This document shows, one piece after another, positions 1-64,000 of a DNA stretch of 64,000 bases. Both the position numbers and the translations under genes were made by a program. The DNA is from Vicinamibacteria bacterium (GTDB lineage Bacteria; Acidobacteriota; Vicinamibacteria; Marinacidobacterales; Marinacidobacteraceae), in NCBI GenBank assembly GCA_964291235.2, contig OZ219816.1, positions 1,024,001 through 1,088,000 on the forward strand, given 5' to 3'. The notes under the pieces were generated by a model, which saw only the letters and a program-made list of their open reading frames with translations, searched no databases and was not told the origin of the DNA. Within the stretch, counting starts at the first letter, position 1. Every line of letters begins with the position of its first letter.

Positions 1-1
1 T

Positions 2-1258
2 CCCTTCCGGAAGGGCGAGAATCCGCTCTCCGCCGCCCCGAATTTCGAGGACTACTACCTTGAGATGCAAAACCACGGTGACTACGACGACTACTTCCGG
101 GGCGTCGGCCGCAACTGGGCCGAGTACTACGAGCAGACATCGGACGTCCCGATGCTGCACGTCGGCGGCTGGTATGACTCCTATGCCCCCGGCACCATCC
201 AGAGCTTTCTCGAGCTGTCCCGCGTCAAGTCGTCTCCCATGATGCTCGTCATGGGGCCGTGGACGCACGGGGGAAACAACCGGTCCTACGCCGGGGACAT
301 CGAACTCGGAGAGGCGGCAGCCATCGAGGACTTCGCCCGGGAGTTCCATCTGCGCTGGTTCGATGCACGTTTGAAAGGCCAGGGCCCCTTCGCGCCCTTT
401 GCGGACGACCGTCTGGAAGCCGCGTCGCCGGGCCCGGTGACCCTGTTCGTCATGGGGGGAGGGGACGGCCGGCGCGATGAGAATGGCCGCCTGTTTCACG
501 GCGGCGCCTGGCGGACTGCAGCTACCTGGCCCCTCGAGGGAACCGAGATGACCCCCTTCCACCTGCGCGCGGGTGGCGGATTGACTCCCGGGTCGCCGGA
601 TGACAGCGAAGGGTCCTCGGCGTACACCTACGATCCGGAGCATCCGGTCCCCACGATCGGCGGGGCCTTCTCGGGCGCCCTCAAGCGGGGCGGCTACGAC
701 CAGCGGGAACGCACCTTCCACTCGCTCTCCGGCGGATCCGAGAACGGTTTCTTCGGTTCTGAAGTGGACGGCCGGCGGACTGCGGACCGCACCGACGTCC
801 TGGTCTTCGAGACCGAGCCGCTTGCGGAAGGGCTCGAAGTGGTTGGGCCGGTCTCGGCGCGTCTCTGGGTCTCGTCAAGCGCGCCGGATACGGATTTCAC
901 GGCCAAGCTGGTGGACGTCTATCCCCCGAGCGATGACTTTCCGGAGGGATTCGATCTGAACATCACCGACGGCATCCTGCGAGCCCGTTACCGGGACTCC
1001 CGGGAGGCGGAAACGCTGATGAATCCCGGTGAAATCTACGAACTGGAAATCACCCTCTTCCCCACCGCCAACCGGTTCCAGGCCGGCCACCGGATCCGCC
1101 TGGAGATCTCCAGCTCGAACTTCCCGCGGTTCGATCCCAACCCCAATACCGGCGAACCGCTTGGCCGCCACACCCGCGCGGTTCCGGCCGACAACGTGAT
1201 CCACCACTCGGCGGAGCACCCCTCGGCGCTCGTGCTTCCGGTACAGCCCGCGCGGTAG
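2..1258 (+). CDS. CocE/NonD family hydrolase, 5'-truncated by window edge
   Basis: Frame open from position 2; motifs HVGGWYD, MGPWTHG, YDPEHPVPTIGG, DTDFTAKLVDVYP, GHRIRLEISSSNFPRFDPN. Confidence 0.9.
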   Translation, partial: PFRKGENPLSAAPNFEDYYLEMQNHGDYDDYFRGVGRNWAEYYEQTSDVPMLHVGGWYDSYAPGTIQSFLELSRVKSSPMMLVMGPWTHGGNNRSYAGDIELGEAAAIEDFAREFHLRWFDARLKGQGPFAPFADDRLEAASPGPVTLFVMGGGDGRRDENGRLFHGGAWRTAATWPLEGTEMTPFHLRAGGGLTPGSPDDSEGSSAYTYDPEHPVPTIGGAFSGALKRGGYDQRERTFHSLSGGSENGFFGSEVDGRRTADRTDVLVFETEPLAEGLEVVGPVSARLWVSSSAPDTDFTAKLVDVYPPSDDFPEGFDLNITDGILRARYRDSREAETLMNPGEIYELEITLFPTANRFQAGHRIRLEISSSNFPRFDPNPNTGEPLGRHTRAVPADNVIHHSAEHPSALVLPVQPAR

Positions 1259-1277
1259 GCGGTCGTCCTCCGGGGAC

Positions 1278-2732
1278 TCAGTTCGCTCGCCGCTGGGCGA
1301 GGAGGGATCCGGCCACCGCGACCGCCGCGTTCAGGATCGCCCCCAGCAGGCCGGCGTGGATGCCGGCGATCTTTCCGTAGCCGGCGAGGGTGAGCCCGGC
1401 CGCGAGCAGGGTTCCGAGGACTACTCCGGTAAGCGCCGCGCGGGCCGACAGTCGGGGCCAGGTGAGACCCAGTAAAAAGACCGGGGCCGCCTGCACCAGG
1501 AGTTCCATCTTGAGTTCCAAAAGACCCCAGAGGCTGATCCGCGGCGTGAGCGCGATCGCCACCAGCACTCCCATGATGGCGAGTGAGAAGACTTTCCCGA
1601 TGCGGGTGATGCGGGCTTCCTCCACGGCGCCCCCCTGGCGCCGCCGTAGTACTGGGGCCACGAAGTCCTTGGCCAGCATCGACGAGAGGGTCAGCAGCAC
1701 GGAGTCGGCGGTGGACATGATGGCCGCGACCACCCCGACCACGGTCAGGATGCACATCCAGAACATCCACTCGGACTCGGTGGCCCAGCCGCGGAGCAGG
1801 GCCGGCAGCACCTGATCCGCCGCGACCCCGGTCAACCCGCTGAGCCGGGGGAGCGCCAGGATGCCGACCAGGAAGACCGGGAGGGTGGTGAGGAAGGGGA
1901 GAAACGCCAGGACGGAGAGCGCCTTCCGGAGCGAGGTGCCGCTCCGGGCGGCGAAGATGCGCTGGATGGCCTGGGGATAGACGGCGCCCGAAATGCCGAT
2001 CAACAGGAGGGTGCTCGCCCACGTGGCCTGCATCGTGGCGTCGGGGCGAAACGCCTTTTCCGGCTGGTTCTCGAGCACCCACGCGGTGGCCGCGCCGACG
2101 CTTTCGCCCGAAAACACGGTGGCGGCGAGCAGGCCGAAGAGGCCGATCGCGAGCAGGATTCCCTGGAGACAATCGGTCCAGGCGACCGCCCGCAGCCCAC
2201 CCAGGAGTTCGTAGCCGAGGATGGCGGCGGTCAGGACGAGGACGCCCGCGGCATAGGGAATCGCGCCGTCCGAGAGGCCCGCCACCACGTGCCCCATCGC
2301 CATGAGCTGCGCCAGCAGATAGTTCGCGATGGCGGCCGCCATGAGCAGATTGGTGACCCGGGTCAGTCCCGGATGTCCGAAACGGTGATCGAGCCAATCG
2401 GCGGGGGTCACGAACTGGTGGCGCTCGGAGGCGGCGCGGAGACGGGGGGCGATGACGAGATAGACGACGACGATGGCCAGCATGAAGCCGACGCTCATCA
2501 CCCACGGGAACCCGACCCGGTAGGCCTCCCCGGGATAGCCGACCAGGGTGTTCCCGCTGTACTGGGTGGCGTAGAGGGTGAACAGGAGCACCACGCCGCC
2601 GAGCCCGCGGCCCGCCAGGTAGAAGTCGGCGAGCGACTCCGAGGCGCGGGCGGCGCGGGCCCGGATGCCGAGGAAGGCCAGTACGGCGATGTAGGCGGCG
2701 AGAGCGGCGGTGACGGCGGCGCCGAAGCCCAT
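1278..2732 (-). CDS. Sodium:solute symporter (SSS) family protein
   Basis: Many TM helices; DFYLAGRGLG, ATQYSG, GGLRAVAWTD, AAIMSTADS. Confidence 0.9.
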   Translation of the reverse strand: MGFGAAVTAALAAYIAVLAFLGIRARAARASESLADFYLAGRGLGGVVLLFTLYATQYSGNTLVGYPGEAYRVGFPWVMSVGFMLAIVVVYLVIAPRLRAASERHQFVTPADWLDHRFGHPGLTRVTNLLMAAAIANYLLAQLMAMGHVVAGLSDGAIPYAAGVLVLTAAILGYELLGGLRAVAWTDCLQGILLAIGLFGLLAATVFSGESVGAATAWVLENQPEKAFRPDATMQATWASTLLLIGISGAVYPQAIQRIFAARSGTSLRKALSVLAFLPFLTTLPVFLVGILALPRLSGLTGVAADQVLPALLRGWATESEWMFWMCILTVVGVVAAIMSTADSVLLTLSSMLAKDFVAPVLRRRQGGAVEEARITRIGKVFSLAIMGVLVAIALTPRISLWGLLELKMELLVQAAPVFLLGLTWPRLSARAALTGVVLGTLLAAGLTLAGYGKIAGIHAGLLGAILNAAVAVAGSLLAQRRAN

Positions 2733-2735
2733 CGG

Positions 2736-2951
2736 TCAGTCCTCGCCGTCGTCCCAGAGCCGGCGCGCCGCGAACGACACGAGGCAGCTCACCGCAAAGG
2801 TGCAGACCAGGGAAATCACTGCCCAGGAGGGCAGTCCGAGCACGATGGAGGGCTCCCCTTCCCCGAACCACCACGGAATCGAGAACCCGTAGAGCGCCGC
2901 GATCACCAAGAAGAGCCACGGGTGGTGCAGCGGATCCCGCCGGAGGCTCAT
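2736..2951 (-). CDS. Small two-TM membrane protein, probable SSS partner (DUF3311/DUF997-like), 71 aa
   Basis: ATG at 2951; SIPWW and LGLPSW; ends 3 nt before the SSS gene start. Confidence 0.75.
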   Translation of the reverse strand: MSLRRDPLHHPWLFLVIAALYGFSIPWWFGEGEPSIVLGLPSWAVISLVCTFAVSCLVSFAARRLWDDGED

Positions 2952-3025
2952 GAAAGGCGACGATACGGCAGATTGCGCCGGAATGGGAAAGGGCTGCGGG
3001 ATACTTTCCCTTTCCGGAGGTCCCC

Positions 3026-4243
3026 ATGATCCATCGCCTGCTCGCCCTGTTCGTTCTTTCTGCCGGGATCGCGCTTCCCGCCGCAGCCCAGGATCCCGAC
3101 CTGGCACTCGTGGGCGGTTCCGTATTGGACGTACGCGACGGGACCATGTCTCGGGCGAACGTGCTGATCGGAAATGGACGGATCCTCTCCGTCGGACCGG
3201 AAGACCCACCGGCGGGAGTTGAGACTCTGGACGTGAGCGGGAAGTTCGTGCTGCCCGGATTCATCGATGCGCATACCCACGCCACCCAGCTCTCCCAGGT
3301 GCGGCGCGCGCTGGAGTCTGGAGCGACGACGCTCCGCAGCGCCAGCGTGGGTTCCTATCGGGACGTGGCCATCGGGCGCATGGTCGCTGCCGGGCACCTC
3401 GCGGGACCGGACTATCTCGGGGCCGGGATTTTCATCACCACCAACATTCAGGACGCCCGGCTCGCCTCGGAGAGTCTCTACGGGATTGCCGATGACATCC
3501 AGAGCGAAGCGGATCTGCGCCTGCTGGTCCGCGTGAACGCGGAAAACGGAGTCCGGGCGGTCAAGACCCGGGCCACCGAGCGCGCGGGGCTTCCGAACAC
3601 GGATCCCCGCAAGCAGGTGTACTCGGAAGCGCAGCTCCGAGCCGTTGTCGAAGAAGCGACGGCCCTCGGTATTCCGGTCCTCTGCCACGCGCACGGAGAC
3701 GAGGGCGCCCGTGCCGCGGTGCTCGCCGGGGTGGCGAGCATCGAGCACGGCACCTTCCTGACCCGGGAGACGCTCGAGCTGATGGCCGAGCGGGGGACCG
3801 CGCTCGTCCCCACCTACACCACGCTCATCGATCTGGACGAGGTCGGCGGAGACTATGACCACCCGGTGCTGACGCTGCGGGCCGACTTCATGGTGCCCCG
3901 CATGGAGCGGACAATGCGGATGGCCCAGGAGATCGGCGTCCGGCTGATCGCCGGCAGCGACACCAGCTACGGACCGGAGAGCGTCAGCCGGATCGGTGTC
4001 GAGGTCGCGAACTTCGTGAAGGTCGGCCTGAGTCCCATCGAGGCCATCCGCGGAGCGACGCTCTACAGCGCGGAACTGCTCGGCATCGCGGAGGACACCG
4101 GGGTGGTCGAGCCCGGAAAGGAGGCGGACCTGATCGTGGTGGTGGAGGATCCGCTCGAACACATCGCGGCGATTCAGGACGTGGTGGCGGTGGTCTCGAA
4201 CGGCCGTCTCGCAGTGAACCGGCTCCCGTTCGAGGTCGAGTAG
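3026..4243 (+). CDS. Exported amidohydrolase family protein
   Basis: Signal peptide; PGFIDAHTH, CHAHG, SIEHG, AGSD, GKEADLIVV; GGAGG SD upstream. Confidence 0.9.
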   Translation: MIHRLLALFVLSAGIALPAAAQDPDLALVGGSVLDVRDGTMSRANVLIGNGRILSVGPEDPPAGVETLDVSGKFVLPGFIDAHTHATQLSQVRRALESGATTLRSASVGSYRDVAIGRMVAAGHLAGPDYLGAGIFITTNIQDARLASESLYGIADDIQSEADLRLLVRVNAENGVRAVKTRATERAGLPNTDPRKQVYSEAQLRAVVEEATALGIPVLCHAHGDEGARAAVLAGVASIEHGTFLTRETLELMAERGTALVPTYTTLIDLDEVGGDYDHPVLTLRADFMVPRMERTMRMAQEIGVRLIAGSDTSYGPESVSRIGVEVANFVKVGLSPIEAIRGATLYSAELLGIAEDTGVVEPGKEADLIVVVEDPLEHIAAIQDVVAVVSNGRLAVNRLPFEVE

Positions 4244-4375
4244 CCACGGGAGCGGACCGGGTGGCGAACGCCTTGACCGCCCGGCCCGCCGGAATCACGA
4301 ACCCCCGCACCCGAGCCGAATAGGGTGGCGGCCCGGGAGTGCGCGGCCGGCGCCAGGCTTCGGCGAGCCCCTCAC

Positions 4376-5029
4376 TCACTCCTTTCGGAAGACCCTCTCG
4401 ATCCGCACCGGCGGCGTCAGCTGCTGGGCTTCATACGGCGCCGAGTGGATCGCCCGCACCACGTCCATCCCCTCGATCACCCTGCCGAACGCCGCGAATC
4501 CCTGCCCGTCAGGGTTCCGCATGCCTCCGAAATCGAGTGACGGCTGGTCACCGACGCAGATGAAGAAGCTGTGGGTGGCCGTGTCCGGGCCGGTCCGCCC
4601 CATGGAGATCGCGCCGTCAACATGCATGAGCCCCGTCTCCCTGGTGCGCTCCAGCTCGATCGCGGGAAAGAGGTCCACCGCCGCGTCGGGATTCCGGCCG
4701 CCCTGGATGACCGCGATCCGGATGGAGTCGTTGGGCTGGTTTCCGGCGTGCACGGTGCGGAAGAAAGTGCCGCCGTCGTAGTGCCCACCGTCCAGGTAGC
4801 GGAGAAAGTTCCCCGCGGTGACGGGAGCCCGGCCGGCGTCAACTTCCAGTTCGATGGCGCCCATCTCGGTTTCCACAACGACCCGTACCAGGTCGGCGGA
4901 CCCGGGCGTGGCGACCGCCACGCCACCGGCCGTGAGCGCCAGCACGGAGAGGAGGGCGGCCATCGTCCGTCGCGAGGTGGCGCGGACGGATCCGTGCCGA
5001 GGGGGCCACTCCAGGTGAGATCTCCGCAT
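4376..5029 (-). CDS. Cyclophilin-type peptidyl-prolyl isomerase
   Basis: APVTAGNFLRY, VIQGG, HVDGAISMGR, SFFIC, FAAFGRVIEGMDVV. Confidence 0.9.
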   Translation of the reverse strand: MRRSHLEWPPRHGSVRATSRRTMAALLSVLALTAGGVAVATPGSADLVRVVVETEMGAIELEVDAGRAPVTAGNFLRYLDGGHYDGGTFFRTVHAGNQPNDSIRIAVIQGGRNPDAAVDLFPAIELERTRETGLMHVDGAISMGRTGPDTATHSFFICVGDQPSLDFGGMRNPDGQGFAAFGRVIEGMDVVRAIHSAPYEAQQLTPPVRIERVFRKE

Positions 5030-5327
5030 TGGTTCTCCTTGTTTCGCCGATGTGATCGGCGTCTCGCCAAGGGTACCGACCTTTGTGCGGCGGAGGCGCT
5101 CGCGATCATGACGCGGTAGATCGGCACGATTGGGAAACGCCGCGAGGAAGCCTGCGCGGAAGCACAGCTTGGCCCTCGCCGAGCGCCGACGCCTCTGGCG
5201 CCACCAGTTCCTGAACGATCCGGCGTTTTGAGCGTCTGGCGGATGGGCAGGGTGACGGCCCCCGGGAGATCCGCGGACCCCAGCGTGCGGAACGGCGTTT
5301 CGTCAGGTGCTGGAAGTAGAATTGGAG

Positions 5328-6497
5328 GTGTTGACACCGCCTTCCGTTCCGATTCGGGATACCGAAACCCAGGCCGAAATCCGGCGAGCCGTCCGGGAGT
5401 TCGCAGCCACCGAGATCCTCCCGCATGCCTCGCGTTGGGACGAGGAGGAGTCCTTCCCCGGGGAAACCGTCCGGAAACTCGGCGAGTTGGGCTTTCTGGG
5501 TCCCATCTTTCCCGCGAAGTACGGCGGCGCCGGTTTCAACTACACCGAGTACGCGGTGCTCATCGAGGAACTGGCGCGTGCCGACGCCTCGGTGGCGATC
5601 ACGGTCGCGGCGCACGTTTCGCTGGCCGCCAACCACATCTACGAGCAGGGGACGGAAGAACAGAAGACGAAGTTCCTGGGGCCGCTCGCGTCGGGGGAGG
5701 CGCTCGGAGCGTGGAGCCTCACCGAACCCGGGGCGGGAAGCGATGCGGGCGGGACCCGTACCACGGCGGTCCGGGACGGTGACGGCTGGGTCCTGAACGG
5801 GAGCAAGACCTTCACCACGAATGGCTCGCAGGCGGACATTGCCGTCTGCATGGCGTCCACCCATCCCGCCCGCAAGACCCACGGGATAACGGCGTTCATC
5901 GTCGAGAGGGGTACTCCGGGCTTCCGCACCGGCAGGAAGGAAAAGAAGCTCGGCCACCGGGCGTCGGACACCTCCGAGATGGTGTTCGACGACTGCCGGG
6001 TGCCTGACGAGAACGTGCTCGGAGCGGTGGACGCCGGGTTCATGGGAGCGATGAAGGTGCTCGACGGCGGCCGCATCAGCATCGCGGCGCTCTCGCTCGG
6101 CATCGCCCAGGCCGCACTGGAATGCGCAGTGGACTATGCGAAGGAGCGGCGCCAATTCGACCGGCCCATCAGCGACTTCCAGGGAGTGCGGTTTCCGCTT
6201 GCGGATTCCAAGTTGGAAATCGACGCGTCGCATCTCCTGATCCAGCGAGCCGCGGCGATGAAGGACTCGGGCGCGACGACGACGAGCGAATCGGCGATGG
6301 CCAAGTTGCAGGCGAGCGAGACGGCGGTGCGGGTTACCAACCGCGCCGTCCAGGTCCTGGGGGGATACGGCTATACGCGGGAGTATCCGGCGGAGCGCTA
6401 TCTGCGGGACGCGAAGCTCATGACGATCGGGGAGGGAACCTCGGAGATACAGCGATTGATCATCGCCCGGCCCCTCCTCGGCCGGATCGGCGGTTGA
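5328..6497 (+). CDS. Acyl-CoA dehydrogenase
   Basis: [62 protein letters not shown]; start uncertain (5307/5328/5331). Confidence 0.95.
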
Positions 6498-7756
6498 TCG
6501 CCGGCAGGAACCGGGAGCCCGCCTTGGCATCGGGAGCAGAACACCCCGCCGTCCTGTTCCGCGAGGTCCGGGCCGGCGACCGCCGTGCTCTCGGGCGCGC
6601 CATCACGCTCGTGGAGAGCGGCGCCGAGGGGGCGCGCGAGGCGGCGCTGGCGCTCGACTGGCCGGAGCGGGCGCGCGTCATCGCCCTGACCGGTCCTCCG
6701 GGGGTGGGGAAGAGCGAACTGGCGAATTGCCTGGCGGCGGCATTTGGCGCCGCCGGCCGGAGCGTGGCCGTGCTCGCCGTGGATCCGTCGAGCCCCCAGA
6801 CGGGCGGCGCGCTGCTGGGTGATCGGGTGCGATTCACTGGCGACTCGGGAAGGGTCTTCTTTCGAAGCATGGCTGCCCGCGACGGCGAGGCCGGTCTCGC
6901 TCCCGAGGTCCCGGCGGTGCTGCGACTGCTGGCCGCCGGCGGCGCCGAACGCATCCTGCTGGAGACTGCCGGGGTGGGGCAGGGCGACGATTCGGTTCTC
7001 CGCCTCGCCGACCTCGGGATGGCGATCACGGCGGCCGGTCTCGGAGACGCGGTCCAGGCCGCCAAGGCCGGGCTCTTCGAGGTGGCGGACTTCGTGGTGG
7101 TGAACCAGGCCGATCGGCCGGGCGCGGAGGTGACGGCTGCCTCGTTCCGTGCGCTGCGGACGGGACCGGTGTTCCTGACCTCAGCGGCCGAGGACACTGG
7201 AGTAGAGGATCTCAGGGTGGCGGCGGAACAGGAACTTGCGGCCCGCGGCCCGCTGGATCGTTCGCGGGTTCCCGGGGGTGAGGGACCGCTGGCGGATGAA
7301 ACCTCCCGTCCGGCGAATGTCAAATCGGCGAATCCCCATCCGGCGATCCGCCTGCACCACGTGGGAATCGCGGTGCCGGACGGGGGAGAAGCCGCCGAAC
7401 TCTGGCGCACCCTGCTGGGGCTGCGCGAAACGGGCCGCTACCGGGTGGAGGAGTTCGGCGTCCTCGCCCTGTTCCTGGCCCCCGAGGGCGAGTCGGCGCC
7501 GGCCGGCGGTTTCCTGGAACTGCTGGAGCCGACGGCTCCCGACAGTCCCGTGGCGCGCCACCTCGAGCGCCGGGGCCAGGGCCTCCATCACGTCTGTTTC
7601 GAGGTGGAAGACATCCACCGGACCCTGAAGGATCTCGAAGCACGGGGAGTTCGCCTCGTGGACCGTGAGCCGCGCGAGGGGGCAGGGGGACATCTGGTGG
7701 CGTTCATCCATCCGGCGAGCGCCGGAGGCGTACTGCTCGAACTGAAACAGGCCTAG
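6494..7756 (+). CDS. MeaB/ArgK-type GTPase fused to methylmalonyl-CoA epimerase (VOC fold)
   Basis: TTG start overlaps ACAD stop (TTGA); [30 protein letters not shown]; C-terminal [34 protein letters not shown]. Confidence 0.85.
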
Positions 7757-7807
7757 GTACCCGGCGCGGAGGAGGCGGGCAGTGAAGCCGGATACGCTTG
7801 GGGAACC

Positions 7808-8548
7808 ATGAAACCCGCTCTCTCCTTTCGCCGTGATTTGCTGATGCTCATGGGCGGCGTTCCGGTCGCCTACGCCCTCGGACTGTGGCTCGGTTCCATG
7901 GGACTCGCGGCCGCGCGCTGGGTGCTTCCCCTGCTGCTGGCGGCCCCCGCGATTCACGGGCTCTGGCGGTATCTGGGAGAGGGACGGCGTTCCGAAGCCG
8001 TCCGCCTCATGCTCGGCTGGGCGCTCGCTCTCGCGGTCTTCGGGCCGATTGCCATGGCGGTCGCCCCCGAGGCTGCGGAGGCATCGATATTCCGGGGTGC
8101 GGAATACCGGGATGAAATGACGGTCTGGCTCGCGACGGGAGAAGGCGCCGAAGGGGATATCCGACTCTTCTTGCCGATCCACCTCCAGCGGCTTGCTCTC
8201 TTCGTGCCTCTCTCCCTGGTCAGCGGCGGAGCGCTGGGGATTCTGATGGGCGCCGTGATGGTGAACTTCATGGACTTCTTCGTGGCTTCCTACGCGGCGG
8301 CGGCGAGCGGGGTCCCGGCAGCGCTCGCCTGGTTCCCGTGGGCGCTCTGTCGGGTGGCCGCGTTCGTCATCCTCGGAGTGATCCTCGCGGAGCCGCTGGT
8401 GCGGCGGCTCGGGAAGGTGACCGCGCCGCTCCAGCCGGGCCGTGGCCGACTGCTCTACGTGGCGGGTGGGCTACTGATCGCCGACGTGGTCCTGAAGGCA
8501 GCGCTCGCCCCCATGTGGGGACGGTTCCTCGCCGGCTTTCTCAACTGA
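7808..8548 (+). CDS. Integral membrane protein of unknown function
   Basis: 246 aa with about 6-7 hydrophobic segments; follows the epimerase fusion. Confidence 0.75.
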   Translation: MKPALSFRRDLLMLMGGVPVAYALGLWLGSMGLAAARWVLPLLLAAPAIHGLWRYLGEGRRSEAVRLMLGWALALAVFGPIAMAVAPEAAEASIFRGAEYRDEMTVWLATGEGAEGDIRLFLPIHLQRLALFVPLSLVSGGALGILMGAVMVNFMDFFVASYAAAASGVPAALAWFPWALCRVAAFVILGVILAEPLVRRLGKVTAPLQPGRGRLLYVAGGLLIADVVLKAALAPMWGRFLAGFLN

Positions 8549-8562
8549 CGCCACCTGGCCCG

Positions 8563-8587
8563 GGGAGCGCCGGCCTCCAGTCGGCAC
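8563..8587. repeat. REP-like palindrome (family B)
   Basis: GGGAGCGCCGGCCTCCAGTCGGCAC resembles the reverse complement of the hairpin in the 38.7-39.4 kb array. Confidence 0.6.
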
Positions 8588-8710
8588 AGCCCGCCGGAGG
8601 CGGGCGGCGTGACGAACCCGCTCGGCGGGATGGCTCGCGTCTCGGCCGGAACCGCACCAGCCGTCATGGCGGCAGTACGACGCGCCGAACCAGTGGATGG
8701 GGCGTGCCGG

Positions 8711-8785
8711 TGGTGGGCGATGCAGGATTTGAACCTGCGACTTCTACCGTGTGAAGGTAGCACTCTCCCGCTGAGTTAATCGCCC
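8711..8785 (-). tRNA. tRNA-Val(CAC)
   Basis: Cloverleaf GGGCGAT...ATCGCCC-ACCA; anticodon arm CTACC-TTCACAC-GGTAG; T-loop GTTCAAATC. Confidence 0.97.
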
Positions 8786-8985
8786 GTTCCCGGGTTCCCG
8801 CCGGGGGCTCCGATCTGGAACCCGCCCCGGCTACGGAAGGCAGGGACGCTAGCAATCCGCCTCCTGCGCGTCAACCCGAGTGAGGAGCGTTTCCTGCAGC
8901 TGGGACCGCGCCAAGATGCTCCCGACAGGTTGCAGGTCGGCGACGACGCAAGACGGAGGACCGGCGGTCCCTCGGGATAGCGGTG

Positions 8986-10401
8986 CTAAAAGGCCTCCAC
9001 CTTCATCATGTTGGTGGCGCCGCTCAACTGGTGGGTCCCGCAGACGAGCACCACCCGGTCGCCCGAAGCGACGTAGCGTTCGGATCGGAGCCGGTCCAGC
9101 GCCCGGCTGAGCATCCTGTCCGTGGTTCGAAAACGCCGGTTCCGCATGGGGCGGACCCCCCAGCGGAGCGCCAGCCGCCGATAGACGTGGTCTGATGTCG
9201 TGAAACCGAAGATGCCGCAGCGCGGCCGCATGCGGCTCACCTGGCGCACGGTGGCTCCCGAATCCGTGAACGCGACGATGTAGGCCGCGTCGATGGCGGT
9301 GGCCGCTTCCCGGGCGGCGGCGGCGACGGCGTGCTCCACGCGACTCCGGTCGATCAGGGCCTGGTAGTGCGGCAGCTCGCCGAAGTCGGCATGTTGCTCG
9401 GTGTAGGTAGCCAGGCGGTCCAAAGTGCGCACCGCCTCCACCGGGTATTCGCCGACCGACGTTTCGCCGGAGAGCATCACGGCGTCGCTGCCGTCCAGGA
9501 TCGCGTTCGCCACGTCGGAGGCTTCGGCGCGGGTCGGCATGGGATGCGAAATCATGGAGTCCAGCATCTGGGTCGCGGTGATTGCGATCTTGCCTCGCGA
9601 ATTCGCCTGGCGAATGACCCACTTTTGCACGATGGGAACGCGTTCGGCGGAGGTCTCGACCCCGAGATCACCGCGCGCCACCATCACCCCGTCCGACACC
9701 TGGAGGATTTCGTCGAGGTTTTCCAGCGCTTCGGGCCGTTCGATCTTGGCGATCACCGGAATGTCCTCGCGGTCGAGGCGGGCGAGCAGTCCGCGCACGG
9801 TCTCCACGTCCCGAGCTCGCTGAACGAACGACACCGCGAGATAGTCCACTTCGGCAGCCACCGCCGCCTGCAGGTCGGCGCGGTCCTTGACCGTGAGCGC
9901 CGGACCGGAGAGGGGCACCCCCGGCAAGTTGATGCCCTTGCGGGAAGACAGGATGCCTCCCACCACGACTTCGGTTTGGACGTCCTTGTCCGCGGCCTTG
10001 AGCACCCGCAGCTTGAGAAGTCCGTCGTCGAGCAGGATGAAGTCGCCGGGACGGACGTCGCGGGGGAGCTGGGGGTAGGTTGTGGAAACGGCTTCAGCGC
10101 TTCCCTCGATCACCCTTGAGGTGATCACGAAGCGGGCTCCCGGCTCCAGTTCGACGCCCTCGGCGGGTACCTCGCCGGTGCGCATCTTGGGACCGGCGAG
10201 GTCCGCGAGGGTCGCGATGGCGCGGCCCGCCTTGCGAGCGGCGCGGCGCACCAGGCGAACCCGGCTCTGCAGGCTGCCGGCGGTTTCGTGCGCGCAGTTG
10301 AGCCGTGCCGCATCCATCCCGGCGTCCACGAGAGCTTCGACGGTGGCGGCGGTGCGGGTGGCCGGCCCCAGGGTGGCGATGATCTTGGTTCGGCGAAACA
10401 T
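8986..10401 (-). CDS. pyk: Pyruvate kinase
   Basis: RRTKIIATLGP, DLAGPKMRTG, AKIE, MVARGDLGVE, ATQMLDSM, DAVMLSGETSVGEYP. Confidence 0.98.
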   Translation of the reverse strand: MFRRTKIIATLGPATRTAATVEALVDAGMDAARLNCAHETAGSLQSRVRLVRRAARKAGRAIATLADLAGPKMRTGEVPAEGVELEPGARFVITSRVIEGSAEAVSTTYPQLPRDVRPGDFILLDDGLLKLRVLKAADKDVQTEVVVGGILSSRKGINLPGVPLSGPALTVKDRADLQAAVAAEVDYLAVSFVQRARDVETVRGLLARLDREDIPVIAKIERPEALENLDEILQVSDGVMVARGDLGVETSAERVPIVQKWVIRQANSRGKIAITATQMLDSMISHPMPTRAEASDVANAILDGSDAVMLSGETSVGEYPVEAVRTLDRLATYTEQHADFGELPHYQALIDRSRVEHAVAAAAREAATAIDAAYIVAFTDSGATVRQVSRMRPRCGIFGFTTSDHVYRRLALRWGVRPMRNRRFRTTDRMLSRALDRLRSERYVASGDRVVLVCGTHQLSGATNMMKVEAF

Positions 10402-10405
10402 GCTT

Positions 10406-11173
10406 CTACAGGGGCCGCAGCTCCGTCTCCGTCGCGTTGGCTGTCGGCGCTGACCCGCGCCGCGGCTCCAGAATGGTCACCAGTACCTTGAGGGTCGCCA
10501 GGAAAGCGGCGAGGGGCGGACCCGAAGAGTCTCCCCGGGGCACTTGCCGGCTCGAAACGGGAACCTCCACCGAGGGAACCCGGGCTCGGGCGGCACTCAC
10601 CTGCATCTCGGCAAGCCAGCCGTAGTCCGGGTCCGAGAGTCCCCACCGGACGAGATTCGGCCAGCGAACCGCCCGAAAGGGCCCCAGGTCGGTGAAGCGA
10701 TAGCCGTAGCGGAGGAGGACGAGACCGGTCGCGATCCAGTGCCCGAACCGAACCAGGCCCGGATAGGTCCCCGGCTCCGGTTCCCCGCGGCTCCGCGACC
10801 CCACGACGAAGTCCACCCCCGGGGAAAGCAGCGGAGAGAGCACCGCGGGCAATTCCTCGGCGTCATCGGCGCCATTTCCGCGGAGAAACACCACGACGTC
10901 CGGAGGGGCTTCGGCGAGATGGGCCATCCCCGCCAGGCAGGCGCGCCCGTACCCCGGGCGCTTCTCCTCCACCGCTGTCGCCCCATAACGCCGGGCCGTC
11001 TCGACGATGCCGGTGTCCGGTGGTCCGACGACCACGACTTCCCGCAGATGGCCGTGCGGGAGAGCCCCGAGCACCCGGGAAAGCCGCGGTCCGCCGCCGG
11101 GTGCGGGAATGATCGCCGCCGTTCGCAAGTCAGGAGCCCGAGGACCGGACGACGTGAGCGCCGAGGGGCGCAA
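10406..11173 (-). CDS. Glycosyltransferase family 2
   Basis: GYGRACLAG, DFVVGSR, TDLGPFRA, YGWLAEMQ; N-terminal motifs and DxD degenerate; start uncertain. Confidence 0.8.
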   Translation of the reverse strand: MRPSALTSSGPRAPDLRTAAIIPAPGGGPRLSRVLGALPHGHLREVVVVGPPDTGIVETARRYGATAVEEKRPGYGRACLAGMAHLAEAPPDVVVFLRGNGADDAEELPAVLSPLLSPGVDFVVGSRSRGEPEPGTYPGLVRFGHWIATGLVLLRYGYRFTDLGPFRAVRWPNLVRWGLSDPDYGWLAEMQVSAARARVPSVEVPVSSRQVPRGDSSGPPLAAFLATLKVLVTILEPRRGSAPTANATETELRPL

Positions 11174-11179
11174 GGCCCG

Positions 11180-11332
11180 GTTCTCCCGGTGGGGGTCTGA
11201 TGGATCGGACGCACGAGGGAGAAATACCGAATGTCCTTCGACCGAAACAAAACGATGATGGACGCGAAGGCGCGTGGTTCGGCCGGGAGGGTTCGCCGGC
11301 CGAACACCGCATGACTATGTGCACAGGCTGCT
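11180..11332 (-). mobile_element. Degenerate MITE copy (family A)
   Basis: Contains GTTCTCCCGGTGGGGG, GAGGGAGAAATACCGA, TTCGACCGAAAC..AACGATGA and the end CACAGGCTGCT; matches the reverse complement of 30339-30667. Confidence 0.7.
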
Positions 11333-11371
11333 GAATCTTTGCGGGGCAGTATATGGGCCGGTTCCCGTAGG

Positions 11372-13015
11372 ATGGACTCCGTGAGCGACTTGTGGATCCG
11401 ACTTCGAATTGTCGTGTTGGCCGGGACGGCGTTCGCCGCCGCCTGTGCGGGCGGACCTGTGCCACCCGCCGAGGAGGGATCCGCGGTGGTCTTCCGCGGT
11501 GGCCAGATCCTCGACGGAACCGGGAACCCGTGGTACCGGGGCGATGTGCTGGTGGTCGGAGACCGCATCGCCCGGGTCGGCGTCATTCCGGCCGAAGCGC
11601 TTCCGGCGGGGACGCGCGCGGTGGAGGCGGCGGGGCTCACCATCATGCCCGGCTTCATCGATCCGCACTCGCATGCCGGCCCGGGGCTCACCACTCCCGA
11701 ACTCCGCGCCGGCGAACCCGTCATCCGGCAGGGCATCACTACCGTGATGGTGAATCCGGACGGAGGTGGCGAGGTCGATCTGGCGGAGCAGGGCCGCCGC
11801 CTCAGCGAAGGCGGCATCGGCGTCCACGTCGCCCTGATGATCGGCCACGGAGCGGTTCGTCGCGAAGTGCTCGGGATGGAGGATCGGCCGCCGACCGAGG
11901 AGGAACTCGAGCGGATGGCCGGGCTCGTGCGCGCCGGGATGGCGGCCGGGGCATTCGGGATGACCGGAGGCCTCTACTACGCCCCCGGGAGTTACGCCGC
12001 GAATGACGAAGTGGTGCGCCTCGCGGCGGAGATCGCGCCGTTCGGCTCCTTCATCAGTCACATTCGCGATGAGAGCGACTACAACATCGGCCTGGTCGCG
12101 GCCGTGGGGGAGGTCATCGAGGTCGCCGAGACCCACGGCATCCGCGGGGTGGTGACCCACTTCAAGGCGCTGGGGCCTCCGGTGTGGGGGTTGAGCCGGG
12201 AGGCGACCGCGGCGATCGACGCGGCGCGAGCCCGGGGGGTTGAGGTTTTCGCCGACCAGTACCCGTATGAGGCGTCCGGAACCAGCATCGTTGGGGCGCT
12301 CGTTCCCCGCTGGGCGCTCGCGGGCGAAACGATGCCGGGAATGCCCTCCCCCCTCGAGAACAGGCTGGCGAGTCCCTCGGAACGGGCTCGCCTGAGCGCC
12401 GACATGCTGGTGGCGCTGGAGCGGCGGGGCGGGGCCGAAACGCTCCTCCTGTCGCGGCACCGCGCCGATACCTCGCTCGAAGGGCGATACCTGAGCGACC
12501 TGGGGGAGGAGTGGGGTCTGGAGCCCATCGATGCGGCGCTTCGCCTCCTCGGTGCCGGCGGCGCCGGGCTCGTGTCCTTCAACATGTCGGAAGAGGACAT
12601 CGCGCACATCATGTCGCGCGAGTGGACGATGGGCTCGTCGGACGGCGGTCTGGTCCCGGCTGGCGAAGGACGGCCGCACCCGCGCTACTACGGCGCCTTT
12701 CCGCGGCGCATCGCGCGCTACGTGCGCGAGCGGGGAGTGCTCACGCTTCCCGAAGCGGTTCGGGGGATGACGAGCCTGCCGGCGACCGTATTCCGCATGC
12801 ACGACCGGGGACAGGTGGCCCCGGGGCGGATCGCCGATCTGCTCGTGGTGGATGTCGAGGCGTTTCGCGACGCCGCCACCTACGAGGACCCTCACGCCCT
12901 CGCCGAGGGAATCGTGCACGCCCTGGTGGCCGGGGTTTTTGCGATCGACAACGGGGAGGCGACGGGAGCGCTCGCCGGGCGGGTGCTGACCCCGCACTGG
13001 CTTGACAGCGAATGA
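11372..13015 (+). CDS. N-acyl-D-amino-acid deacylase family amidohydrolase, possible lipoprotein
   Basis: PGFIDPHSH, QGITTV, GLYYAPG, SHIRDE, DQYPY, HPRYYGAFPR; AAAC lipobox-like sequence. Confidence 0.9.
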   Translation: MDSVSDLWIRLRIVVLAGTAFAAACAGGPVPPAEEGSAVVFRGGQILDGTGNPWYRGDVLVVGDRIARVGVIPAEALPAGTRAVEAAGLTIMPGFIDPHSHAGPGLTTPELRAGEPVIRQGITTVMVNPDGGGEVDLAEQGRRLSEGGIGVHVALMIGHGAVRREVLGMEDRPPTEEELERMAGLVRAGMAAGAFGMTGGLYYAPGSYAANDEVVRLAAEIAPFGSFISHIRDESDYNIGLVAAVGEVIEVAETHGIRGVVTHFKALGPPVWGLSREATAAIDAARARGVEVFADQYPYEASGTSIVGALVPRWALAGETMPGMPSPLENRLASPSERARLSADMLVALERRGGAETLLLSRHRADTSLEGRYLSDLGEEWGLEPIDAALRLLGAGGAGLVSFNMSEEDIAHIMSREWTMGSSDGGLVPAGEGRPHPRYYGAFPRRIARYVRERGVLTLPEAVRGMTSLPATVFRMHDRGQVAPGRIADLLVVDVEAFRDAATYEDPHALAEGIVHALVAGVFAIDNGEATGALAGRVLTPHWLDSE

Positions 13016-13049
13016 GCCACGCTACGGTTCCGGCCCGGAGGTAAACCTC

Positions 13050-14432
13050 GTGACACGTGAATCCGCGATCGCCGAGACCATCCTCGATACGGTCGGGGAC
13101 ACGCCGCTGGTCGGGCTGCGGCGGATCGGCCAGGGACTTCCCGGCCGGGTCGCGGTGAAGATGGAGTCCTTCAATCCCGGCGGCTCCGTGAAGGACCGGA
13201 TCGCGATCTCCATCGTGGAGGACGCGGAGCGCCGCGGCGATCTGAAGCCCGGCGGGACGATCATCGAGGGGACCTCGGGCAACACCGGGATGGGTCTCGC
13301 GCTGGTTGCCGCGGTGAAGGGGTACCGCTCCATCTTCGTGATGCCGGACAAGATGAGCGACGAGAAGATCCGGGCGCTCCGGGCGCTCGGCGCCGAGGTG
13401 GTGGTGACCCCGACTGCGGTGGAACCCGAAGATCCGCGCAGCTACTACAGCGTGGCCAAGCGTCTGGTTGATGAGACCCCCGGCGCGCTCTACGCCAACC
13501 AGTACCACAACCCTGTAAATCCCGAGACCCACTACCGGACGACCGGACCGGAACTGTGGGGACAGGTCGGCCCCGAAATCCACACGCTGGTCTGCGGGCT
13601 CGGGACCGGAGGCACCATCACGGGCACCGGCCGTTACCTGAAGGAACAGAATCCGGAGATCCGGGTGGTTGGCGCCGACCCGGTCGGCTCGCTCTACGAC
13701 GAGTACTTCCGCACCGGAAAGATCGGCGAGGCCCGCAGCTACAAGGTGGAAGGGATCGGCGAGGACTTCATCCCTTCCACCATCGACTTCGCGGTGGTGG
13801 ACGAGGTGATCCAGGTCACCGACCGGGACTCCTTCGTGATGACCCGGCGCCTGGCCCGCGAAGAGGGGCTCTTCGTCGGCGGCTCGGCGGGCACCGCGAT
13901 GGTTGCGGCGCTCGAAGCGGCTTCCCGGGTACCGCCGGGCGCGCTCGTCGTGGTGCTGGCTCCCGACGCCGGGGGGCGGTACCTGTCCAAGATCTTCAGC
14001 GACGACTGGATGCGCCAGAACGGCTTCCTCGAAACCGCCCGGGACGGCGCGAGGGTGGGCGATGTTCTCGCCTCGAAGGGGGGACAGGAGATCCTCAGTG
14101 TTCCGGAGAGCGCAGGTGTCCGGGAAGTGGTCGCGCTGATGCGAAAGCACGACGTCTCCCAGCTTCCCGTGCGGGACGACAGCGGCTTCACCGGGGTGGT
14201 CACGGAGGCTTCGCTTCTGGATGGCCTCTTCTCCGGAGGGGTCGGACGGAGTGATCCGATCCGCGCCTTCGTAAAGACGGACAAGATCGCGTCCGTGGAT
14301 GCGGGAAGCCCGCTTGAAGAGCTGGCCCAGATCTTTGCCGGCGGCCGTATTACGGTAGTGACCGAGGCCGGACGGGCCGTCGGCCTCCTCACCCCGATCG
14401 ACCTGCTCGACTACCTCTCGCGGGAGGGTTAG
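13050..14432 (+). CDS. cbs: Cystathionine beta-synthase with C-terminal CBS domains
   Basis: GTG after GGAGG; KMESFNPGGSVKDRIA, TSGNTG, GTGGT, YKVEGIGEDF, YLSKIFSDDWM, then CBS pair. Confidence 0.9.
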   Translation: MTRESAIAETILDTVGDTPLVGLRRIGQGLPGRVAVKMESFNPGGSVKDRIAISIVEDAERRGDLKPGGTIIEGTSGNTGMGLALVAAVKGYRSIFVMPDKMSDEKIRALRALGAEVVVTPTAVEPEDPRSYYSVAKRLVDETPGALYANQYHNPVNPETHYRTTGPELWGQVGPEIHTLVCGLGTGGTITGTGRYLKEQNPEIRVVGADPVGSLYDEYFRTGKIGEARSYKVEGIGEDFIPSTIDFAVVDEVIQVTDRDSFVMTRRLAREEGLFVGGSAGTAMVAALEAASRVPPGALVVVLAPDAGGRYLSKIFSDDWMRQNGFLETARDGARVGDVLASKGGQEILSVPESAGVREVVALMRKHDVSQLPVRDDSGFTGVVTEASLLDGLFSGGVGRSDPIRAFVKTDKIASVDAGSPLEELAQIFAGGRITVVTEAGRAVGLLTPIDLLDYLSREG

Positions 14433-14632
14433 CAGCCTGGGGCATACCCCACGCGGCCCAGTTCTCCCGGTGGGGGCTCGACGGGCGATGCATCCCGGCG
14501 GAATCGCGCCTCTAGGAGGCGCTCATCGTTGCGTTTCCGTCGAAACAAACTCGGTATTCCTCCCTCACGCGCCTGGTCAGCCAGGCGCCTCACCCGTCTG
14601 TTGACTCGTGTGAGTTTCACCACGGGCTGCTA
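14430..14632 (+). mobile_element. MITE (family A) with terminal inverted repeats
   Basis: TAGCAGCCTGGGG...CCACGGGCTGCTA; flanked by T|TA and TA|A; overlaps the cbs stop codon. Confidence 0.8.
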
Positions 14633-14648
14633 AGAGCGGCAGCTCCGC

Positions 14649-16253
14649 TTACATCCGCCGCCAGCGGGGACCCGCGCCGCCCTCGCGCGGAGTCCATCGC
14701 GGACCGAAGACATCGGCGGCCCGGCAGTCCACGCAGTTCGAGGGGTTGACCGTCAACCCGTCGTCGCGGACCTCGTACACCCCGGCCGGGCAGATGCGTT
14801 CCCAAAGGGCCCCGGTTTCCGGCGGCACCTCGTCGGGAAGCACGAGATGGGAGGGGATGTCGTCCCGCGTGTTGTTTCCGGAACGGAAGACGCCGTCGAG
14901 CTTCGAAAACGGCGGGGCGGGGACGGACTCGGGCGCCCGTCGGGTCCGCGCCACATCCTCCTCCACCGCGATCGTGCCGCGGGGAAGCGCTCCGGCGGTC
15001 AGCGTCGCGAGTCCGGAGACCAGCGCCCCGCGGAAGAAGCCGCGCTGAAACGCCGGCCGCATGTTCCGGTTGCGTCTCAGGTCGAGGAGGATCTCGCTGT
15101 CCTGCAGCGAGGCGTCATACATCGAAAGCGGAACTCTCGCCCGCAGGTGCGCCATCGCCGCATCGGCGGCCAGGATTCCCGAGAGCATCGCGTAGTGAAT
15201 CCCCTTCAGCGATGGAACGTCCACGAATCCGGCGCTGTCCCCGACGAGCAGGAGTCCCTCTCCCGAAACGCGCTCGGGGAGCGACCCGAAACCCCCTTCG
15301 GGAATCAGGCGGGCGCCCCACTCGAGGCATTCCCCGTCCCGAAGATGAGGCTGGATCCGCGGATGCGCCTTCAACAACTGCAGGGCCCGGTGCGCATCGA
15401 GCGCCTCCGTCGGCGCATCCAGCCCGACCACCATGCCCACCGCCGAGAGGCTCTCACCCATCGGATACAGGAAACCGCCCCCGAACGCCGATCGGGGCAG
15501 CGGGTATCCCATCGTGTGGATCACCCGGTCCGGAGGGTTCTCCGACTTCCAGAGTTCTTTTACCCCCAGCGCAAAGATGGACGGATTCGGCGAAGAAATG
15601 CCGAGCCGCTCACGCCACGCCAGTCCCAACGGGCCGCGAGCCCCCTCGGCAAGGATGACCACCCGCGCCGCGATCTCGGTGGAAGGTTCGAAGCCCGGCC
15701 CGGGAGAGCCGTCCTTCCGCCGGCCGGCGGGCACGGTCTCGAGCCCGACCACCCGGTTGTCCTGCATCAGCAAGGAGCCGATCGCAAATCCGGGAAATAT
15801 CTCGACTCCGAGGGTTTCCGCCCGCTCACCGAGCCAGCGGGTGATCTCCGAGAGGGAGGCCGTGAAGAAGCCGTGGTTCCGCATGGTGGGCGGCGTCGGT
15901 ATCCGGATCCCGCGGCGGGCGGTGAGGAAGTGAACGCTCTCGCGGCGGACGCGCTCGCGGAACGGGAACGCGTCCTCCTCGAGATCGGGGAACAGTTCCC
16001 GGAACCCGACCGGGTTGACGACCGCTCCCGAAAGGGAGTGTCCTCCGAGTTCTCCGGCTTTTTCGAAGACGCAGATGGACAGTTCCTGGCCCGCCGTTCT
16101 GGCGGTCTGCGCCAGGCGGATCGCGGTGGCCAGTCCCGCCGGCCCGCCACCCACGATGGCGACGTCGAAGGGCAGGGACTCGGGACCGGGCGTTCGGTCG
16201 GCCAGCAACCGACCGAGGGGAAGCGGGGGCCGCGTTCTCCCGAGATCGATCAT
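14649..16253 (-). CDS. Electron-transfer flavoprotein:quinone oxidoreductase (ETF-QO/FixCX-like)
   Basis: GGGPAGL, GHSLSGAV, ALGVKELW, LKGIHYAM, CPAGVYE...NCVDC; ATGA overlap with the upstream gene. Confidence 0.92.
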   Translation of the reverse strand: MIDLGRTRPPLPLGRLLADRTPGPESLPFDVAIVGGGPAGLATAIRLAQTARTAGQELSICVFEKAGELGGHSLSGAVVNPVGFRELFPDLEEDAFPFRERVRRESVHFLTARRGIRIPTPPTMRNHGFFTASLSEITRWLGERAETLGVEIFPGFAIGSLLMQDNRVVGLETVPAGRRKDGSPGPGFEPSTEIAARVVILAEGARGPLGLAWRERLGISSPNPSIFALGVKELWKSENPPDRVIHTMGYPLPRSAFGGGFLYPMGESLSAVGMVVGLDAPTEALDAHRALQLLKAHPRIQPHLRDGECLEWGARLIPEGGFGSLPERVSGEGLLLVGDSAGFVDVPSLKGIHYAMLSGILAADAAMAHLRARVPLSMYDASLQDSEILLDLRRNRNMRPAFQRGFFRGALVSGLATLTAGALPRGTIAVEEDVARTRRAPESVPAPPFSKLDGVFRSGNNTRDDIPSHLVLPDEVPPETGALWERICPAGVYEVRDDGLTVNPSNCVDCRAADVFGPRWTPREGGAGPRWRRM

Positions 16254-18193
16254 CCGCCGAACCGTTCGGGATCCCAGCCCAGACCGAGCGCCGAAGGCGG
16301 GGCGATGTAGCCGAGCAGGGCGGACGCCGCCACCACGGCCGGGCTCGCCAGATACCCCTCGCCGCCCCGGCCCATACGGTTCTCCCAATTCCGGTTGAAG
16401 GAGGTGATCGCCCGCATTCCCGGGCGAAGGGCGTCTTCCCCCTGTCCGAAGCAGGGCCCGCACCACGAAGCCCGGATTTCGCCGCCCACCGAACGGAGGA
16501 TGGAGGCGATCGCCTCTCCCCCGAGCCGTGGCTCGCCTCGTTCGATCTGCTTCCGGACGCCGCCCGATCCCGGAAAGATCACGAACTTCTCCCGCGCCCG
16601 GTCGTGTCCTTTTTCGCGGGCGGCGCGCACGACCTGGGCGGCGGACAACAGATCCTCGTAGCTGCCGTTCGTGCAGGAACCGATGTAGGCGCGATCGAAT
16701 CCGAGCCGACTCTCCGCGACTTCGGCCGCCGGGCGGGTGTTGCCGGGTGCGGACGGAAGCGCCACCAGGGGTTCCACGGTGGCCAGGTCGAACACCTCTT
16801 CGGCGGCGAAACGCGCGGACCTCCCGCTCGCGAGGCGGGGGTAGGGGAGATCCTGGATTCCTCGACCTTCGAAGAATCCGGCGGTGACCTCGTCAAAGGG
16901 GAAGATCCCGTTCCACGCCTCCGCCTCCGCCATCATGTTGCAGACCGTGTTGCGCCACGCGATCGGGAGGGCGCCGTTCGGATCCACGAATTCCACGGAG
17001 TTTCCGGCAGCCGCCCCGTTCCACCTCGAAATGAGCGCCAGCACGACGTCCTTCCCGGACGACCAGGGCGGGATCTCGCCGGTCAGGACCACCCGGCGGG
17101 CCGGCGCCGGAGTGAGGAGGACGCTACCCGTGGCCCAGCCGAAGCCGAGCGCGCTCGATCCGATCCCGACGCCGAGCGCGCCGTAGGCGCCGTAGGCGCG
17201 GCTGTGACTGTCGGCGCCGGGGATCACGGCGCCGGGCATCACGAGCCCCTGCTCGGGAAAGTAGAAGTGGAAGATCCCGTCTCCCGGAGTTGCGAACCAC
17301 GGAGGGTGGAGGTTCTCGATTTCGGCGAATTTTCGACTGATTTCGGTCTGCCGGTCGTCCGCCTCACGCCCGGTGAAGACGAAATGGTCGTTGGCGATGG
17401 CGGCCTGTCGGGGATAGCTGGCGCCTCCGGTGATTTCGCGGAAGGTGTGGATGGCGAAGGGCGCGGTGCCGTCGGAGGCGGGCAGGAGGTCCGCCGTCAC
17501 CAGGATGCTCTCCCCGACCGCGACCGGAGCCTGCCGATCCACCCGGTGGGCCCAGAGGATCTGTTCGGTCGTGGTAAGCCGGTGGCGCGCTCTTGGAGCG
17601 GGCCATTCGATTTGGGGCTCGGTGGCTACGGAAGCCAGGAATTCCCGGCGCCCGGCGGTGAGGATGCCGCCGCTTGCCCGAAGGTCGCTTTCGCGCCCGC
17701 TAAGCGGTTTGGGTTCGTAGGAACGGCCGAGCGAGTCGTTCGTGAGCCGGCGCGTCGCCGGAAGGAAGGTGAACCGGTGGCCATCCCGCGCGTCCTCGGC
17801 CGCGGCGGGGCATTCCAGCACCTCGAGGCCCAGGTTCAGGGCATTTCGGCGGAAGATGTCACCGACTCCGCGGCCGAGTACGAGCACCAGCGTAGTGCCG
17901 GCATCCCGCGCGATTCCGAGAAGGCCCGCGGGGCTCATCTCCCTCGAGGAGCCGATGCCGAACCGCTCTCCCGCGACCACGAAGTTCTGTCCGGACCGGA
18001 CGCGGGCCGCAAAGTCGGGCATCAGGTGGCGAAAGGCGCCGGCTTTCCACCGCGCGTCGAGAGCGTCCAGACTCTCGGAAACGCAATCGGCGGAAGGCGT
18101 GATCTGGTCGGTGTCGATCGCGTCGCGCTTTCTGCCGGGGCGTTTCGCGTCCCAGAAGATGAGCGCCTCTCCGGTCACGGGAGTCGCCGACAC
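16250..18193 (-). CDS. Aconitase-family dehydratase: LeuD-like swivel domain fused N-terminally to a LeuC-like Fe-S domain
   Basis: IDTDQITP, FGIGSSRE, IFRRNALNLGL; then TTTEQIL, DHFVF, GADSHS, IGSCTNG, CGPCFG, FNRNW, YLASPAVVAASA; start uncertain. Confidence 0.85.
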   Translation of the reverse strand: MSATPVTGEALIFWDAKRPGRKRDAIDTDQITPSADCVSESLDALDARWKAGAFRHLMPDFAARVRSGQNFVVAGERFGIGSSREMSPAGLLGIARDAGTTLVLVLGRGVGDIFRRNALNLGLEVLECPAAAEDARDGHRFTFLPATRRLTNDSLGRSYEPKPLSGRESDLRASGGILTAGRREFLASVATEPQIEWPAPRARHRLTTTEQILWAHRVDRQAPVAVGESILVTADLLPASDGTAPFAIHTFREITGGASYPRQAAIANDHFVFTGREADDRQTEISRKFAEIENLHPPWFATPGDGIFHFYFPEQGLVMPGAVIPGADSHSRAYGAYGALGVGIGSSALGFGWATGSVLLTPAPARRVVLTGEIPPWSSGKDVVLALISRWNGAAAGNSVEFVDPNGALPIAWRNTVCNMMAEAEAWNGIFPFDEVTAGFFEGRGIQDLPYPRLASGRSARFAAEEVFDLATVEPLVALPSAPGNTRPAAEVAESRLGFDRAYIGSCTNGSYEDLLSAAQVVRAAREKGHDRAREKFVIFPGSGGVRKQIERGEPRLGGEAIASILRSVGGEIRASWCGPCFGQGEDALRPGMRAITSFNRNWENRMGRGGEGYLASPAVVAASALLGYIAPPSALGLGWDPERFGG

Positions 18194-18365
18194 CGACGCG
18201 CGCTGATCGCCGGCGGCCGGCGGGAGCGGCACGCCGGGCTTTCTCCGTCCGGGCTGAATGCGCACGGTTTTGAGTATAGAGACTGCCCGCGGAGGAGTTC
18301 CGTCGCCCCCCAGCACGCTCCGGATGATCGAAACCGGGGCTGCGGTCACTAGAATCCGCCCCGTC

Positions 18366-19532
18366 TTGGGGCGTTCCTCTTTGCTGTTGCTAGCCGGGTT
18401 GGTGGCCTTGGCCCCCTTGACGGCAGTCGCGGGGCAGTCGTCCCCGGCGCCGCCTCAAGAGGCAGCGCCTCTGCCCATCTTCCTGCTGACGATGGGCCCC
18501 GACCATTCCGTGATCTTTCGCAAGTGGGGACACTCGGCCCTCTGCGTCGGGGATCAGTGCCTGAACTACGGGGTTACCGATTTCTCGCGGCCGCTGGGGC
18601 TGGTCCGGGATGTCCTGGAAGGCAAAGCCGTGTTCTGGGTCTCCGTCTCCCGCTACCAGGATCTGGTGGCGGCCTATGCCCTCCATGACCGGAGCATCTT
18701 TCGACAGGATCTCGAACTCTCCGTCGAGGCGCGGCAGGCGCTCCTTGCCCGCGTGGCCCATGACGTGGTGCCGGGCCAGAGCGACTACATCTACGACCAC
18801 TTTCACGACAACTGCACCACCCGCATTCGCGACTATCTCGACGAAGCCACCTCCGGCCGTCTCCGGGAACCGATCGCGCTGCCGACTCCCTTCACGGCCC
18901 CCGGCGAGGAGCCCACGTTTCGGGGCCACATTCGCCGCGGTCTCTACGGGGATCCCTTCCTGCTCTGGCTCACCGATGTCGGAGTGGGTTCGATCGTCGA
19001 TGAGCCCGTGTCGTCCTTCGATGCCATGTTCCTGCCCGGTGCGCTGCGCCACGGGGTGGAGCAGGCATTCGATGCAGCGCCGACGAGACTCCACACGGGA
19101 ACCTATGGTGACCTCCTGCCTCCCGACCCGGGAAGCGGTCCCTATCTCCCGTGGCTCCTGGGAATCGGGCTCCTCCTGAGCGTGCTCATCCTGGCGCCGG
19201 GCGCGGCGGCCGTGCCGCGGCTCGCGATCGGCGCGACGGCGTTCGTGACGACACTCGTGGGAGTGGTGGCCGCGGCCGTGCTTCTCATGAGCCCGCCTCC
19301 CGAATTCCGCACCAGTCTCGTCGCTTTCGCCATTCCGGCCAGCGACTTCCTGCTCGCCACCCGCCACGCGCGCTGGTACGCGCCGCTCCGGCTCGTGTGG
19401 GGTGCCGGGTTCCTGGTGGCCCTCGTTGCGGGTGTCCTGCGTCAGCCTCTCGGCTGGACCGTGCTCGCTACCCTCCTCCCGGTGGCCGCCATCGCGTGGC
19501 GCCAGCGACGGCCGGCGAATGCCGCCGCCTGA
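18366..19532 (+). CDS. DUF4105 (Lnb-type) membrane protein
   Basis: LLTMGP, WGHSAL, NYG, YIYDHFHDNCTTRIRD, MFLP, C-terminal TM helices; start inferred downstream of a TAGAAT. Confidence 0.75.
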   Translation: MGRSSLLLLAGLVALAPLTAVAGQSSPAPPQEAAPLPIFLLTMGPDHSVIFRKWGHSALCVGDQCLNYGVTDFSRPLGLVRDVLEGKAVFWVSVSRYQDLVAAYALHDRSIFRQDLELSVEARQALLARVAHDVVPGQSDYIYDHFHDNCTTRIRDYLDEATSGRLREPIALPTPFTAPGEEPTFRGHIRRGLYGDPFLLWLTDVGVGSIVDEPVSSFDAMFLPGALRHGVEQAFDAAPTRLHTGTYGDLLPPDPGSGPYLPWLLGIGLLLSVLILAPGAAAVPRLAIGATAFVTTLVGVVAAAVLLMSPPPEFRTSLVAFAIPASDFLLATRHARWYAPLRLVWGAGFLVALVAGVLRQPLGWTVLATLLPVAAIAWRQRRPANAAA

Positions 19533-19539
19533 TCCTTCC

Positions 19540-20886
19540 ATGCCCGCGAATCCCGCATCGCTGATCGAGGCCTCGCTTCGTCGCCGCAGTATGCCTGCGG
19601 CGTTTCGGCGCGGATTCCTCCGCTCGGTAGGCGCCGCCGCTCGCGGGCCGTGCCACCTTGGGGAAGCGGCCATCGAGCCGGTGACGGACCTCGCGCGCAT
19701 CGTCCCGGCGGGACGGACCGCATCGGCGCAGGAGTGTGCGCGCACGGTCGCGATCACCCTGAACGGCGGACTCGGAACGACGATGGGGATGCGGGCTCCG
19801 AAGGCGCTTCTCTACGCGACCGAGAACATGACGTTCCTCGACATCGCTCTCAGGCAAGCGGAGGCCGCCGGGGTCCGGTCGGTTCTGATGAACAGCTTTG
19901 CGACCGACGCGGCAGTTCGGCAGGCCGTGGGGGAGCGGGACGCTCGGAGTTTCCTGCAGCACGAGGCGCCGAAGCTCCGGCGGCGGGATTTTTGCCCGGT
20001 GCAGGTGCCCGAGCGGCCGGACCTCGAGTGGTGCCCACCCGGCCACGGCGACCTCTACACCGCGCTCGGCACGAGCGGCGTCTTGAAGGATCTGCTGGAC
20101 GAAGGCTTCCGCTACGCCTTCGTCTCCAACGTGGACAACGTGGGAGGCTGTCCCGATCCCGTGCTGCTCGCCCACTTCATCGGGTCCGGGGCGCCGTTCC
20201 TCATGGAGGTCGTCCGGCGGACGGCCGAGGATTGGAAGGGGGGGCATCTGGCCCGGCGGCGAAGCGACGGACGGATGGTCCTGCGGGAGACGGCGCAGTG
20301 CGCCCCCGAGGACCGGGACGCTTTCCGTGACCACGAGCGGTACTGCTACTTCAACGCCAACAATCTTTGGCTGCGGCTCGAGGCGCTTCGCGACGCCCTG
20401 GATCACGAACGGGGATTCCTCCCGCTTCCCACCATCGTGAATCCGAAGACCGCGGATCCGCGCGATCCCGCTTCCACGGAGGTGTTCCATCTGGAGCAGG
20501 CCGCCGGGACGGCGCTCGAAGTCTTCGAGGGGGCTCAGGCCGTCGAGGTGCCGAGGCGTCGGTTCGCGCCGGTGAAGACGACCGAGAACCTCCTGGTGCT
20601 CCGCTCGGACATCTACGCGATCGACGAGAACGGCCTCGTGGAACCCGCCCGCGAGCCACCGCCGGTGGCGCTTGACAGGGAGCGGTACCGCTTCATCAGC
20701 GATCTCGAAGCCCGTTTCCCATACGGGCCGCCTTCGCTGGTCGCCTGCGACCGGTTTCAGGTCAGCGGCGACGTCCGCTTCGGGAAGCAGGTGGCGTGCG
20801 AGGGGGAGGTGACGGTTCTGGGCCATCGGGACCGTCCCTCCCGCATTCCGGACGGGGCCCGCCTCCGGGGCGTGGTCCGGGTCTAG
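19540..20886 (+). CDS. UTP--glucose-1-phosphate uridylyltransferase, eukaryotic/UDPGP type
   Basis: LNGGLGTTMG..PK, LMNSF, WCPPGHGDLY, FVSNVDN, KGGHLA, FNANNLW, RFAPVKTT. Confidence 0.92.
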   Translation: MPANPASLIEASLRRRSMPAAFRRGFLRSVGAAARGPCHLGEAAIEPVTDLARIVPAGRTASAQECARTVAITLNGGLGTTMGMRAPKALLYATENMTFLDIALRQAEAAGVRSVLMNSFATDAAVRQAVGERDARSFLQHEAPKLRRRDFCPVQVPERPDLEWCPPGHGDLYTALGTSGVLKDLLDEGFRYAFVSNVDNVGGCPDPVLLAHFIGSGAPFLMEVVRRTAEDWKGGHLARRRSDGRMVLRETAQCAPEDRDAFRDHERYCYFNANNLWLRLEALRDALDHERGFLPLPTIVNPKTADPRDPASTEVFHLEQAAGTALEVFEGAQAVEVPRRRFAPVKTTENLLVLRSDIYAIDENGLVEPAREPPPVALDRERYRFISDLEARFPYGPPSLVACDRFQVSGDVRFGKQVACEGEVTVLGHRDRPSRIPDGARLRGVVRV

Positions 20887-21110
20887 CCGCCTCTGGCAAA
20901 ACCCAGCGGGCCGTAGGGCCGTGGGCCGTTCCCTCTGCCGAGCGCGGGCGGTTCCTTACCGATCGCCTTCACGGAGCCCCGCCGGGAGGGAAACCATCCG
21001 GCGTCGATCTCTGCGGCGCACGTATGAAAAATCCACGTCGCCCTTGCTGAGGTCGATCGCCACGCGGCGGGCGCAGCACATCCCGCGCGACTCGGGAAGG
21101 ACCGTGTTCG

Positions 21111-21401
21111 CTAAGTGGGGCGGCCCGTCAGCCAGTTCCATGGCTGGATCCGGGATTGGGAGAAGAGGCCAGCCTCGCCAAAGGGGCTGTGAGCGACGAA
21201 GTTCCGCGCCACCTCGAGTGAGGGCGCCTCGATGATCATGAGGCCGCCGACCACGGCCTGTGCGTCGTCATCCAGTGTCGCTCCCCCGTGATGGAGGGTC
21301 ACGCGCGAGTGGCTTTGAAGGTAGGCCTTCATTGCGTCGGATTCTCTGCGCCGGGTCGCTTCCATGCCGACCGTGTGGACGTTCCAAACGACAAAGTACA
21401 T
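21111..21401 (-). CDS. YciI family protein, 96 aa
   Basis: ATG after AAGGAG; GGATLDDD...GGLMIIEAPSLEVARNF..SPF..AGLF. Confidence 0.8.
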   Translation of the reverse strand: MYFVVWNVHTVGMEATRRRESDAMKAYLQSHSRVTLHHGGATLDDDAQAVVGGLMIIEAPSLEVARNFVAHSPFGEAGLFSQSRIQPWNWLTGRPT

Positions 21402-21633
21402 GTTGGTCTCCTTTTGTAGAGCGGTTGATTCATCAGTACACGAACAACCGTGCGCACAGCATACCGACGCATCAGAGGCCGCCGGTCCCGGGGTCGCGGG
21501 GACGACGGCCAGGGCCCCGGAGACGAACGCGGCGCCGTTTCGGCGCCGACATGAGGCCAGGGAGTCGTGGCGTCCGGTTCCCCGGCGCACGCGGCCGCGG
21601 CGACCAGCGGGGTCAGGGTCGCGAGGAGTCGTT

Positions 21634-23871
21634 TCAGGATGGTGACGTGGGTCCCGGTCTCGGGGAGTCCTGGGGTAGGGGAGCCGCGGCTTCGGCTTCG
21701 AAGCGGGCGGCGAGGAGGTAGCGGTACAGGTCAAGCGCGAGCCGTCCGCGGTGCTCCTCCAGCCAGCGCCGGGCGGACGGCGCGAGCACCATGGTCTCGC
21801 AGGTCCCCTCCGCCAGCACCGTGGGCGCGCTCTCGTCGGAAGGGGCCACCGGCCAGATCGCGTCGCCGGGGCCGTACTGAAGCAGGCGCGCCCCTTCGGC
21901 TCCAAGGGCGGAAGCCCGGCCGGAAGTCAGCAGTTGCAGGCCCTCGCTCGCCACCCCCGGACCGGCGAGAATTTCCCCGGCGGCGTAGCGGCGCGGGTGC
22001 AACCATTCTTGCAGTTCGTCCATCAGGTCTTCGAAACGGATCTGGCGCTCTAGATGACGCTCCAGATCGTCGGCGGTGCGCTCGAACAGCGCGGCGCGGC
22101 GCTCGTCCACTTCGCTCGCCTTCGCTCTCCACGCTTCGATGAGGATTTCCTCACAGCACTCCAGCGCGCGGTCGGTGTTCGGCTCGATCCGGACCGCCGC
22201 AAACTCCGGTGCGGGAAGGTTGCGCTGCAGGCCTCTGCCGAGTTGCTCCGAAGGCGCGCCCAGCACCACGTTCACCCCGGCGGCGTTCGCTGCCCGCAGG
22301 AACCTCGCGAGGACGTTCACCGCCGAGAAGTCGGAGCCGGACACCTTCGTGAAGTCAAGCAGCAGACAGGCCGGCCGCGGATCGCCGCTCAGGGACCTCC
22401 GGAGCTGATCGGCCAGCGGGGTCACGCTGCCGAAGAAGAGGTAGCCGCGTAGCCGGTATCCGAGGAAGCGCCCGCCCTCCTCCAGCAGGATGGCGCGATC
22501 CGGGACCGAACGCGCCCTGGTGCTCCGGAGTTCGCGCGCGCTGAAGCGCGATTCGATCGGGTCCACGCGGCTCAGGCGCACGGCGAAGAACACGAGGGTC
22601 GCCAAGATGCCCGTACCCACACCCTCGAACAGGCCGAACGCGACGATGACCACCGCGATCAGCACGATGATGCCGTACTCCGACCCGGGGAGCCGCTTTC
22701 GGCTCTTGACGAGCCCTTCGTCCAGCATGCTGAAACCGGCGAAGAACAGGATGCCTCCCACGAGCGCTACCGGGACCAGTTCCAGCATGCCGTCGCCCAG
22801 GAAGAGCGCCGCCGCAATTACGAGCGCGGCGACGACGCCGGTCAGTCGGGTGGCCGCTCCGAACAGCTTGCTGCGTAGCGATGCCGGGACGATCATGCTT
22901 GCGGCGGTGCCTCCGCCGAAACCGGCCACCACGCTGGCGAGCCCCGTGGCGCGAAACTCGCGGTCCCAGTCCAGATCCTGGTTCGCGGCCATCTCGAGCC
23001 CGGCGAGATTCATGATCACCACGATGAGCGCGACCAGTACCAGCATCAGCATGGTCGGTAGCTGCGGGACCATCGCCCCCCAGTCCACCAGTCCCAGATC
23101 CGCCGGATGCAGGGCCGGCCACAGGTTGCCGTCCGAAGTGCTCGCCAGCAGGAATCCCGCCGTCCTCGCCTGGTCGCCGGAGATGTCGAGGGTGGCGAGT
23201 CCGAGGTGGTACCCGCCAACGGCGAGCGCAACGCTGACCGGCAAAATCCAGGAGCGGCGCCACCGCTTCATCGAGAGGTAGAGGGCGAGCCCGAACGCCG
23301 CTCCGGGAGCCCACTTCCACAACTGCGGGGTTTGCACCAGCGCCGGAATCGTGCGCCAGTCGGGTTCCGCCCCCATCAGGGACATGGCGGCGAGGCAGAC
23401 GGCGGCGCCGATGCCGGCCACGAAGCCACCTGCCACCGGATAGGGGACGAAGCGCACCAGGTTGGCGAGCCGGTAGCGCCCGATCAGCAAAAAGAACGCG
23501 CCGGTGATGACGGCGCTGATCATGAGGGCACTGGTGGCGGTGACGAACAGCACGTCGCCTTCGACAGCTATCGTGGCGCCGATCAGCGCCATCACCACGA
23601 CCAGCGCCGGGGACAGCCCCGAGATCGCCCCGCGAAAGCCGCCCGCCAGGGCGATGACCAGGCAGGCGGCGAAGTTCCCGAACAGCACCAGGCCGACACC
23701 CTGGGACGCATACGGCGCCAGCGGTCCGGAAAAAATGAGGGTCCCGTAGGCGATCTGCGCAACGAGCAGACCGAGGCCCGTGGTCAAGCCCGTCACCAGT
23801 GCCGGGACGGCTTTCGGCGACCCGGCATCGGCGCGAAGCTCCGATGCGAGATTGCGTAACCGGGACATCAT
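21634..23871 (-). CDS. SulP/SLC26 anion transporter with STAS and degenerate cNMP-binding domains
   Basis: RFVPYPVAGGFVAGIG, DWDREFRATG, LRGYLFFGS, LLDFTKVSGSDFSA. Confidence 0.88.
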   Translation of the reverse strand: MMSRLRNLASELRADAGSPKAVPALVTGLTTGLGLLVAQIAYGTLIFSGPLAPYASQGVGLVLFGNFAACLVIALAGGFRGAISGLSPALVVVMALIGATIAVEGDVLFVTATSALMISAVITGAFFLLIGRYRLANLVRFVPYPVAGGFVAGIGAAVCLAAMSLMGAEPDWRTIPALVQTPQLWKWAPGAAFGLALYLSMKRWRRSWILPVSVALAVGGYHLGLATLDISGDQARTAGFLLASTSDGNLWPALHPADLGLVDWGAMVPQLPTMLMLVLVALIVVIMNLAGLEMAANQDLDWDREFRATGLASVVAGFGGGTAASMIVPASLRSKLFGAATRLTGVVAALVIAAALFLGDGMLELVPVALVGGILFFAGFSMLDEGLVKSRKRLPGSEYGIIVLIAVVIVAFGLFEGVGTGILATLVFFAVRLSRVDPIESRFSARELRSTRARSVPDRAILLEEGGRFLGYRLRGYLFFGSVTPLADQLRRSLSGDPRPACLLLDFTKVSGSDFSAVNVLARFLRAANAAGVNVVLGAPSEQLGRGLQRNLPAPEFAAVRIEPNTDRALECCEEILIEAWRAKASEVDERRAALFERTADDLERHLERQIRFEDLMDELQEWLHPRRYAAGEILAGPGVASEGLQLLTSGRASALGAEGARLLQYGPGDAIWPVAPSDESAPTVLAEGTCETMVLAPSARRWLEEHRGRLALDLYRYLLAARFEAEAAAPLPQDSPRPGPTSPS

Positions 23872-23919
23872 CCTGAACAGCCGGTAGGGAAGGTGGCGTC
23901 AGCACCGAAGACGGGGAGA

Positions 23920-24122
23920 ACCGGCCCGGGTGTAGTTCGACCGAAACGCAACCATGAGGACCGCCTGGCGGCCGCTTTCAGGCGGGATGCATCGCCGTTC
24001 CCCTCCGGAGGGGGGCGAGAGCCCCGCACCGGGCCCGGAGCGAGAGGGGCAGGGGGTGGGCCTACCCGGTCCCCATCCCTGTTGGCTTGGGCATGCCGCG
24101 TGACGTTCTGCAAAGGCCGTTT
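23920..24122 (-). mobile_element. Degenerate MITE copy (family A)
   Basis: Reverse complement aligns to 30339-30550 (CTCTCGCTCCGGG, GCGATGCATCCCG, GTTGCGTTTCGGTCGAA); boundaries approximate. Confidence 0.7.
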
Positions 24123-24402
24123 GGGTCTCCGGCGAGCGGGTTCCGCGCCGCCGACCGAAATCGTTCGCTCCCCCGGTCCCCAGCAGCAGAATCGACTTGC
24201 TTCAGGGGGAGCATACGGGAGGCGACGTGATGGCGCTCGCCGCGCGCCCGTTTCCGGAATCGGACAGGCGCGCCCCAGGATCGTTCAGACGGGCACCGTT
24301 GTGCGCAGGGCCGCGGAGATGTGTACAGCGGCGCTCCTTCAGGGGATGACCGCATTCCCCCCGGGCGGTCCCGGCTAGAATCCGCGCTTCCCAACTCTCC
24401 TC

Positions 24403-25089
24403 ATGCGCGGCGAACAACGACACAAACTTGAGACCGATGCTCTCCTGCTGCGGGTTGAGCAGGCGGTGGACTGGGCGCAGGCGAATCGCCGGAGCCTGGT
24501 GACCATCATCGCGGCCACGGTCGGAGTCGCCCTTCTGGCCGGAGGTCTGCTGGTGAACCGGAGCAACCGGAAAGAGGCGGCGCGGACCAGGCTCGGAGCC
24601 ATCACGACCGAGATCCAGCAGGTGACCGGAGGAGTCGAGGGCCAGCGCGGACCGTGCGAGGCCTCCCTCTCCGAACTCGAACGGCTGGCCGAAAGTGAAG
24701 GAAATTCTCTGGAGGGCCGAACGGCGCGCTACTACGCCGGGGTATGTCAACGCGCGCTCGGGGACTACGACGAGGCCGCCGCGAGCTTCGAAGCGGCTCG
24801 GGGGCGCAGCGATCTGCTGGGCGAGTTGGCCACGCTCGGTCTTGCCGGGGTCCAGCGCACCTCCGGCATGGGCGAGGAGGCTGCTCTTGCGTATCGCAGT
24901 CTCCTGGACGGGGGCGGTGAACTGCCTCTGGACCCGGTGCTGTTCGAACTCGGGGTCCTCGAGGAGGAACAGGGACGGCCGGAAGCGGCGAGCGAACTCT
25001 ACGAGCGAATTGTCGAGGAGTATCCCGCCTCCGCTTTCCGGGACCTTGCGGAAACCCGCAAGGAGCGACTCCCCGACCTGTCCCGCTGA
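24403..25089 (+). CDS. YfgM-like TPR membrane protein
   Basis: Single N-terminal TM helix then TPR-like helices (ARYYAG, LFELG, YERIVEEYP). Confidence 0.75.
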   Translation: MRGEQRHKLETDALLLRVEQAVDWAQANRRSLVTIIAATVGVALLAGGLLVNRSNRKEAARTRLGAITTEIQQVTGGVEGQRGPCEASLSELERLAESEGNSLEGRTARYYAGVCQRALGDYDEAAASFEAARGRSDLLGELATLGLAGVQRTSGMGEEAALAYRSLLDGGGELPLDPVLFELGVLEEEQGRPEAASELYERIVEEYPASAFRDLAETRKERLPDLSR

Positions 25090-25179
25090 CCTGACCGTTC
25101 TCGCTGACCCTGCCGGTCCCACCGAGGTGGTTGCGCGCCCGGTAGGGCAGCCCCGCCGGAAGGCCGGGAAGACCTTGGT

Positions 25180-26922
25180 GTGAAGGAGATGTCCGAAACC
25201 GTCTCCAGGCTCGGAGCGCCGCCACCGCCGCCGGGACCGCGCCGCCGTGCGGGTTCGGGTTGCCTCGTCAGCGCGATGCTGGTCATGGCGGTGGTGGTTG
25301 GGGTGGGGCTCCTGGCGCTTGGGGCGGCGTTCGTGCTCGGGGAAGGCCCGCGGGTTTCCGAGGGGAGTGTTCTGGTTGTGGGAACGGACGCCGAGTATCC
25401 CGAAACCGTTCCCTATACGCCCTTTCTTTTCGCGGACGCCGGACCGAGTTTTGGCGAGTTGATCCGCGGAATGTCCCGCGCCGCCGAGGATTCCCGCATC
25501 GCCGCGCTTCACCTGCGCGTCGGCAACACCCGGCTCGGGTGGGCGCGGGCGCGCGAACTGCGCGACGCCGCCCGGCGCTTTCAGGACGCCGGAAAGCGGG
25601 TCACCGCTTCGGTCGAATACGCCGGGCTCCTGGACTACTACCTCGCGAGTGTCGCCGACCGGGTCCACATGCATCCGCGCGGCCAGCTCGGGCTCTTCGG
25701 CGTCTCAATGGAGGTGATGTTCTTTGCGGGGCTCTTCGAGAAGCTGGGGATCGAGGCGCAGTTCGAGGCGATCGGTCCCTACAAGACGAGCCCCGACGTC
25801 TTCACCGGCTCCCGGATGAGCGCCGAGCACCGCGAGCAGCTCGAGGCCCTCGGGGAAGAGTTCCGAATGACGGTGGCGGAGGCGGTAGCCGGCGCTCGCG
25901 GCCTGACCCCGGAGGAGGGCGACCGCCTGCTTCGAGACGGCCCCTACACGGGGAGCCGGGCGCTCGCGAGCGGACTCGTGGACGTCCTGAGCTATCACGA
26001 TCAGGTCCGGGATGACGTCGGCGACGAGTTCGTGGACATCACGCAGTATGTGACCTCCGTGCGTTCGGGTCTGCCGGACGCCGAAGCCCGGGTCGCGGTC
26101 GTTCATGTGGACGGGGCGATTCTTCCCGGCAAGAGCCGAGCGGACCTCACCGCGGGAAGGGTTGCCGGAGCGGAGACCATCGCCGAGGCGCTCGCCTGGG
26201 CGGAGGAGGAACCCTCCGTGGACGCGGTGGTCCTGCGGGTTTCGAGCCCCGGGGGTAGTGATTCGGCGTCCGACACGATCTGGCGCGCGGCGGAGCGGGT
26301 ACGCGAAGTGAAACCGGTCATTGCCTCTTTCGGCGACACCGCCGCGTCGGGTGGGTACTGGGTCTCGACGGCGGCGCGGCGGGTGGTCGCAGAACCCCTT
26401 ACCGTCACCGGTTCCATCGGCGTCTTTGTCGGAAAGTTCAGCATCGGAGAGTTGCTGGAAAAAATCGGACTTACGACCGAGGTCGTTTCGGCCGGCGGCA
26501 AGCCGAGTTGGCTCAGCCCCTCCCGGCCGCTCGACGAGCAGGACCTCGATCGTCTCCGCGAGGGCGCCGCGGAGATCTACGGAACGTTTCTGGAGCGGGT
26601 GGCGGCGGCCCGCTCCATGACGACCGCCGAGGTGGACGCCATCGGCCAGGGACGGGTCTTCACCGGCCGTCAGGCCCTCGAGGCGGGTCTCGTGGACGAG
26701 CTGGGCGGTCTCGAGGATGCGGTGCGCATCGCCGCGGTCGAGGCGGGATACGCGCCGGACGCGCGCATCGACACGATTGCGCTGCCGGAACCGCCGAGTC
26801 TCGCCGAGGCGATCGAGGCGGAGCTCCGCTCCGGAGGTCTGCGCGAGCGGCTCCCGCTACTCGACGCGGCGCTCCGGGGTACCCGGATGGCGCTGCTGCC
26901 GTTCGTTCCCCGGTTTCGCTAG
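25180..26922 (+). CDS. sppA: Signal peptide peptidase SppA (67K type)
   Basis: YYLAS, GPYKT, LRVSSPGG, AASGGYW, TGSIGV, GRVFTGRQA..GLVDELGG. Confidence 0.93.
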   Translation: MKEMSETVSRLGAPPPPPGPRRRAGSGCLVSAMLVMAVVVGVGLLALGAAFVLGEGPRVSEGSVLVVGTDAEYPETVPYTPFLFADAGPSFGELIRGMSRAAEDSRIAALHLRVGNTRLGWARARELRDAARRFQDAGKRVTASVEYAGLLDYYLASVADRVHMHPRGQLGLFGVSMEVMFFAGLFEKLGIEAQFEAIGPYKTSPDVFTGSRMSAEHREQLEALGEEFRMTVAEAVAGARGLTPEEGDRLLRDGPYTGSRALASGLVDVLSYHDQVRDDVGDEFVDITQYVTSVRSGLPDAEARVAVVHVDGAILPGKSRADLTAGRVAGAETIAEALAWAEEEPSVDAVVLRVSSPGGSDSASDTIWRAAERVREVKPVIASFGDTAASGGYWVSTAARRVVAEPLTVTGSIGVFVGKFSIGELLEKIGLTTEVVSAGGKPSWLSPSRPLDEQDLDRLREGAAEIYGTFLERVAAARSMTTAEVDAIGQGRVFTGRQALEAGLVDELGGLEDAVRIAAVEAGYAPDARIDTIALPEPPSLAEAIEAELRSGGLRERLPLLDAALRGTRMALLPFVPRFR

Positions 26923-26937
26923 GCGGAAACCGCCCTT

Positions 26938-27690
26938 TCAGAGACCGCTCAGGTAACTGGCGCCGCCGAGCTGCGCTACCGCCGCCTGGATCTCGCGGGT
27001 CCGACGGGTCACATATTCCGATGGTTGTGCCGCTGACATGCGTTTGGGGCTCGGGAGTACGGCGACCAGGGTCGCGGCCTGGCGAGGAGTGAGGTCACCC
27101 GGTTCCCGGCCGAATGCATGCCGGCTTGCCGCCAACACCCCGAAGATGCCGGGACCAAACTCGGCCACGTTCAGATAGACCTCGAGGATCCGACGCTTCG
27201 GCCACATGAGTTCGAGGGCGACGGTGAAGTACGCCTCGAGGCCCTTCCGGACAAGGTTCTGGCCTGGCCAGAGGTAGAGATTCTTGGCGACCTGCTGCGA
27301 GATGGTGCTGGCGCCCCGGAGGCGTCCGCCGCGGCGGTTCCGCTCCAGCGCGTCGGAGATGGCGTCGAGGTCAAAACCGAAATGGTCGGGGAACTTCTGG
27401 TCTTCGGCTGCCACCGCGGCGATGGGAAGGTGGGGCGAGATGGCGTCGCGGGGCGCCCACTGGTAGTGGACCGTTCCCTCGCCCACGATGCGCTCGCGGA
27501 GCATGAAGGCGCTGGTCGGCGGCGGAATCCAGCGCCACGGCAGCACCAGGACGACCGTCAGAGCGACCCACGCGCCCGCCACCATGAGGGCCAGCCGGGT
27601 AAACCGGCCCAAACGCCGTTTGCCGCTCCCGGAAGCCGGGGCAGCGGGTTCGCTACGGTCCGGTTGGATCTGGGTCTCGATAGGCGCCAT
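26938..27690 (-). CDS. mtgA: Monofunctional peptidoglycan transglycosylase
   Basis: AAEDQKFPDHFGFD, RGASTISQQVAKNLYLW, RKGLE, KRRILEVYLNVAEFG. Confidence 0.95.
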   Translation of the reverse strand: MAPIETQIQPDRSEPAAPASGSGKRRLGRFTRLALMVAGAWVALTVVLVLPWRWIPPPTSAFMLRERIVGEGTVHYQWAPRDAISPHLPIAAVAAEDQKFPDHFGFDLDAISDALERNRRGGRLRGASTISQQVAKNLYLWPGQNLVRKGLEAYFTVALELMWPKRRILEVYLNVAEFGPGIFGVLAASRHAFGREPGDLTPRQAATLVAVLPSPKRMSAAQPSEYVTRRTREIQAAVAQLGGASYLSGL

Positions 27691-29308
27691 CACCCGTGGT
27701 TTGCTCGATTGCCAGCGTCCGGGTGGGGAAGGCGAAGTCCACGCCGATCTCCTTCGCCAGCCGCAGGATGGAAAGCAGGAAGTTGTGCCGCTCGGACAAC
27801 TCGGCATGCCAGTCGGGAACCCGGAAGAAGCAGTAAACGAGAACATCCACCGACGAATCCGAAAAGCGATTCAGGTGGATCTCGAAATAGTCGTGGCGCA
27901 TCGCCGGGTTCTTGAGGATGAGACCCTGTACGCCATCGACGAACGCCTGGATGCGATCGGGGTCGGTGTCGTAGCGCAGCGACAGCATGTGTTTCATCCG
28001 TCGGTACTTGCGCTGTCCCATGTTGTCCACGATCGAGTTCACGACCTTGCTGTTCGGGACGCTGACCACGGAGTCGTAGAAGGTGCGGACGCGGGTTGAG
28101 CGCAGGCCGACCCGCTCGACCGTTCCCTCGTAGCCGTCCACCAGAACCCAGTCGCCGACCTGGAACGGCCGGTCGCCGACGATGGCGAGGGAACCCATCA
28201 CGTTCGCGAGGGTGTCCTGTGCTGCGAGGGCAATGGCGAGACCTCCGAGTCCGAGACCGGCGACCAGAGTGGTGATCGAGTACCCCTGGCTCTGGGCAAT
28301 CAACAGGATTGCAACGATGAGCGAGCCGACGCGCAGGGCCGTGCGGGCGAGAGGAACCAGGTGGTCGTCCACCTTGGTCTCGGTCTTCGCGGTAATGGCT
28401 TCGAGTCGGGTACAGAGCGCGTCGATGGCCCGGTAGGCGAACCAGACCGCGATCGCGGCCAACGTCAGGTCGAGGAGGACCGTCAGTACCTGGTTGATCA
28501 GTACCGGAAACCGCAAGTCCGCGAGGAAGCGGCGGAAGACCCACACCGAGGCGAGCCACGAAGCCGGCACGGCCGCCGCCGCCATTTCCTCGACGGCCCA
28601 GCCGGCGCGCCGGTTTGCGAAGCGGACCAGGAAGCCCCGAAAGAAGAGGCCGAAAAGCCACTGGGCGGCCCAGGCGAGGCCGGCGAGGATGCCGAGGCCG
28701 ATGAGTTGCCAGAGCGTGAAGCCCAGAAAGGAACGTTCCACCACGGGAGGGAGCAGGTCGAGGAGCCGACGGGCGTACCACGAGAAGGTGCTCTCATAGA
28801 GGCTCTCGGCAGCCCCTACGGTGCGCGCCGAGATCTGCCACGCCCGATCCTCGCCCCGCCGGAGCTGGAATTCCGGAAGCCGGATCGGGAAGGGCGTGAA
28901 GACGGCCTCGCGGGCGTCCGGGTCCACGTACTCCGGGTCCGCGGGCACGGCCTCCATGCGCACGAACAGGCCCCGGCCATCGAGAACCGACTTGAGCTGG
29001 CTGGCGACGAGACGCCGTTCGCCCGAAGCGACGCTCGGGTCGAAGTTGAGGGTTGCGGTGACCGAGTCCCAGGAGATCTCGTCCGCCAGCTGCCCCCCGA
29101 GAAAGGTGTTAAGGGTCGTTCGCGGACTGCGTAGATCCTCGGGGACCGACGACGCCGGAGCCTGAGCGCCGGCGGTCGTGGCCGAGGCGAGCAGCGCGAG
29201 GGCTAACAGCCCGTGGTGAAAAACCCGTGAGCGCCGCTCGAGCCCCCACCGGGAGAACTGGGACGCGGGGGTTTTGCCACCGGCTGTTGATGCGGGTCGG
29301 AAGATCAT
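27653..29308 (-). CDS. MscS mechanosensitive channel with periplasmic N-terminal domain
   Basis: AGLGLGGLAIALAAQDTLAN, DRPFQVGD, GTVERVGLRSTRVRT, FAFPTRT; start 29308 or 29326. Confidence 0.9.
   Translation of the reverse strand: MIFRPASTAGGKTPASQFSRWGLERRSRVFHHGLLALALLASATTAGAQAPASSVPEDLRSPRTTLNTFLGGQLADEISWDSVTATLNFDPSVASGERRLVASQLKSVLDGRGLFVRMEAVPADPEYVDPDAREAVFTPFPIRLPEFQLRRGEDRAWQISARTVGAAESLYESTFSWYARRLLDLLPPVVERSFLGFTLWQLIGLGILAGLAWAAQWLFGLFFRGFLVRFANRRAGWAVEEMAAAAVPASWLASVWVFRRFLADLRFPVLINQVLTVLLDLTLAAIAVWFAYRAIDALCTRLEAITAKTETKVDDHLVPLARTALRVGSLIVAILLIAQSQGYSITTLVAGLGLGGLAIALAAQDTLANVMGSLAIVGDRPFQVGDWVLVDGYEGTVERVGLRSTRVRTFYDSVVSVPNSKVVNSIVDNMGQRKYRRMKHMLSLRYDTDPDRIQAFVDGVQGLILKNPAMRHDYFEIHLNRFSDSSVDVLVYCFFRVPDWHAELSERHNFLLSILRLAKEIGVDFAFPTRTLAIEQTTGDGAYRDPDPTGP
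29204..29290 (-). mobile_element. Minimal MITE (family A) lying in frame inside the mscS 5' region
   Basis: Both family-A ends (ACAGCCGGTGGCAAAACC and TTTCACCACGGGCTGTTA) plus the core CCAGTTCTCCCGGTGGGGG. Confidence 0.75.
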
Positions 29309-29355
29309 GCGAGCTTGATCACTCATGGGCGCTCCAAGGGGTATGCCGGGCGGCG

Positions 29356-29429
29356 TACGCCTGGCAGGACTCGAACCTGCGACCTACGGATTAGGAATCC
29401 GTCGCTCTATCCACCTGAGCTACAGGCGC
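29356..29429 (-). tRNA. tRNA-Arg(CCT), CCA not encoded
   Basis: GCGCCTG...CAGGCGT-A; anticodon arm ACGGA-TTCCTAA-TCCGT; GTTCGAGTC. Confidence 0.96.
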
Positions 29430-29509
29430 ATCGATTGCCGGACGACGCGCGGGCAATCGTAGCGCCTGAACTGGTCAACAAATCGCCGGGAGGAACGCTT
29501 CGGAGGCCG

Positions 29510-30067
29510 CTACCGGTAGGTCAGAACCGTGTGCACGGGGGCGCCAAGGCGAGCGAGACGTTCCGCCCCGCCGAGCGGCAGGAGCGCGATCAGGAGGGAA
29601 AAGCCGGCCACCGTGACCCCGAGGCGCCGACAAAGGCGGAATGCCGCCGCCGCCGTGCCGCCGGTGGCGAGGACATCGTCCACGATGAGTACCCGGTGGC
29701 CCCCGCTCAGGGCGTCCCGGTGCATTTCGAGCGCGCCCCGGCCGTACTCGAGTTCGTAGGCTTCGGCGACCGTCGGTGCGGGGAGTTTCCCCGGCTTGCG
29801 AATCGGCACGAGGGGGACGCCGAGTTCCAGGGCGACTCCGGCGCCGAAGAGGAATCCGCGGCTCTCGATGGCCACGACCGCGTCCACCGGAGCGTCTCCG
29901 AAGGGAGAAGCCAGAGCCTGGACCGCTTCCCGGAATGCCTCGCTATCGGCCAGAAGCGGCGTGATGTCCCGAAACAGGACTCCCGTCTCGGGAAAATCGG
30001 GGACGCTGCGGATCCGGGCCTTCAGCCGGGAGGCGAGACCGTCCTCAGTGGACGATGCGGAAGTCAT
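29510..30067 (-). CDS. apt: Adenine phosphoribosyltransferase
   Basis: VPDFPETGVLFRDITPLL, IESRGF, RKPGKLP, YELEYG, VLIVDDVLATGGT. Confidence 0.97.
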   Translation of the reverse strand: MTSASSTEDGLASRLKARIRSVPDFPETGVLFRDITPLLADSEAFREAVQALASPFGDAPVDAVVAIESRGFLFGAGVALELGVPLVPIRKPGKLPAPTVAEAYELEYGRGALEMHRDALSGGHRVLIVDDVLATGGTAAAAFRLCRRLGVTVAGFSLLIALLPLGGAERLARLGAPVHTVLTYR

Positions 30068-30332
30068 CCGGTCGGCCCCCTGGGTCCGGCAGCTCGACGG
30101 TGTCTTCCAGGATGGCGTCGACACGTCCGGGCATTTCGGTCTGCAATGCGCTCCGGAACCTCTCCAGGACTTCGGGGATGGCGAAGGCGCGGATTTCCAC
30201 CGTGCCGTCGGGGCGGTTCTTCACTGCCCCCCGGACTCCGAGCGCCCGGGCCAGACGCGCCGTACTCCACCGGAATCCGACTCCCTGAACGAAACCGGAA
30301 ACCAGGTAGCGTCGAGCGACCAGCTCTCCCAC
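30045..30332 (-). CDS. acyP: Acylphosphatase
   Basis: VSGFVQGVGFR, GAVKNRPDGTVE, DFRI. Confidence 0.9.
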   Translation of the reverse strand: MGELVARRYLVSGFVQGVGFRWSTARLARALGVRGAVKNRPDGTVEIRAFAIPEVLERFRSALQTEMPGRVDAILEDTVELPDPGGRPDDFRIVH

Positions 30333-30338
30333 GGCGCT

Positions 30339-30667
30339 TAGCAGCCTGTGGCAAAACCCACGCGGTATTCCCGAGCCAAGAGAGAAGGGGGACGGGCAAA
30401 CCCGTCCCCCGTCTCTCTCGCTCCGGGGTCTGCGCGCGGCTCGCGCCGCGCTCCGGAAACGACGAGCGATGCATCCCGGCTGGCCCCCACCGGGAGAACT
30501 GGCCGCGCCTCTGCGAGGCGCTCATCGTTGCGTTTCGGTCGAAATACGCTCGGTATTCCTCCCTCACGCGCCGCCCCCACCGGGAGAACTGGGTCAGCCG
30601 GACCCCCACCGGGAGAACTGGGCCTCACTCGTCTCGGTGCTCGCGTGCGTTTCACCACAGGCTGCTA
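30339..30667 (+). mobile_element. MITE (family A), longest copy
   Basis: Perfect 13-bp TIR TAGCAGCCTGTGG/CCACAGGCTGCTA; three internal CCCCCACCGGGAGAACTGG modules; supplies the TAG stop of the adjacent gene. Confidence 0.85.
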
Positions 30668-31843
30668 ACCGACGGTTGCGAGAGCGCCTTCGAGATCCCG
30701 CAGCAGGTCGGCGACATCTTCGACCCCTACGGAGAGACGCACCAGCCCGTCGCCGATACCGATGGCGCGGCGCATGGGCTCCGGAACCGAGGCGTGGGTC
30801 ATGGTGGCGGGATGGTTCGCCAGGCTCTCCACCCCGCCGAGGCTCTCGGCGATGTGGAAGACGCGAAGCGCTTCCATGAGGCTCCGGGCGCGGTCCATGG
30901 TTCCGACGTCGAAGGAGAGCATGCCTCCGAAGCCGGTCATTTGACGGCGGGCCAGTTCGTGGCCCGGGTGGTCGGGGAGCCCGGGATAGTGCACCGCGGC
31001 GACGTCCGGATGCTTTTTGAGCATCCGGGCAATCGCGCGCGCGTTCTGGTCGTGCCGCTCCATGCGGAGCGCCAGCGTCTTCGTACTGCGGAGCAGAAGC
31101 CAGGATTCGAAGGGCGAGAGAATCGCTCCGGCAGCGTTTTGCAGGTAGTGGAAACGAGCGACGTGCTCGGCCTCCCGCGCGACCAGAATGCCGCCGACGC
31201 CGTCGCTGTGCCCGTTCAGGTACTTGGTGGAGGAGTGCACCACGATGTGGGCGCCCAGCTCGAGTGGCCGCTGGAAATACGGGGACATGAAGGTGTTGTC
31301 CACCACCACCAGGGCGCCGGCCGCGCGGGCGGCATCCGCGAGGGTGCGGAGATCGGCGATCCGCAGCATCGGGTTGGTCGGGGTCTCCAGGAACAGCATG
31401 GATGCCCCCGCCTCGAGTTCCCGGATGGTGGCCCCGGTATCGCTCGTGTCCATCCAGGTGAAATCGAGCCCCCGGGGACGCAACACGTTCTCGCCGAGCC
31501 GGTAGGTGCCGCCGTAGCTGTCGGCGGTGGCGATGACCCGCCCGCCGCTGGGCACGAGATCGAAGGCCATCACGATCGCCGCCATTCCGGATGCGCAGGC
31601 AATCGCCCCGGAGCCGCCCTCAAGCGAGGCCAGGTTCGCTTCCACGGCGTTTCGCGTGGGATTCCCTGTCCGCGAGTACTCGTAATCGCCCGGCTGGCCG
31701 GGCGACTTCTGGATGAACGTCGCGGCCTGGACCAGCGGTACCACGACGGCGCCGCTGCCCGAGTCCGGATGCTGTCCGGCGTGGATGGCTCGGGTTGCAA
31801 AGCCCCGGACCACTGGGTCGGGAGCTGGTTTCGCGGAGGGCAA
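30665..31843 (-). CDS. Cystathionine gamma-lyase/synthase (Cys/Met PLP family)
   Basis: FATRAIHAGQ, YEYSRTGNPTR, ETPTNP, DNTFMSPY, HSSTKYLNGHSD, AESLGGVESL, RLSVGVED; start TTG 31843 or GTG 31813. Confidence 0.93.
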   Translation of the reverse strand: MPSAKPAPDPVVRGFATRAIHAGQHPDSGSGAVVVPLVQAATFIQKSPGQPGDYEYSRTGNPTRNAVEANLASLEGGSGAIACASGMAAIVMAFDLVPSGGRVIATADSYGGTYRLGENVLRPRGLDFTWMDTSDTGATIRELEAGASMLFLETPTNPMLRIADLRTLADAARAAGALVVVDNTFMSPYFQRPLELGAHIVVHSSTKYLNGHSDGVGGILVAREAEHVARFHYLQNAAGAILSPFESWLLLRSTKTLALRMERHDQNARAIARMLKKHPDVAAVHYPGLPDHPGHELARRQMTGFGGMLSFDVGTMDRARSLMEALRVFHIAESLGGVESLANHPATMTHASVPEPMRRAIGIGDGLVRLSVGVEDVADLLRDLEGALATVG

Positions 31844-31962
31844 GGGGGCGGATTCTATGAGAGTCCGACGCGACGCCCGCCCGGGCTGAACGCGTCCGGG
31901 CGAGGCTCGGGGCGTTCCGCGCCCTTGAGGCTGATAATTTGGGAGCGTTCCCCGCATCCACC

Positions 31963-32310
31963 GTGGCCGTAAGCGAAAAAACCGTCTATCGCGTTACCTT
32001 CCTGAATCAGGGAGAGGTGTACGAGCTCTACGCGCGCTCCGTCAGCCAGGGAGGCATCTTCGGGTTTGTGGAAATAGCGGATCTGATCTTCCGCGACGAG
32101 ACGAAGAAGGTCATCGATCCTTCCCGTGAGCGGATCGCGAACGAGTTCAAGGGTGTCCCGCGGACTTTCGTGCCGCTCCACGCGGTACTCCGGATCGATC
32201 AGGTCGAGCGGGAAGGGGAGGCCCGGATCACGCCCAACGCCGGTACGGCGCCGCGTGGCCAGGTGCGCCTCTTCCCGGCTCCGATACCCACGCCGGCCAC
32301 CGACTCCTGA
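31963..32310 (+). CDS. DUF1820 family protein
   Basis: YRVTFLNQGEVYELYA, FGFVEI, IDPSRE, EFKGV, VPLHAVLRIDQV. Confidence 0.8.
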   Translation: MAVSEKTVYRVTFLNQGEVYELYARSVSQGGIFGFVEIADLIFRDETKKVIDPSRERIANEFKGVPRTFVPLHAVLRIDQVEREGEARITPNAGTAPRGQVRLFPAPIPTPATDS

Positions 32311-32315
32311 AACGC

Positions 32316-34043
32316 ATGGACCCATCCCGGCCGGCGGTTGCGGGGTTGGCCCTGGCGCTGCTCGGAGGCTTCGCCCCCGCCGCGCCGGCGATCATCCAGC
32401 CGGCGCCGGCGATCACCCAGCCCGCCGCCTCCGCCGTCGATTCCGTCTTCGCGGCCTGGGACCGGCAGGACTCTCCCGGGTGCGCCGCTGGCGCTCTCCG
32501 GCACGGCGAGTGGGTTTTCCGCAACGCCTACGGGATGGCCAACCTGGACCACGCGGTTCCGCTCACTCCCGACTCGATGTTCCGGATGGCCTCGGTGTCC
32601 AAGCAGTTCACGGTCGCGGCCGTGCTGGTCGCCGAGAATCAGGGGCTCTTGTCGCTCGAGGATCCCCTCCGCAAGCACTTCCCCGATCTCCCGGGTTGGG
32701 CCGACCCGGTCCGGATTCGGCATCTCGTGCACCACACGAGCGGGATCCGCGACTACCTGGTGGTCATGTCCCTGGGGGGTTTCGGGGATGACGCGCACTA
32801 CACCGATGCCGACGTGCTCGCGGCGCTGCGCCGGCTCGAGCGGCTGAACTTCGACCCGGGCACTGAGTACCTCTACTCCAACTCGGGCTACTGGCTCCTC
32901 GCCGAGCTGATCCCCCGGGTTTCCGGTCTGACGCTGCGGCAGTTCGCCGCGGAGCATCTCCTCGGGCCGGTGGGCATGAACAACAGCCACTTCCATGACC
33001 GCTACCGGGAAGTGGTTCCCGGGCGGGCCACCGGCTACCGGCCGCTTCCGGAAGCCGAGGGCGGCGGGTTCGAGGTGGATGCGACCACGCTCGAAATGGT
33101 CGGCGACGGCGGCCTCATGACGTCGGTCAACGAACTCGCACACTGGGAGAGGATGTTTCTCGATCCGGCGGTGCTCGGGCCCGAGCTGGTCGGACGCCTG
33201 CTGGAACCGGGGCGATTTCGTGACGGCTCGGTTCAGGACTACGCCGGCGGGCTCGTCCTCGGTGTGTACCGGGGTCTCCCCACCGTCTCTCACGGGGGTT
33301 CCTGGGTGGGCTTTCGGACCTACGCACTCCGCTTTCCCGAACAGGCGTTCGCGGTCTTCGTGCTCTGCAACTCCGCCGGCGCCGACCCCGGGGCGCTCTC
33401 GCGGCGGGTCGCTGATCTGTTCCTGGCGGATGCGCTGGCTCCCTCCCCGGAGGTTTCGGGTTCCGGTTCCACCGAAGACGCCGGGTTGGCGCCCGGCCAG
33501 TTCTGGGAATCCGGCTCAAGGTCGCTCGCGTCGGTCGAGCGACGGGATTCGGACGAGGGATCCGGCCTCGTGCTGGTCCGGGGCGCCACGCGAACCCCGT
33601 TGTCCCTGGTCGGAGGTGCGCTCTCCGGACTACTGGGAGATACTCGGTTTCATATCGAGCCGCTCTCGGGAAGTCTTTCCGACGGTTTCGCGCTCCGGCA
33701 GCCGGGACAGCGGGACTTCCACTACGTGCGTATCGAGGAATTCCGACGCGAGGAGGGGCAGCCCGCTTTCGCCGACCTGGTCGAGCTTGCCGGCGCCTAT
33801 CGCTGCCGGGAACTGGACGTCAGCTACGAAGTGCGGTTTGACGCGCGCCCCGGGCTCACGCTGGTGGGCCTCGGCGGGGAGCGGGCCCTGGAGCCGGTGT
33901 TCGTGGACCCGGAAGGACACGCACCGGTGTACGCCTGGGACCGGGGGACGGTACGGTTCCTGCCCGACCCGGGCGAGGCCCGCGCCCGCGCGTTCGAGTT
34001 GTCGGCGGGCCGGGCCCGGGGTTTCCTGTTCGTCCGCGAGTGA
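32316..34043 (+). CDS. Exported serine hydrolase (beta-lactamase/AmpC-like)
   Basis: FRMASVSKQF (SxxK), HHTSG, YLYSNSGY (YxN), HGGSWVG. Confidence 0.9.
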   Translation: MDPSRPAVAGLALALLGGFAPAAPAIIQPAPAITQPAASAVDSVFAAWDRQDSPGCAAGALRHGEWVFRNAYGMANLDHAVPLTPDSMFRMASVSKQFTVAAVLVAENQGLLSLEDPLRKHFPDLPGWADPVRIRHLVHHTSGIRDYLVVMSLGGFGDDAHYTDADVLAALRRLERLNFDPGTEYLYSNSGYWLLAELIPRVSGLTLRQFAAEHLLGPVGMNNSHFHDRYREVVPGRATGYRPLPEAEGGGFEVDATTLEMVGDGGLMTSVNELAHWERMFLDPAVLGPELVGRLLEPGRFRDGSVQDYAGGLVLGVYRGLPTVSHGGSWVGFRTYALRFPEQAFAVFVLCNSAGADPGALSRRVADLFLADALAPSPEVSGSGSTEDAGLAPGQFWESGSRSLASVERRDSDEGSGLVLVRGATRTPLSLVGGALSGLLGDTRFHIEPLSGSLSDGFALRQPGQRDFHYVRIEEFRREEGQPAFADLVELAGAYRCRELDVSYEVRFDARPGLTLVGLGGERALEPVFVDPEGHAPVYAWDRGTVRFLPDPGEARARAFELSAGRARGFLFVRE

Positions 34044-34202
34044 AGGAACCGTTTCGCCCGCTCTCGAATCCGCGGGCGCTGGCCGTTTATCGGCGGCCGC
34101 TACGGGCGTCCGGATGCTGGTAGCATGGCCGTCGCAGGCGGCAGGCGAGTTGCAGATTTCGTCGCGAAGCGGCGGGGCCGCGTGCTGAAGGGGAAAAGAC
34201 TC

Positions 34203-35366
34203 ATGTCGAAACAGACCACTCGTCGCGAAGTCCTCCGGGGCGGTGTCGCGCTGGCCGGGCTCGGGACCCTCGGCGTGCCGGAATGGGCGTTTCCCGCACT
34301 CGCGCAGGGCGAGGAACTCGTCGAGTTCACCGACTTGCCGGACGAGATCGTGCTCGCGCCGACGCCGGACCGCCGCATCATTGACGTCCGGAACATCGAC
34401 GGCTCGATCACGCCGGCCGACCAGTGGTTCACCACCCAGCACTACGGCCATCCGGAGGTCGATCCGGACACCTACCAGTTGAAGGTGTCGGGCATGGTGA
34501 ACACCACGTTGAACCTGTCGCTGGCCGACCTCCGGGCGATGCCCAGCCGGGAGCTGGTGTTCGGGTTCGAGTGCTCGGGCAACCGGGGTCCGTTGAACGG
34601 GCTGTCGAGTAACGGGCGCTGGACCGGCGTCCCGCTACGGGCGGTCCTCGAGCGGGCGGGCGTTATGGATCGCGCCCGTGAGGTCGTCTTCTTCGGGGCC
34701 GATCACGGCGAGGAAGAGGTCGTGTTCCGGGGCCGGACCTACAACGTCGAACAGCAGTACGGCCGCAGTCTGACGCGGGACAAGGCGCTCTCGGACGAGC
34801 CGCTGCTGGCGTACGCGCTGAACGGCGAGCCGCTGAGCGTGCACCAGGGCCGTCCGCTCCGGCTGCTGGTCCCCGGCTGGTACGGCGCGCCGAACGTCAA
34901 GTTCCTCTCCGAGATCCATGTGCAGGAAGACCCCTATCTCGGCAAGTACCAGGCGCGCTGGTACCGCACCCTGAAGGGGGAGATGATCAACGGCGAGATG
35001 AAGTGGGTTGAGACCGCGATCACGAAGATGCGGCTGAAGTCGTACATTGCCCGGGTGACGAAGGTGGGCGACCACCACCGCGTCTTCGGGGTGATCCTGC
35101 ACGACGGCACGCCCATTGAGTCGGTCGAAGTGCAGGTGGACGACGGTCCGTGGCAGGCCGCCACCCTCGACCCCGGTATGACCGAGAAGTACTCGTGGAA
35201 GTTCTTCACCTACGACTGGCACGGGGCGACGCCGGGCGAGCACACCGTCACCTCGCGCGCCTCCGACGCGAGTGGCTATCGGCAGCCGACCGCCGAGGAA
35301 CTCGAGGTCAAGCACACGTTCCTCGAGCAGAACAACCAACATCCGCGGACGCTGATCATCGCCTGA
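34203..35366 (+). CDS. Tat-exported sulfite-oxidase-family molybdoenzyme
   Basis: TTRREVL; FECSGN, WTGVPL, AYALNGEPL..HQGRPLRLLVPGWYG..NVK; C-terminal dimerisation domain. Confidence 0.9.
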   Translation: MSKQTTRREVLRGGVALAGLGTLGVPEWAFPALAQGEELVEFTDLPDEIVLAPTPDRRIIDVRNIDGSITPADQWFTTQHYGHPEVDPDTYQLKVSGMVNTTLNLSLADLRAMPSRELVFGFECSGNRGPLNGLSSNGRWTGVPLRAVLERAGVMDRAREVVFFGADHGEEEVVFRGRTYNVEQQYGRSLTRDKALSDEPLLAYALNGEPLSVHQGRPLRLLVPGWYGAPNVKFLSEIHVQEDPYLGKYQARWYRTLKGEMINGEMKWVETAITKMRLKSYIARVTKVGDHHRVFGVILHDGTPIESVEVQVDDGPWQAATLDPGMTEKYSWKFFTYDWHGATPGEHTVTSRASDASGYRQPTAEELEVKHTFLEQNNQHPRTLIIA

Positions 35367-35385
35367 CGGCGCGCGCCGGCGCTGG

Positions 35386-35823
35386 GTGCCCTTCCGACCG
35401 CCCGCGAATCCACGGGCGCTGGCAGCGTTCCTGGCGCGGACGCTGTTGGGCCTGATCTTTCTGATGGCGGGCTGGTGGAAGGTGTTCAGTCTGGGGCCGG
35501 TGGAACACGCTCGGTCTTTCTTCGTGCAGCCGTACGCGGACACCTGGCTGCCGGAGCTGGCGCTGTGGGCGACGGGGACGGCGGTACCGTTCGTGGAGCT
35601 CCTGGCTGGAGGTTTGCTGCTGGTCGGCTGGTTCCGCTGGCCTGCGGCGCTCGGACTGGGCGGGGTACTGGTCCTCGTCACCTTCGGGCATCTGCTGGCG
35701 GAGCCGCTCTTTGCGTTCAACGCGCATGTGATCCCGCGCACGGTGTTGCTGATCGTGGTGCTCGTGCTCTTCGAAGAGGACCAATGGAGCGTGGACGGGT
35801 GGCTGCGGCGCCGCGCCGGCTGA
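35386..35823 (+). CDS. DoxX family membrane protein
   Basis: RTLLGLIFLMAGWWK, PFVELLAGGLLLVG, WSVD. Confidence 0.8.
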   Translation: MPFRPPANPRALAAFLARTLLGLIFLMAGWWKVFSLGPVEHARSFFVQPYADTWLPELALWATGTAVPFVELLAGGLLLVGWFRWPAALGLGGVLVLVTFGHLLAEPLFAFNAHVIPRTVLLIVVLVLFEEDQWSVDGWLRRRAG

Positions 35824-35948
35824 CCGGAGCGGCCCGCGCCGGCTCCCCCGCCGGTATTCTTGGCAGCCTGCGGAGCGCGTGCGCCCCGCTGCCTCTTTCC
35901 ATCCCAAGATTCGACAACAAGATTCGACAAGGCGCGACCGTTCCTGCC

Positions 35949-38543
35949 ATGACCAACACCTCCACTCTCCGGATCCCGCGCCGGGGCGCCGTTCGCGCCC
36001 TCCGTGCTCTCGGCCTCTCGGCGCTCCTTGCCGCCGGGAGCCTCGCTACCCAGGCCGCCGCCCAAATCCCTACGCCCGAGGAGTTCTTCGGGCACCGGAT
36101 GGGCGCGGACCGCCAACTCGCCAAGTGGGACCGGCTCGTCGAGTACTACGAACTCATCGGCCAGGCGAGCGACCGGGTCCGGGTCGAGAACGTGGGCTCC
36201 TCGACGCTGGGGCGTCCCTTTCTCGTGTTGTATGTCTCCTCTCCGGAGAACCTGGCCCGGCTCGACGACTACCAACGGATGAACGCGGTCCTGCAGGATC
36301 CGCGGGGACATTCGCAGGCGGCGGTCGACGAGGCCATCGCGGAGGGCAAGGTGGTCTTCGTCCAGGGCTACGCGCTCCACTCGACGGAGGTCGCTGCCAG
36401 CCAGGCGGCGGCGGAGATCGTCTGGCTGTTCGCCACCCGGGCCGATCCGGAGATTCACGAGATCCTCGACAACACCATCTCGATCCTTGTTCCCTCCATG
36501 AATCCGGACGGAGTGGATCTGGTCAACGAGTGGTACGACCGGTGGGTGGGGACCGAATACGAGGCGGCCCAGCCACCGGGGCTCTACCACCACTACATCG
36601 GCCACGACAACAACCGCGATGCCTTCATGCAGAACACCGTGGAGTCGCGCTACGTAGCCGACATTCTCTTTCGGAAGTGGATCCCCCAAGGATTCATCGA
36701 CCACCACCAGATGGGGGCCTACACGGCGCGCATCTACCTGCCGCCCTACGCCGAGCCCATCCGTCCCGGAGCGGACCCGCTCGTCTGGCGGGAGATGTCC
36801 TGGTACGGCGCGCACATGGCCTACCGCATGGAGGAAGAGGGCTTCGAGGGGACGGTGAACTCCGCGATCTACTCGGGCTGGGGGCACTTCGGGTTCCACT
36901 GGATTACCCCCTTCCACAACATCGCCGGAATGCTCACCGAGTCGGCCAGCGCGCGGCTCGCGACCCCGCTCTACGTGCATCCGGACCAACTCCGCGGTTC
37001 GCGCCAGCTCCCGGAATATGAAGCGCAGACCACGTTCCCGAACCCCTGGCCCGGCGGCTGGTGGCACGTGCGCGACATCGTGGACCGGCAGATCTCGGCC
37101 ACCTTCTCGCCGCTCGAGATCGCGGCCCGGAATCGCGAGACCGTCCTGCGGAATGCCTGGCACAAGGCCAGCCGCCAGACGCAGCGGGGCGCCGAGGGCG
37201 AGGTGAAGGCATACATCGTGCCGGCGAGCCAGCACGACCCGCTGACCATGGGCAAGATGGTGGACAAGCTGCTTCTGCAAGGGATCACGGTGGAGCATTC
37301 GGCCACGGGGTTCACCCACGAGGGCCGGATGTACGGGCCGGGAAGCTGGGTGGTCTCGATGGCCCAGCCGAAACAGGGTGTCATCCGCTGGTTGCTGGGA
37401 CGGACCCTCTACCCGGACAACTCCTATACCCGGAACCGCGACGGCAATCCGATCCGTCCCTACGACATGTCCGGTGACGTGATCGCGGAGTTCATGGGCG
37501 TGCGCGTGGACGAGGCGCGCACGCCGGTCGAAACCGAACTCGAGGCGGTCGCCGAGCGGACACTGTCCGCGGGCGGGGTCGCGTCCACGGCGCCAAACGG
37601 GTACCGCGTTGACGGCGCGCTGAACGACGCCTTCCGCGCGGTGAACGTGCTCTTCGGGGCCGGGGCGTCCGTCAGCCGCGTCACCGGGGACGCAGCGGGG
37701 GCGAAGCGCGGTGACTTCATCGTTGCGTCCGGGGTCGCTCGGGAAACGCTGAACGAGGTGGCGGAGGCCACCGGGGTCAGCTTCGGCGCGCTCGACGGCG
37801 ATGTCGGCTCACAGTCCCTGTCGCAACAGCGGATCGGTATGTACCAGCGCTACTACGGCGGCAACATGGACGAGGGCTGGACCCGCTGGCTCCTCGAGGA
37901 TTTCGGTTTCGAGTACACGAGCCTCTTCGACCCGGAGATCCTCGCGGGCGACCTTCACGAGCGCTGGGACGTGATCGTGCTGCCCGCCGACTCGAAGGAG
38001 GGGATGCTCGGGCGAGAGGATCCCGGACAGACGCCGCCCGACTACCAGAGCGGTTTCGGGAAGGAGGGCACCGAGGCGCTCGAGGCGTTCGTAAAGAACG
38101 GGGGCACCCTCGTGACCTTCGCGCAGGCCGGACAGCTCGTACTAGACGAGTTCGACGTTCCAGTCCGCGACGCCGTTGCCGGCAAGTGGGGGGACGAATT
38201 CTGGGCGCCGGGCTCGACGCTCAAGGTGAAGGTGGACACGTCGAGTCCGTTCGCCTACGGGATGCCGGAGGATGCGCTGGTGGCTTACCTCGCGGGCGGG
38301 CAGGTGTACGAGACCATCGCGGGGGCGCGCAGCGCCGACGTGCGGCGCGTACTGACCTACGTGGAGCGCGATCTCCTGCAGAGCGGCTGGCTGCTCGGCG
38401 AGGACGAGATCGCGAACAAGGCCGCCATGGTGTCGGTGGACCACGGGGAGGGGAAGGTCGTGATGATCGGCTTCCGCGCCCAGCACCGCGCCCAGACCCA
38501 CGGCACCTTCAAGCTGTTCTTCAACGCCCTGGTCGGCGAGTAG
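35949..38543 (+). CDS. Exported M14 zinc carboxypeptidase-like protein with C-terminal GATase-like domain
   Basis: Signal peptide; LHSTE, NPDG, YIGHDNNRD, DHHQMG, MDEGWTRW, GTFKLFFNAL. Confidence 0.9.
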   Translation: MTNTSTLRIPRRGAVRALRALGLSALLAAGSLATQAAAQIPTPEEFFGHRMGADRQLAKWDRLVEYYELIGQASDRVRVENVGSSTLGRPFLVLYVSSPENLARLDDYQRMNAVLQDPRGHSQAAVDEAIAEGKVVFVQGYALHSTEVAASQAAAEIVWLFATRADPEIHEILDNTISILVPSMNPDGVDLVNEWYDRWVGTEYEAAQPPGLYHHYIGHDNNRDAFMQNTVESRYVADILFRKWIPQGFIDHHQMGAYTARIYLPPYAEPIRPGADPLVWREMSWYGAHMAYRMEEEGFEGTVNSAIYSGWGHFGFHWITPFHNIAGMLTESASARLATPLYVHPDQLRGSRQLPEYEAQTTFPNPWPGGWWHVRDIVDRQISATFSPLEIAARNRETVLRNAWHKASRQTQRGAEGEVKAYIVPASQHDPLTMGKMVDKLLLQGITVEHSATGFTHEGRMYGPGSWVVSMAQPKQGVIRWLLGRTLYPDNSYTRNRDGNPIRPYDMSGDVIAEFMGVRVDEARTPVETELEAVAERTLSAGGVASTAPNGYRVDGALNDAFRAVNVLFGAGASVSRVTGDAAGAKRGDFIVASGVARETLNEVAEATGVSFGALDGDVGSQSLSQQRIGMYQRYYGGNMDEGWTRWLLEDFGFEYTSLFDPEILAGDLHERWDVIVLPADSKEGMLGREDPGQTPPDYQSGFGKEGTEALEAFVKNGGTLVTFAQAGQLVLDEFDVPVRDAVAGKWGDEFWAPGSTLKVKVDTSSPFAYGMPEDALVAYLAGGQVYETIAGARSADVRRVLTYVERDLLQSGWLLGEDEIANKAAMVSVDHGEGKVVMIGFRAQHRAQTHGTFKLFFNALVGE

Positions 38544-38702
38544 GCCGGGAGGGCCGGCAGGAGCGCCGGCCTCCGGCCGGCATCGTCCCCCGGAGGGGGA
38601 CGAAACGCGTATCGGTGCTCAGCCGCACGGCGCGCCGGTACCAGAGGCGTTTCCCCGTCGACGTCTGGCTGGGGCTGAGCGCCGGATGAGACGCGTGAGT
38701 TT

Positions 38703-39375
38703 CGCGGCCTGCGGCCGCGATGTCGGCCTGGAGGCCGACCCAGTCCTCCGAGTGGGGTTCCCGTGCGTGTGCGACATCAAGGCCGGTGCGGGTTTTCGCC
38801 GAGAGGGGAGTCATCCTGACGGATGGGGTTTTCGCCGAGAGGGGAGTCATCCTGACGGATGGGGTCTGCGCCGACGCGGGCCTGCGGCCCGCTGTGCCGA
38901 CCTGGAGGTCGGCGTTCCCGTGCCTGTGCGACATCAAGGCCGGTGGGGGTTTTCGCCGAGAGGGGAGTCATCCTGACGGACGGGGTCTGCGCCGACGCGG
39001 GCCTGCGGCCCGCTGTGCCGACCTGGAGGTCGGCGTTCCCGTGCCGGTGCGACATCAAGGCCGGTGGGGGTTTTCGCCGAGAGGGGAGTCATCCTGGCAG
39101 ATGGAGTCTGCGCCGACGCGGGCCTGCGGCCCGCTGTGCCGACCTGGAGGTCGGCGTTCCCGTGCCGGTGCGACATCAAGGCCGGTGGGGGTTTTCGCCG
39201 AGAGGGGAGTCATCCTGGCAGATGGGGTCTGCGCCGACGCAAGCCTGCGGCCCGCTGTGCCGACCTGGAGGTCGGCGTTCCCGTGCGTGTGCGACACCAC
39301 GGCTGTTGGCGTCGAGGCCGAGAGGGGAACCATCCTGACAGAGGTTTGTGCCGACGCCTGCCTCCGGCGGGCTGT
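38703..39375. repeat. Tandem array of about 5 copies of a 121-bp palindromic unit (BIME/REP-like, family B)
   Basis: GACA(T/C)C anchor at 38773, 38930, 39051, 39172, 39293 (period 121, first interval +36 from an internal duplication); hairpins GCCGACCT-GG-AGGTCGGC and GCGGGCC-TGC-GGCCCGC. Confidence 0.92.
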
Positions 39376-39380
39376 CCGGG

Positions 39381-40373
39381 CTACGCCGGGATGGGTTCGG
39401 CGGCGACCGCGGTCCGGTCCTGGTGTTCGAGGATCCAGTGGCAGGTCTGGGCGAGCCCCTCGTCGAGCGAGGTGGCAGGAGTCCAGCCGAGGCGACGGAT
39501 CCGCGTGGTGTCCATGCTGTAGCGGCGGTCGTGTCCGGGACGATCGGCCACGTGGGCGATGCGGCCCCTCGCGCCACGGGCATCTTCCGCGAGATCCAGA
39601 ATGCGGCCCGCCATGTCCAGGTTGGTTCTGCGGTCTCCGCTGCCGACGTTGTAGATCGTGCCCGGCACGCCGGCGCGGAGAAGCAGCTCCAGGGCCGCGC
39701 AGTGGTCCGCCACAAACAGCCAGTCGCGCACCTGGCGTCCGTCCCCGTACAGCGGAAGCGCTTCCCCGGCGAGCGCCTTCTGGAAGAAGGTGGGGGTCAT
39801 CTTCTCGTGGTGCTGGCGCGGGCCGTAGGTGTTGGCGCCGCGGCTGATGATCACTGGCAGGCCGTGGGTGGCGCGGTAGGCGAGCGCCAGCAGATCGGCG
39901 CCGGCCTTGCTGGCGGCATAGGGGTTCTGGGGCGCGAGGGGCGCCTCCTCGTCGGCATCGCCTTCGAGAATCTCTCCGTACACCTCATCCGTCGAGACCT
40001 GCAGGAGGAGCTTTCCGCGTCCTGACCGCCGGAACCCTTCCAGCAGCACCGCGGTTCCCAGGGTGTCGGTGCGGGCGAAGGCCTCGCCATCGAGAATGGC
40101 GCGGTCCACGTGGGTTTCGGCGGCGAAATTGATGATGAAATCCGCCTGGGCGGCAAGCGGCTCGCTCACCGCGTGGTCGCAGATATCCCCGTGGATGAAC
40201 TCGTGCCGGGGATCGGTGAGGGCGGCCGCGAGATTGTCGAGAGACCCGGCGTAGGTCAGCTTGTCCAGGGTGAGAACCCGGCACTCCGGATAGCGGGCCA
40301 GCAGCAGGTCCACGAAATGGCTGCCGATGAAGCCGGCGCCGCCGGGAACCAGGAAGGTGGGGCTTGGGAGCAT
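39381..40373 (-). CDS. rfbB: dTDP-glucose 4,6-dehydratase
   Basis: GGAGFIGS, DKLTYAG, NFAAETHVDR, VSTDEVYG, PYAASKA, RDWLFV, DRPGHDRRY. Confidence 0.93.
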   Translation of the reverse strand: MLPSPTFLVPGGAGFIGSHFVDLLLARYPECRVLTLDKLTYAGSLDNLAAALTDPRHEFIHGDICDHAVSEPLAAQADFIINFAAETHVDRAILDGEAFARTDTLGTAVLLEGFRRSGRGKLLLQVSTDEVYGEILEGDADEEAPLAPQNPYAASKAGADLLALAYRATHGLPVIISRGANTYGPRQHHEKMTPTFFQKALAGEALPLYGDGRQVRDWLFVADHCAALELLLRAGVPGTIYNVGSGDRRTNLDMAGRILDLAEDARGARGRIAHVADRPGHDRRYSMDTTRIRRLGWTPATSLDEGLAQTCHWILEHQDRTAVAAEPIPA

Positions 40374-40412
40374 CGGGCGTGGAATCGGCAATTGTGGCGG
40401 GTCGGGAGCTGA

Positions 40413-41423
40413 TCAGGCGATCCGGATGATGATTTTGCCGAAATGGGCTCCCTTTTCCATGCGGTCGAGCGCCGCGGGGAGTTCGGCAAGGGGACGGTGG
40501 CTGTCGAGGACGGGCCGCACGCTGCTTGTTTCGAGAAAGCCCACCAGGTCCCGGAGCGCCCGCCGGCAGTCGGTCATGATTCCCGCGATCCGGATCCGCC
40601 GCATCACGACCGGCGCGAACTGGACCGGGGCCTCGAGCCCGGTGAGGGCGCCGAGCATCGCCACCGTGCCCCCGGCGGCGGTGGCCCGGATGGACTGGTT
40701 CAGGGTGCCGGCACCGCCGTTTTCGACCACCAGGTCCGCACCTTCCCCGCCGGTGGCCTCCCGCACCGCCTTCTCCCAGGCCGGTGTCTCCAACCGGTGA
40801 ATCCCCACGTCGGCGCCCAGGGCGCGCGCCCGGTCCAGCTTGTCGTGGGAGGAGGAGGTGATGATCACCCGGGCTCCGAGTGCCTTGGCGAGCTGGAGGG
40901 CGAAGACGGAGACCCCGCCCGTGCCGAGCGTGAGCACGGTCTGACCCGCCTGCACTGGCCCTTCGGTGACGAGGGCGCTCCACGCGGTGACGGCGGCGAT
41001 CGGGAGCGCGGCGGCTTCCTCGTGGCTCCAGCCGGACGGGGCGTGGCAGAGCGCGGCTTCGGGCAGCACGACCTGCTCCTGAGCCATGCCCGGGCCCGGT
41101 CCGCCCAGCGTGGCCCGCGAGTACTCGCGCCGGAAGCGGCCATCCTCCCAGCCCACCACAGGGTGGGTGATCACCGGATCTCCCGGAGCGAAGGCCGTGA
41201 CCCCCCTCCCGACCTCGAGGACTTCGCCCGCCCCGTCGCTCACCGGAACCTGGGGCAGGGGGAGCCGGGGGTTGTAGAGCCCCTTCAGAATGAGGAGATC
41301 GCGGTAGTTCAGCGAGGCCGCCCGAAGTCCCAGCAGGACCTCGCCCGGCCCGGGCGCCTCCGGCGAGTACTCCTCGAAGCGCAGATTTTCGGCGCCAAAC
41401 CGATGGAACACCCAGCGCTTCAC
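40413..41423 (-). CDS. MDR-family NAD(P)-dependent oxidoreductase
   Basis: ASLNYRD, PVSDGAGEV, EAAALP, GTGGVS, HFGKIII. Confidence 0.9.
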   Translation of the reverse strand: MKRWVFHRFGAENLRFEEYSPEAPGPGEVLLGLRAASLNYRDLLILKGLYNPRLPLPQVPVSDGAGEVLEVGRGVTAFAPGDPVITHPVVGWEDGRFRREYSRATLGGPGPGMAQEQVVLPEAALCHAPSGWSHEEAAALPIAAVTAWSALVTEGPVQAGQTVLTLGTGGVSVFALQLAKALGARVIITSSSHDKLDRARALGADVGIHRLETPAWEKAVREATGGEGADLVVENGGAGTLNQSIRATAAGGTVAMLGALTGLEAPVQFAPVVMRRIRIAGIMTDCRRALRDLVGFLETSSVRPVLDSHRPLAELPAALDRMEKGAHFGKIIIRIA

Positions 41424-41509
41424 GGGCGGCAGTGTACCGAGCCAGGCTGCCAAAACGGCCCCTCTCTTGCGGCCGCTGCGGCGCCTGCGGACTGCTAATG
41501 TTCGTTCGC

Positions 41510-41965
41510 ATGTCCGAGGGCACCCTCTTCGACCGGATCATCCGAGGCGAACTGCCGAGTCATCGCGTGTATGAAGACGACGCGGTATGCGCGTTCCTCG
41601 ACATCGGCCCGCAGAGTGGCGGACACCTGCTGGTGGTTCCCCGGGAGAGCAAGGAATCCCTCGGCGACCTCTCGGACGATTCCGCGGCGGCCATCGGGAG
41701 AGTGCTGCCCCGGATTTGCCGGGCCGTCGCGAAAGCGACCGGCACCCCGCACTGCAATGTCCTCCTGAACAACGGTCGGCCCGCCGGACAGGCGGTTCCG
41801 CACGTACACTTCCACGTCATCCCCGCCTACGGTCGCCGGAGCGGGCCGGGGCAGGGGCTTCACACGGTCTGGCGGCCGGGATCACTCGGCGCCGCCGAAG
41901 GAGAGCGGATCTCGGCCGGGATTCGCGAGGCCCTCGCCACGGATTCGGCGGACCTCGCTCCCTGA
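41510..41965 (+). CDS. HIT family nucleotide hydrolase
   Basis: TLFDRIIRGELP, AFLDIGP, GHLLVVP, GQAVPHVHFHVIP. Confidence 0.92.
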   Translation: MSEGTLFDRIIRGELPSHRVYEDDAVCAFLDIGPQSGGHLLVVPRESKESLGDLSDDSAAAIGRVLPRICRAVAKATGTPHCNVLLNNGRPAGQAVPHVHFHVIPAYGRRSGPGQGLHTVWRPGSLGAAEGERISAGIREALATDSADLAP

Positions 41966-42020
41966 ATCCACCCTAACCGCCACTGGGCTCCACGGCCGGG
42001 TGGCTCCCGCAGCGAACACG

Positions 42021-43775
42021 ATGACGAAACCCTGGCGACGAACCGGCGCGCAACTCATCTGGGAAACCCTCATCGCGGAGGGGGTGGAGACGGTCTTCGG
42101 ATATCCCGGAGGGGCGATTCTCCCGGCGTACGACGCCATGCTGGACTACCCCATCCGGCACATCCTGGTGCGTCACGAGCAGGGCGCCACCCACATGGCG
42201 GACGGCTACTCCCGGGCGACCGGAAACGTCGGAGTCGCCGTCGCCACGTCCGGCCCGGGCGCCACCAACATGGTGACCGGCATCGCCACCGCGATGCTCG
42301 ACTCGTCGCCCATCCTCTGCATCACCGGGCAGGTAGGCAGCGCGCTCATCGGCACGGACGCCTTCCAGGAAACCGACGTTACCGGCGTCACCCTCCCCAT
42401 TACCAAGCACAACTACCTGGTGACGGAGGTGGACGACATCGCGCCGGCCATCCACGAAGCGCTCTACGTGGCTCGTTCGGGCCGGCCGGGGCCCGTGCTC
42501 GTGGACATCACCAAGGATGCCCAGCAAGCGTTGACGGATCAGCGCCCTCGGCTCGGGAAGGTGGACCTTCCCGGGTATCGGCCCGAGCCCAAGCCGCCGG
42601 AATCGGAACTGCGGCGCGCGGCCGAACTCATCAACCGGGCGGAGCGTCCGGTGATCCTGGCCGGACACGGGATCCTGATTTCCGGCGCGATGGGACAGGT
42701 ACGGGAGCTGGCCGAAGGCGGCCGCATCCCGATCGCCATGACCCTGCTCGGAATCGGCGCCATTCCGGCGAACCATCCGCTCAACATGGGGATGATGGGA
42801 ATGCACGGCGAGTCGTGGGTGAACCAGGCCATCCAGGAAGCGGACCTGCTGTTGGCGCTGGGGATGCGTTTCGACGACCGGGTGACCGGCAAGCTACAGA
42901 CCTACGCTCCCCAGGCGGCCAAGATCCATATCGACATTGACCCCGCGGAGTTCAACAAGAACGTGCGGGTGGACGTGGCGCTCGCGGGGGATCTGGCGGC
43001 GGTGTTGACCCATCTGCTTCCGGAGATCGAGCCCCGGGACCGCGCCGAATGGCTCGGAGCCATCTCGGGTTTCAAGGGCGACACCTCGGTGCGCGACATC
43101 CAGAACCTGCCCGACATGGGCAAGCTCTACGCCGCGCACGTGATCCACGACATCTGGCGCATGACGGACGGGAAGGCGATCGTGACCACCGACGTCGGCC
43201 AGCACCAGATGTGGGAGGCCCAGTACTACCGCCACAACGACCCGCGCTCCCTGATCACCTCCGGCGGCCTGGGCACGATGGGTTTCGCGCTTCCCGCCGC
43301 GGTGGGCGCCAAGGTGGCGCGTCCGGATGACGAGGTGTGGGTGATCGCGGGCGACGGCGGGTTCCAGATGACCATGTGCGAGCTGGCGACCATCGCGCAG
43401 GAGCGCCTCAAGCTGAACATCGCCATCATCAACAATGGCTATCTGGGGATGGTCCGCCAGTGGCAGGAGTTCTTCTACGACCGCCGCTATGCCGGCACGC
43501 CGATCCTGAGCCCGGACTTTGCGGCCCTCGCCCGCTCCTTCGGCCTCGGCGGCGAGACCGTGAAGAACCGGCAGGACGTCGAGGGTGCGGTGGAACGCGC
43601 CCGGGCCGACGGACGCACGGTGGTGCTGGACTTCCAGGTCGAAAAAGAGGACACGGTGTACCCCATGGTCCCCACCGGAGCCCGGCTCCAGGACATGATC
43701 CGGAGGCCCGAACGGTCTTCCGACGAAGAGTCGGAGGCGGAACCGGTAACGGCGGGCAAGGGGATGGAGTGGTGA
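42021..43775 (+). CDS. ilvB: Acetolactate synthase large subunit
   Basis: FGYPGGAILP, RHEQGA, TSGPGATN, DAFQETD, DVGQHQMW, GDGGFQM, GMVRQWQ. Confidence 0.97.
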   Translation: MTKPWRRTGAQLIWETLIAEGVETVFGYPGGAILPAYDAMLDYPIRHILVRHEQGATHMADGYSRATGNVGVAVATSGPGATNMVTGIATAMLDSSPILCITGQVGSALIGTDAFQETDVTGVTLPITKHNYLVTEVDDIAPAIHEALYVARSGRPGPVLVDITKDAQQALTDQRPRLGKVDLPGYRPEPKPPESELRRAAELINRAERPVILAGHGILISGAMGQVRELAEGGRIPIAMTLLGIGAIPANHPLNMGMMGMHGESWVNQAIQEADLLLALGMRFDDRVTGKLQTYAPQAAKIHIDIDPAEFNKNVRVDVALAGDLAAVLTHLLPEIEPRDRAEWLGAISGFKGDTSVRDIQNLPDMGKLYAAHVIHDIWRMTDGKAIVTTDVGQHQMWEAQYYRHNDPRSLITSGGLGTMGFALPAAVGAKVARPDDEVWVIAGDGGFQMTMCELATIAQERLKLNIAIINNGYLGMVRQWQEFFYDRRYAGTPILSPDFAALARSFGLGGETVKNRQDVEGAVERARADGRTVVLDFQVEKEDTVYPMVPTGARLQDMIRRPERSSDEESEAEPVTAGKGMEW

Positions 43776-43779
43776 AGCG

Positions 43780-44382
43780 GTGACCTCCCCAGCGACCGGC
43801 CCGTCGGCCGAGAAGGTGCGGCCGCACATCTTCGCCGTATGGGTCGAAGACCTGCCGGGAGTCCTGAACCGCGTTACGTCGCTCTTCCGGCGGCGGGGAT
43901 TCAACATCGAGTCCCTCAGCGTCGGCCACGCGCGCGTTCCCGGAGTCTCGCGAATGACGATCGTGGTCCACACCGATCCGGGAGGCGCCCGCCGGCTTCT
44001 GGTTCAGCTTGTCCGACTCGTCAATGTGCTGCGCGCCGACGACATCAGCCATGAACCCGCGATTCACCACGAGCTGGCCATGTTCAAGATTGCGGCGACC
44101 GCCGAAGAACGCACCCAGGTGATCCAGCTCGCCGGGGCGACCGGAGCGCGCCTGGTGGACATCGCTCCGGGATCGGTGGTGATCGAAGCCACCGCCTCAC
44201 CGCAGAAGATCGACGGCCTCGCCGAGGTGCTCCGTCCCTACGGCATCCTCGAGCTGGTCCGGACCGGGCTGGTCGGGATGGCGCGGGGAGCCGCGAGCGT
44301 CATGACCGATCCCGTTCCGCGGAATCCCCCGAAGCGTCGCAAGGCGGCGGAGGATGATGGCGAGGGCTCGCACTCGGTTTAG
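43780..44382 (+). CDS. ilvN: Acetolactate synthase small subunit
   Basis: EDLPGVLNRVTSLFRRRGFNIESLSVG, SRMTIV, GILELVRTG. Confidence 0.95.
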   Translation: MTSPATGPSAEKVRPHIFAVWVEDLPGVLNRVTSLFRRRGFNIESLSVGHARVPGVSRMTIVVHTDPGGARRLLVQLVRLVNVLRADDISHEPAIHHELAMFKIAATAEERTQVIQLAGATGARLVDIAPGSVVIEATASPQKIDGLAEVLRPYGILELVRTGLVGMARGAASVMTDPVPRNPPKRRKAAEDDGEGSHSV

Positions 44383-44502
44383 CATCTTTGACACAAGCGG
44401 ACGGCTGACACCAATTCCCCGCTCGCGTCCGCGGTTGCCGGGGCATTGCGAGCGGTGTTTCCGGCGAAACAGCGCATTCACCATTTCCGGAGGAACTCTT
44501 CC

Positions 44503-45516
44503 ATGGCCAACATCTACTACGACGACTCGGCGGATCTCAAGCTGATCCAGGGCAAGAAGGTGGCCGTTTTCGGCTACGGCTCACAGGGCCACGCCCACGC
44601 GCTGAACCTCCGGGACAGCGGGGTCGAGGTGCGGATCGCGCTGCACGCCGGGAGCCGCTCGCGGGCCCGCGCCGAAACCGAGGGGCTCACCGTCCTCTCC
44701 GGCCCCGAGGCGGCGGCCTGGGCCGACGTCATCATGGTGCTCACGCCGGATACCACGCAGGCGGCGATCTACGAGGAGCAGATCGCGCCGCATCTGGCGG
44801 CGGGCAAGACCCTCATGTTCGCCCATGGCTTCAACATCCGCTTCGGCACCATCAAGCCGCCCGCGGAGGTGGATGTCTCGCTCATTGCTCCGAAGGCGCC
44901 CGGGCACCGGGTCCGCGAACTCTTCATCGAGGGGGGCGGGACTCCGGCTCTCGTTGCGGTGGAACAGGACGCATCGGGACAGGCTCTCGCGCTGGCGCTT
45001 TCCTACGGCCGGGGAGTCGGGCTGACCCGCGCCGGGGTGATCGAGACCACCTTCGCCGAGGAGACCGAGACCGACCTCTTCGGAGAACAGAGCGTTCTTT
45101 GCGGCGGCGTGAGCGAGCTGATCAAGGCCGGTTTCGAAACGCTGGTAGAAGCCGGGTATCAGCCGGAGATCGCATACTTCGAATGCCTCCACGAGCTCAA
45201 GCTGATCGTGGACCTGATGTACCGGGGCGGCCTCAACTACATGCGGTATTCGGTCAGCGACACCGCCGAGCATGGGGATTACCACGGAGGCCGCCAGATC
45301 GTCACCGGCGAGACCCGGGCGGCCATGCGGAAGATCCTCGCGGATGTCCGGAGCGGCGCCTACGCCCAGGGATGGATCGACGAGGACCGGGCCGGCCGTC
45401 CCAATTTCATGGCGCGCCGGCGGGAGGAACAATCCCATCAGATTGAAGAGGTTGGCGCCGAACTCCGGAAGATGATGCCCTTCCTGGACGCGGTCACGTT
45501 GAAAGAGTCGGTCTGA
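44503..45516 (+). CDS. ilvC: Ketol-acid reductoisomerase
   Basis: [40 protein letters not shown]; GAGGA SD. Confidence 0.98.
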
Positions 45517-45576
45517 TCGGCAGACTCGCGGATCTCGCTTCCCCGTAAGATTTCCGGCCTGCCGCGGGGGGCGTTC

Positions 45577-48204
45577 ATGCTTCGAGTTACCGTTTTTGCT
45601 TTGCTGGCCCTGGGGCTGGGTCTGCCGTCCGGGTTGGCTCAGGCGCAGGTGCGGGCGCCGGCCGAGGTTCTCGGTTTCGAGCCCGGCGACGACTACCAAC
45701 TGGCGCTTTGGGGGGAGCTGACCCCCTTCTACGAGCAGCTCGCCGCAGCCAGCGATCGAGTGGAGATCCGCCAGATTGGGGAGACGGTCCTCGGGAAGCC
45801 GCTCCTGGTCCTGTTCATCTCCTCACCGGAGAACCTCGCCGAACTGGATCGCCACCGGGCGAACGCGCGGGCGCTCGCCCATGCGGAGATTCCGGAAGAC
45901 GAGGCGGTGCGTCTTTCCCGCGAGGGGAAAGCGGTCGTCTGGATCGATGCCGGATTGCACGCCACCGAGGTGGCGCCGGCGCAGATGATGCCGCTCCTCG
46001 CCCACCGGGTCGCCACCGAGGAATCCGAGGAGATGCAGAAGATCCGGGACGAGGTGATCCTGATCCTGATGCCGTGCATGAATCCGGACGGCCTGGACAT
46101 CGTGGCGTCGTGGTACCGCCGGAACCTCGAGACTCCCTTCGAAACCACCCGCCCGCCCGAGCTCTACCACCACTACGTCGGCCACGACAACAACCGCGAC
46201 TGGTTCATGAACAACATGCCGGAGACAGCGGCGGTCAGCCGGGTGCTGTACCACGAGTGGTTCCCGCAGATCGTTTACAACCACCATCAGACGGGTCCCG
46301 CGTGGGCGCGGATTTTTCTGCCGCCATTCGCGGACCCGGTGAATCCCAAGATTCACCCGGGAGTCACCACGTCGGTGAACCTCATCGGGTCGGCGATGGC
46401 AAACCGTTTCGCGATGAAGAAGATGCCGGGAGCGGTCTCGGACATGATCTACTCGATGTGGTGGAACGGGGGCATGCGTACAGCCCCGTACTTCCACAAC
46501 ATGATCGGGCTCCTTACCGAGACCTCGCATGCCTCGGCGAGCCCCCGGATGTACGACCCCGAGGACCGTCCCGAGTTCGTGGGGAATCCGCGCCGCGGAC
46601 AGGCGGCGCCGACGAACGGCACGGATGTCTTCTATCCGTATCCGTGGCCGGGCGGGGAGTCGCGGTTCTCCGATCCGATCCGCTACACGCTGACCGCCTC
46701 GATGGCTGTCCTCGACGTCGCGGCGGATCTCCGCGAGAAGTGGCTCTTCGACATCTGGCGGATGGGGCGGGACGCGATCGAGGGGAGTGATGCCAGCTGG
46801 ATCGTGCCGGCCGAGCAGTGGGATGCGGGCGAGGCGGCAGCACTCGTGAATGTGCTTCACGAGGGAGGCATCGTGATTGAGCGCGCGGACGAGGCGTTCG
46901 AAATCGACGGCGAAACCTACGGTGAAGGCACCTACGTCGTTCGCGGAGAGCAGGCATTTCGCGCCTATGCCGACGATCTGCTGGAGCCGCAGGAGTACCC
47001 CGATCGGCGGCGCACGCCGGACGGGCCGCCCGACCCTCCCTACGACCTCGCGGGCTGGACGCTGCCGATGCAGATGGGGGTGCGGGTAGATCGCGTCGCC
47101 GAGCTGCCCGAGTTCGCGTCCACGAGGGTTGACGGCCCGGTCCACTCCCCGGCCGGTGAGGTCTCCGGAGGGGGGTCGTTCGGCTACGCGATCTCGCATC
47201 GGCCGAACGCGGCGGTCATCGCCCAGAACCGGTTGCTCGCGGCGGGCGCGGAGGTCGCCTGGGCGGCGGAAGGATTCCGTGACGGGGGAACCGACTACCC
47301 CGCGGGGACGCTGGTGGTCCGGAAGTCGGATCCCGCCGACGCCGCGATGGAGGGAATCGCCTCGGAACTGGGCCTGGACGTCGCCGGGCTTGCCGGCGCC
47401 CCGAACGTGGAACTCTTGCCGCTCGAGCCGGTGCGCGTCGGACTCTACAAGTCCTACGTGGCGAGCATGGACGAGGGTTGGACCCGCTGGCTGCTCGAGA
47501 ACTACGAATACGACCTCACGAGCCTGTCCGACGACGACATCCGCACGGGGGACCTCTCGCGGTTCGACGTGATCGTCCTGCCGCACCAATCCGCGGACGC
47601 CATCCTGCAAGGACACGCTCCCGGCACCATGCCGGAGGAATTCACCGGCGGAATTGGTCTCGAGGGGTCTCTCGCGCTCAGCCGTTTCGTCGAGGAGGGC
47701 GGCACGCTCGTGACCCTCGACGGCGCGAGCGACTTCGCGATCGCCCAGTTCGGACTGCCGCTCCGCAACGTTACGGCCGGGCTTGCCGACCGCCGTTTCT
47801 TCATCCCGGGGTCGCTGATCCGGGCCCAGGTGGACACCTCGCACCCGCTGGCGTTCGGGATGCAGGACGAGGTGGCGACCCAGTTCGTCCGCAGCCGCGC
47901 GTTCGACACGGTGAGCATTCCACGGACGCGGGAGGGTGGCCAGGAAACCACCGAGGAGCCGGCCCCCGCCAACGTCGAGGCCATCGCCCGCTATGCCGAG
48001 GAGGAGATTCTGATGAGCGGTTGGGCGCTCGGGGAGGAGGATGCGATCGGCGGCAAGATCGCCATGGCCAGGGTGCCGATGGGGGCGGGCGAGGTCGTGC
48101 TCTTCGGCTTCCGTCCCCAATTCCGGGGCCAGCCCCGCGGAACCTACAAGCTGTTCCTGAACGCGCTGAACGGCGCCACGGTGGAGGATCTCGGGGCCCG
48201 GTAG
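45577..48204 (+). CDS. Exported M14 zinc carboxypeptidase-like protein (paralog of 35949-38543)
   Basis: LHATE, MNPDG, YVGHDNNRD, NHHQ, MDEGWTRW, GTYKLFLNAL. Confidence 0.9.
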   Translation: MLRVTVFALLALGLGLPSGLAQAQVRAPAEVLGFEPGDDYQLALWGELTPFYEQLAAASDRVEIRQIGETVLGKPLLVLFISSPENLAELDRHRANARALAHAEIPEDEAVRLSREGKAVVWIDAGLHATEVAPAQMMPLLAHRVATEESEEMQKIRDEVILILMPCMNPDGLDIVASWYRRNLETPFETTRPPELYHHYVGHDNNRDWFMNNMPETAAVSRVLYHEWFPQIVYNHHQTGPAWARIFLPPFADPVNPKIHPGVTTSVNLIGSAMANRFAMKKMPGAVSDMIYSMWWNGGMRTAPYFHNMIGLLTETSHASASPRMYDPEDRPEFVGNPRRGQAAPTNGTDVFYPYPWPGGESRFSDPIRYTLTASMAVLDVAADLREKWLFDIWRMGRDAIEGSDASWIVPAEQWDAGEAAALVNVLHEGGIVIERADEAFEIDGETYGEGTYVVRGEQAFRAYADDLLEPQEYPDRRRTPDGPPDPPYDLAGWTLPMQMGVRVDRVAELPEFASTRVDGPVHSPAGEVSGGGSFGYAISHRPNAAVIAQNRLLAAGAEVAWAAEGFRDGGTDYPAGTLVVRKSDPADAAMEGIASELGLDVAGLAGAPNVELLPLEPVRVGLYKSYVASMDEGWTRWLLENYEYDLTSLSDDDIRTGDLSRFDVIVLPHQSADAILQGHAPGTMPEEFTGGIGLEGSLALSRFVEEGGTLVTLDGASDFAIAQFGLPLRNVTAGLADRRFFIPGSLIRAQVDTSHPLAFGMQDEVATQFVRSRAFDTVSIPRTREGGQETTEEPAPANVEAIARYAEEEILMSGWALGEEDAIGGKIAMARVPMGAGEVVLFGFRPQFRGQPRGTYKLFLNALNGATVEDLGAR

Positions 48205-48225
48205 GCGAGGCCCGTCTCGTACGGC

Positions 48226-48231
48226 TAGAAT
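48226..48231 (+). promoter_or_regulatory. Putative -10 element TAGAAT upstream of rpmB
   Basis: GGCTAGAATCCGCGC; identical context upstream of the gene at 24403. Confidence 0.55.
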
Positions 48232-48242
48232 CCGCGCCTCTC

Positions 48243-48509
48243 ATGGCCAGAACCTGCAAGCTGACCGGAAAGCGCCCCCTCACCGGGAACGCGATCAGCC
48301 ACGCTCACAACAAGACGAAGCGGCGCCAGCTTCCCAACCTGCAGTGGAAATCCGTTTGGGTTCCCGAGTTGGAGCGGTCCGTCCGCCTGCGCCTCAGCGC
48401 CCGCGCCCTCCGCACCATCGACAAGAAGGGTCTGCTCAGCTTCCTCAAGGACGAGGGCCTGCGCCTCCGGGACGTCCTCCCGGCCCGCGCTCACGCCCGC
48501 AACCTGTAG
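48243..48509 (+). CDS. rpmB: 50S ribosomal protein L28
   Basis: MARTCKLTGKRPLTGNAISHAHNKTKRRQLPNLQ...LRTIDKKG. Confidence 0.97.
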   Translation: MARTCKLTGKRPLTGNAISHAHNKTKRRQLPNLQWKSVWVPELERSVRLRLSARALRTIDKKGLLSFLKDEGLRLRDVLPARAHARNL

Positions 48510-48632
48510 GGCAGGGGCCGGCCGCGGCCGCTCCCCCTGGTAACGGCCTTCGACCGGCATCGCGGCCGGCAGCGCCGCCAAACACGCGGCGCCAGTCCGC
48601 CGAGGCTGACAAGCCCCGGATCCGTGTCCGCG

Positions 48633-49043
48633 TCACGCGGGAAGAAAACCCTGCTCCCTGAAGTGCCCGTCGTACGTGAACGCGTGCCGGATCCGGCGGT
48701 CGCGCATCACCTCGAAGGAGAGCCAGTCCACGAGCGACACCTGGCGCCGGCCGGCGGCGAACATGGCCGCAGCGGCGCGGCGGTGCAGCTTCTCGTCGAT
48801 CCAGACGACCTCGGCGACCGGCAGCAACCCCTCGTGGAGTTCTCGGACCGCCTGCATGCCCAGTCGCCGGGCGATGAGCGCGGTCGCTTCCATGATGATC
48901 GCATGATGCGTGAGCAAGGGTTGCTGGCCGCTGCGAGTGCTGGCGAGCAGCCGATCCCAGGTCCGTTTTGCGTGGTCATGAAACCGCTGTTCAGCGTCGA
49001 GCAGGGTGTAGAGCGCCGAGGTGTCGACGAAAACGGGCGGCAT
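48633..49043 (-). CDS. VapC-like PIN-domain toxin
   Basis: VFVDTSALY, IIMEA, SLVDWLSFEVM, AFTYDGHF..GF. Confidence 0.9.
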   Translation of the reverse strand: MPPVFVDTSALYTLLDAEQRFHDHAKRTWDRLLASTRSGQQPLLTHHAIIMEATALIARRLGMQAVRELHEGLLPVAEVVWIDEKLHRRAAAAMFAAGRRQVSLVDWLSFEVMRDRRIRHAFTYDGHFREQGFLPA

Positions 49044-49507
49044 CACTCGGGTAAGCGCCACCTTGCCATCTCCTCCTCCAGGATCTCCACGTAAGCCTCG
49101 TCGTGGTTCTCGGCGAGGTCGCGGCGCCCGGAGCGGAACGCTCCGACGGGTCGTCGGGCCCGTTCGATCAGTTCGTCCAGCGCGCTGCCGCCGCGGAAGG
49201 CGTCGAGCGCCTGGTGGAGCAGGCTGTCCGGCAACAGGCCGAGTTCTCCCGCCAGCCGGTGCAGTCGCTCGGTCGCGTTCTCGGTGAGACTTCCGGGAGC
49301 GTCCGAGCCGTACGGCTGGGTTCCCTCCTCCACACTGGCAGCGCCCGGTTCCGCGGGCGTTTCCGGGTGGCGCGGAGCGACAACCGGAACCAGGCGGGCG
49401 ACGGGACGGCCCCACTTGGTGATGGTTACCGGAGTGCGGGTGGCGGCGACCTCGTCCAGGATCCGGAGGCAGGTGTCCTTGAATTTGCCGGCGGAAATGG
49501 AACGCAT
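49043..49507 (-). CDS. Antitoxin with N-terminal Phd/YefM domain and C-terminal RHH/CopG-like region
   Basis: ISAGKFKDTCLRILDEV..PVTITKWGRPVARLVP; then LTENATERLHRLA...LLHQALD and FRSGRRDLAENHDE; TGATG overlap with the toxin. Confidence 0.8.
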   Translation of the reverse strand: MRSISAGKFKDTCLRILDEVAATRTPVTITKWGRPVARLVPVVAPRHPETPAEPGAASVEEGTQPYGSDAPGSLTENATERLHRLAGELGLLPDSLLHQALDAFRGGSALDELIERARRPVGAFRSGRRDLAENHDEAYVEILEEEMARWRLPE

Positions 49508-49619
49508 CCAAGAAATATAGCCATAGCCAGATTCCGCTGCAAACCCCGACGACCTCCGGGGACCGTGGGTCCGGCGTCGCCGGTGGTTCCGTAGAATCGG
49601 CGCCCCGAGAGGAACATCC

Positions 49620-52211
49620 ATGCACCTGCGTCCCAGCCTCGTCCTCGTCCTGTTGGCCACCCCGCTCTTCGCCGGGCCCCAGCGCTGGCCGCCGCCGCCC
49701 ATCATCCAGGGAGTGGCGGAGGCGTATCCGCCCGCCCGTCACGGTGGGAACTACATGCACAACTACTACTTCCCGCCGGCCCCGAGCAGCACTCCGTGGG
49801 CGCCGGCCTGGTCACCGGACGGGAAATCGATCGCGGTGGCGATGTCGGGCTCGATCTGGCGGGTGGACCCCGAAACCGGGATCGCTGACGAGCTGACCTC
49901 CGGGCCCGGCTACCACTCGCTACCCACCTGGTCGCCGGACGGGAGGTTCATCGTTTTCACGGTGGACCGGAACGGCCAGAACATCGGTCTTGCGCTCGTG
50001 GATCTGACGACGGGGGAGAGCCGGATGCTGACGGACGACGACTTCCTCTACATGGACCCGGCCTTCTCCCCGGACGGGAACCGGCTCGCCTACGTCTCCA
50101 CGAAGCCGTCGGGCTACTTCAATGTCTATGTCCGCGAGTTCGAGAACGGGGAGCTCGGGTCGGAAGAGATCGCCCTCACCCGGGACGAGAACTACGGGAA
50201 AGAGCGGCTCTACTTCGGCTCCTGGGACATGCACATCACCCCGGCCTGGATGCCGGACTCCCGGGAACTCCTGATGGTTTCGAACCACGAGGTGCCGCTC
50301 GGCTCGGGGAACGTGGTCCGGACTCCGATGGCGGTGGACGGCTTCGAGGAGGGGGTCGCCGTCCTCGCCGAACAATCCCTGTACCGGACCCGTCCGGACG
50401 TCTCGATCGACGGGAAGCGGTTCATCTATTCCTCGACGGCGGGCGCGGCGGATCAGTTCTCGAACCTCTACGTGCAGCCGACCGACGGCGGATCCCCCTA
50501 CAAGCTGACCTTTTTCGAGCACGACGCCTTCCACCCCCGCTGGTCCCCGGACGGCGAGTGGATCGCCTACATCGACAATTCCGGCGGACTGCCGCAGCTC
50601 GCTCTCCTGGAAACCTACGGGGGGAAGCGCCGCGTTCTCGAGATCACCCGGCGTAACTGGAGCCGGCCCATGGGGGTGCTCTCGGTGCGCACGGTGGACG
50701 CCGCGACGGATGAGGAGGTTGCCGCCCGCATCCACCTTGAGGCTGCCGACGGGCGTTTCTACGCGCCGCCGGATGCCTACGCCCGGATCGGCGGCGCGGC
50801 GGAACACTCGTTCCACCAGGCGGGGAGTTTCCGGATGGAGGTTCCCGTCGGTGCGCTCGAGATCGAGGCGGTGCGGGGCTTCGAGTACGAGCCGATGAGT
50901 GTACGGGTGGAAATCACGGCCGGTGATGTCACCGAGTTGACCCTCCGCCTCCCGCGGATCACGGACATGGCAGCGAAGGGGTGGTGGAGCGGTTCCACCC
51001 ACGTCCACATGAACTACGCCGGAAATCTCCACAACACGCTCGAAAACCTGATGTTCATGTCGGACGCCGAGGATCAGGACGTGGTGCTGGAGCAGGTCGC
51101 CAACAAGGACAACCGCATTCTCGACTACCAGCACTTCCTTCCCGGCGGGGGCGCGCATCCGCTCTCCACGGCGGACCGGGTGCTGGTGGTGGGCCAGGAA
51201 TACCGGCCGCCCTTCTACGGCCACGTCTTCTACTTCGGCCTTGAAGAGCACCTGATCTCGCCCTACACCACCGGCTACGAGGGCACGGGAATCGAGAGTC
51301 TTTATCCGTCGAACACCGACATGTTCCGAAAGGCGAAGGCTCAGGGTGCGACGGTGGGTTACGTGCACGCCTTCTTCGGAGAAAACGATCCGCTGGTCGG
51401 CCCGGAGGGAAGTCCTGGCAGCCTCGGTGGCGCGAAGGGATACATGGTGGATGCGGCCCTCGGCACCACGGACGCGGTGGAGTGGTCCTCGGCGTCGCGG
51501 GCGGGGTTCTTCCCGTGGTACGCCACCATGAACAACGGTCTCCGGGTCACTGCCGTCGGCGGCGAGGACTCCATCAGCAACATGCAGCGGTCCAAGCTGG
51601 TCGGTTCGGTGCGCACCTACGTGCACACCGGAGAGCGCGGGCTGGATCTGGACGCCTTCCTCGAAGGCATCCGGGAGGGCAGGGCATTCGTGAGTTGCGG
51701 GCCGGTGCTCGATTTCCGGGTCAATGGACGGATACCGGGGGACGAGGTACAGCTCCCGGAGTCTGGAGGCGAGGTGGAGTGGAGCGCCTGGGTTCGCTCC
51801 TCGACCCCGCTCGAGCGGGCGTGGATCGTTTCCGGCGGCGAGGACGTAGCCGAGGTGGCGCTCTCCGAGGATCGGCGTTCGGCCCGCGCGACCGGTCGCG
51901 TCGCGATGGAGCGGAGCGGCTGGATGATTCTCCGGGCGGAGGGAGCGCCGGAGGCAGCCCGCCCGCTGGACTGCGGCTACGCCCAGGCGTTCACGAATCC
52001 GGTCTGGGTCATGGCCGGCGACCAGCCGGTCCGCAGCGCCGCTGCCGCCGACTACTCGATTCGCTGGATCGACCGGCTCCGTGAGATGGCGGAAGCGTGG
52101 GAATACTGGCGGTCGGATGCCGAAAAGGCCCACGTGTATGCCCAGTTCGACGAGGCTCGGGCGGTCTACGAGGGGTTTCTCGTTGAGGCGCGCGCCCTGG
52201 GCCGAGAATGA
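49620..52211 (+). CDS. Exported protein: TolB-like PD40 repeats plus CehA/McbA (PHP-like) metallohydrolase domain
   Basis: PAWSPDG, PTWSPDG, PAFSPDG, PRWSPDG; WWSGSTHVH, GQEYR, GHV, YVH, GGED, AFTNPVW. Confidence 0.85.
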   Translation: MHLRPSLVLVLLATPLFAGPQRWPPPPIIQGVAEAYPPARHGGNYMHNYYFPPAPSSTPWAPAWSPDGKSIAVAMSGSIWRVDPETGIADELTSGPGYHSLPTWSPDGRFIVFTVDRNGQNIGLALVDLTTGESRMLTDDDFLYMDPAFSPDGNRLAYVSTKPSGYFNVYVREFENGELGSEEIALTRDENYGKERLYFGSWDMHITPAWMPDSRELLMVSNHEVPLGSGNVVRTPMAVDGFEEGVAVLAEQSLYRTRPDVSIDGKRFIYSSTAGAADQFSNLYVQPTDGGSPYKLTFFEHDAFHPRWSPDGEWIAYIDNSGGLPQLALLETYGGKRRVLEITRRNWSRPMGVLSVRTVDAATDEEVAARIHLEAADGRFYAPPDAYARIGGAAEHSFHQAGSFRMEVPVGALEIEAVRGFEYEPMSVRVEITAGDVTELTLRLPRITDMAAKGWWSGSTHVHMNYAGNLHNTLENLMFMSDAEDQDVVLEQVANKDNRILDYQHFLPGGGAHPLSTADRVLVVGQEYRPPFYGHVFYFGLEEHLISPYTTGYEGTGIESLYPSNTDMFRKAKAQGATVGYVHAFFGENDPLVGPEGSPGSLGGAKGYMVDAALGTTDAVEWSSASRAGFFPWYATMNNGLRVTAVGGEDSISNMQRSKLVGSVRTYVHTGERGLDLDAFLEGIREGRAFVSCGPVLDFRVNGRIPGDEVQLPESGGEVEWSAWVRSSTPLERAWIVSGGEDVAEVALSEDRRSARATGRVAMERSGWMILRAEGAPEAARPLDCGYAQAFTNPVWVMAGDQPVRSAAAADYSIRWIDRLREMAEAWEYWRSDAEKAHVYAQFDEARAVYEGFLVEARALGRE

Positions 52212-52284
52212 GAAACCCGGTGACCAGCGGAATGGGCCGAGCCGCGTGGCCGGGTTCCGGCCGTCTGCCTGATACCCTCGGGCC

Positions 52285-52626
52285 ATGAGCCTGATGGGAC
52301 GGGCCCTCGGGACGAAGGCCCCGTTCGTTCCGCCGAATCAGATCGACGATGTGCTGCGCGACGACGAGGTACTTCTGCTGGATGTGCGGACCGCCGTGGA
52401 GCTGGCCGAATCGGGGACCATCCCGGGGGCGCTCCACATCCATCTCGGAGAACTCGCCGACCGGCTCGACGAGTTGCCCCGCGGCCAGCCGGTGCTGACC
52501 ACCTGAATGGTGGGCCCCCGGGCTGCGCGTGCCGCGGCCATTCTGGAGAAGGCAGGTTTCGAAGTCGTGGGTTATTGCGGCCTCAAGCAATACGCGGGCG
52601 CCCGGGAGTACCGCCCGCTCAACTGA
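52285..52626 (+). CDS. Selenocysteine-containing rhodanese-domain protein (113 aa, Sec74)
   Basis: LLDVRT..E...GTIPGALHI; in-frame TGA 52504-52506 gives U-MVGPR-AARAAAILEKAGFEVVGYCGL at the catalytic CxxGxR loop; SECIS-like hairpin follows. Confidence 0.85.
52521..52539 (+). promoter_or_regulatory. Putative bacterial SECIS hairpin
   Basis: GGCTGCG-CGTGC-CGCGGCC; loop starts 22 nt after the TGA with G at loop position 2. Confidence 0.7.
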
Positions 52627-52647
52627 TTCCCAATAGGAGGGTCCACG

Positions 52648-53100
52648 ATGAAGAGGACTTTTTCCCTCGCCGCGGCTGCCCTGACGGCGCTCGGTTGGGG
52701 CTGTGGCGGAGGCGAGCCGGCGGCTGAAATGCCCGCGGCCACCGAAGAGGCCACGCCGGAGCCGACGCCGGAGCCGACGCCGGAGCCAGCGCCGCGAGTC
52801 GAGGCCGAGGACATTGACGCCGCTCTCGCGAACGGCGCCGTTCTCCTCGATGTGCGCACCGATGAAGAACTCGCCGAGCACGGCACCATCGAGGGCTTCG
52901 TCCACATTCCGATCGATGAACTGGAGGCGAGGATCGGCGAACTCCCGGTGGGAGTTCCCATCCTCACCGCTTGACAGGGTGGCGGAAGAGCCGCGCGTGC
53001 CGCGGAGCTACTACAGGCGAACGGACACGAAGTCGTTGGTTTTTGTGGCCTGATGGGCTATGAAGGCGAGCGGGTCTATCCCGGGGCAGCGGAAGACTGA
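52648..53100 (+). CDS. Selenocysteine-containing rhodanese-domain lipoprotein (150 aa, Sec109)
   Basis: AGGAGG SD; signal peptide ending LGWG-C; EPTP linker; LLDVRT..E..HGTIEG; TGA 52972-52974 gives U-QGGGR-AARAAELLQANGHEVVGFCGL. Confidence 0.85.
52989..53009 (+). promoter_or_regulatory. Putative bacterial SECIS hairpin
   Basis: CCGCG-CGTGC-CGCGG core; same loop and same spacing from the TGA as in the first rhodanese. Confidence 0.7.
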
Positions 53101-53104
53101 TTCG

Positions 53105-54403
53105 TCAGATCTGAACCGTCCGGAAGCCCGCCAACACGTCGCGGCGATCCGGACTGAAGAAATTTCGATAGCGGCCGGTCAGCAGCCGGCCGCGCGTCGC
53201 CCAGGCGCCGCCGCGCAGCACCTTGGTCTCGTGGAAACCGGCTTCGGAGTATTCCCGGTAGGCATCGGGACGGAAACCGGGGAACGGCCTGAAGGTGTCC
53301 CCGGTCCACTCCCAGACATTGCCAATCATCTGCCGGCAGCCGAAGGCGCTGTCCCCTTCGGGCAGCGCTCCCACGTCGAGGCAGCCCAGCGCCCAACCGT
53401 CCAGGTTCGCCCGCCGAGGGTCGGGAGGCGTTTCTCCCCATGGGTACGACCGCTTCTTCGGGGCGAGGGCGTCCCCGGCGGGTTCGCCGAGGGCGGCCGT
53501 TTCCCACTCGGCTTCCGAAGGGAGCCGCCGGCCGGCCCAGGCACAGTAGGCATTTGCCTCGAACCAGTTCACGTGGATGACGGGTTCGTCGGGCGCCAGC
53601 GGGCGGACCCGGTCGAAACGGCGTACCCGGAACCCGCCTTCCCGGTCGGGGCGCCAATAGACAGGATGCGCGGCGTCGGCTCGTTCCCGCCAATTCCAGC
53701 CCGCCCGGCTCCAGAACTCACGCTCGCGGTAGCCTCCGGCTGTCACGAATTCGGCGAACTCCGCGTTCGTGACCGGGGCTTTCGCGATCGCAAACGACTG
53801 GACGCGGAACGGATGCGCCCACTTCTCGTTGTCGTAGAGGAACGGTGCGTCCGGCTCAGCCCCCAGCCGAAACGTCCCGCCGGGAACGCGGGCGTCCCCC
53901 GGATGGCGGCCGCCCGGCGCTCGCCGGGGGCGCTCCCGTCCCAGAGCCGGGGCCGGGTAGCCGAGGGTCTGCCGGGAGTAGATGTACGCCTCGGTGTGCA
54001 TGTCCTCGTGGAAGGTGGCGAACTGGTACATGAAGCTGTCGCTCTCGGTCGCGAGGTTCTGATCCAACCGGTCGAGGCAGCGGCACTTGACCCTTTCGGC
54101 GTAGCCGATCACTTCCTCCATGCCGAGGAGAGGGAGGTCCCAGCGCAGTTCCTGGGCAACGGTCGCCGAGTCATAGATTTCGTCCCCCCTGGGCAGGATC
54201 GCTTCGCACCCGTGGAGTTCGCGCAGGATGAACCTCTCGTAGAACCACGCGACGTGCCCGATTTCCCAGCGCAGCGGGTTGACGATGCGCAGCCGCGACC
54301 CCATCCACTGGTCCTCGTCGAGCCCGACAATCAGTGCGAGACTGCGCCGGTGGGCATCTTCCATGATGGCGGCCAGGTGGTCGGCCGGGACACGCTTGGT
54401 CAT
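53105..54403 (-). CDS. senA: Selenoneine synthase (EgtB-like, DinB plus FGE-sulfatase domains)
   Basis: NPLRWEIGHVAWF, FHEDMHTEA metal motif, RRLPSEAEWE, GNVWEW, YRNFF..RRDVLAGFRT; adjacent to senB. Confidence 0.85.
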   Translation of the reverse strand: MTKRVPADHLAAIMEDAHRRSLALIVGLDEDQWMGSRLRIVNPLRWEIGHVAWFYERFILRELHGCEAILPRGDEIYDSATVAQELRWDLPLLGMEEVIGYAERVKCRCLDRLDQNLATESDSFMYQFATFHEDMHTEAYIYSRQTLGYPAPALGRERPRRAPGGRHPGDARVPGGTFRLGAEPDAPFLYDNEKWAHPFRVQSFAIAKAPVTNAEFAEFVTAGGYREREFWSRAGWNWRERADAAHPVYWRPDREGGFRVRRFDRVRPLAPDEPVIHVNWFEANAYCAWAGRRLPSEAEWETAALGEPAGDALAPKKRSYPWGETPPDPRRANLDGWALGCLDVGALPEGDSAFGCRQMIGNVWEWTGDTFRPFPGFRPDAYREYSEAGFHETKVLRGGAWATRGRLLTGRYRNFFSPDRRDVLAGFRTVQI

Positions 54404-54423
54404 GGTGGGAGCAGGCTTCGCCC

Positions 54424-55377
54424 GTGCGAATCATTGTAGTAACCCCCGCCGGAGCCAACTCGCGCGCCGGAAACCGGATCACCGCGGTCCGCTGGGCGCG
54501 GATGCTGCGGTCGCTGGGGCACCGAGTCGCCGTCCGGACGGAATGGGACGGCGGGAGCGCGGATGTGCTGATCGCGCTCCACGCCTGGCGGAGCGCTGCT
54601 TCCGTTGCCCGCTACCGATCCCGTTGCCCGAACGGTTCCCTGGTGGTCGCGTTGACCGGCACCGATGTGCACGGCTTTCTCGGCACCCATGAAGAGACGA
54701 CCCGGAGGTCGCTTGAACACGCGGACGTGCTGGTGGCGCTGCACGATCTGGTGTCCGATGCCATCCCACCGGAGTTTCGCAACAAGGTCCAGGTGGTGCA
54801 TCAGTCGGTGAAGAACCGCGGTATATCGCGCGATCCGTCGAGACGCACGTTTGACGTGTGCGTCGTCGGACACCTGCGCCGGGAAAAGGATCCGCTGCGG
54901 GCGGCGTACGCGGCGCGAGCGATCCCGGCGGCGTCCCGGTTGCGCGTTTTGCACGCCGGTGGAGCTCGGGATCCGGATTGGGGGGTCGCTGCGCAGGAGG
55001 AGATGGCGCGAAACCCGCGTTACCGCTGGCGCGGTGAACTTCCGGGGTGGCGCGTGCGCCGGCTCTACGCGAAAGCCCGGGCGATGGTGATCTCTTCGGT
55101 CGTGGAGGGGGGCGCCAATGTGGTGTCCGAGGCGGTGGTGGCCGGACTCCCGGTCATTGCGTCGCGCATCCCGGGGAACGTCGGCCTTCTCGGCCCCGGA
55201 CACCCGGGCTATTTCCCCCCGCAGGATACCGGGGCTCTCCGCGATCTCCTGTGGTGCGCGGAGAGTGATCCCGGTTTCCTCGAGGACCTCATGCGGCACG
55301 GGGCGGCGCGAGCGCCGCTGTTCGCCCCCGAGCGTGAACGCGAGGCCTGGCGCCGGCTACTCGCGGCGCTCTCGTAG
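54424..55377 (+). CDS. senB: Selenosugar synthase (TIGR04348-type glycosyltransferase)
   Basis: IVVTPA....AGNRITAVRWA, IALHAWRS, LTGTD, VVGHLRREKDP, EGGANVVSEA, IPGNVGLLG..HPGYF. Confidence 0.9.
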   Translation: MRIIVVTPAGANSRAGNRITAVRWARMLRSLGHRVAVRTEWDGGSADVLIALHAWRSAASVARYRSRCPNGSLVVALTGTDVHGFLGTHEETTRRSLEHADVLVALHDLVSDAIPPEFRNKVQVVHQSVKNRGISRDPSRRTFDVCVVGHLRREKDPLRAAYAARAIPAASRLRVLHAGGARDPDWGVAAQEEMARNPRYRWRGELPGWRVRRLYAKARAMVISSVVEGGANVVSEAVVAGLPVIASRIPGNVGLLGPGHPGYFPPQDTGALRDLLWCAESDPGFLEDLMRHGAARAPLFAPEREREAWRRLLAALS

Positions 55378-55388
55378 TTCCGCCCCGA

Positions 55389-56858
55389 TCAGTTGATGAG
55401 GAATATCTTCTCGTTCGGCGGCTGTAGCCATTCGACGCCCTTGTTGGTCACGATTTGCGGGTTCGAGATGTTGATCGCGAGTGGGAAGCCCGGACGCTCC
55501 GGGATGTTCATATGCACCATGTACTCGTACGCGAAGATGTGATTCTCCTGGATCACCAGGTGGTGCCGGTCGGCGCGGAAATTCGTCACCGAGGGACCGA
55601 CGGTTCCGGTTCCGACGGTGCCGTGGGCGTGGTGGTCGATGGCGAAACCCGGCTGGTCGCTGTCGCCGAGCCCTTCCTGGATGATCACGTAGTCGAGGTT
55701 CCTGGCGCCGTCGGGGGTTCGGCCGATCCCCTGGATTCCGGAGTTGACGAACGGCGTGTAGATGTAGCCCGCCTCTTCCATGGCTGCGACCATGGCGTCG
55801 AGCGATTCCTTCGCCGTCATGCCCACCCGCATGTGGGGCCGCATGATCCACTGGCCGGCGATCGCGAAGTCGAAGAGTTTCTGGATGCTCTCCGGAGGGG
55901 CGGTTTCACCCTCGCGCAGAATGTAGGCGTGGGTTTTGGTGTCGGTCCCGAATCCCATGTAGTTGACCCCGACGTTGAAGGCGAAGAAGTCGCCGCGTTG
56001 GAAGACGTAGTCCTCGTGCCAGATCCAGTAGCGGGCGTCGGGCGGGTAGGGTGGGTCCTCGGATACCGCGGTGTAGTAGAGGCGGATGCCACCGCGTCCC
56101 CCGGTGCTGAAACCGGCCAGGTGCCGCTCATAGGCCCACTCCCGGGCCCAGGTGGTGATCTCCCGGATCGTGGTGCGTCCCGGCTCGATCCGGGCCAGGG
56201 CCTCCTGGGTGAGCTGCCGGGCGGCCTCGAGATTGTTGATCTGTTCGGCCACTTCCCGGACCGTTCGCCGCACCAGGAAGTCGGTGATCACGTTCTCGGC
56301 GGACACGATCCGCTCGGCATACCTGGGGCCGAGAATCCCGGTGAGCTTCAGGTAGGAGGTGTGGGATAGCCCGTCGGCCTCGGCGAGCCACTCGGAGGTG
56401 TTGACCGCAATGGTCTGCGGGTCCCGTTCGGCGACGAACTCCGTGAACTCGTCGTACACCTCGTCGCCATAGTTGAACGCCATCTGGTAGCCGCGGCCGT
56501 AACTGGAAATGGTCCTCGCGAAGGTGTCCGATCCGCGGACATCGATGTCCGGGACCGCGCCCGCACTACCGAAGGCGGCCCGCTCGATCCGGTCGCCGAG
56601 GTCGGTGAAGACGAGGTAGCCGTAGGTGTTGCCGAACCAGTAGGCCATCGGGTCGGGGTCGCCGTGCCGGGTGACGTGGATCCACATGTCCACGCCGTTG
56701 TCGCGCATGGCTCCCGGCAGGATGAGGTCGAGTTTCTCCCGCCTCATGAGGCGCATTACCTCGCCCCCACTGCTTGAGGTGTGGACGCCAGGTTGGGCGC
56801 CCGCGAGCGTGCCCGCAAGGAGCAGTGAAATCAGGATGGACGGGGTACGGACGGACAT
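55389..56858 (-). CDS. Exported M24-family (Xaa-Pro peptidase-like) protein
   Basis: Signal peptide; LPGAMRDNGVDMWI, QRGD, GTDTKTHAYILREGE, HHAHG. Confidence 0.75.
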   Translation of the reverse strand: MSVRTPSILISLLLAGTLAGAQPGVHTSSSGGEVMRLMRREKLDLILPGAMRDNGVDMWIHVTRHGDPDPMAYWFGNTYGYLVFTDLGDRIERAAFGSAGAVPDIDVRGSDTFARTISSYGRGYQMAFNYGDEVYDEFTEFVAERDPQTIAVNTSEWLAEADGLSHTSYLKLTGILGPRYAERIVSAENVITDFLVRRTVREVAEQINNLEAARQLTQEALARIEPGRTTIREITTWAREWAYERHLAGFSTGGRGGIRLYYTAVSEDPPYPPDARYWIWHEDYVFQRGDFFAFNVGVNYMGFGTDTKTHAYILREGETAPPESIQKLFDFAIAGQWIMRPHMRVGMTAKESLDAMVAAMEEAGYIYTPFVNSGIQGIGRTPDGARNLDYVIIQEGLGDSDQPGFAIDHHAHGTVGTGTVGPSVTNFRADRHHLVIQENHIFAYEYMVHMNIPERPGFPLAINISNPQIVTNKGVEWLQPPNEKIFLIN

Positions 56859-56996
56859 AGGGGCCTCCTGCCCGGTCAGGGTATGGGAGGAACCCTCAGG
56901 TCCGCCAATTGCGGAACGGCAGAACGCCGTGTGCGGCGCGAAGCGAGGCGACGCCGACCGGAGGCCGGCGCCCGTGTGCTCGGTGTTCTCGCGTCG

Positions 56997-58172
56997 CTAC
57001 GCCGCCATCTTCTGGGCGGAGTCGAGGACGGTCGCGATCTTGGTGGCGGCGCGCTGCATCTCGTCCATCGTGCCGATGGAGATGCGGCACCGGGTCCACA
57101 GCGGCGGGAACGGCCGTCCGACGCGCACGCCCTCGGCGGCGCAGGCCGCCTGGAACTGCTCGATCGGCATTCCGACGTCCGCGAAGATGAAGTTCGTCTG
57201 GGCGTCGGTGGCGGTCAGGCCCCGGTCGGCGAAGAACTTGATGATGAAGTCCCGCGCCTCGGCGTTTCGCTTCTTCTCGTTCGGGAGGTAGTTGGGGTCC
57301 GCCTTGTCCCGCTCGAGGGCCGCGTTTGCGGCGACCAGCGCCGGGGTACTCACCGAGTTGCCCATGTGGAACTCACCGAGTTCCTCGATGGTTTCCTCGT
57401 GGGCGATCGCATAGCCGACCCGCAGACCCGCCATCCCGTAGGCCTTCGAGAAGGTGCGCGCCACGATAAGCCGTGGGTTTTCGATGGCCGTCGGGATCAT
57501 CGTCTCGTGGCCCGGAGTGGTCACGTAGTCGATATAGGCCTCGTCCACCAGGATGCGGAGGTTCTTCTCCACGTCGAGCGCCCGCATCAGGAAGTCCTTG
57601 CTCTGGGCAGGATCCACGAGCGTCGCAACCGGGTTGTTCGGATTGCAGAAGAACAGCATGCCGCTTCCCTTGCAGGCGTGGAGCGTCTGGTCCAGATCCA
57701 TCTTGAACTCTGAGTCCAGCGGCACCGCCTTCGTCCGGTAGCCCAACAGGTTTGCATAACCGAAGCACTCTTCGTAGGTCGGCAGCGACCCGACGAGCGC
57801 CTTTTCCTTGCTCGCGTACTGGTGCGTGCAGTCCACCAGGATCTGGGTGGAACCCGCGCCGATGAGGACGTTCTGCGGCTCGACGCCCCACTTCTCGGCA
57901 ATCGCCTCCTGCAGCGGACCCATGAACCGGAACGGATACCGCCCGGCGATCACCCCTTCGGGGCCAATGACCGAGTCGAGAGCGTCCATGACGGCTTCGC
58001 CGGGACCGAGCGAGTTCTCGTTGTTCGCGAGGTTGATTGCCTCTTCGGGAGCGATACCCATCTGGGCGGCGAAGGCGAGCTGCTCGCGGAGGCGCGTGCG
58101 CACCAGGGTCGCGGCGTAGATGCCGGCGGCGCCGGCGGAGGCATGACTCAGGAAACTGCGGCGGGAGAGCAT
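56997..58172 (-). CDS. HisC-like class I/II PLP aminotransferase with Tat signal
   Basis: SRRSFL; NENSLGP, CNPNNP, DEAY, RTFSKAYGMAGLRVGY, RISIGT. Confidence 0.9.
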   Translation of the reverse strand: MLSRRSFLSHASAGAAGIYAATLVRTRLREQLAFAAQMGIAPEEAINLANNENSLGPGEAVMDALDSVIGPEGVIAGRYPFRFMGPLQEAIAEKWGVEPQNVLIGAGSTQILVDCTHQYASKEKALVGSLPTYEECFGYANLLGYRTKAVPLDSEFKMDLDQTLHACKGSGMLFFCNPNNPVATLVDPAQSKDFLMRALDVEKNLRILVDEAYIDYVTTPGHETMIPTAIENPRLIVARTFSKAYGMAGLRVGYAIAHEETIEELGEFHMGNSVSTPALVAANAALERDKADPNYLPNEKKRNAEARDFIIKFFADRGLTATDAQTNFIFADVGMPIEQFQAACAAEGVRVGRPFPPLWTRCRISIGTMDEMQRAATKIATVLDSAQKMAA

Positions 58173-58250
58173 GGGGTGGCTACCTCCTCGTAGCGAGGGT
58201 TCTCGGCTGGTTCGTCAGGACATCCTGCGGGACGTTTCTCCCTCGGGTGG

Positions 58251-59444
58251 TCACTGTTGCTGGTTGTCGGTGGTGGCGAGCCCGAGCACTTCCGCGAATA
58301 CCGCGGTTGCGCGCTGCATCTCCTCGAGGGTGCCGATCGAGATGCGGGCGTGTGACTTTTCGTAGGGGGGGAAATCCCGTCCCACCATGATGCCCTGCTT
58401 CGCGCAGGCCTCACGGAACTCCTTGGCCGACCGTCCGATGTCCACGAAGAGGAAGTTCGTGTGGCTCGGCACCGGATCGAGCCCGTTGCTCGAGAAGAAG
58501 TCGAAGGTGAACTGGCGCGCGGCATCGTTCCGCTTGATTTCATTCTTGATGTAGTCCGGATCCTCAAGCGACGCCATGGCGGCGGCGATCGAGAGAACGG
58601 AGGTTCCGAACGTGAGCTGCAGCGGCGCGAGTTTCGCGATGGTGTCGGCCTGGCCGTAGGCGTAGCCGACCCGCAGCCCCGCCATGCCGTAGGCCTTCGA
58701 GAAGGTGCGGCCCACGAACACGTCGCGGTACTCCATCGCGAGTTCGGCGCCGGTGTCGAAACCCGGATGCGCGACATAGTCGTAATAGGCCTCGTCAAGA
58801 AGAATCGCGGTATAGGGAGATTCCTTCTTCACGAACTTCACGAAGTCCGTGATGTCGGCCAGCGAATGGACGGTGCCGGTGGGGTTGTTCGGGTTGCAGA
58901 GAAATACGAGTCCAGCGCCGATGGAGGCGCCGGCCATTTTCTCGAGGTCGAGCCCGAGGTCCCCCATCATCGGGATGGATTTGACGGACGCACCGAAGTA
59001 CTTCGCGGTCCGCACCGGGTTCTCGTAGGAGCACTCGCCGGTGACGAGAGGCCGGTCCGGCCCGGTGTAGATGCGGACCGCGTTGCGCAGGATCTCCGAG
59101 GAACCCGGTGCGAGAACCACGTGTTCGGCTTTGCCGCCGTACATTTCGCCGATCCGCTGCCGGAGATCGGTGCCGCTCACCTGCGCGTTCATCGGGTAGC
59201 GCATGATCGAGCCGTAGGCGCCGCGAAGTCCGGCCACCGCGGCCGGACCAGGACCGAGTGGGTTTTCGTTGCTGCTGATCCGGACCTCGTCGGCCTCGGG
59301 TGGCGGCACGAAAACCGGGGCTCCCCGAAAGCCGTTCTCGGCTTCCCAGGCCTCGCGGCCCCTGGCGCTGATCGCGTGGAGCGAAGCCGCACTTCCGGCT
59401 CCGCCGGACGCGAGACTGAGGAAACTGCGACGGTTCGTCTTCAT
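58251..59444 (-). CDS. HisC-like class I/II PLP aminotransferase with Tat-like signal (paralog)
   Basis: NRRSFL; SSNENPLGP, CNPNNPTG, DEAY, RTFSKAYGMAGLRVGY. Confidence 0.9.
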   Translation of the reverse strand: MKTNRRSFLSLASGGAGSAASLHAISARGREAWEAENGFRGAPVFVPPPEADEVRISSNENPLGPGPAAVAGLRGAYGSIMRYPMNAQVSGTDLRQRIGEMYGGKAEHVVLAPGSSEILRNAVRIYTGPDRPLVTGECSYENPVRTAKYFGASVKSIPMMGDLGLDLEKMAGASIGAGLVFLCNPNNPTGTVHSLADITDFVKFVKKESPYTAILLDEAYYDYVAHPGFDTGAELAMEYRDVFVGRTFSKAYGMAGLRVGYAYGQADTIAKLAPLQLTFGTSVLSIAAAMASLEDPDYIKNEIKRNDAARQFTFDFFSSNGLDPVPSHTNFLFVDIGRSAKEFREACAKQGIMVGRDFPPYEKSHARISIGTLEEMQRATAVFAEVLGLATTDNQQQ

Positions 59445-59606
59445 AGGGTCTCTCCCTGATCGATTCTTGGCTCGGTGGTCACGAGCGTCGGGACAACGTT
59501 GGGCACGTTCCTAATTTGTCTGCCCTCTCATGATCTTGGATAGCGGAGAGTATCCGCTGCGGCGAATACGCCGCAACCCTCCCGGAGGTTCCGAGGCGGG
59601 GATCGG

Positions 59607-60122
59607 TCAGTGCACCATGAGGTCGGTGACGAGAGCAGTTTCACCCCACTGCATCTTGAGGGTGCCGTTCATGCCGTCCGCCATCAACGAGATCGTGAAC
59701 ATCTCGGCGGAGCTGCCCGCCTCTTCGATCTTGAGCGGCGCGCTGAACAGGTCCTTTCCGGGGTCGTGGGCGAGCCCCGACTGGCCGGTCTCGCTGTTGA
59801 CCAGCAGGTCCCAGCCGTCGTCCGTCTTCTTCGCGAAGAGGGTGTAGGCGCCGGCCGGCACCATCTCGCTGCCGATCATCAAATCGCCCTCGGTGGTGAT
59901 GGTGGTGGCGTTTTCGGATCCGAGACGCCACACCATTCCGGCAGTCGCCTGGCCGAGCATGTCGCGCCCATTGAGGCTCGGCCTGCCGTATTCCACGGTG
60001 ACCGCCTTGCCGTTGAAGCTGGCTTCGGCCTTGCCACGCGGGTTGTGCGCAAGCGCTATTGCCGCGACCGCCATACAAACGGCGAAAACGGCCACCAACC
60101 GGTGCTTGGGGGAGTAGGTCAT
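59607..60122 (-). CDS. DUF2911 domain exported protein
   Basis: Signal peptide; VEYGRPSLNGR, VWRLGSENAT, VPAGAYTLF, EMFTI, WG. Confidence 0.85.
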   Translation of the reverse strand: MTYSPKHRLVAVFAVCMAVAAIALAHNPRGKAEASFNGKAVTVEYGRPSLNGRDMLGQATAGMVWRLGSENATTITTEGDLMIGSEMVPAGAYTLFAKKTDDGWDLLVNSETGQSGLAHDPGKDLFSAPLKIEEAGSSAEMFTISLMADGMNGTLKMQWGETALVTDLMVH

Positions 60123-60263
60123 GAATTCGTCCTCCGGACCGGCGATTCTAGCGACCGCGTAGGGTGCGGCTCGCGTTGCGGGGCCCGGGGGGAGCGCGGT
60201 AGGCTCACTCGTGAGGGGCGCCAGGCTGGTTGGGCCTGGATTTGGACCCCCGTTGACGCTGCC

Positions 60264-62417
60264 ATGAAATCCGCTCTGTGTCTCCGACGCCGGAGAATTG
60301 CCGTCGCTGCCGCCCTCGTGCTTCTGGCGGCGCTCCCTGGGGGAGCTGACGAACGGGTGGACCGCCTGCCCGAAGAACATCGGGTCTGGCTGGAGGAAGA
60401 GGTCGTCTACATCATCACCGAGGCGGAGCGGGAGGTCTTTCTGGGGGTAGAGGGGTTCGAGGAGCGCGAACATTTCATCGACGCGTTCTGGCAGCGGAGA
60501 GATCCCGTCCCGGCCACCAGGGAGAACGAGTTCAGGATCGAGCACTACGAGCGTCTCGACTACGCCAACGCCTTCCTCGGCCGCGATGCGCCCCGGCCCG
60601 GTTGGCAAACCGACCGCGGCCGTCACTGGATCATCCTCGGCGAGCCCCGTCAGCGGGAGCAGTTCGATGGCCGCAACGAGGTGGTGAGCATCGACCTCTG
60701 GACCTACCAGGGCGACACCAAGCTCGGCTTGCCCCCGCGCTTCAACCTGATGTTCTTCAAGAAGGAGGACATCGGCGAATACGAGCTGTACCACCCGTGG
60801 GCGGACGGACCGGACGCCCTGGTTCGCCGCGGCGAACTGCTGCGGAACCGCCAGCACGCCGCGGTGGACATTCTCGAAGTGGTATCCATGGATGTGGCGC
60901 GGGCCAGCCTGGTCGTGGATCTGACCGACCCGCACGCCGACTTCCTGTCGGCAACGAACACCATCGCCCCTCGCCTTGACACCGTGCGGCCTTCGATGAG
61001 CGTGGACAAGAACTTTGCGGACATCGCCGAATCGCCCTACCGGCTGGTGGATCTCGACGAGATCGAGGGGTACCTGCGCTACGGCGATCGGGTAACCGCC
61101 GAGTACTCGTTCCGGTTCGTGAAGAGCGAGGCCGATTTTCGGGTGCTGGTGGGGCCTCGGAACACGCCCTTCATCCACTACAGCGTGAAGTTCGCTCCGG
61201 AGGACTTCGCCCTGGAGTTCGACGACCGCGAATACATGTACCGGACGACTCTCGATGTGGATCTCGAGTTGAGGACGCTCGACGGACAGCTCGTGGCCAT
61301 GCAGCGAAACGAACCCGAGATCACCCTGACCGAGAGCCAGCAACTGGAGGTATCCCGCCACCCGTTCGCCTACCGGGACAACCTTCCGGTAATTCCCGGG
61401 GACTACGAGGTGAGCGTGATCGTCCGGAACCGGGCCACGCAGCAATACACAGTGGTGAGCGCCGAGGTCCGGGTACCCGCGACCGGGCCCACCGCGGTCG
61501 GCCTCGCAGACCTGATTCTCGCCTATCGGGTGGAGCGCGGGGTCGAGTTCTCGGGCGGGCTCCCCTTCGGAACCTTCCAGTTCGGAGCGGCGGTTCTCGA
61601 GCCTTCGGTCGGAGGGGTGTTCGCGGCGAGCGACACGCTGAGCGTGGCCTCCCAGCCGGTGAATGCCGGCGCCGAGCATCAGGTGCGACTGCGCATCGTC
61701 CCCGGAGATTCTCCCGACGCGAAAACGGAGACCTCCGCTCCGCCGCTCGTCGAGCGGGTCATCTCCGCGGGCACCGCCGGTTCTCCACCGATCGAGGACT
61801 TTCCGCTCACCGAGATTGGCGCCGGACGGTACCTGGTAACGGCGGAGCTGCTGGACGGGGCGGGCACGGTGGTTGCCTCGAGGGAGGCTCCCCTCCTCGT
61901 TTCGCCCCGCGCGGCGGTGGACCGCCCGGGCTTCATCGTGCGTCGTTCCTTCGCGGGTCACGTCCCGGGACTTCTCGCCCTCGCCCTTGGCGAGCAGTTC
62001 ATGGCGCACGGACGAATTCCGGAGGCGACCATCGCTTTCCGGGAAGCCACCGCCAACCCGGCTTTGCCGATGGCGCGCTGGAAACTCGCGAGCGCGTTGC
62101 TGTTCGCCCGAGAGGCGGATGAAGCACTCGATCTGCTGCTTCCTATCGAGGCGGAGTACCCGAACGAGATCGAAGTGACCGAGGGGGTCGGGTTCGCCTA
62201 CTACATTCGGCGAGAGTGCAACGAAGCACTTCCCCGGCTCGAGCATGCCCTCAGCCTGCGCGCGGCCGATCCCTCGCTGTTGAACGCGCTCGGGGACTGC
62301 CACGAACAACAGGGCGATGGGGAGCGGGCTCGTGAGATGTTCGAGCGCTCCCTGGAGTTGAATCCCGGGCAGCAGGGCGTTCGCGACCGCCTGGCGGGGC
62401 TCGGCGACCCCCGCTGA
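60264..62417 (+). CDS. GWxTD-domain protein with C-terminal TPRs
   Basis: WLEEEVVYIIT..E, FWQRRDP, EHYERL, GWQTDRG...ILGEP; TPR tail. Confidence 0.9.
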   Translation: MKSALCLRRRRIAVAAALVLLAALPGGADERVDRLPEEHRVWLEEEVVYIITEAEREVFLGVEGFEEREHFIDAFWQRRDPVPATRENEFRIEHYERLDYANAFLGRDAPRPGWQTDRGRHWIILGEPRQREQFDGRNEVVSIDLWTYQGDTKLGLPPRFNLMFFKKEDIGEYELYHPWADGPDALVRRGELLRNRQHAAVDILEVVSMDVARASLVVDLTDPHADFLSATNTIAPRLDTVRPSMSVDKNFADIAESPYRLVDLDEIEGYLRYGDRVTAEYSFRFVKSEADFRVLVGPRNTPFIHYSVKFAPEDFALEFDDREYMYRTTLDVDLELRTLDGQLVAMQRNEPEITLTESQQLEVSRHPFAYRDNLPVIPGDYEVSVIVRNRATQQYTVVSAEVRVPATGPTAVGLADLILAYRVERGVEFSGGLPFGTFQFGAAVLEPSVGGVFAASDTLSVASQPVNAGAEHQVRLRIVPGDSPDAKTETSAPPLVERVISAGTAGSPPIEDFPLTEIGAGRYLVTAELLDGAGTVVASREAPLLVSPRAAVDRPGFIVRRSFAGHVPGLLALALGEQFMAHGRIPEATIAFREATANPALPMARWKLASALLFAREADEALDLLLPIEAEYPNEIEVTEGVGFAYYIRRECNEALPRLEHALSLRAADPSLLNALGDCHEQQGDGERAREMFERSLELNPGQQGVRDRLAGLGDPR

Positions 62418-62453
62418 ACCCGGCGCCGCCGCAGCACCCGATCGCGCGGATCC

Positions 62454-63386
62454 ATGGGTTGGGAGCCTGTCCCGCTACCCAACGGCAAGCGCTTTCAGCG
62501 CGACTACCCGCTCGCGCCGTTGACGACGCTTGGGGTCGGGGGGGCGGCTGACTGGTTTGTCGAGGCCGGTGACGAAGACGAACTGCTGGCGGCGCTCGCC
62601 GCCGCCGGAAACGCCGGAGTCCGGGTGACCGTGCTCGGTGGTGGATCCAACGTGCTGGTGTCGGACGACGGGGTCCGCGACCTGGTGATCCGGGTCCGGG
62701 GCGGTTCGGCGCGCCGGATCGGTGCGGACACGGTTCGGGCATTTTCCGGGATGAGCGTGAACGGGCTGGTCCGCTGGTCCATTCAGCGCGGGCTGGAGGG
62801 GCTGGAGACGTGGGCGGGGACCCCCGGGACGGTGGGCGGAGCCATCCACGGAAATGCCCACTTCGGCGGCCGGGAGGTGAGCGAACTGGTGACCGGCCTG
62901 CGCATCGCCGGTGTACAGGGTCGGGTGCGAACACTTCGCAGGGACGCCCTGGAACTCGGACCCGGTGGGGCCGCGCTCGGAGAGCAGGGGGGCGTCCTCC
63001 TGTCGGCCGACTTCGGAATTCGAGCGGGGGAACCGGATGAGCTGCGCCGGCGGGCCAGGGCATCCCTCGCGTTCCGCAAACGGACCCAGCCGCTCGGGGT
63101 GCCGAGCGCCGGCTGCGCCTTCCGGAACCCGGATCCCACCCGTGTCTCCCTGCCGCCGGGTGTTCCCTGTGCGGCGGGCGCGCTGCTCGACCGGGCCGGA
63201 ATGAAAGGCGTGGCGGTAGGTGGAGCCCGCGTGTCGGAGGTCCACGCGAATTTCCTGAGCGCGGACCCCGGCGCCACTGCGGCGGACGTGCACCGGTTGC
63301 TCGGGGTATGTGCGGAGGCGGTGAAGAGGGTTTTCGGGGTGACGCTGGTTCCCGAAATCGTCCTCCTGGGAGACTTCCCTTCTTGA
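62454..63386 (+). CDS. murB: UDP-N-acetylmuramate dehydrogenase
   Basis: [55 protein letters not shown]. Confidence 0.95.
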
Positions 63387-64000
63387 CTCGGTCCGACCTC
63401 TCACCGACGAGCCTGATCGTTGAGGGCGGTGTGCGCCTGGAGGGTCAGGTGACGGTCGAAGGAAACAAGAACGCGGCCCTGCCGCTGCTCGCCGCCTGCC
63501 TGCTCACCGATCAGTGGTGTGAACTCCGCAACATGCCCGCCATCCGGGATGTCATCACCATGGCAGAGGTGATGCAGGGCATGGGAGCCGAGGTGGAACG
63601 CACGGGAGAGGGGAGCGTCAGGGTCCGCGCTGCCGATCTCCAGAGCGAGGAGCCGGATCCTGCCGGGGTGGGGCGCCTGCGGGGGTCGGTGCTCCTCGCG
63701 GCGCCGATCCTGGCCCGCCGGGGCAGGGTCCGGATGGGGGAGCCGGGGGGCGACTTCGCCGGGCGCCGGAGCCTCGAGGTGCATCTGTCGGCCCTTCGCG
63801 CCCTCGGGGTCCGGGAGGCCGCGGGGCCGGGACACTTCCTGGAGGCTCCCGACGGCCTGCGGGCGGCCTCGATCTATCTCGAGGAGGCCTCGGTGACCGG
63901 AACGGAAACCGCGATCCTGGCGGCGGCCGGAGCGGAGGGCATCTCCGAGATCCGTCACGCGGCCTGCGAACCCCATGTCGTCGAGTTGTGCGGCTTCTTG
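63383..64000 (+). CDS. murA: UDP-N-acetylglucosamine 1-carboxyvinyltransferase, 3'-truncated by window edge
   Basis: TTG overlaps murB stop; [51 protein letters not shown]; absent from the ORF track because it has no stop in the window. Confidence 0.95.

Follow-up and report, generated by a model that had tools for sequence, protein, structure and literature searches.

Two rhodanese genes of a Vicinamibacteria bacterium, each interrupted by an in-frame TGA, lie directly against the selenoneine genes senA and senB. Do these four genes form one selenium system, or have two selenium-dependent traits merely come to adjoin? An earlier note on this DNA had taken the former view, proposing an extended selenoneine system in which selenoprotein rhodaneses capture, reduce or relay selenium. 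We analysed the locus in its window (the whole 64,000-nt stretch of DNA, positions 1024001-1088000 of contig C2), in the rest of the genome and in samples of 401 Acidobacteriota and 61 relatives, which lie behind the counts given here.

The first rhodanese gene, Rhd1 (52285..52628, + strand), begins with an ORF (52285-52506) that ends at the TGA at 52504-52506; the frame is open onward to a TGA at 52626-52628, and read-through gives 113 residues with selenocysteine (Sec) as residue 74. Rhd2 (52648..53102, + strand) follows in tandem. Its ORF (52648-52974) ends at the TGA at 52972-52974, the frame is open to a TGA at 53100-53102, and the product would have 150 residues with Sec as residue 109. 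Both assignments as predicted selenoproteins draw on read-through translation, Pfam and orthologues. The Pfam Rhodanese domain (PF00581) spans the TGA in both read-through products (E-values 8.6e-12 for Rhd1 and 1e-10 for Rhd2), bearing out the claim that two tandem rhodanese ORFs carry TGA at the catalytic position. The motifs around Sec, LTT-U-MVGPR-AARAA in Rhd1 and LTA-U-QGGGR-AARAA in Rhd2, follow the rhodanese active-site pattern, a six-residue C-x-x-G-x-R/T loop, with U for C. A second conserved Cys (G-F-C-G-L) is found 23-24 residues past Sec. Rhd1 is a single-domain rhodanese and, judged by eye, has no N-terminal signal, as expected for a cytoplasmic protein. The leader of Rhd2, read by eye, consists of MKR, a hydrophobic stretch and G-W-G-C; the signal MKRTFSLAAAALTALGWG-C is followed by a Pro/Glu/Thr linker. 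Rhd2 orthologues keep a hydrophobic leader with a terminal Cys (S-A-S-G-C, L-F-A-C, L-V-A-C). The suggestion that one rhodanese is exported and the other cytoplasmic thus agrees with a putative lipoprotein-type signal on Rhd2 and none on Rhd1.

Two more specific family assignments were tried and rejected. NCBIfam model NF041203 (LYCAU type, form 3, CxU), which has a cut-off of 115 bits, gave 19.9 bits for Rhd1 and did not match Rhd2; its CxU motif is not present, the residues here being T-U or A-U. The 'rhoda_near_glyco' model NF045521, a possible rhodanese-glycosyltransferase link, gave 20.1 bits for Rhd1 against a cut-off of 145, and the genome holds no match to it. A literature search for 'GPMC system' found nothing.

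Are the two TGA codons read as Sec, or are they genuine stops, the genes being truncated relics or coding for half-domains of 73 and 108 residues, in line with public annotation? Public protein collections do hold N-terminal fragments only, with 71 of the 79 matches measuring 70-77 aa. However, a single in-frame TGA is retained in both genes in the source genome and in 26 of the 27 others from its GTDB family, and the frame beyond it is open and conserved at the protein level across the family and the order. The codon also falls exactly in the catalytic Cys column: the UGA of Rhd1 (52504..52506, + strand; U74) aligns to Cys in distant loci and in solved domains, and that of Rhd2 (52972..52974, + strand; U109) occupies the same catalytic position. 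Of the 80 loci taken from more distant relatives, 50 have Cys at this site and 30 have TGA. Exactly one TGA was present in 38 of 42 cases in the phylum sample, among the matches listed.

Downstream of each UGA we identified a candidate SECIS hairpin. That of Rhd1 (52521..52539, + strand) has a 7-bp stem (52521-52527 with 52533-52539) and the loop CGUGC (52528-52532), with a local fold of -12.4 kcal/mol. That of Rhd2 (52987..53009, + strand) has a 5-bp core stem (52991-52995 with 53001-53005) and the same loop, CGUGC, with two outer pairs across a G.A/A.G internal loop and a local fold of -10.4 kcal/mol. The hairpin is conserved and lies 18-36 nt downstream of UGA, its stem beginning 17 nt past the U; usual bacterial SECIS elements are spaced 16-37 nt from UGA. 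As in a SECIS element, the candidates stand shortly 3' of UGA and carry G/U in the apical loop.

Pair counts on 47 distinct sequences showed 85.7% of hairpin cells to be paired. Three pairs change on both sides (C-G to U-A, G-C to A-U, and G-C/C-G/A-U), and the covariation score was reached by none of 500 shuffles. The hairpin overlaps the codons of the conserved A-A-R-A-A. Third-codon-position entropy is 0.60 bits in the hairpin codons of Rhd1 versus 1.14 elsewhere, and 0.00 versus 0.79 bits in Rhd2, where the third positions of the five hairpin codons are invariant in 13 distinct orthologues. Folding energies were no better than those of shuffled GC-rich sequence (29-nt segments, z -0.8), and the minimum-energy fold of the 60 nt after the Rhd1 UGA does not contain the hairpin; on thermodynamic grounds alone, the z-scores for the 60-nt folds and 29-nt hairpin segments (+1.8, -1.5, -0.8 and -0.8) do not support the hairpins. 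It is thus conservation that carries the SECIS assignment. An Rfam scan of 51500-56000 (E-values up to 10) returned three chance-level matches and none to a SECIS family.

The genome holds the complete Sec machinery, as the earlier note had proposed to check, with every component above its cut-off: selA (498.1 bits; cut-off 267.9), selB (285.7 bits, or 311.1 with neighbours in frame; cut-off 242.25), tRNA-Sec (69.7; cut-off 47) and selD (249.5 bits; cut-off 125). Within the phylum sample, 33 of the 34 other genomes with a Sec-rhodanese also have SelD. With the conserved hairpin and this machinery added to the open, conserved frame, genuine stops become a highly improbable reading. Judged from the sequence evidence, Rhd1 and Rhd2 are very probably selenoproteins.

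Sec-rhodanese families as such are known. In its accessible part, a 2026 review (PMC13188914) catalogues Sec-rhodaneses with the motif UxxG (PF00581, forms 2 and 4) as predicted prokaryotic selenoprotein families, known by prediction only; the accessible portions of a 2022 review (PMC9312934) and of the Sargasso Sea selenoproteome (PMC1088965, in a table) also contain rhodanese selenoprotein families. Compared by description only, and as far as these partial texts describe them, forms 2 and 4 share with Rhd1 and Rhd2 a single rhodanese domain, Sec at the catalytic position and U-x-x-G; the tandem cytoplasmic and lipoprotein pair, the second conserved Cys and the taxon Vicinamibacteria are new here. 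A cluster look-up gave accessions other than the examples of the reviews, e.g. MCY3746880.1 and MDE2881251.1.

The best solved relatives (E-values from 8.4e-19 to 4.5e-10) are the rhodanese domains of 3icr (8.4e-19), 3nta/3ntd, 8a56 and 5ve3, deposited as CoA-disulfide reductase (3icr), FAD-dependent pyridine nucleotide-disulphide oxidoreductase (3nta, 3ntd), CoA-persulfide reductase (8a56) and BpPRF (5ve3). Their catalytic Cys column aligns with Sec here. Those domains have Cys and form part of a flavoprotein or dioxygenase fusion, whereas the present proteins are predicted to be free-standing and to use Sec. E. coli GlpE (1gmx) and PspE (2jtq) belong to the same size class and have the six-residue active-site loop, but their sequence similarity is distant (E-values 3.2e-6 and 1.8e-6), and they have Cys in place of Sec. 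PspE is located outside the cytoplasm, as is predicted for Rhd2.

On the other side of the junction, an EgtB-like gene had been described as divergent from a TIGR04348-type glycosyltransferase gene, and both proved to be genuine sen genes by curated cut-offs. The senA gene (53105..54403, - strand), convergent on Rhd2, encodes a 432-aa selenoneine synthase, an EgtB-like non-haem iron enzyme, with 475.2 bits in the SenA model NF041186 (cut-off 420) and 316.6 in the EgtB model TIGR03440 (cut-off 360). The genome's EgtB copy shows the reverse pattern (456.7 bits in the EgtB model, cut-off 360, and 312.4 in the SenA model), and these scores set SenA apart from a sulfur-specific EgtB. The senB gene (54424..55377, + strand), divergent from senA with a 20-nt gap separating the two start codons, encodes a 317-aa selenosugar synthase (TIGR04348 glycosyltransferase; 399.1 bits, cut-off 300), residues 3-314 of which lie on model positions 1-309. 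A possible Sec in SenB of two relatives, G066 and G189 (in-frame TGA at codon 4, M-R-I-TGA-I-V-T-P), was rejected for want of Sec/Cys support: the position holds R, H, L, G, V, A or I, and never Cys, in the SenB of this window and in 15 further SenB sequences. In a composition profile of 48000-60000 senAB is not distinct, and therefore shows no sign of recent import.

The known pathway is that of the senA-senB-senC cluster of Variovorax paradoxus (Kayrouz and Seyedsayamdost, bioRxiv 10.1101/2022.04.13.486033), whose accessible text places EgtD elsewhere in the genome in most sen organisms. Against this partial description, the present module is alike in that both Sen proteins score above the equivalog cut-offs and EgtD (329.1 bits; cut-off 290.9) lies elsewhere, together with EgtB at C2:210-212 kb. 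It differs in that senA and senB are divergent, no senC stands beside them and SelD is represented only by a fusion to a TIGR03169 oxidoreductase, encoded near selA on a contig other than that of the window. The four SelD-family matches of the genome are at C1:1307759, C2:2034722, C2:1427446 and C1:1267772, all of them outside the window. A literature search on selenoneine, SenB and SenC returned no mention of 'Acidobacteri', and supplements of the sen paper could list senAB-only clusters; one on selenoneine in sponge symbionts found nothing related. In the accessible portions of texts on selenoneine and rhodanese, rhodanese was found only in a selenoprotein table or for SelU.

We then come to the junction itself. 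The stop codons of Rhd2 (53100-53102) and SenA (53105-53107) face each other with 2 nt between them; convergent adjacency was correctly described, and the 4-nt spacing given for it differs trivially. Since they are convergent, the rhodanese genes and senA cannot share a transcript. A promoter and terminator scan of 49300-57000 gave counts at or below shuffled expectation and nothing usable for operon structure. Two RNA libraries, which are probably one data set filed twice because their figures are identical, contain a 33-nt piece and a single 208-nt contig that covers 52627-52846 with 12 nt deleted; they are no evidence for or against transcription in this strain. DNA sequencing runs that contain the stretch may derive from the source sample.

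Adjacency is perfectly kept within one genus, g1: SenA stands beside the rhodanese pair in 15 of 15 loci there and in none of five loci of other genera. Given this and the very tight junction, a coupling of the rhodaneses and senAB may exist that is specific to genus g1. SenA and SenB lie within 5 kb of a Sec-form rhodanese in only 11 of 30 loci, all from this genus. Among 30 other SenB-bearing Acidobacteriota genomes, none had a rhodanese domain within 50 kb of SenB among the matches listed (150 of 178); the nearest, also among the matches listed, was 55 kb away. SenB and Sec-rhodanese are adjacent in none of the eight other genomes having both. Elsewhere the neighbours of the rhodaneses are peptidases, aminotransferases, beta-lactamase-family genes or transposases, with no selenium genes among them.

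These distributions bear on the idea that the Sec-rhodaneses serve the selenoneine system as accessory components, the lipoprotein capturing selenium outside the cytoplasm and the cytoplasmic protein relaying perselenide to SelD or SenB, in place of the missing senC-linked supply. It draws on the constancy of the arrangement in genus g1, on the absence of senC in a genome with a single SelD, and on the ability of a rhodanese to carry selenium in vitro. Co-occurrence points the same way: SenB is present in 9 of 35 Sec-rhodanese genomes versus 23 of 366 others, more than expected under independence (related genomes being non-independent), and a TIGR03169 oxidoreductase, the type fused to SelD here, in 24 of 35 versus 42 of 366. 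Yet such enrichments are confounded by a shared need for selenium metabolism and by genome relatedness, and the genes are convergent. Moreover, all 12 genomes of the sister genera g2-g7 keep the rhodanese pair, and none has a SenA above the cut-off. Wherever pair and senAB both occur outside g1 they are unlinked, being at least 300 kb apart or on separate contigs in ten further genomes of the order from other families. We therefore regard an accessory role as unlikely. The adjacency expected in related genomes ends at the genus, and an extended selenoneine system is not supported by a pair that is family-wide, has senAB beside it in g1 only, is unlinked from senAB elsewhere in the order and phylum, and is convergent with senA. 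Comparison of these genomes suggests that the rhodanese pair and senAB do not form one system but came to adjoin by chance in a single genus of sponge-associated Acidobacteria. A selenium relay by Rhd1 and Rhd2 may exist, and the gene neighbourhood gives it no support.

Other neighbours of the pair offer a different partnership, in envelope sulfur or amino-acid chemistry, in which sen would have no part. A TolB-propeller/CehA-type hydrolase gene (49620-52211, + strand) ends 73 nt upstream on the same strand and is upstream of the pair in 14 of 15 g1 loci, the fifteenth locus beginning at a contig end. Two Tat-signal HisC-like aminotransferases (56997-58172 and 58251-59444) have counterparts no more than ~4 kb from the pair in the g3 and g4 loci, and in genomes G017 and G022 they are directly upstream of it on the same strand. 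In genera g5 and g6 and in other families, though, the pair occurs without either neighbour, and family-level synteny alone suffices for the pattern, which leaves this partnership doubtful.

We consider it likely that two separate things stand side by side, an old tandem Sec-rhodanese pair and a two-gene selenoneine module. In this two-part explanation the pair would consist of paralogous rhodaneses of GlpE/PspE size, the catalytic cysteine of which was replaced by selenocysteine; UGA decoding would be helped by the short downstream hairpin and use the genome's selA, selB, tRNA-Sec and selD. Rhd1 would remain cytoplasmic and Rhd2 be exported as a lipoprotein. Their homology makes sulfane sulfur the most likely cargo of both, bound to Sec as an Se-S(H) adduct, and its chemistry may be persulfide-type transfer or reduction, by analogy with the rhodanese domains of CoA-disulfide and persulfide reductases. 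The senA-senB module would receive selenophosphate from the genome's only SelD, the oxidoreductase fusion on the other contig, and hercynine from egtD elsewhere in the genome. Their juxtaposition would then be a local feature of a single genus, of Ca. Marinacidobacterium-like Vicinamibacteria with many sponge-derived members, and would not mark a conserved functional unit.

A bolder proposal would make the Sec-rhodaneses carriers of selenium instead of sulfur: Rhd2 would trap selenium at the envelope, and Rhd1 would offer it, as an Se-Se adduct, to the flavoprotein domain of the SelD fusion. Divided among separate proteins and specific for selenium, the whole would correspond to the CoA-persulfide/polysulfide reductase-rhodanese fusions, and in these sponge-associated Acidobacteria it would supply selenophosphate for selenocysteine and selenoneine synthesis alike. 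We give this proposal only a small chance of being right.

For the clade, consisting of acidobacterial genomes with many sponge-associated MAGs among them, two separate traits at this locus carry several implications. Public databases hold these rhodaneses only as fragments of 70-77 aa, named 'hypothetical' or 'rhodanese-like', and because of this annotation the selenoproteomes of the clade are under-counted. The locus also cautions against inferring a 'selenium locus' from a single genome, as two selenium-dependent traits may adjoin without forming a system. Finally, the delivery of selenium to SelD is poorly understood, and a Sec-rhodanese pair that co-occurs with the SelD-fused type of oxidoreductase is a reasonable candidate for this step.

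The two rhodanese genes lie in tandem on the forward strand of a 3.45-Mb genome assembled in two contigs (90% complete), of which the window covers positions 1024001–1088000 of contig C2. Rhd1 is open from 52285 to 52506, where it meets a TGA, and continues in frame to a second TGA at 52626–52628 (113 residues with read-through); Rhd2 is open from 52648 to 52974 and continues past its TGA to 53100–53102 (150 residues). Both read-through products match Pfam Rhodanese across the TGA (E-values 8.6e-12 for Rhd1 and 1e-10 for Rhd2), and the recoded residue opens the active-site loop (LTT-U-MVGPR-AARAA in Rhd1, LTA-U-QGGGR-AARAA in Rhd2), confirming the earlier note's description of two tandem rhodanese ORFs, each with a TGA at the catalytic position. 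The N-terminus of Rhd2 reads MKRTFSLAAAALTALGWG-C and is followed by a linker rich in Pro, Glu and Thr. The hydrophobic leader and its terminal Cys, judged by eye and retained among Rhd2 orthologues, suggest that Rhd2 is probably a lipoprotein; Rhd1 has no leader, consistent with the idea of one exported and one cytoplasmic rhodanese. The Pro-Glu-Pro-Thr repeat of the linker (52747–52793) differs in length among strains: contigs from two RNA libraries lack 12 nt here, and a DNA run shows joints typical of repeat slippage.

The Sec machinery was found elsewhere in the genome, as the note had asked, with all components above cut-off: selD (249.5 bits), selA (498.1 bits), selB (285.7 bits, or 311.1 when the frame's neighbours are included) and tRNA-Sec (selC, 69.7 bits). 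A six-frame search of 60 relatives revealed both rhodanese genes, with exactly one in-frame TGA each, in 26 of 27 other genomes of the GTDB family, the sole genome missed (G007) being 89% complete; many genomes of the order's two other families have single or multiple one-TGA copies. When all prokaryotes were scanned (one genome per species), 335 stretches were found to encode a relative. Among the best 80 of these 335, the aligned site is TGA in 30, all Acidobacteriota-type records, and Cys in 50, from Planctomycetota, Firmicutes, Bacteroidota, Actinomycetota and others. Of 401 evenly sampled Acidobacteriota genomes, 39 matched the family profile at E ≤ 1e-18, and the TGA is present in 35 of them, the source genome included. 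SelD is encoded by 33 of the 34 other Sec-rhodanese genomes, the exception being a 55% complete genome. On comparative grounds, the TGAs of Rhd1 and Rhd2 very probably specify selenocysteine. SelD itself was detected in 303 of the 401 genomes, and most of the listed matches carry one in-frame TGA; the use of selenium and a Sec-containing SelD are thus the norm in Acidobacteriota.

Alignment of the 50 nt from each UGA in 61 genes (47 distinct sequences) revealed a near-invariant block, GCCGCGCGUGCCGCGG, which folds as a hairpin, a candidate SECIS, with stem columns 18–24 pairing with 30–36 and the loop CGUGC. Across the 47 distinct sequences, 85.7% of cells are paired on this structure. In three pairs both partners vary: 21:33 (C-G in 43 sequences, U-G in 3, U-A in 1), 24:30 (G-C in 46, A-U in 1) and 18:36 (G-C in 8, C-G in 5, A-U in 2). 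None of 500 shuffles reached the covariation score, and all slid controls were lower. Third-position entropy was counted from ungapped tblastn matches from 25 loci only (identity at least 65% for Rhd1 and at least 75% for Rhd2). For Rhd1 (24 distinct orthologues), the six codons of the hairpin had 0.60 bits and the 48 conserved degenerate codons outside it 1.14; for Rhd2 (13 distinct orthologues), the 5 hairpin codons had 0.00 bits, compared with 0.79 in 41 codons. Synonymous sites in the hairpin codons are constrained. Against this signal, the folding energy of the hairpins is unremarkable for sequence this GC-rich, and no Rfam family matched the hairpin region.

The senA ORF (53105–54403, reverse strand) converges on Rhd2, their stop codons being 2 nt apart, and senB (54424–55377, forward strand) diverges from senA. 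The note's convergent EgtB-like gene and divergent TIGR04348 gene therefore stand, while its 4-nt stop spacing does not, a trivial difference. SenA exceeds the NCBIfam SenA cut-off (475.2 bits, cut-off 420) and scores only 316.6 bits with EgtB (cut-off 360); SenB matches TIGR04348 with 399.1 bits (cut-off 300). In the characterised pathway, as outlined in its report, SenC makes selenophosphate, SenB the selenosugar, and SenA couples the selenosugar to hercynine (bioRxiv 10.1101/2022.04.13.486033). SenA and SenB here are ordinary members of this pathway. At 210–212 kb of contig C2 the genome encodes a true EgtB (456.7 bits, cut-off 360) and, after it, EgtD (329.1 bits, cut-off 290.9), so hercynine is available. 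No senC was found in the source genome. Its only SelD forms part of a 778-residue fusion protein, in which it is joined to a TIGR03169 pyridine-nucleotide-disulfide oxidoreductase (Cys form; 386 bits, cut-off 310), encoded 6 kb from selA (extracted locus L001:220–2556; contig C1, about 1306.5–1308.8 kb). Selenophosphate for SenB has to come from this single fusion near selA on contig 1.

Catalogues of predicted prokaryotic selenoprotein families include Sec rhodaneses, among them PF00581 forms with the motif UxxG (PMC13188914; PMC9312934; PMC1088965); Rhd1 and Rhd2 resemble these as described there, which does not imply identity of subfamily. NF041203 was excluded as their family (19.9 bits for Rhd1 versus a cut-off of 115; no match for Rhd2). 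In public protein collections Rhd-type genes appear as fragments only, 71 of 79 matches being 70–77 residues long, under the names 'hypothetical' or 'rhodanese-like domain-containing'. The rhodanese and sen identities called in the note are right, and what the locus adds is new, mis-annotated members of known protein kinds.

The note had further proposed that the Sec-rhodaneses and senA/senB form one extended selenoneine system, an association for which a literature search, supplements not covered, found no published account. Among 20 loci from the six-frame search, SenA converges on Rhd2 in all 15 of the source genus (g1) but in the five from other genera of the family no SenA lies in the 1.5-kb flanks. 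SenA exceeds its cut-off in 34 of 61 genomes: 15 of 16 in g1, 19 from other families, and none of 12 in the six other genera (g2–g7), all 12 of which keep the rhodanese pair. Both are present in 25 of the 61 genomes, the rhodanese only in 17, SenA only in 9 and neither in 10; in ten genomes of other families having both, they are on separate contigs or no closer than 300 kb. SenA and SenB occur within 5-kb flanks of 11 of 30 Sec-form loci, all g1-type (at least 78% identity to Rhd1). SenB is encoded by 32 of the 401 sampled genomes. In 30 of the 31 other SenB genomes (unpublished G107 omitted), no Rhodanese-domain match falls within 50 kb of SenB among the matches listed (150 of 178), the nearest of these being 55 kb away; SenB and Sec-rhodanese are adjacent in none of the 8 other sampled genomes having both. 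Being convergent, the rhodaneses and senA cannot share a transcript. The comparison thus argues that these genes are not one selenium system, or are one in a single genus at most, and does not support an extended selenoneine system. The tallies include unpublished genomes, namely G036 (61-genome rhodanese and SenA searches), G107 (SenB, Sec-rhodanese, TIGR03169 and SelD counts), and G209 and G083 (phylum SelD tally); no conclusion hinges on any single one.

Elsewhere, Sec-rhodaneses have varied neighbours, including a pair of Tat-signal HisC-like aminotransferases, peptidases of the M14, M28 or M24 type, beta-lactamase-family proteins, an amidohydrolase and ankyrin proteins; integrases, resolvases and transposases are neighbours in the sister families' large genomes. 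None of these neighbours is a selenium gene. In the window, two HisC/PtaA-like PLP aminotransferase paralogues with twin-arginine-type leaders (..RRSFL..) occupy 56997–58172 and 58251–59444, both on the reverse strand. In g1, g3 and g4 such a pair is no more than about 4 kb from the two Sec-rhodanese genes, and in two genomes (G017 and G022) it is directly upstream of them and on the same strand. Rhd1 is preceded, at a distance of 73 nt and on the same strand, by the gene for an 863-aa secreted-looking protein with TolB-type beta-propeller repeats and a CehA/McbA-family metallohydrolase domain (49620–52211, forward strand); the identity of this protein across g1 is about 90%. Convergent on senB across an 11-nt gap is the gene for a 489-aa protein that resembles M24 peptidases and has a signal-like leader (55389–56858, reverse strand), 91–95% identical across g1, far above SenA and SenB (74–81%); in G042, a homologue with 30% identity is encoded 3 kb from the Sec-rhodanese.

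In large Marinacidobacterales genomes, a lipoprotein-type Sec-rhodanese gene is shared by two GTDB families at 94–98.6% DNA identity, a similarity confined to about 620–700 bp (loci L053:7345–7960, L055:7174–7872, L056:7348–8042, L057:7316–7922, L058:6990–7597 and L059:7353–7963). The gene, present in six copies in G045, is set among 70–260-nt repeats beside integrase, resolvase and transposase ORFs, and the stretch resembles a small mobile cassette that brings a selenoprotein gene together with its SECIS. Separately, codon 4 of SenB in one acidobacterial genus is an in-frame TGA (M-R-I-TGA-I-V-T-P), conserved in both genomes (L144:6263–5340 in G066; L145:1975–2919 in G189). This position is variable, with Cys in none of 15 other SenB, and the TGA may reflect a later start or something else.

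Several correlations speak for some link between the rhodaneses and the sen genes, and they motivate, though they do not establish, a less likely reading in which the Sec-rhodaneses would relay Se to the SelD fusion. The rhodanese–senA adjacency is perfectly kept within g1, and the source genome lacks senC and has the TIGR03169 fusion as its only SelD. Among solved structures, the closest relatives of Rhd1 and Rhd2 are the rhodanese domains attached to CoA-disulfide and persulfide reductases, enzymes of the flavoprotein superfamily to which the TIGR03169 type also belongs. In the phylum sample, SenB is commoner with Sec-rhodanese (9 of 35 genomes versus 23 of 366 others), as is TIGR03169 (24 of 35 versus 42 of 366), although these co-occurrences are correlations among related genomes, all selenium users. 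The co-occurrence of Sec-rhodanese with the TIGR03169 type, which is fused to SelD in the source genome, is a modest lead on selenium delivery to SelD.

Follow-up and report, generated by a model that had tools for sequence, protein, structure and literature searches.

On the evidence of sequence, two neighbouring genes of a Vicinamibacteria bacterium, here called gene A and gene B, are a real, conserved and mis-annotated pair of selenocysteine (Sec) rhodaneses, belonging to a selenoprotein type that is already known. Both genes lie in the window, i.e., the whole stretch of 64,000 nt that was analysed (contig OZ219816.1), and each is interrupted by an in-frame TGA. We put the probability that both UGA codons are decoded as Sec at about 0.88. 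This had been proposed by a sequence-only reading of the window, and the proposal is upheld by the conservation of the TGA, the constraint on the sequence downstream of it and the presence of the Sec machinery in the genome. Each product would be a single-domain rhodanese sulfurtransferase in which Sec replaces the catalytic Cys of the C-x-x-G-x-R motif.

Genes A and B are neighbours in the same orientation. Under translation table 11 they appear as ORFs of 73 aa (52285-52506) and 108 aa (52648-52974), both ended by TGA, which reproduces the fragments that the sequence-only reading had expected of standard annotation. When the TGA is read through, sequence and frame give gene A (52285-52626, plus strand; alternative start ATG at 52294, plus strand) as a single-domain rhodanese of 113 aa, predicted to be cytoplasmic, with Sec at residue 74 and the next stop, TGA, at 52624-52626. 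Its in-frame UGA (52504-52506, plus strand) opens the active-site loop U-M-V-G-P-R and is followed by 39 residues. Gene B (52648-53100, plus strand), read in the same way, encodes a rhodanese of 150 aa, probably exported, with Sec at residue 109 and the next stop, TGA, at 53098-53100; its UGA (52972-52974, plus strand) opens the loop U-Q-G-G-G-R and is followed by 41 residues. A Shine-Dalgarno-like AGGAGG can be read directly at 52635-52640 (plus strand), 7 nt ahead of the gene B start. This site, the ATG at 52648 and the stop at 52626 match those given earlier, and the peptides quoted around the two TGA codons, PVLTT-U-MVGPRAARAAAILEKAGFEVVGYCGL and PILTA-U-QGGGRAARAAELLQANGHEVVGFCGL, are exact in the sequence. 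Furthermore, the similarity of the two paralogs does run past the TGA, as had been claimed: the two proteins share 55% identity over 95 residues in an alignment that spans it.

The Pfam Rhodanese domain (PF00581, cut-off 22.2 bits) spans the TGA in both read-through products, covering residues 18-94 of protein A (E 8.4e-12, 45.9 bits) and residues 53-129 of protein B (E 1e-10, 42.4 bits). An active-site loop of six residues is the mark of sulfurtransferases. Both genes have the six-residue form C-x-x-G-x-R with U in place of Cys, in agreement with the earlier statement that a UxxGxR loop completes the fold. In the family profile, U falls on Cys531, the catalytic residue of the rhodanese domain in Shewanella Npsr (E 1.8e-19); PDB entries titled C531S carry a mutation of this residue. 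For the domain of B only, an AlphaFold model built on an 84-sequence alignment had a pLDDT of 86.5 and a pTM of 0.79. Foldseek returned 34 PDB matches to this model at E <= 0.001, and those listed were rhodanese domains; the best fold matches were CoADR-RHD (TM 0.74, 40% identity), the PRF persulfide dioxygenase-rhodanese fusion and Npsr, with TM scores of about 0.74. B-type proteins have a second Cys 24 residues past U, in the motif GFCGL; Ser stands there in most A-type proteins.

The TGA at the catalytic-Cys column, seen at first in the two paralogs of the window, is kept at the same column in 20/20 fetched related loci. Across 61 related genomes (a number that takes in G036, which has weak matches only), all 78 matches with E <= 2.9e-23 carry exactly one TGA; the next-best match has an E value of 6.5e-11 and is without TGA. 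Both A and B were present, with U at the same column, in each of the 20 fetched loci, and the true stop codons of these orthologs vary among TGA, TAA and TAG. Since A and B with U were found in 20/20 loci and one TGA in 78/78 matches, the pair must be more than chance. U also occupies this column at 20 homolog loci that belong to two further families in the order. In a phylum sample of 401 genomes, a number that includes one unpublished genome (G107), 34 matches at E <= 1e-15 were found in 32 genomes, and 34/34 had exactly one TGA. When the loci of the sample were fetched, with the own genome and G107 left out, U was at the catalytic column in 31/31. The family is thus present in 31 of the 400 other genomes of the phylum sample (approximately 8%). 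Altogether, U stands at the same column in 91/91 genes examined, 71 of which are distinct over a 51-nt window. The sequence-only reading had named TAA, TAG or a frameshift at this column as evidence against Sec; none occurs in the 91 genes.

An alternation of Cys and TGA at the column had also been suggested as a check on Sec. It was borne out in part: distant homologs and solved rhodaneses have Cys there, but the close homologs have TGA only, and no Cys form was found among close homologs in the 61 related genomes or in the 401-genome phylum sample. P0076, a distant homolog of 45% identity, has Cys at the U column and shares the C-terminal GYCGL motif, and P0063 (51% identity) has Gly at the U column. 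Since the close homologs are without a Cys form, the Cys/Sec alternation is visible only at 51% identity or less.

A loss of conservation past the TGA would likewise have spoken against Sec in the sequence-only reading; instead, most of the downstream residues are at least 90% conserved. The invariant columns of the 84-sequence alignment include U59, G62, R64, A68, A69 and G76, and the U, G and R of the catalytic loop are invariant across all 84 sequences. Over codons +12 to +35, synonymous sites differed between pairs of sequences by a mean of 0.39 in A, 0.33 in B and 0.35 in the copies of the other families. Amino acids are therefore constrained and synonymous sites drift past the TGA, which indicates that the downstream part is translated, and the aligned codons indicate that the protein sequence past the TGA is under purifying selection.

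The genome has what Sec insertion would need. A missing selB or selC had been named as evidence against Sec, but selA (498.1 bits, cut-off 268), selB (311 bits summed, cut-off 242), selD (249.5 bits, cut-off 125) and tRNA-Sec (selC; 69.7 bits, cut-off 47) are all present above their cut-offs. TGA ends 718 of 1231 long coding-like ORFs and is the commonest ordinary stop, ending A, B and senA as well; the genetic code is therefore standard and not reassigned. Moreover, selA was found in 30/31 other rhodanese-positive genomes of the phylum sample versus 299/400 overall (one-sided Fisher p 0.001, kinship ignored), and the single rhodanese-positive genome without selA is 69% complete.

Three further candidate selenoprotein genes, in each of which a Pfam domain spans an in-frame TGA, were found in the own genome. 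They encode an exported AhpC/TSA-like protein with T-G-G-U (L096, 179-832, plus strand), a Thioredoxin_7 plus PDZ protein with C-S-P-U (L097, 112-1446, minus strand) and a MerB (alkylmercury lyase)-like protein (L098, about 45-1082, plus strand). The GC3-based genome scan for read-through TGAs missed both rhodanese genes, so its yield is a lower bound and not a selenoproteome. No formate dehydrogenase alpha subunit was found in the own genome by TIGR01591. The Sec machinery of this genome would therefore appear to serve small redox and sulfur-transfer proteins. Only one SelD scored above the cut-off (contig C1, locus L017, 220-2556, plus strand). It is a 778-aa fusion in which a Pyr_redox_2 domain (pyridine nucleotide-disulphide oxidoreductase) precedes the SelD (AIRS) domains, and it has Cys, not Sec, in the N-terminal glycine-rich motif.

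A and B share a hairpin, GC(C/U)GCG-CGUGC-CGCGG(C/A), which begins 16 nt past the UGA and is a candidate SECIS element. In gene A the SECIS-like hairpin is GCUGCG-CGUGC-CGCGGC (52522-52538, plus strand) with one U-G wobble, and it forms in a 36-nt single-sequence fold. In gene B the hairpin CCGCG-CGUGC-CGCGG (52991-53005, plus strand) lies inside a 33-nt block that directly follows the UGA (52975-53007, plus strand) and is the same in 20/20 orthologs, synonymous sites included; the synonymous difference over codons +1 to +11 of gene B is 0.000, compared to 0.298 upstream and 0.332 downstream. RNAalifold, run unguided on 60 aligned 51-nt stretches (44 distinct), predicted pairs of positions 20-24 with 30-34. 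In the six-pair version 95.5% of the cells are paired, versus only 25-81% in slid controls. Two pairs are changed on both sides, C-G to U-A in L040 and G-C to A-U in L042, which 0/500 shuffles reach; this covariation rests on few events, and L084 breaks one pair. Any GCN-GCN-CGN-GCN-GCN-GC coding of Ala-Ala-Arg-Ala-Ala-Ala imposes four of the six stem pairs and leaves two free to vary. When the phylum loci were added, 57 of 71 distinct sequences retained C-G and G-C at these two third-codon pairs, and the variants were U-A, A-U, flipped C-G and G-C, and wobbles. One remote clade has another hairpin at nearly the same place (GGCGCG-N5-CGCGCY, 11 nt past the UGA), and a second has a GAGC(C)UCC...GGAGCUC stem there. 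The loop U is replaced by G in 7/20 gene A orthologs. No extra stability over shuffles was seen in 67-nt and 60-nt post-UGA folds (z +2.51 and -0.56), and the minimum-energy structures of these single-sequence folds use pairings other than the conserved hairpin. Rfam recognised no family in 52200-53200; at E <= 10 the only matches were three at chance level. Taken together, the hairpin provides modest evidence for a SECIS role.

Other readings of the UGA have to be weighed against Sec. Pseudogenes, or truly short proteins ending at the TGA as current annotation has it, would be in keeping with the public records, which give gene A as 70-73-aa proteins. However, the TGA and the downstream frame are conserved phylum-wide, the amino acids being constrained while synonymous sites drift; the Pfam domain and the fold require the downstream part; and the same feature occurs in two independent genes per genome. 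The conservation of the TGA and the constraint downstream of it effectively refute this reading, and its chance is negligible. It is also very improbable that the UGA yields an ordinary amino acid (Cys, Trp or Gly), through near-cognate decoding or through some local recoding signal, with no selenium involved. The modest strength of the hairpin evidence leaves such a read-through some room; nevertheless, a full Sec machinery is present and co-occurs with the gene (30/31 genomes), the column is that of the nucleophilic Cys of the fold, a typical place for Sec, and a plain Cys codon would suffice for an ordinary residue, yet TGA is kept in 91/91 genes.

Sec insertion competes with release factor 2. 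The UGA might thus be a regulated switch, by which low selenium would yield inactive fragments of 73 and 108 aa and selenium would yield the full-length Sec enzymes. This reading refines the Sec reading and does not exclude it. In its favour, UGA is the main ordinary stop of the genome (718/1231 long ORFs), and the absence of a Cys paralog among close homologs in 401 genomes means that the output would hinge on the selenium supply. Nevertheless, there is no sequence sign of a role for the fragments, which, judged by the model, would end short of the active-site loop, the last helix and the last strand, and we regard a switch as decidedly unlikely. In the preferred reading, SelB carrying Sec-tRNA(Sec) would decode the UGA with the short GC-rich hairpin 16 nt downstream, within the codons for G-R-A-A-R-A-A, as its guide, and translation would continue for 39 (A) or 41 (B) residues and finish the fold. 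Protein A would remain in the cytoplasm, and B would be exported, probably with a lipid anchor. If both work like the solved rhodanese domains nearest to them, Sec may bear sulfane sulfur (or selenium), in selenopersulfide or perselenide form, for transfer to an acceptor, a carriage chemistry that we infer from the fold.

The two proteins differ at their N-termini. Protein A has no signal peptide. Gene B is laid out as a signal peptide, a Pro/Glu/Ala-rich linker and the rhodanese domain; judged by eye, the N-terminus consists of MKR, a hydrophobic stretch and the atypical lipobox G-W-G-C ahead of the linker, and the lipoprotein-like signal peptide extends to the Cys19 codon (MKRTFSLAAAALTALGWG-C; 52648-52704, plus strand). 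B homologs, also by eye, have more distinct lipoboxes (L-F-A-C, L-L-A-C or I-A-C), and some have an Ala-x-Ala type signal instead. A is thus probably cytoplasmic and B probably exported, with a lipid anchor on B.

The sequence-only reading had singled out the tandem arrangement as the unusual part of the finding. That view did not hold, since the pair is not a local oddity: two side-by-side matches are present in 26/27 other genomes of the family (f1). The sole exception, G007, which is of the same genus, has no pair, and this genome is 89% complete with some bases left out. A tandem pair also occurs in G052, from another family, in the reversed order, with a 139-aa lipoprotein form followed by a 114-aa signal-less form, both with U. 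In a tree of 85 sequences and 94 columns, which is short and leaves many forks open, A and B each formed a clade (100/100 for both), and the two clades were not sisters. B groups with lipoprotein forms of a neighbouring family (98/90), and A is nested among lipoprotein forms of a distant family, f20 (99/99 and 97/88). Since A and B are separate, non-sister clades nested elsewhere, the pair is not a recent tandem duplication; the tree indicates two old lineages of one family.

The gene upstream of the pair (49620-52211, plus strand) encodes 863 aa with TolB-like PD40 repeats and a CehA/McbA-family metallohydrolase domain, and it is not kept beside the pair in the family's other genera. Two selenoneine genes lie directly downstream. 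senA, on the minus strand at 53105-54403 (475 bits, cut-off 420), runs towards gene B, 4 nt separating the two stop codons, and senB follows at 54424-55377 (plus strand; 399 bits, cut-off 300). The pair is beside senA in the own genome and in 14/15 others from its genus; outside the genus, 12/12 genomes of the family keep the pair and have no senA above the cut-off. The pair as part of a selenoneine (sen) cluster of senA, senB and senC was therefore rejected, the linkage to senA and senB being confined to the genus. Across the phylum sample, senB and the Sec-rhodanese occur together in 8 genomes versus about 2.4 expected (Fisher p 0.0012). When only the 299 selA-positive genomes were considered, the counts were 8/22/22/247, with approximately 3 expected (p 0.005, four families, kinship ignored). 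The two genes were adjacent in 0/8 of the genomes with both, and we take the co-occurrence as no more than a weak lead. Among 126 ORFs scanned around 11 homolog loci of other genera and families, no common neighbour gene was found. A promoter and terminator scan of 52100-53300 was empty but for one terminator-like site, at chance level, on the minus strand within gene B.

It is conceivable, if unlikely, that A and B form a two-compartment relay of selenium (or sulfane sulfur). Outside the membrane, B would trap reactive selenium or sulfur in perselenide or selenopersulfide form, and A would deliver it inside the cell to the oxidoreductase-SelD fusion for Sec synthesis and, in this genus, for the adjacent senA and senB. 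Such a relay is hinted at by the recurrence of an exported and a cytoplasmic member in the other family in reversed order, by the keeping together of two old separate lineages, and by the co-occurrence of Sec-rhodanese and senB above expectation. If it is true that the pair handles selenium, a poorly known step would be filled, namely the delivery of selenium to selenophosphate synthetase.

Among solved proteins, the rhodanese domains of Shewanella Npsr (3nta, 4ocg), Bacillus CoADR-RHD (3icr, 3ict) and the Burkholderia PRF fusion (5ve3) are the best matches in both sequence and fold. These three are C-terminal domains of large persulfide or CoA-persulfide enzymes and have Cys, whereas A and B are stand-alone and would have Sec. 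Escherichia coli GlpE (1gmx) and PspE (2jtq) and Wolinella Sud (1qxn), which were all matched, share fold and size with A and B; however, they have Cys instead of Sec, are distant (E 1e-7 to 1e-9) and do not come as a gene pair. GlpE is cytoplasmic, and E. coli PspE and Wolinella Sud are periplasmic. The family of these proteins is thus split into cytoplasmic and exported members, as A and B would be. NCBIfam NF041203 (rhodanese_LYCAU, 'form 3', with a CxU motif) illustrates that a rhodanese-fold (seleno)protein can be named by annotation pipelines. A and B are of the UxxG type, and membership in NF041203 was rejected, since A scored 19.9 bits against a cut-off of 115 and B had no match.

The statement of the sequence-only reading that Sec-rhodaneses are known from computational selenoproteome surveys was confirmed. 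Rhodanese-related sulfurtransferase selenoproteins were first counted in the Sargasso Sea and GOS surveys, as given in the accessible parts of these papers (PMC1088965, PMC2398784), and they were likewise counted in a 2022 review. A 2026 review, in the part of it that was available, lists five rhodanese-like selenoprotein forms and catalogues UxxG in two of them, 'form 2' and 'form 4' (PMC13188914). A and B have in common with these two forms PF00581, Sec at the catalytic position and UxxG (U-M-V-G, U-Q-G-G), and the known forms too come from computation only; the likeness is one of motif and domain. The accessible parts of the surveys and of the 2026 review mention no tandem of a cytoplasmic and a lipoprotein form, no phylum-wide absence of Cys and no senA/senB neighbourhood, and supplements and alignment figures may add members. 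Full-text literature searches gave no link of a Sec-rhodanese to selenoneine, and the sen-cluster preprint, in the accessible part of its text, cites rhodanese only for SelU; the 2026 review makes no such connection either.

The expectation that gene A is annotated as a fragment was correct for the public databases, in which the best 60 gene A matches are all of 70-73 aa and are named hypothetical or rhodanese-like. Dozens of these public entries would thus be the first two thirds of a selenoprotein. Since no Cys version occurs among close relatives, the organisms seem to depend on selenium for this enzyme; one of its members is probably exported.

RNA-library sets X7 to X10 contributed four short contigs over 52250-53150, of 208, 223 or 131 nt and 85-95% alike; at this likeness they come from relatives, and X7/X8 and X9/X10 seem to be duplicate filings of the same data. 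One 223-nt contig spans the gene B UGA, which is no proof of transcription since RNA libraries can contain DNA.

Two senB homologs of one genus, L094 (G066) and L095 (G189), carry a TGA in frame as their fourth codon (M-R-I-U-I-V-T-P); the SenB of the window has Ile at this position. The start could be further downstream, or the TGA could be a recoding event or an error.

A near-identical lipoprotein-type Sec-rhodanese gene was observed in up to seven copies per genome and across different genera (loci L047-L054, L056, L057, L059 and L060; G045 with seven copies, G030, G039, G042 and G043). In the two flanks scanned, it adjoins integrase (rve), resolvase and toxin-antitoxin-like genes, and this sequence context suggests that the multi-copy Sec-rhodanese is carried on a mobile element.
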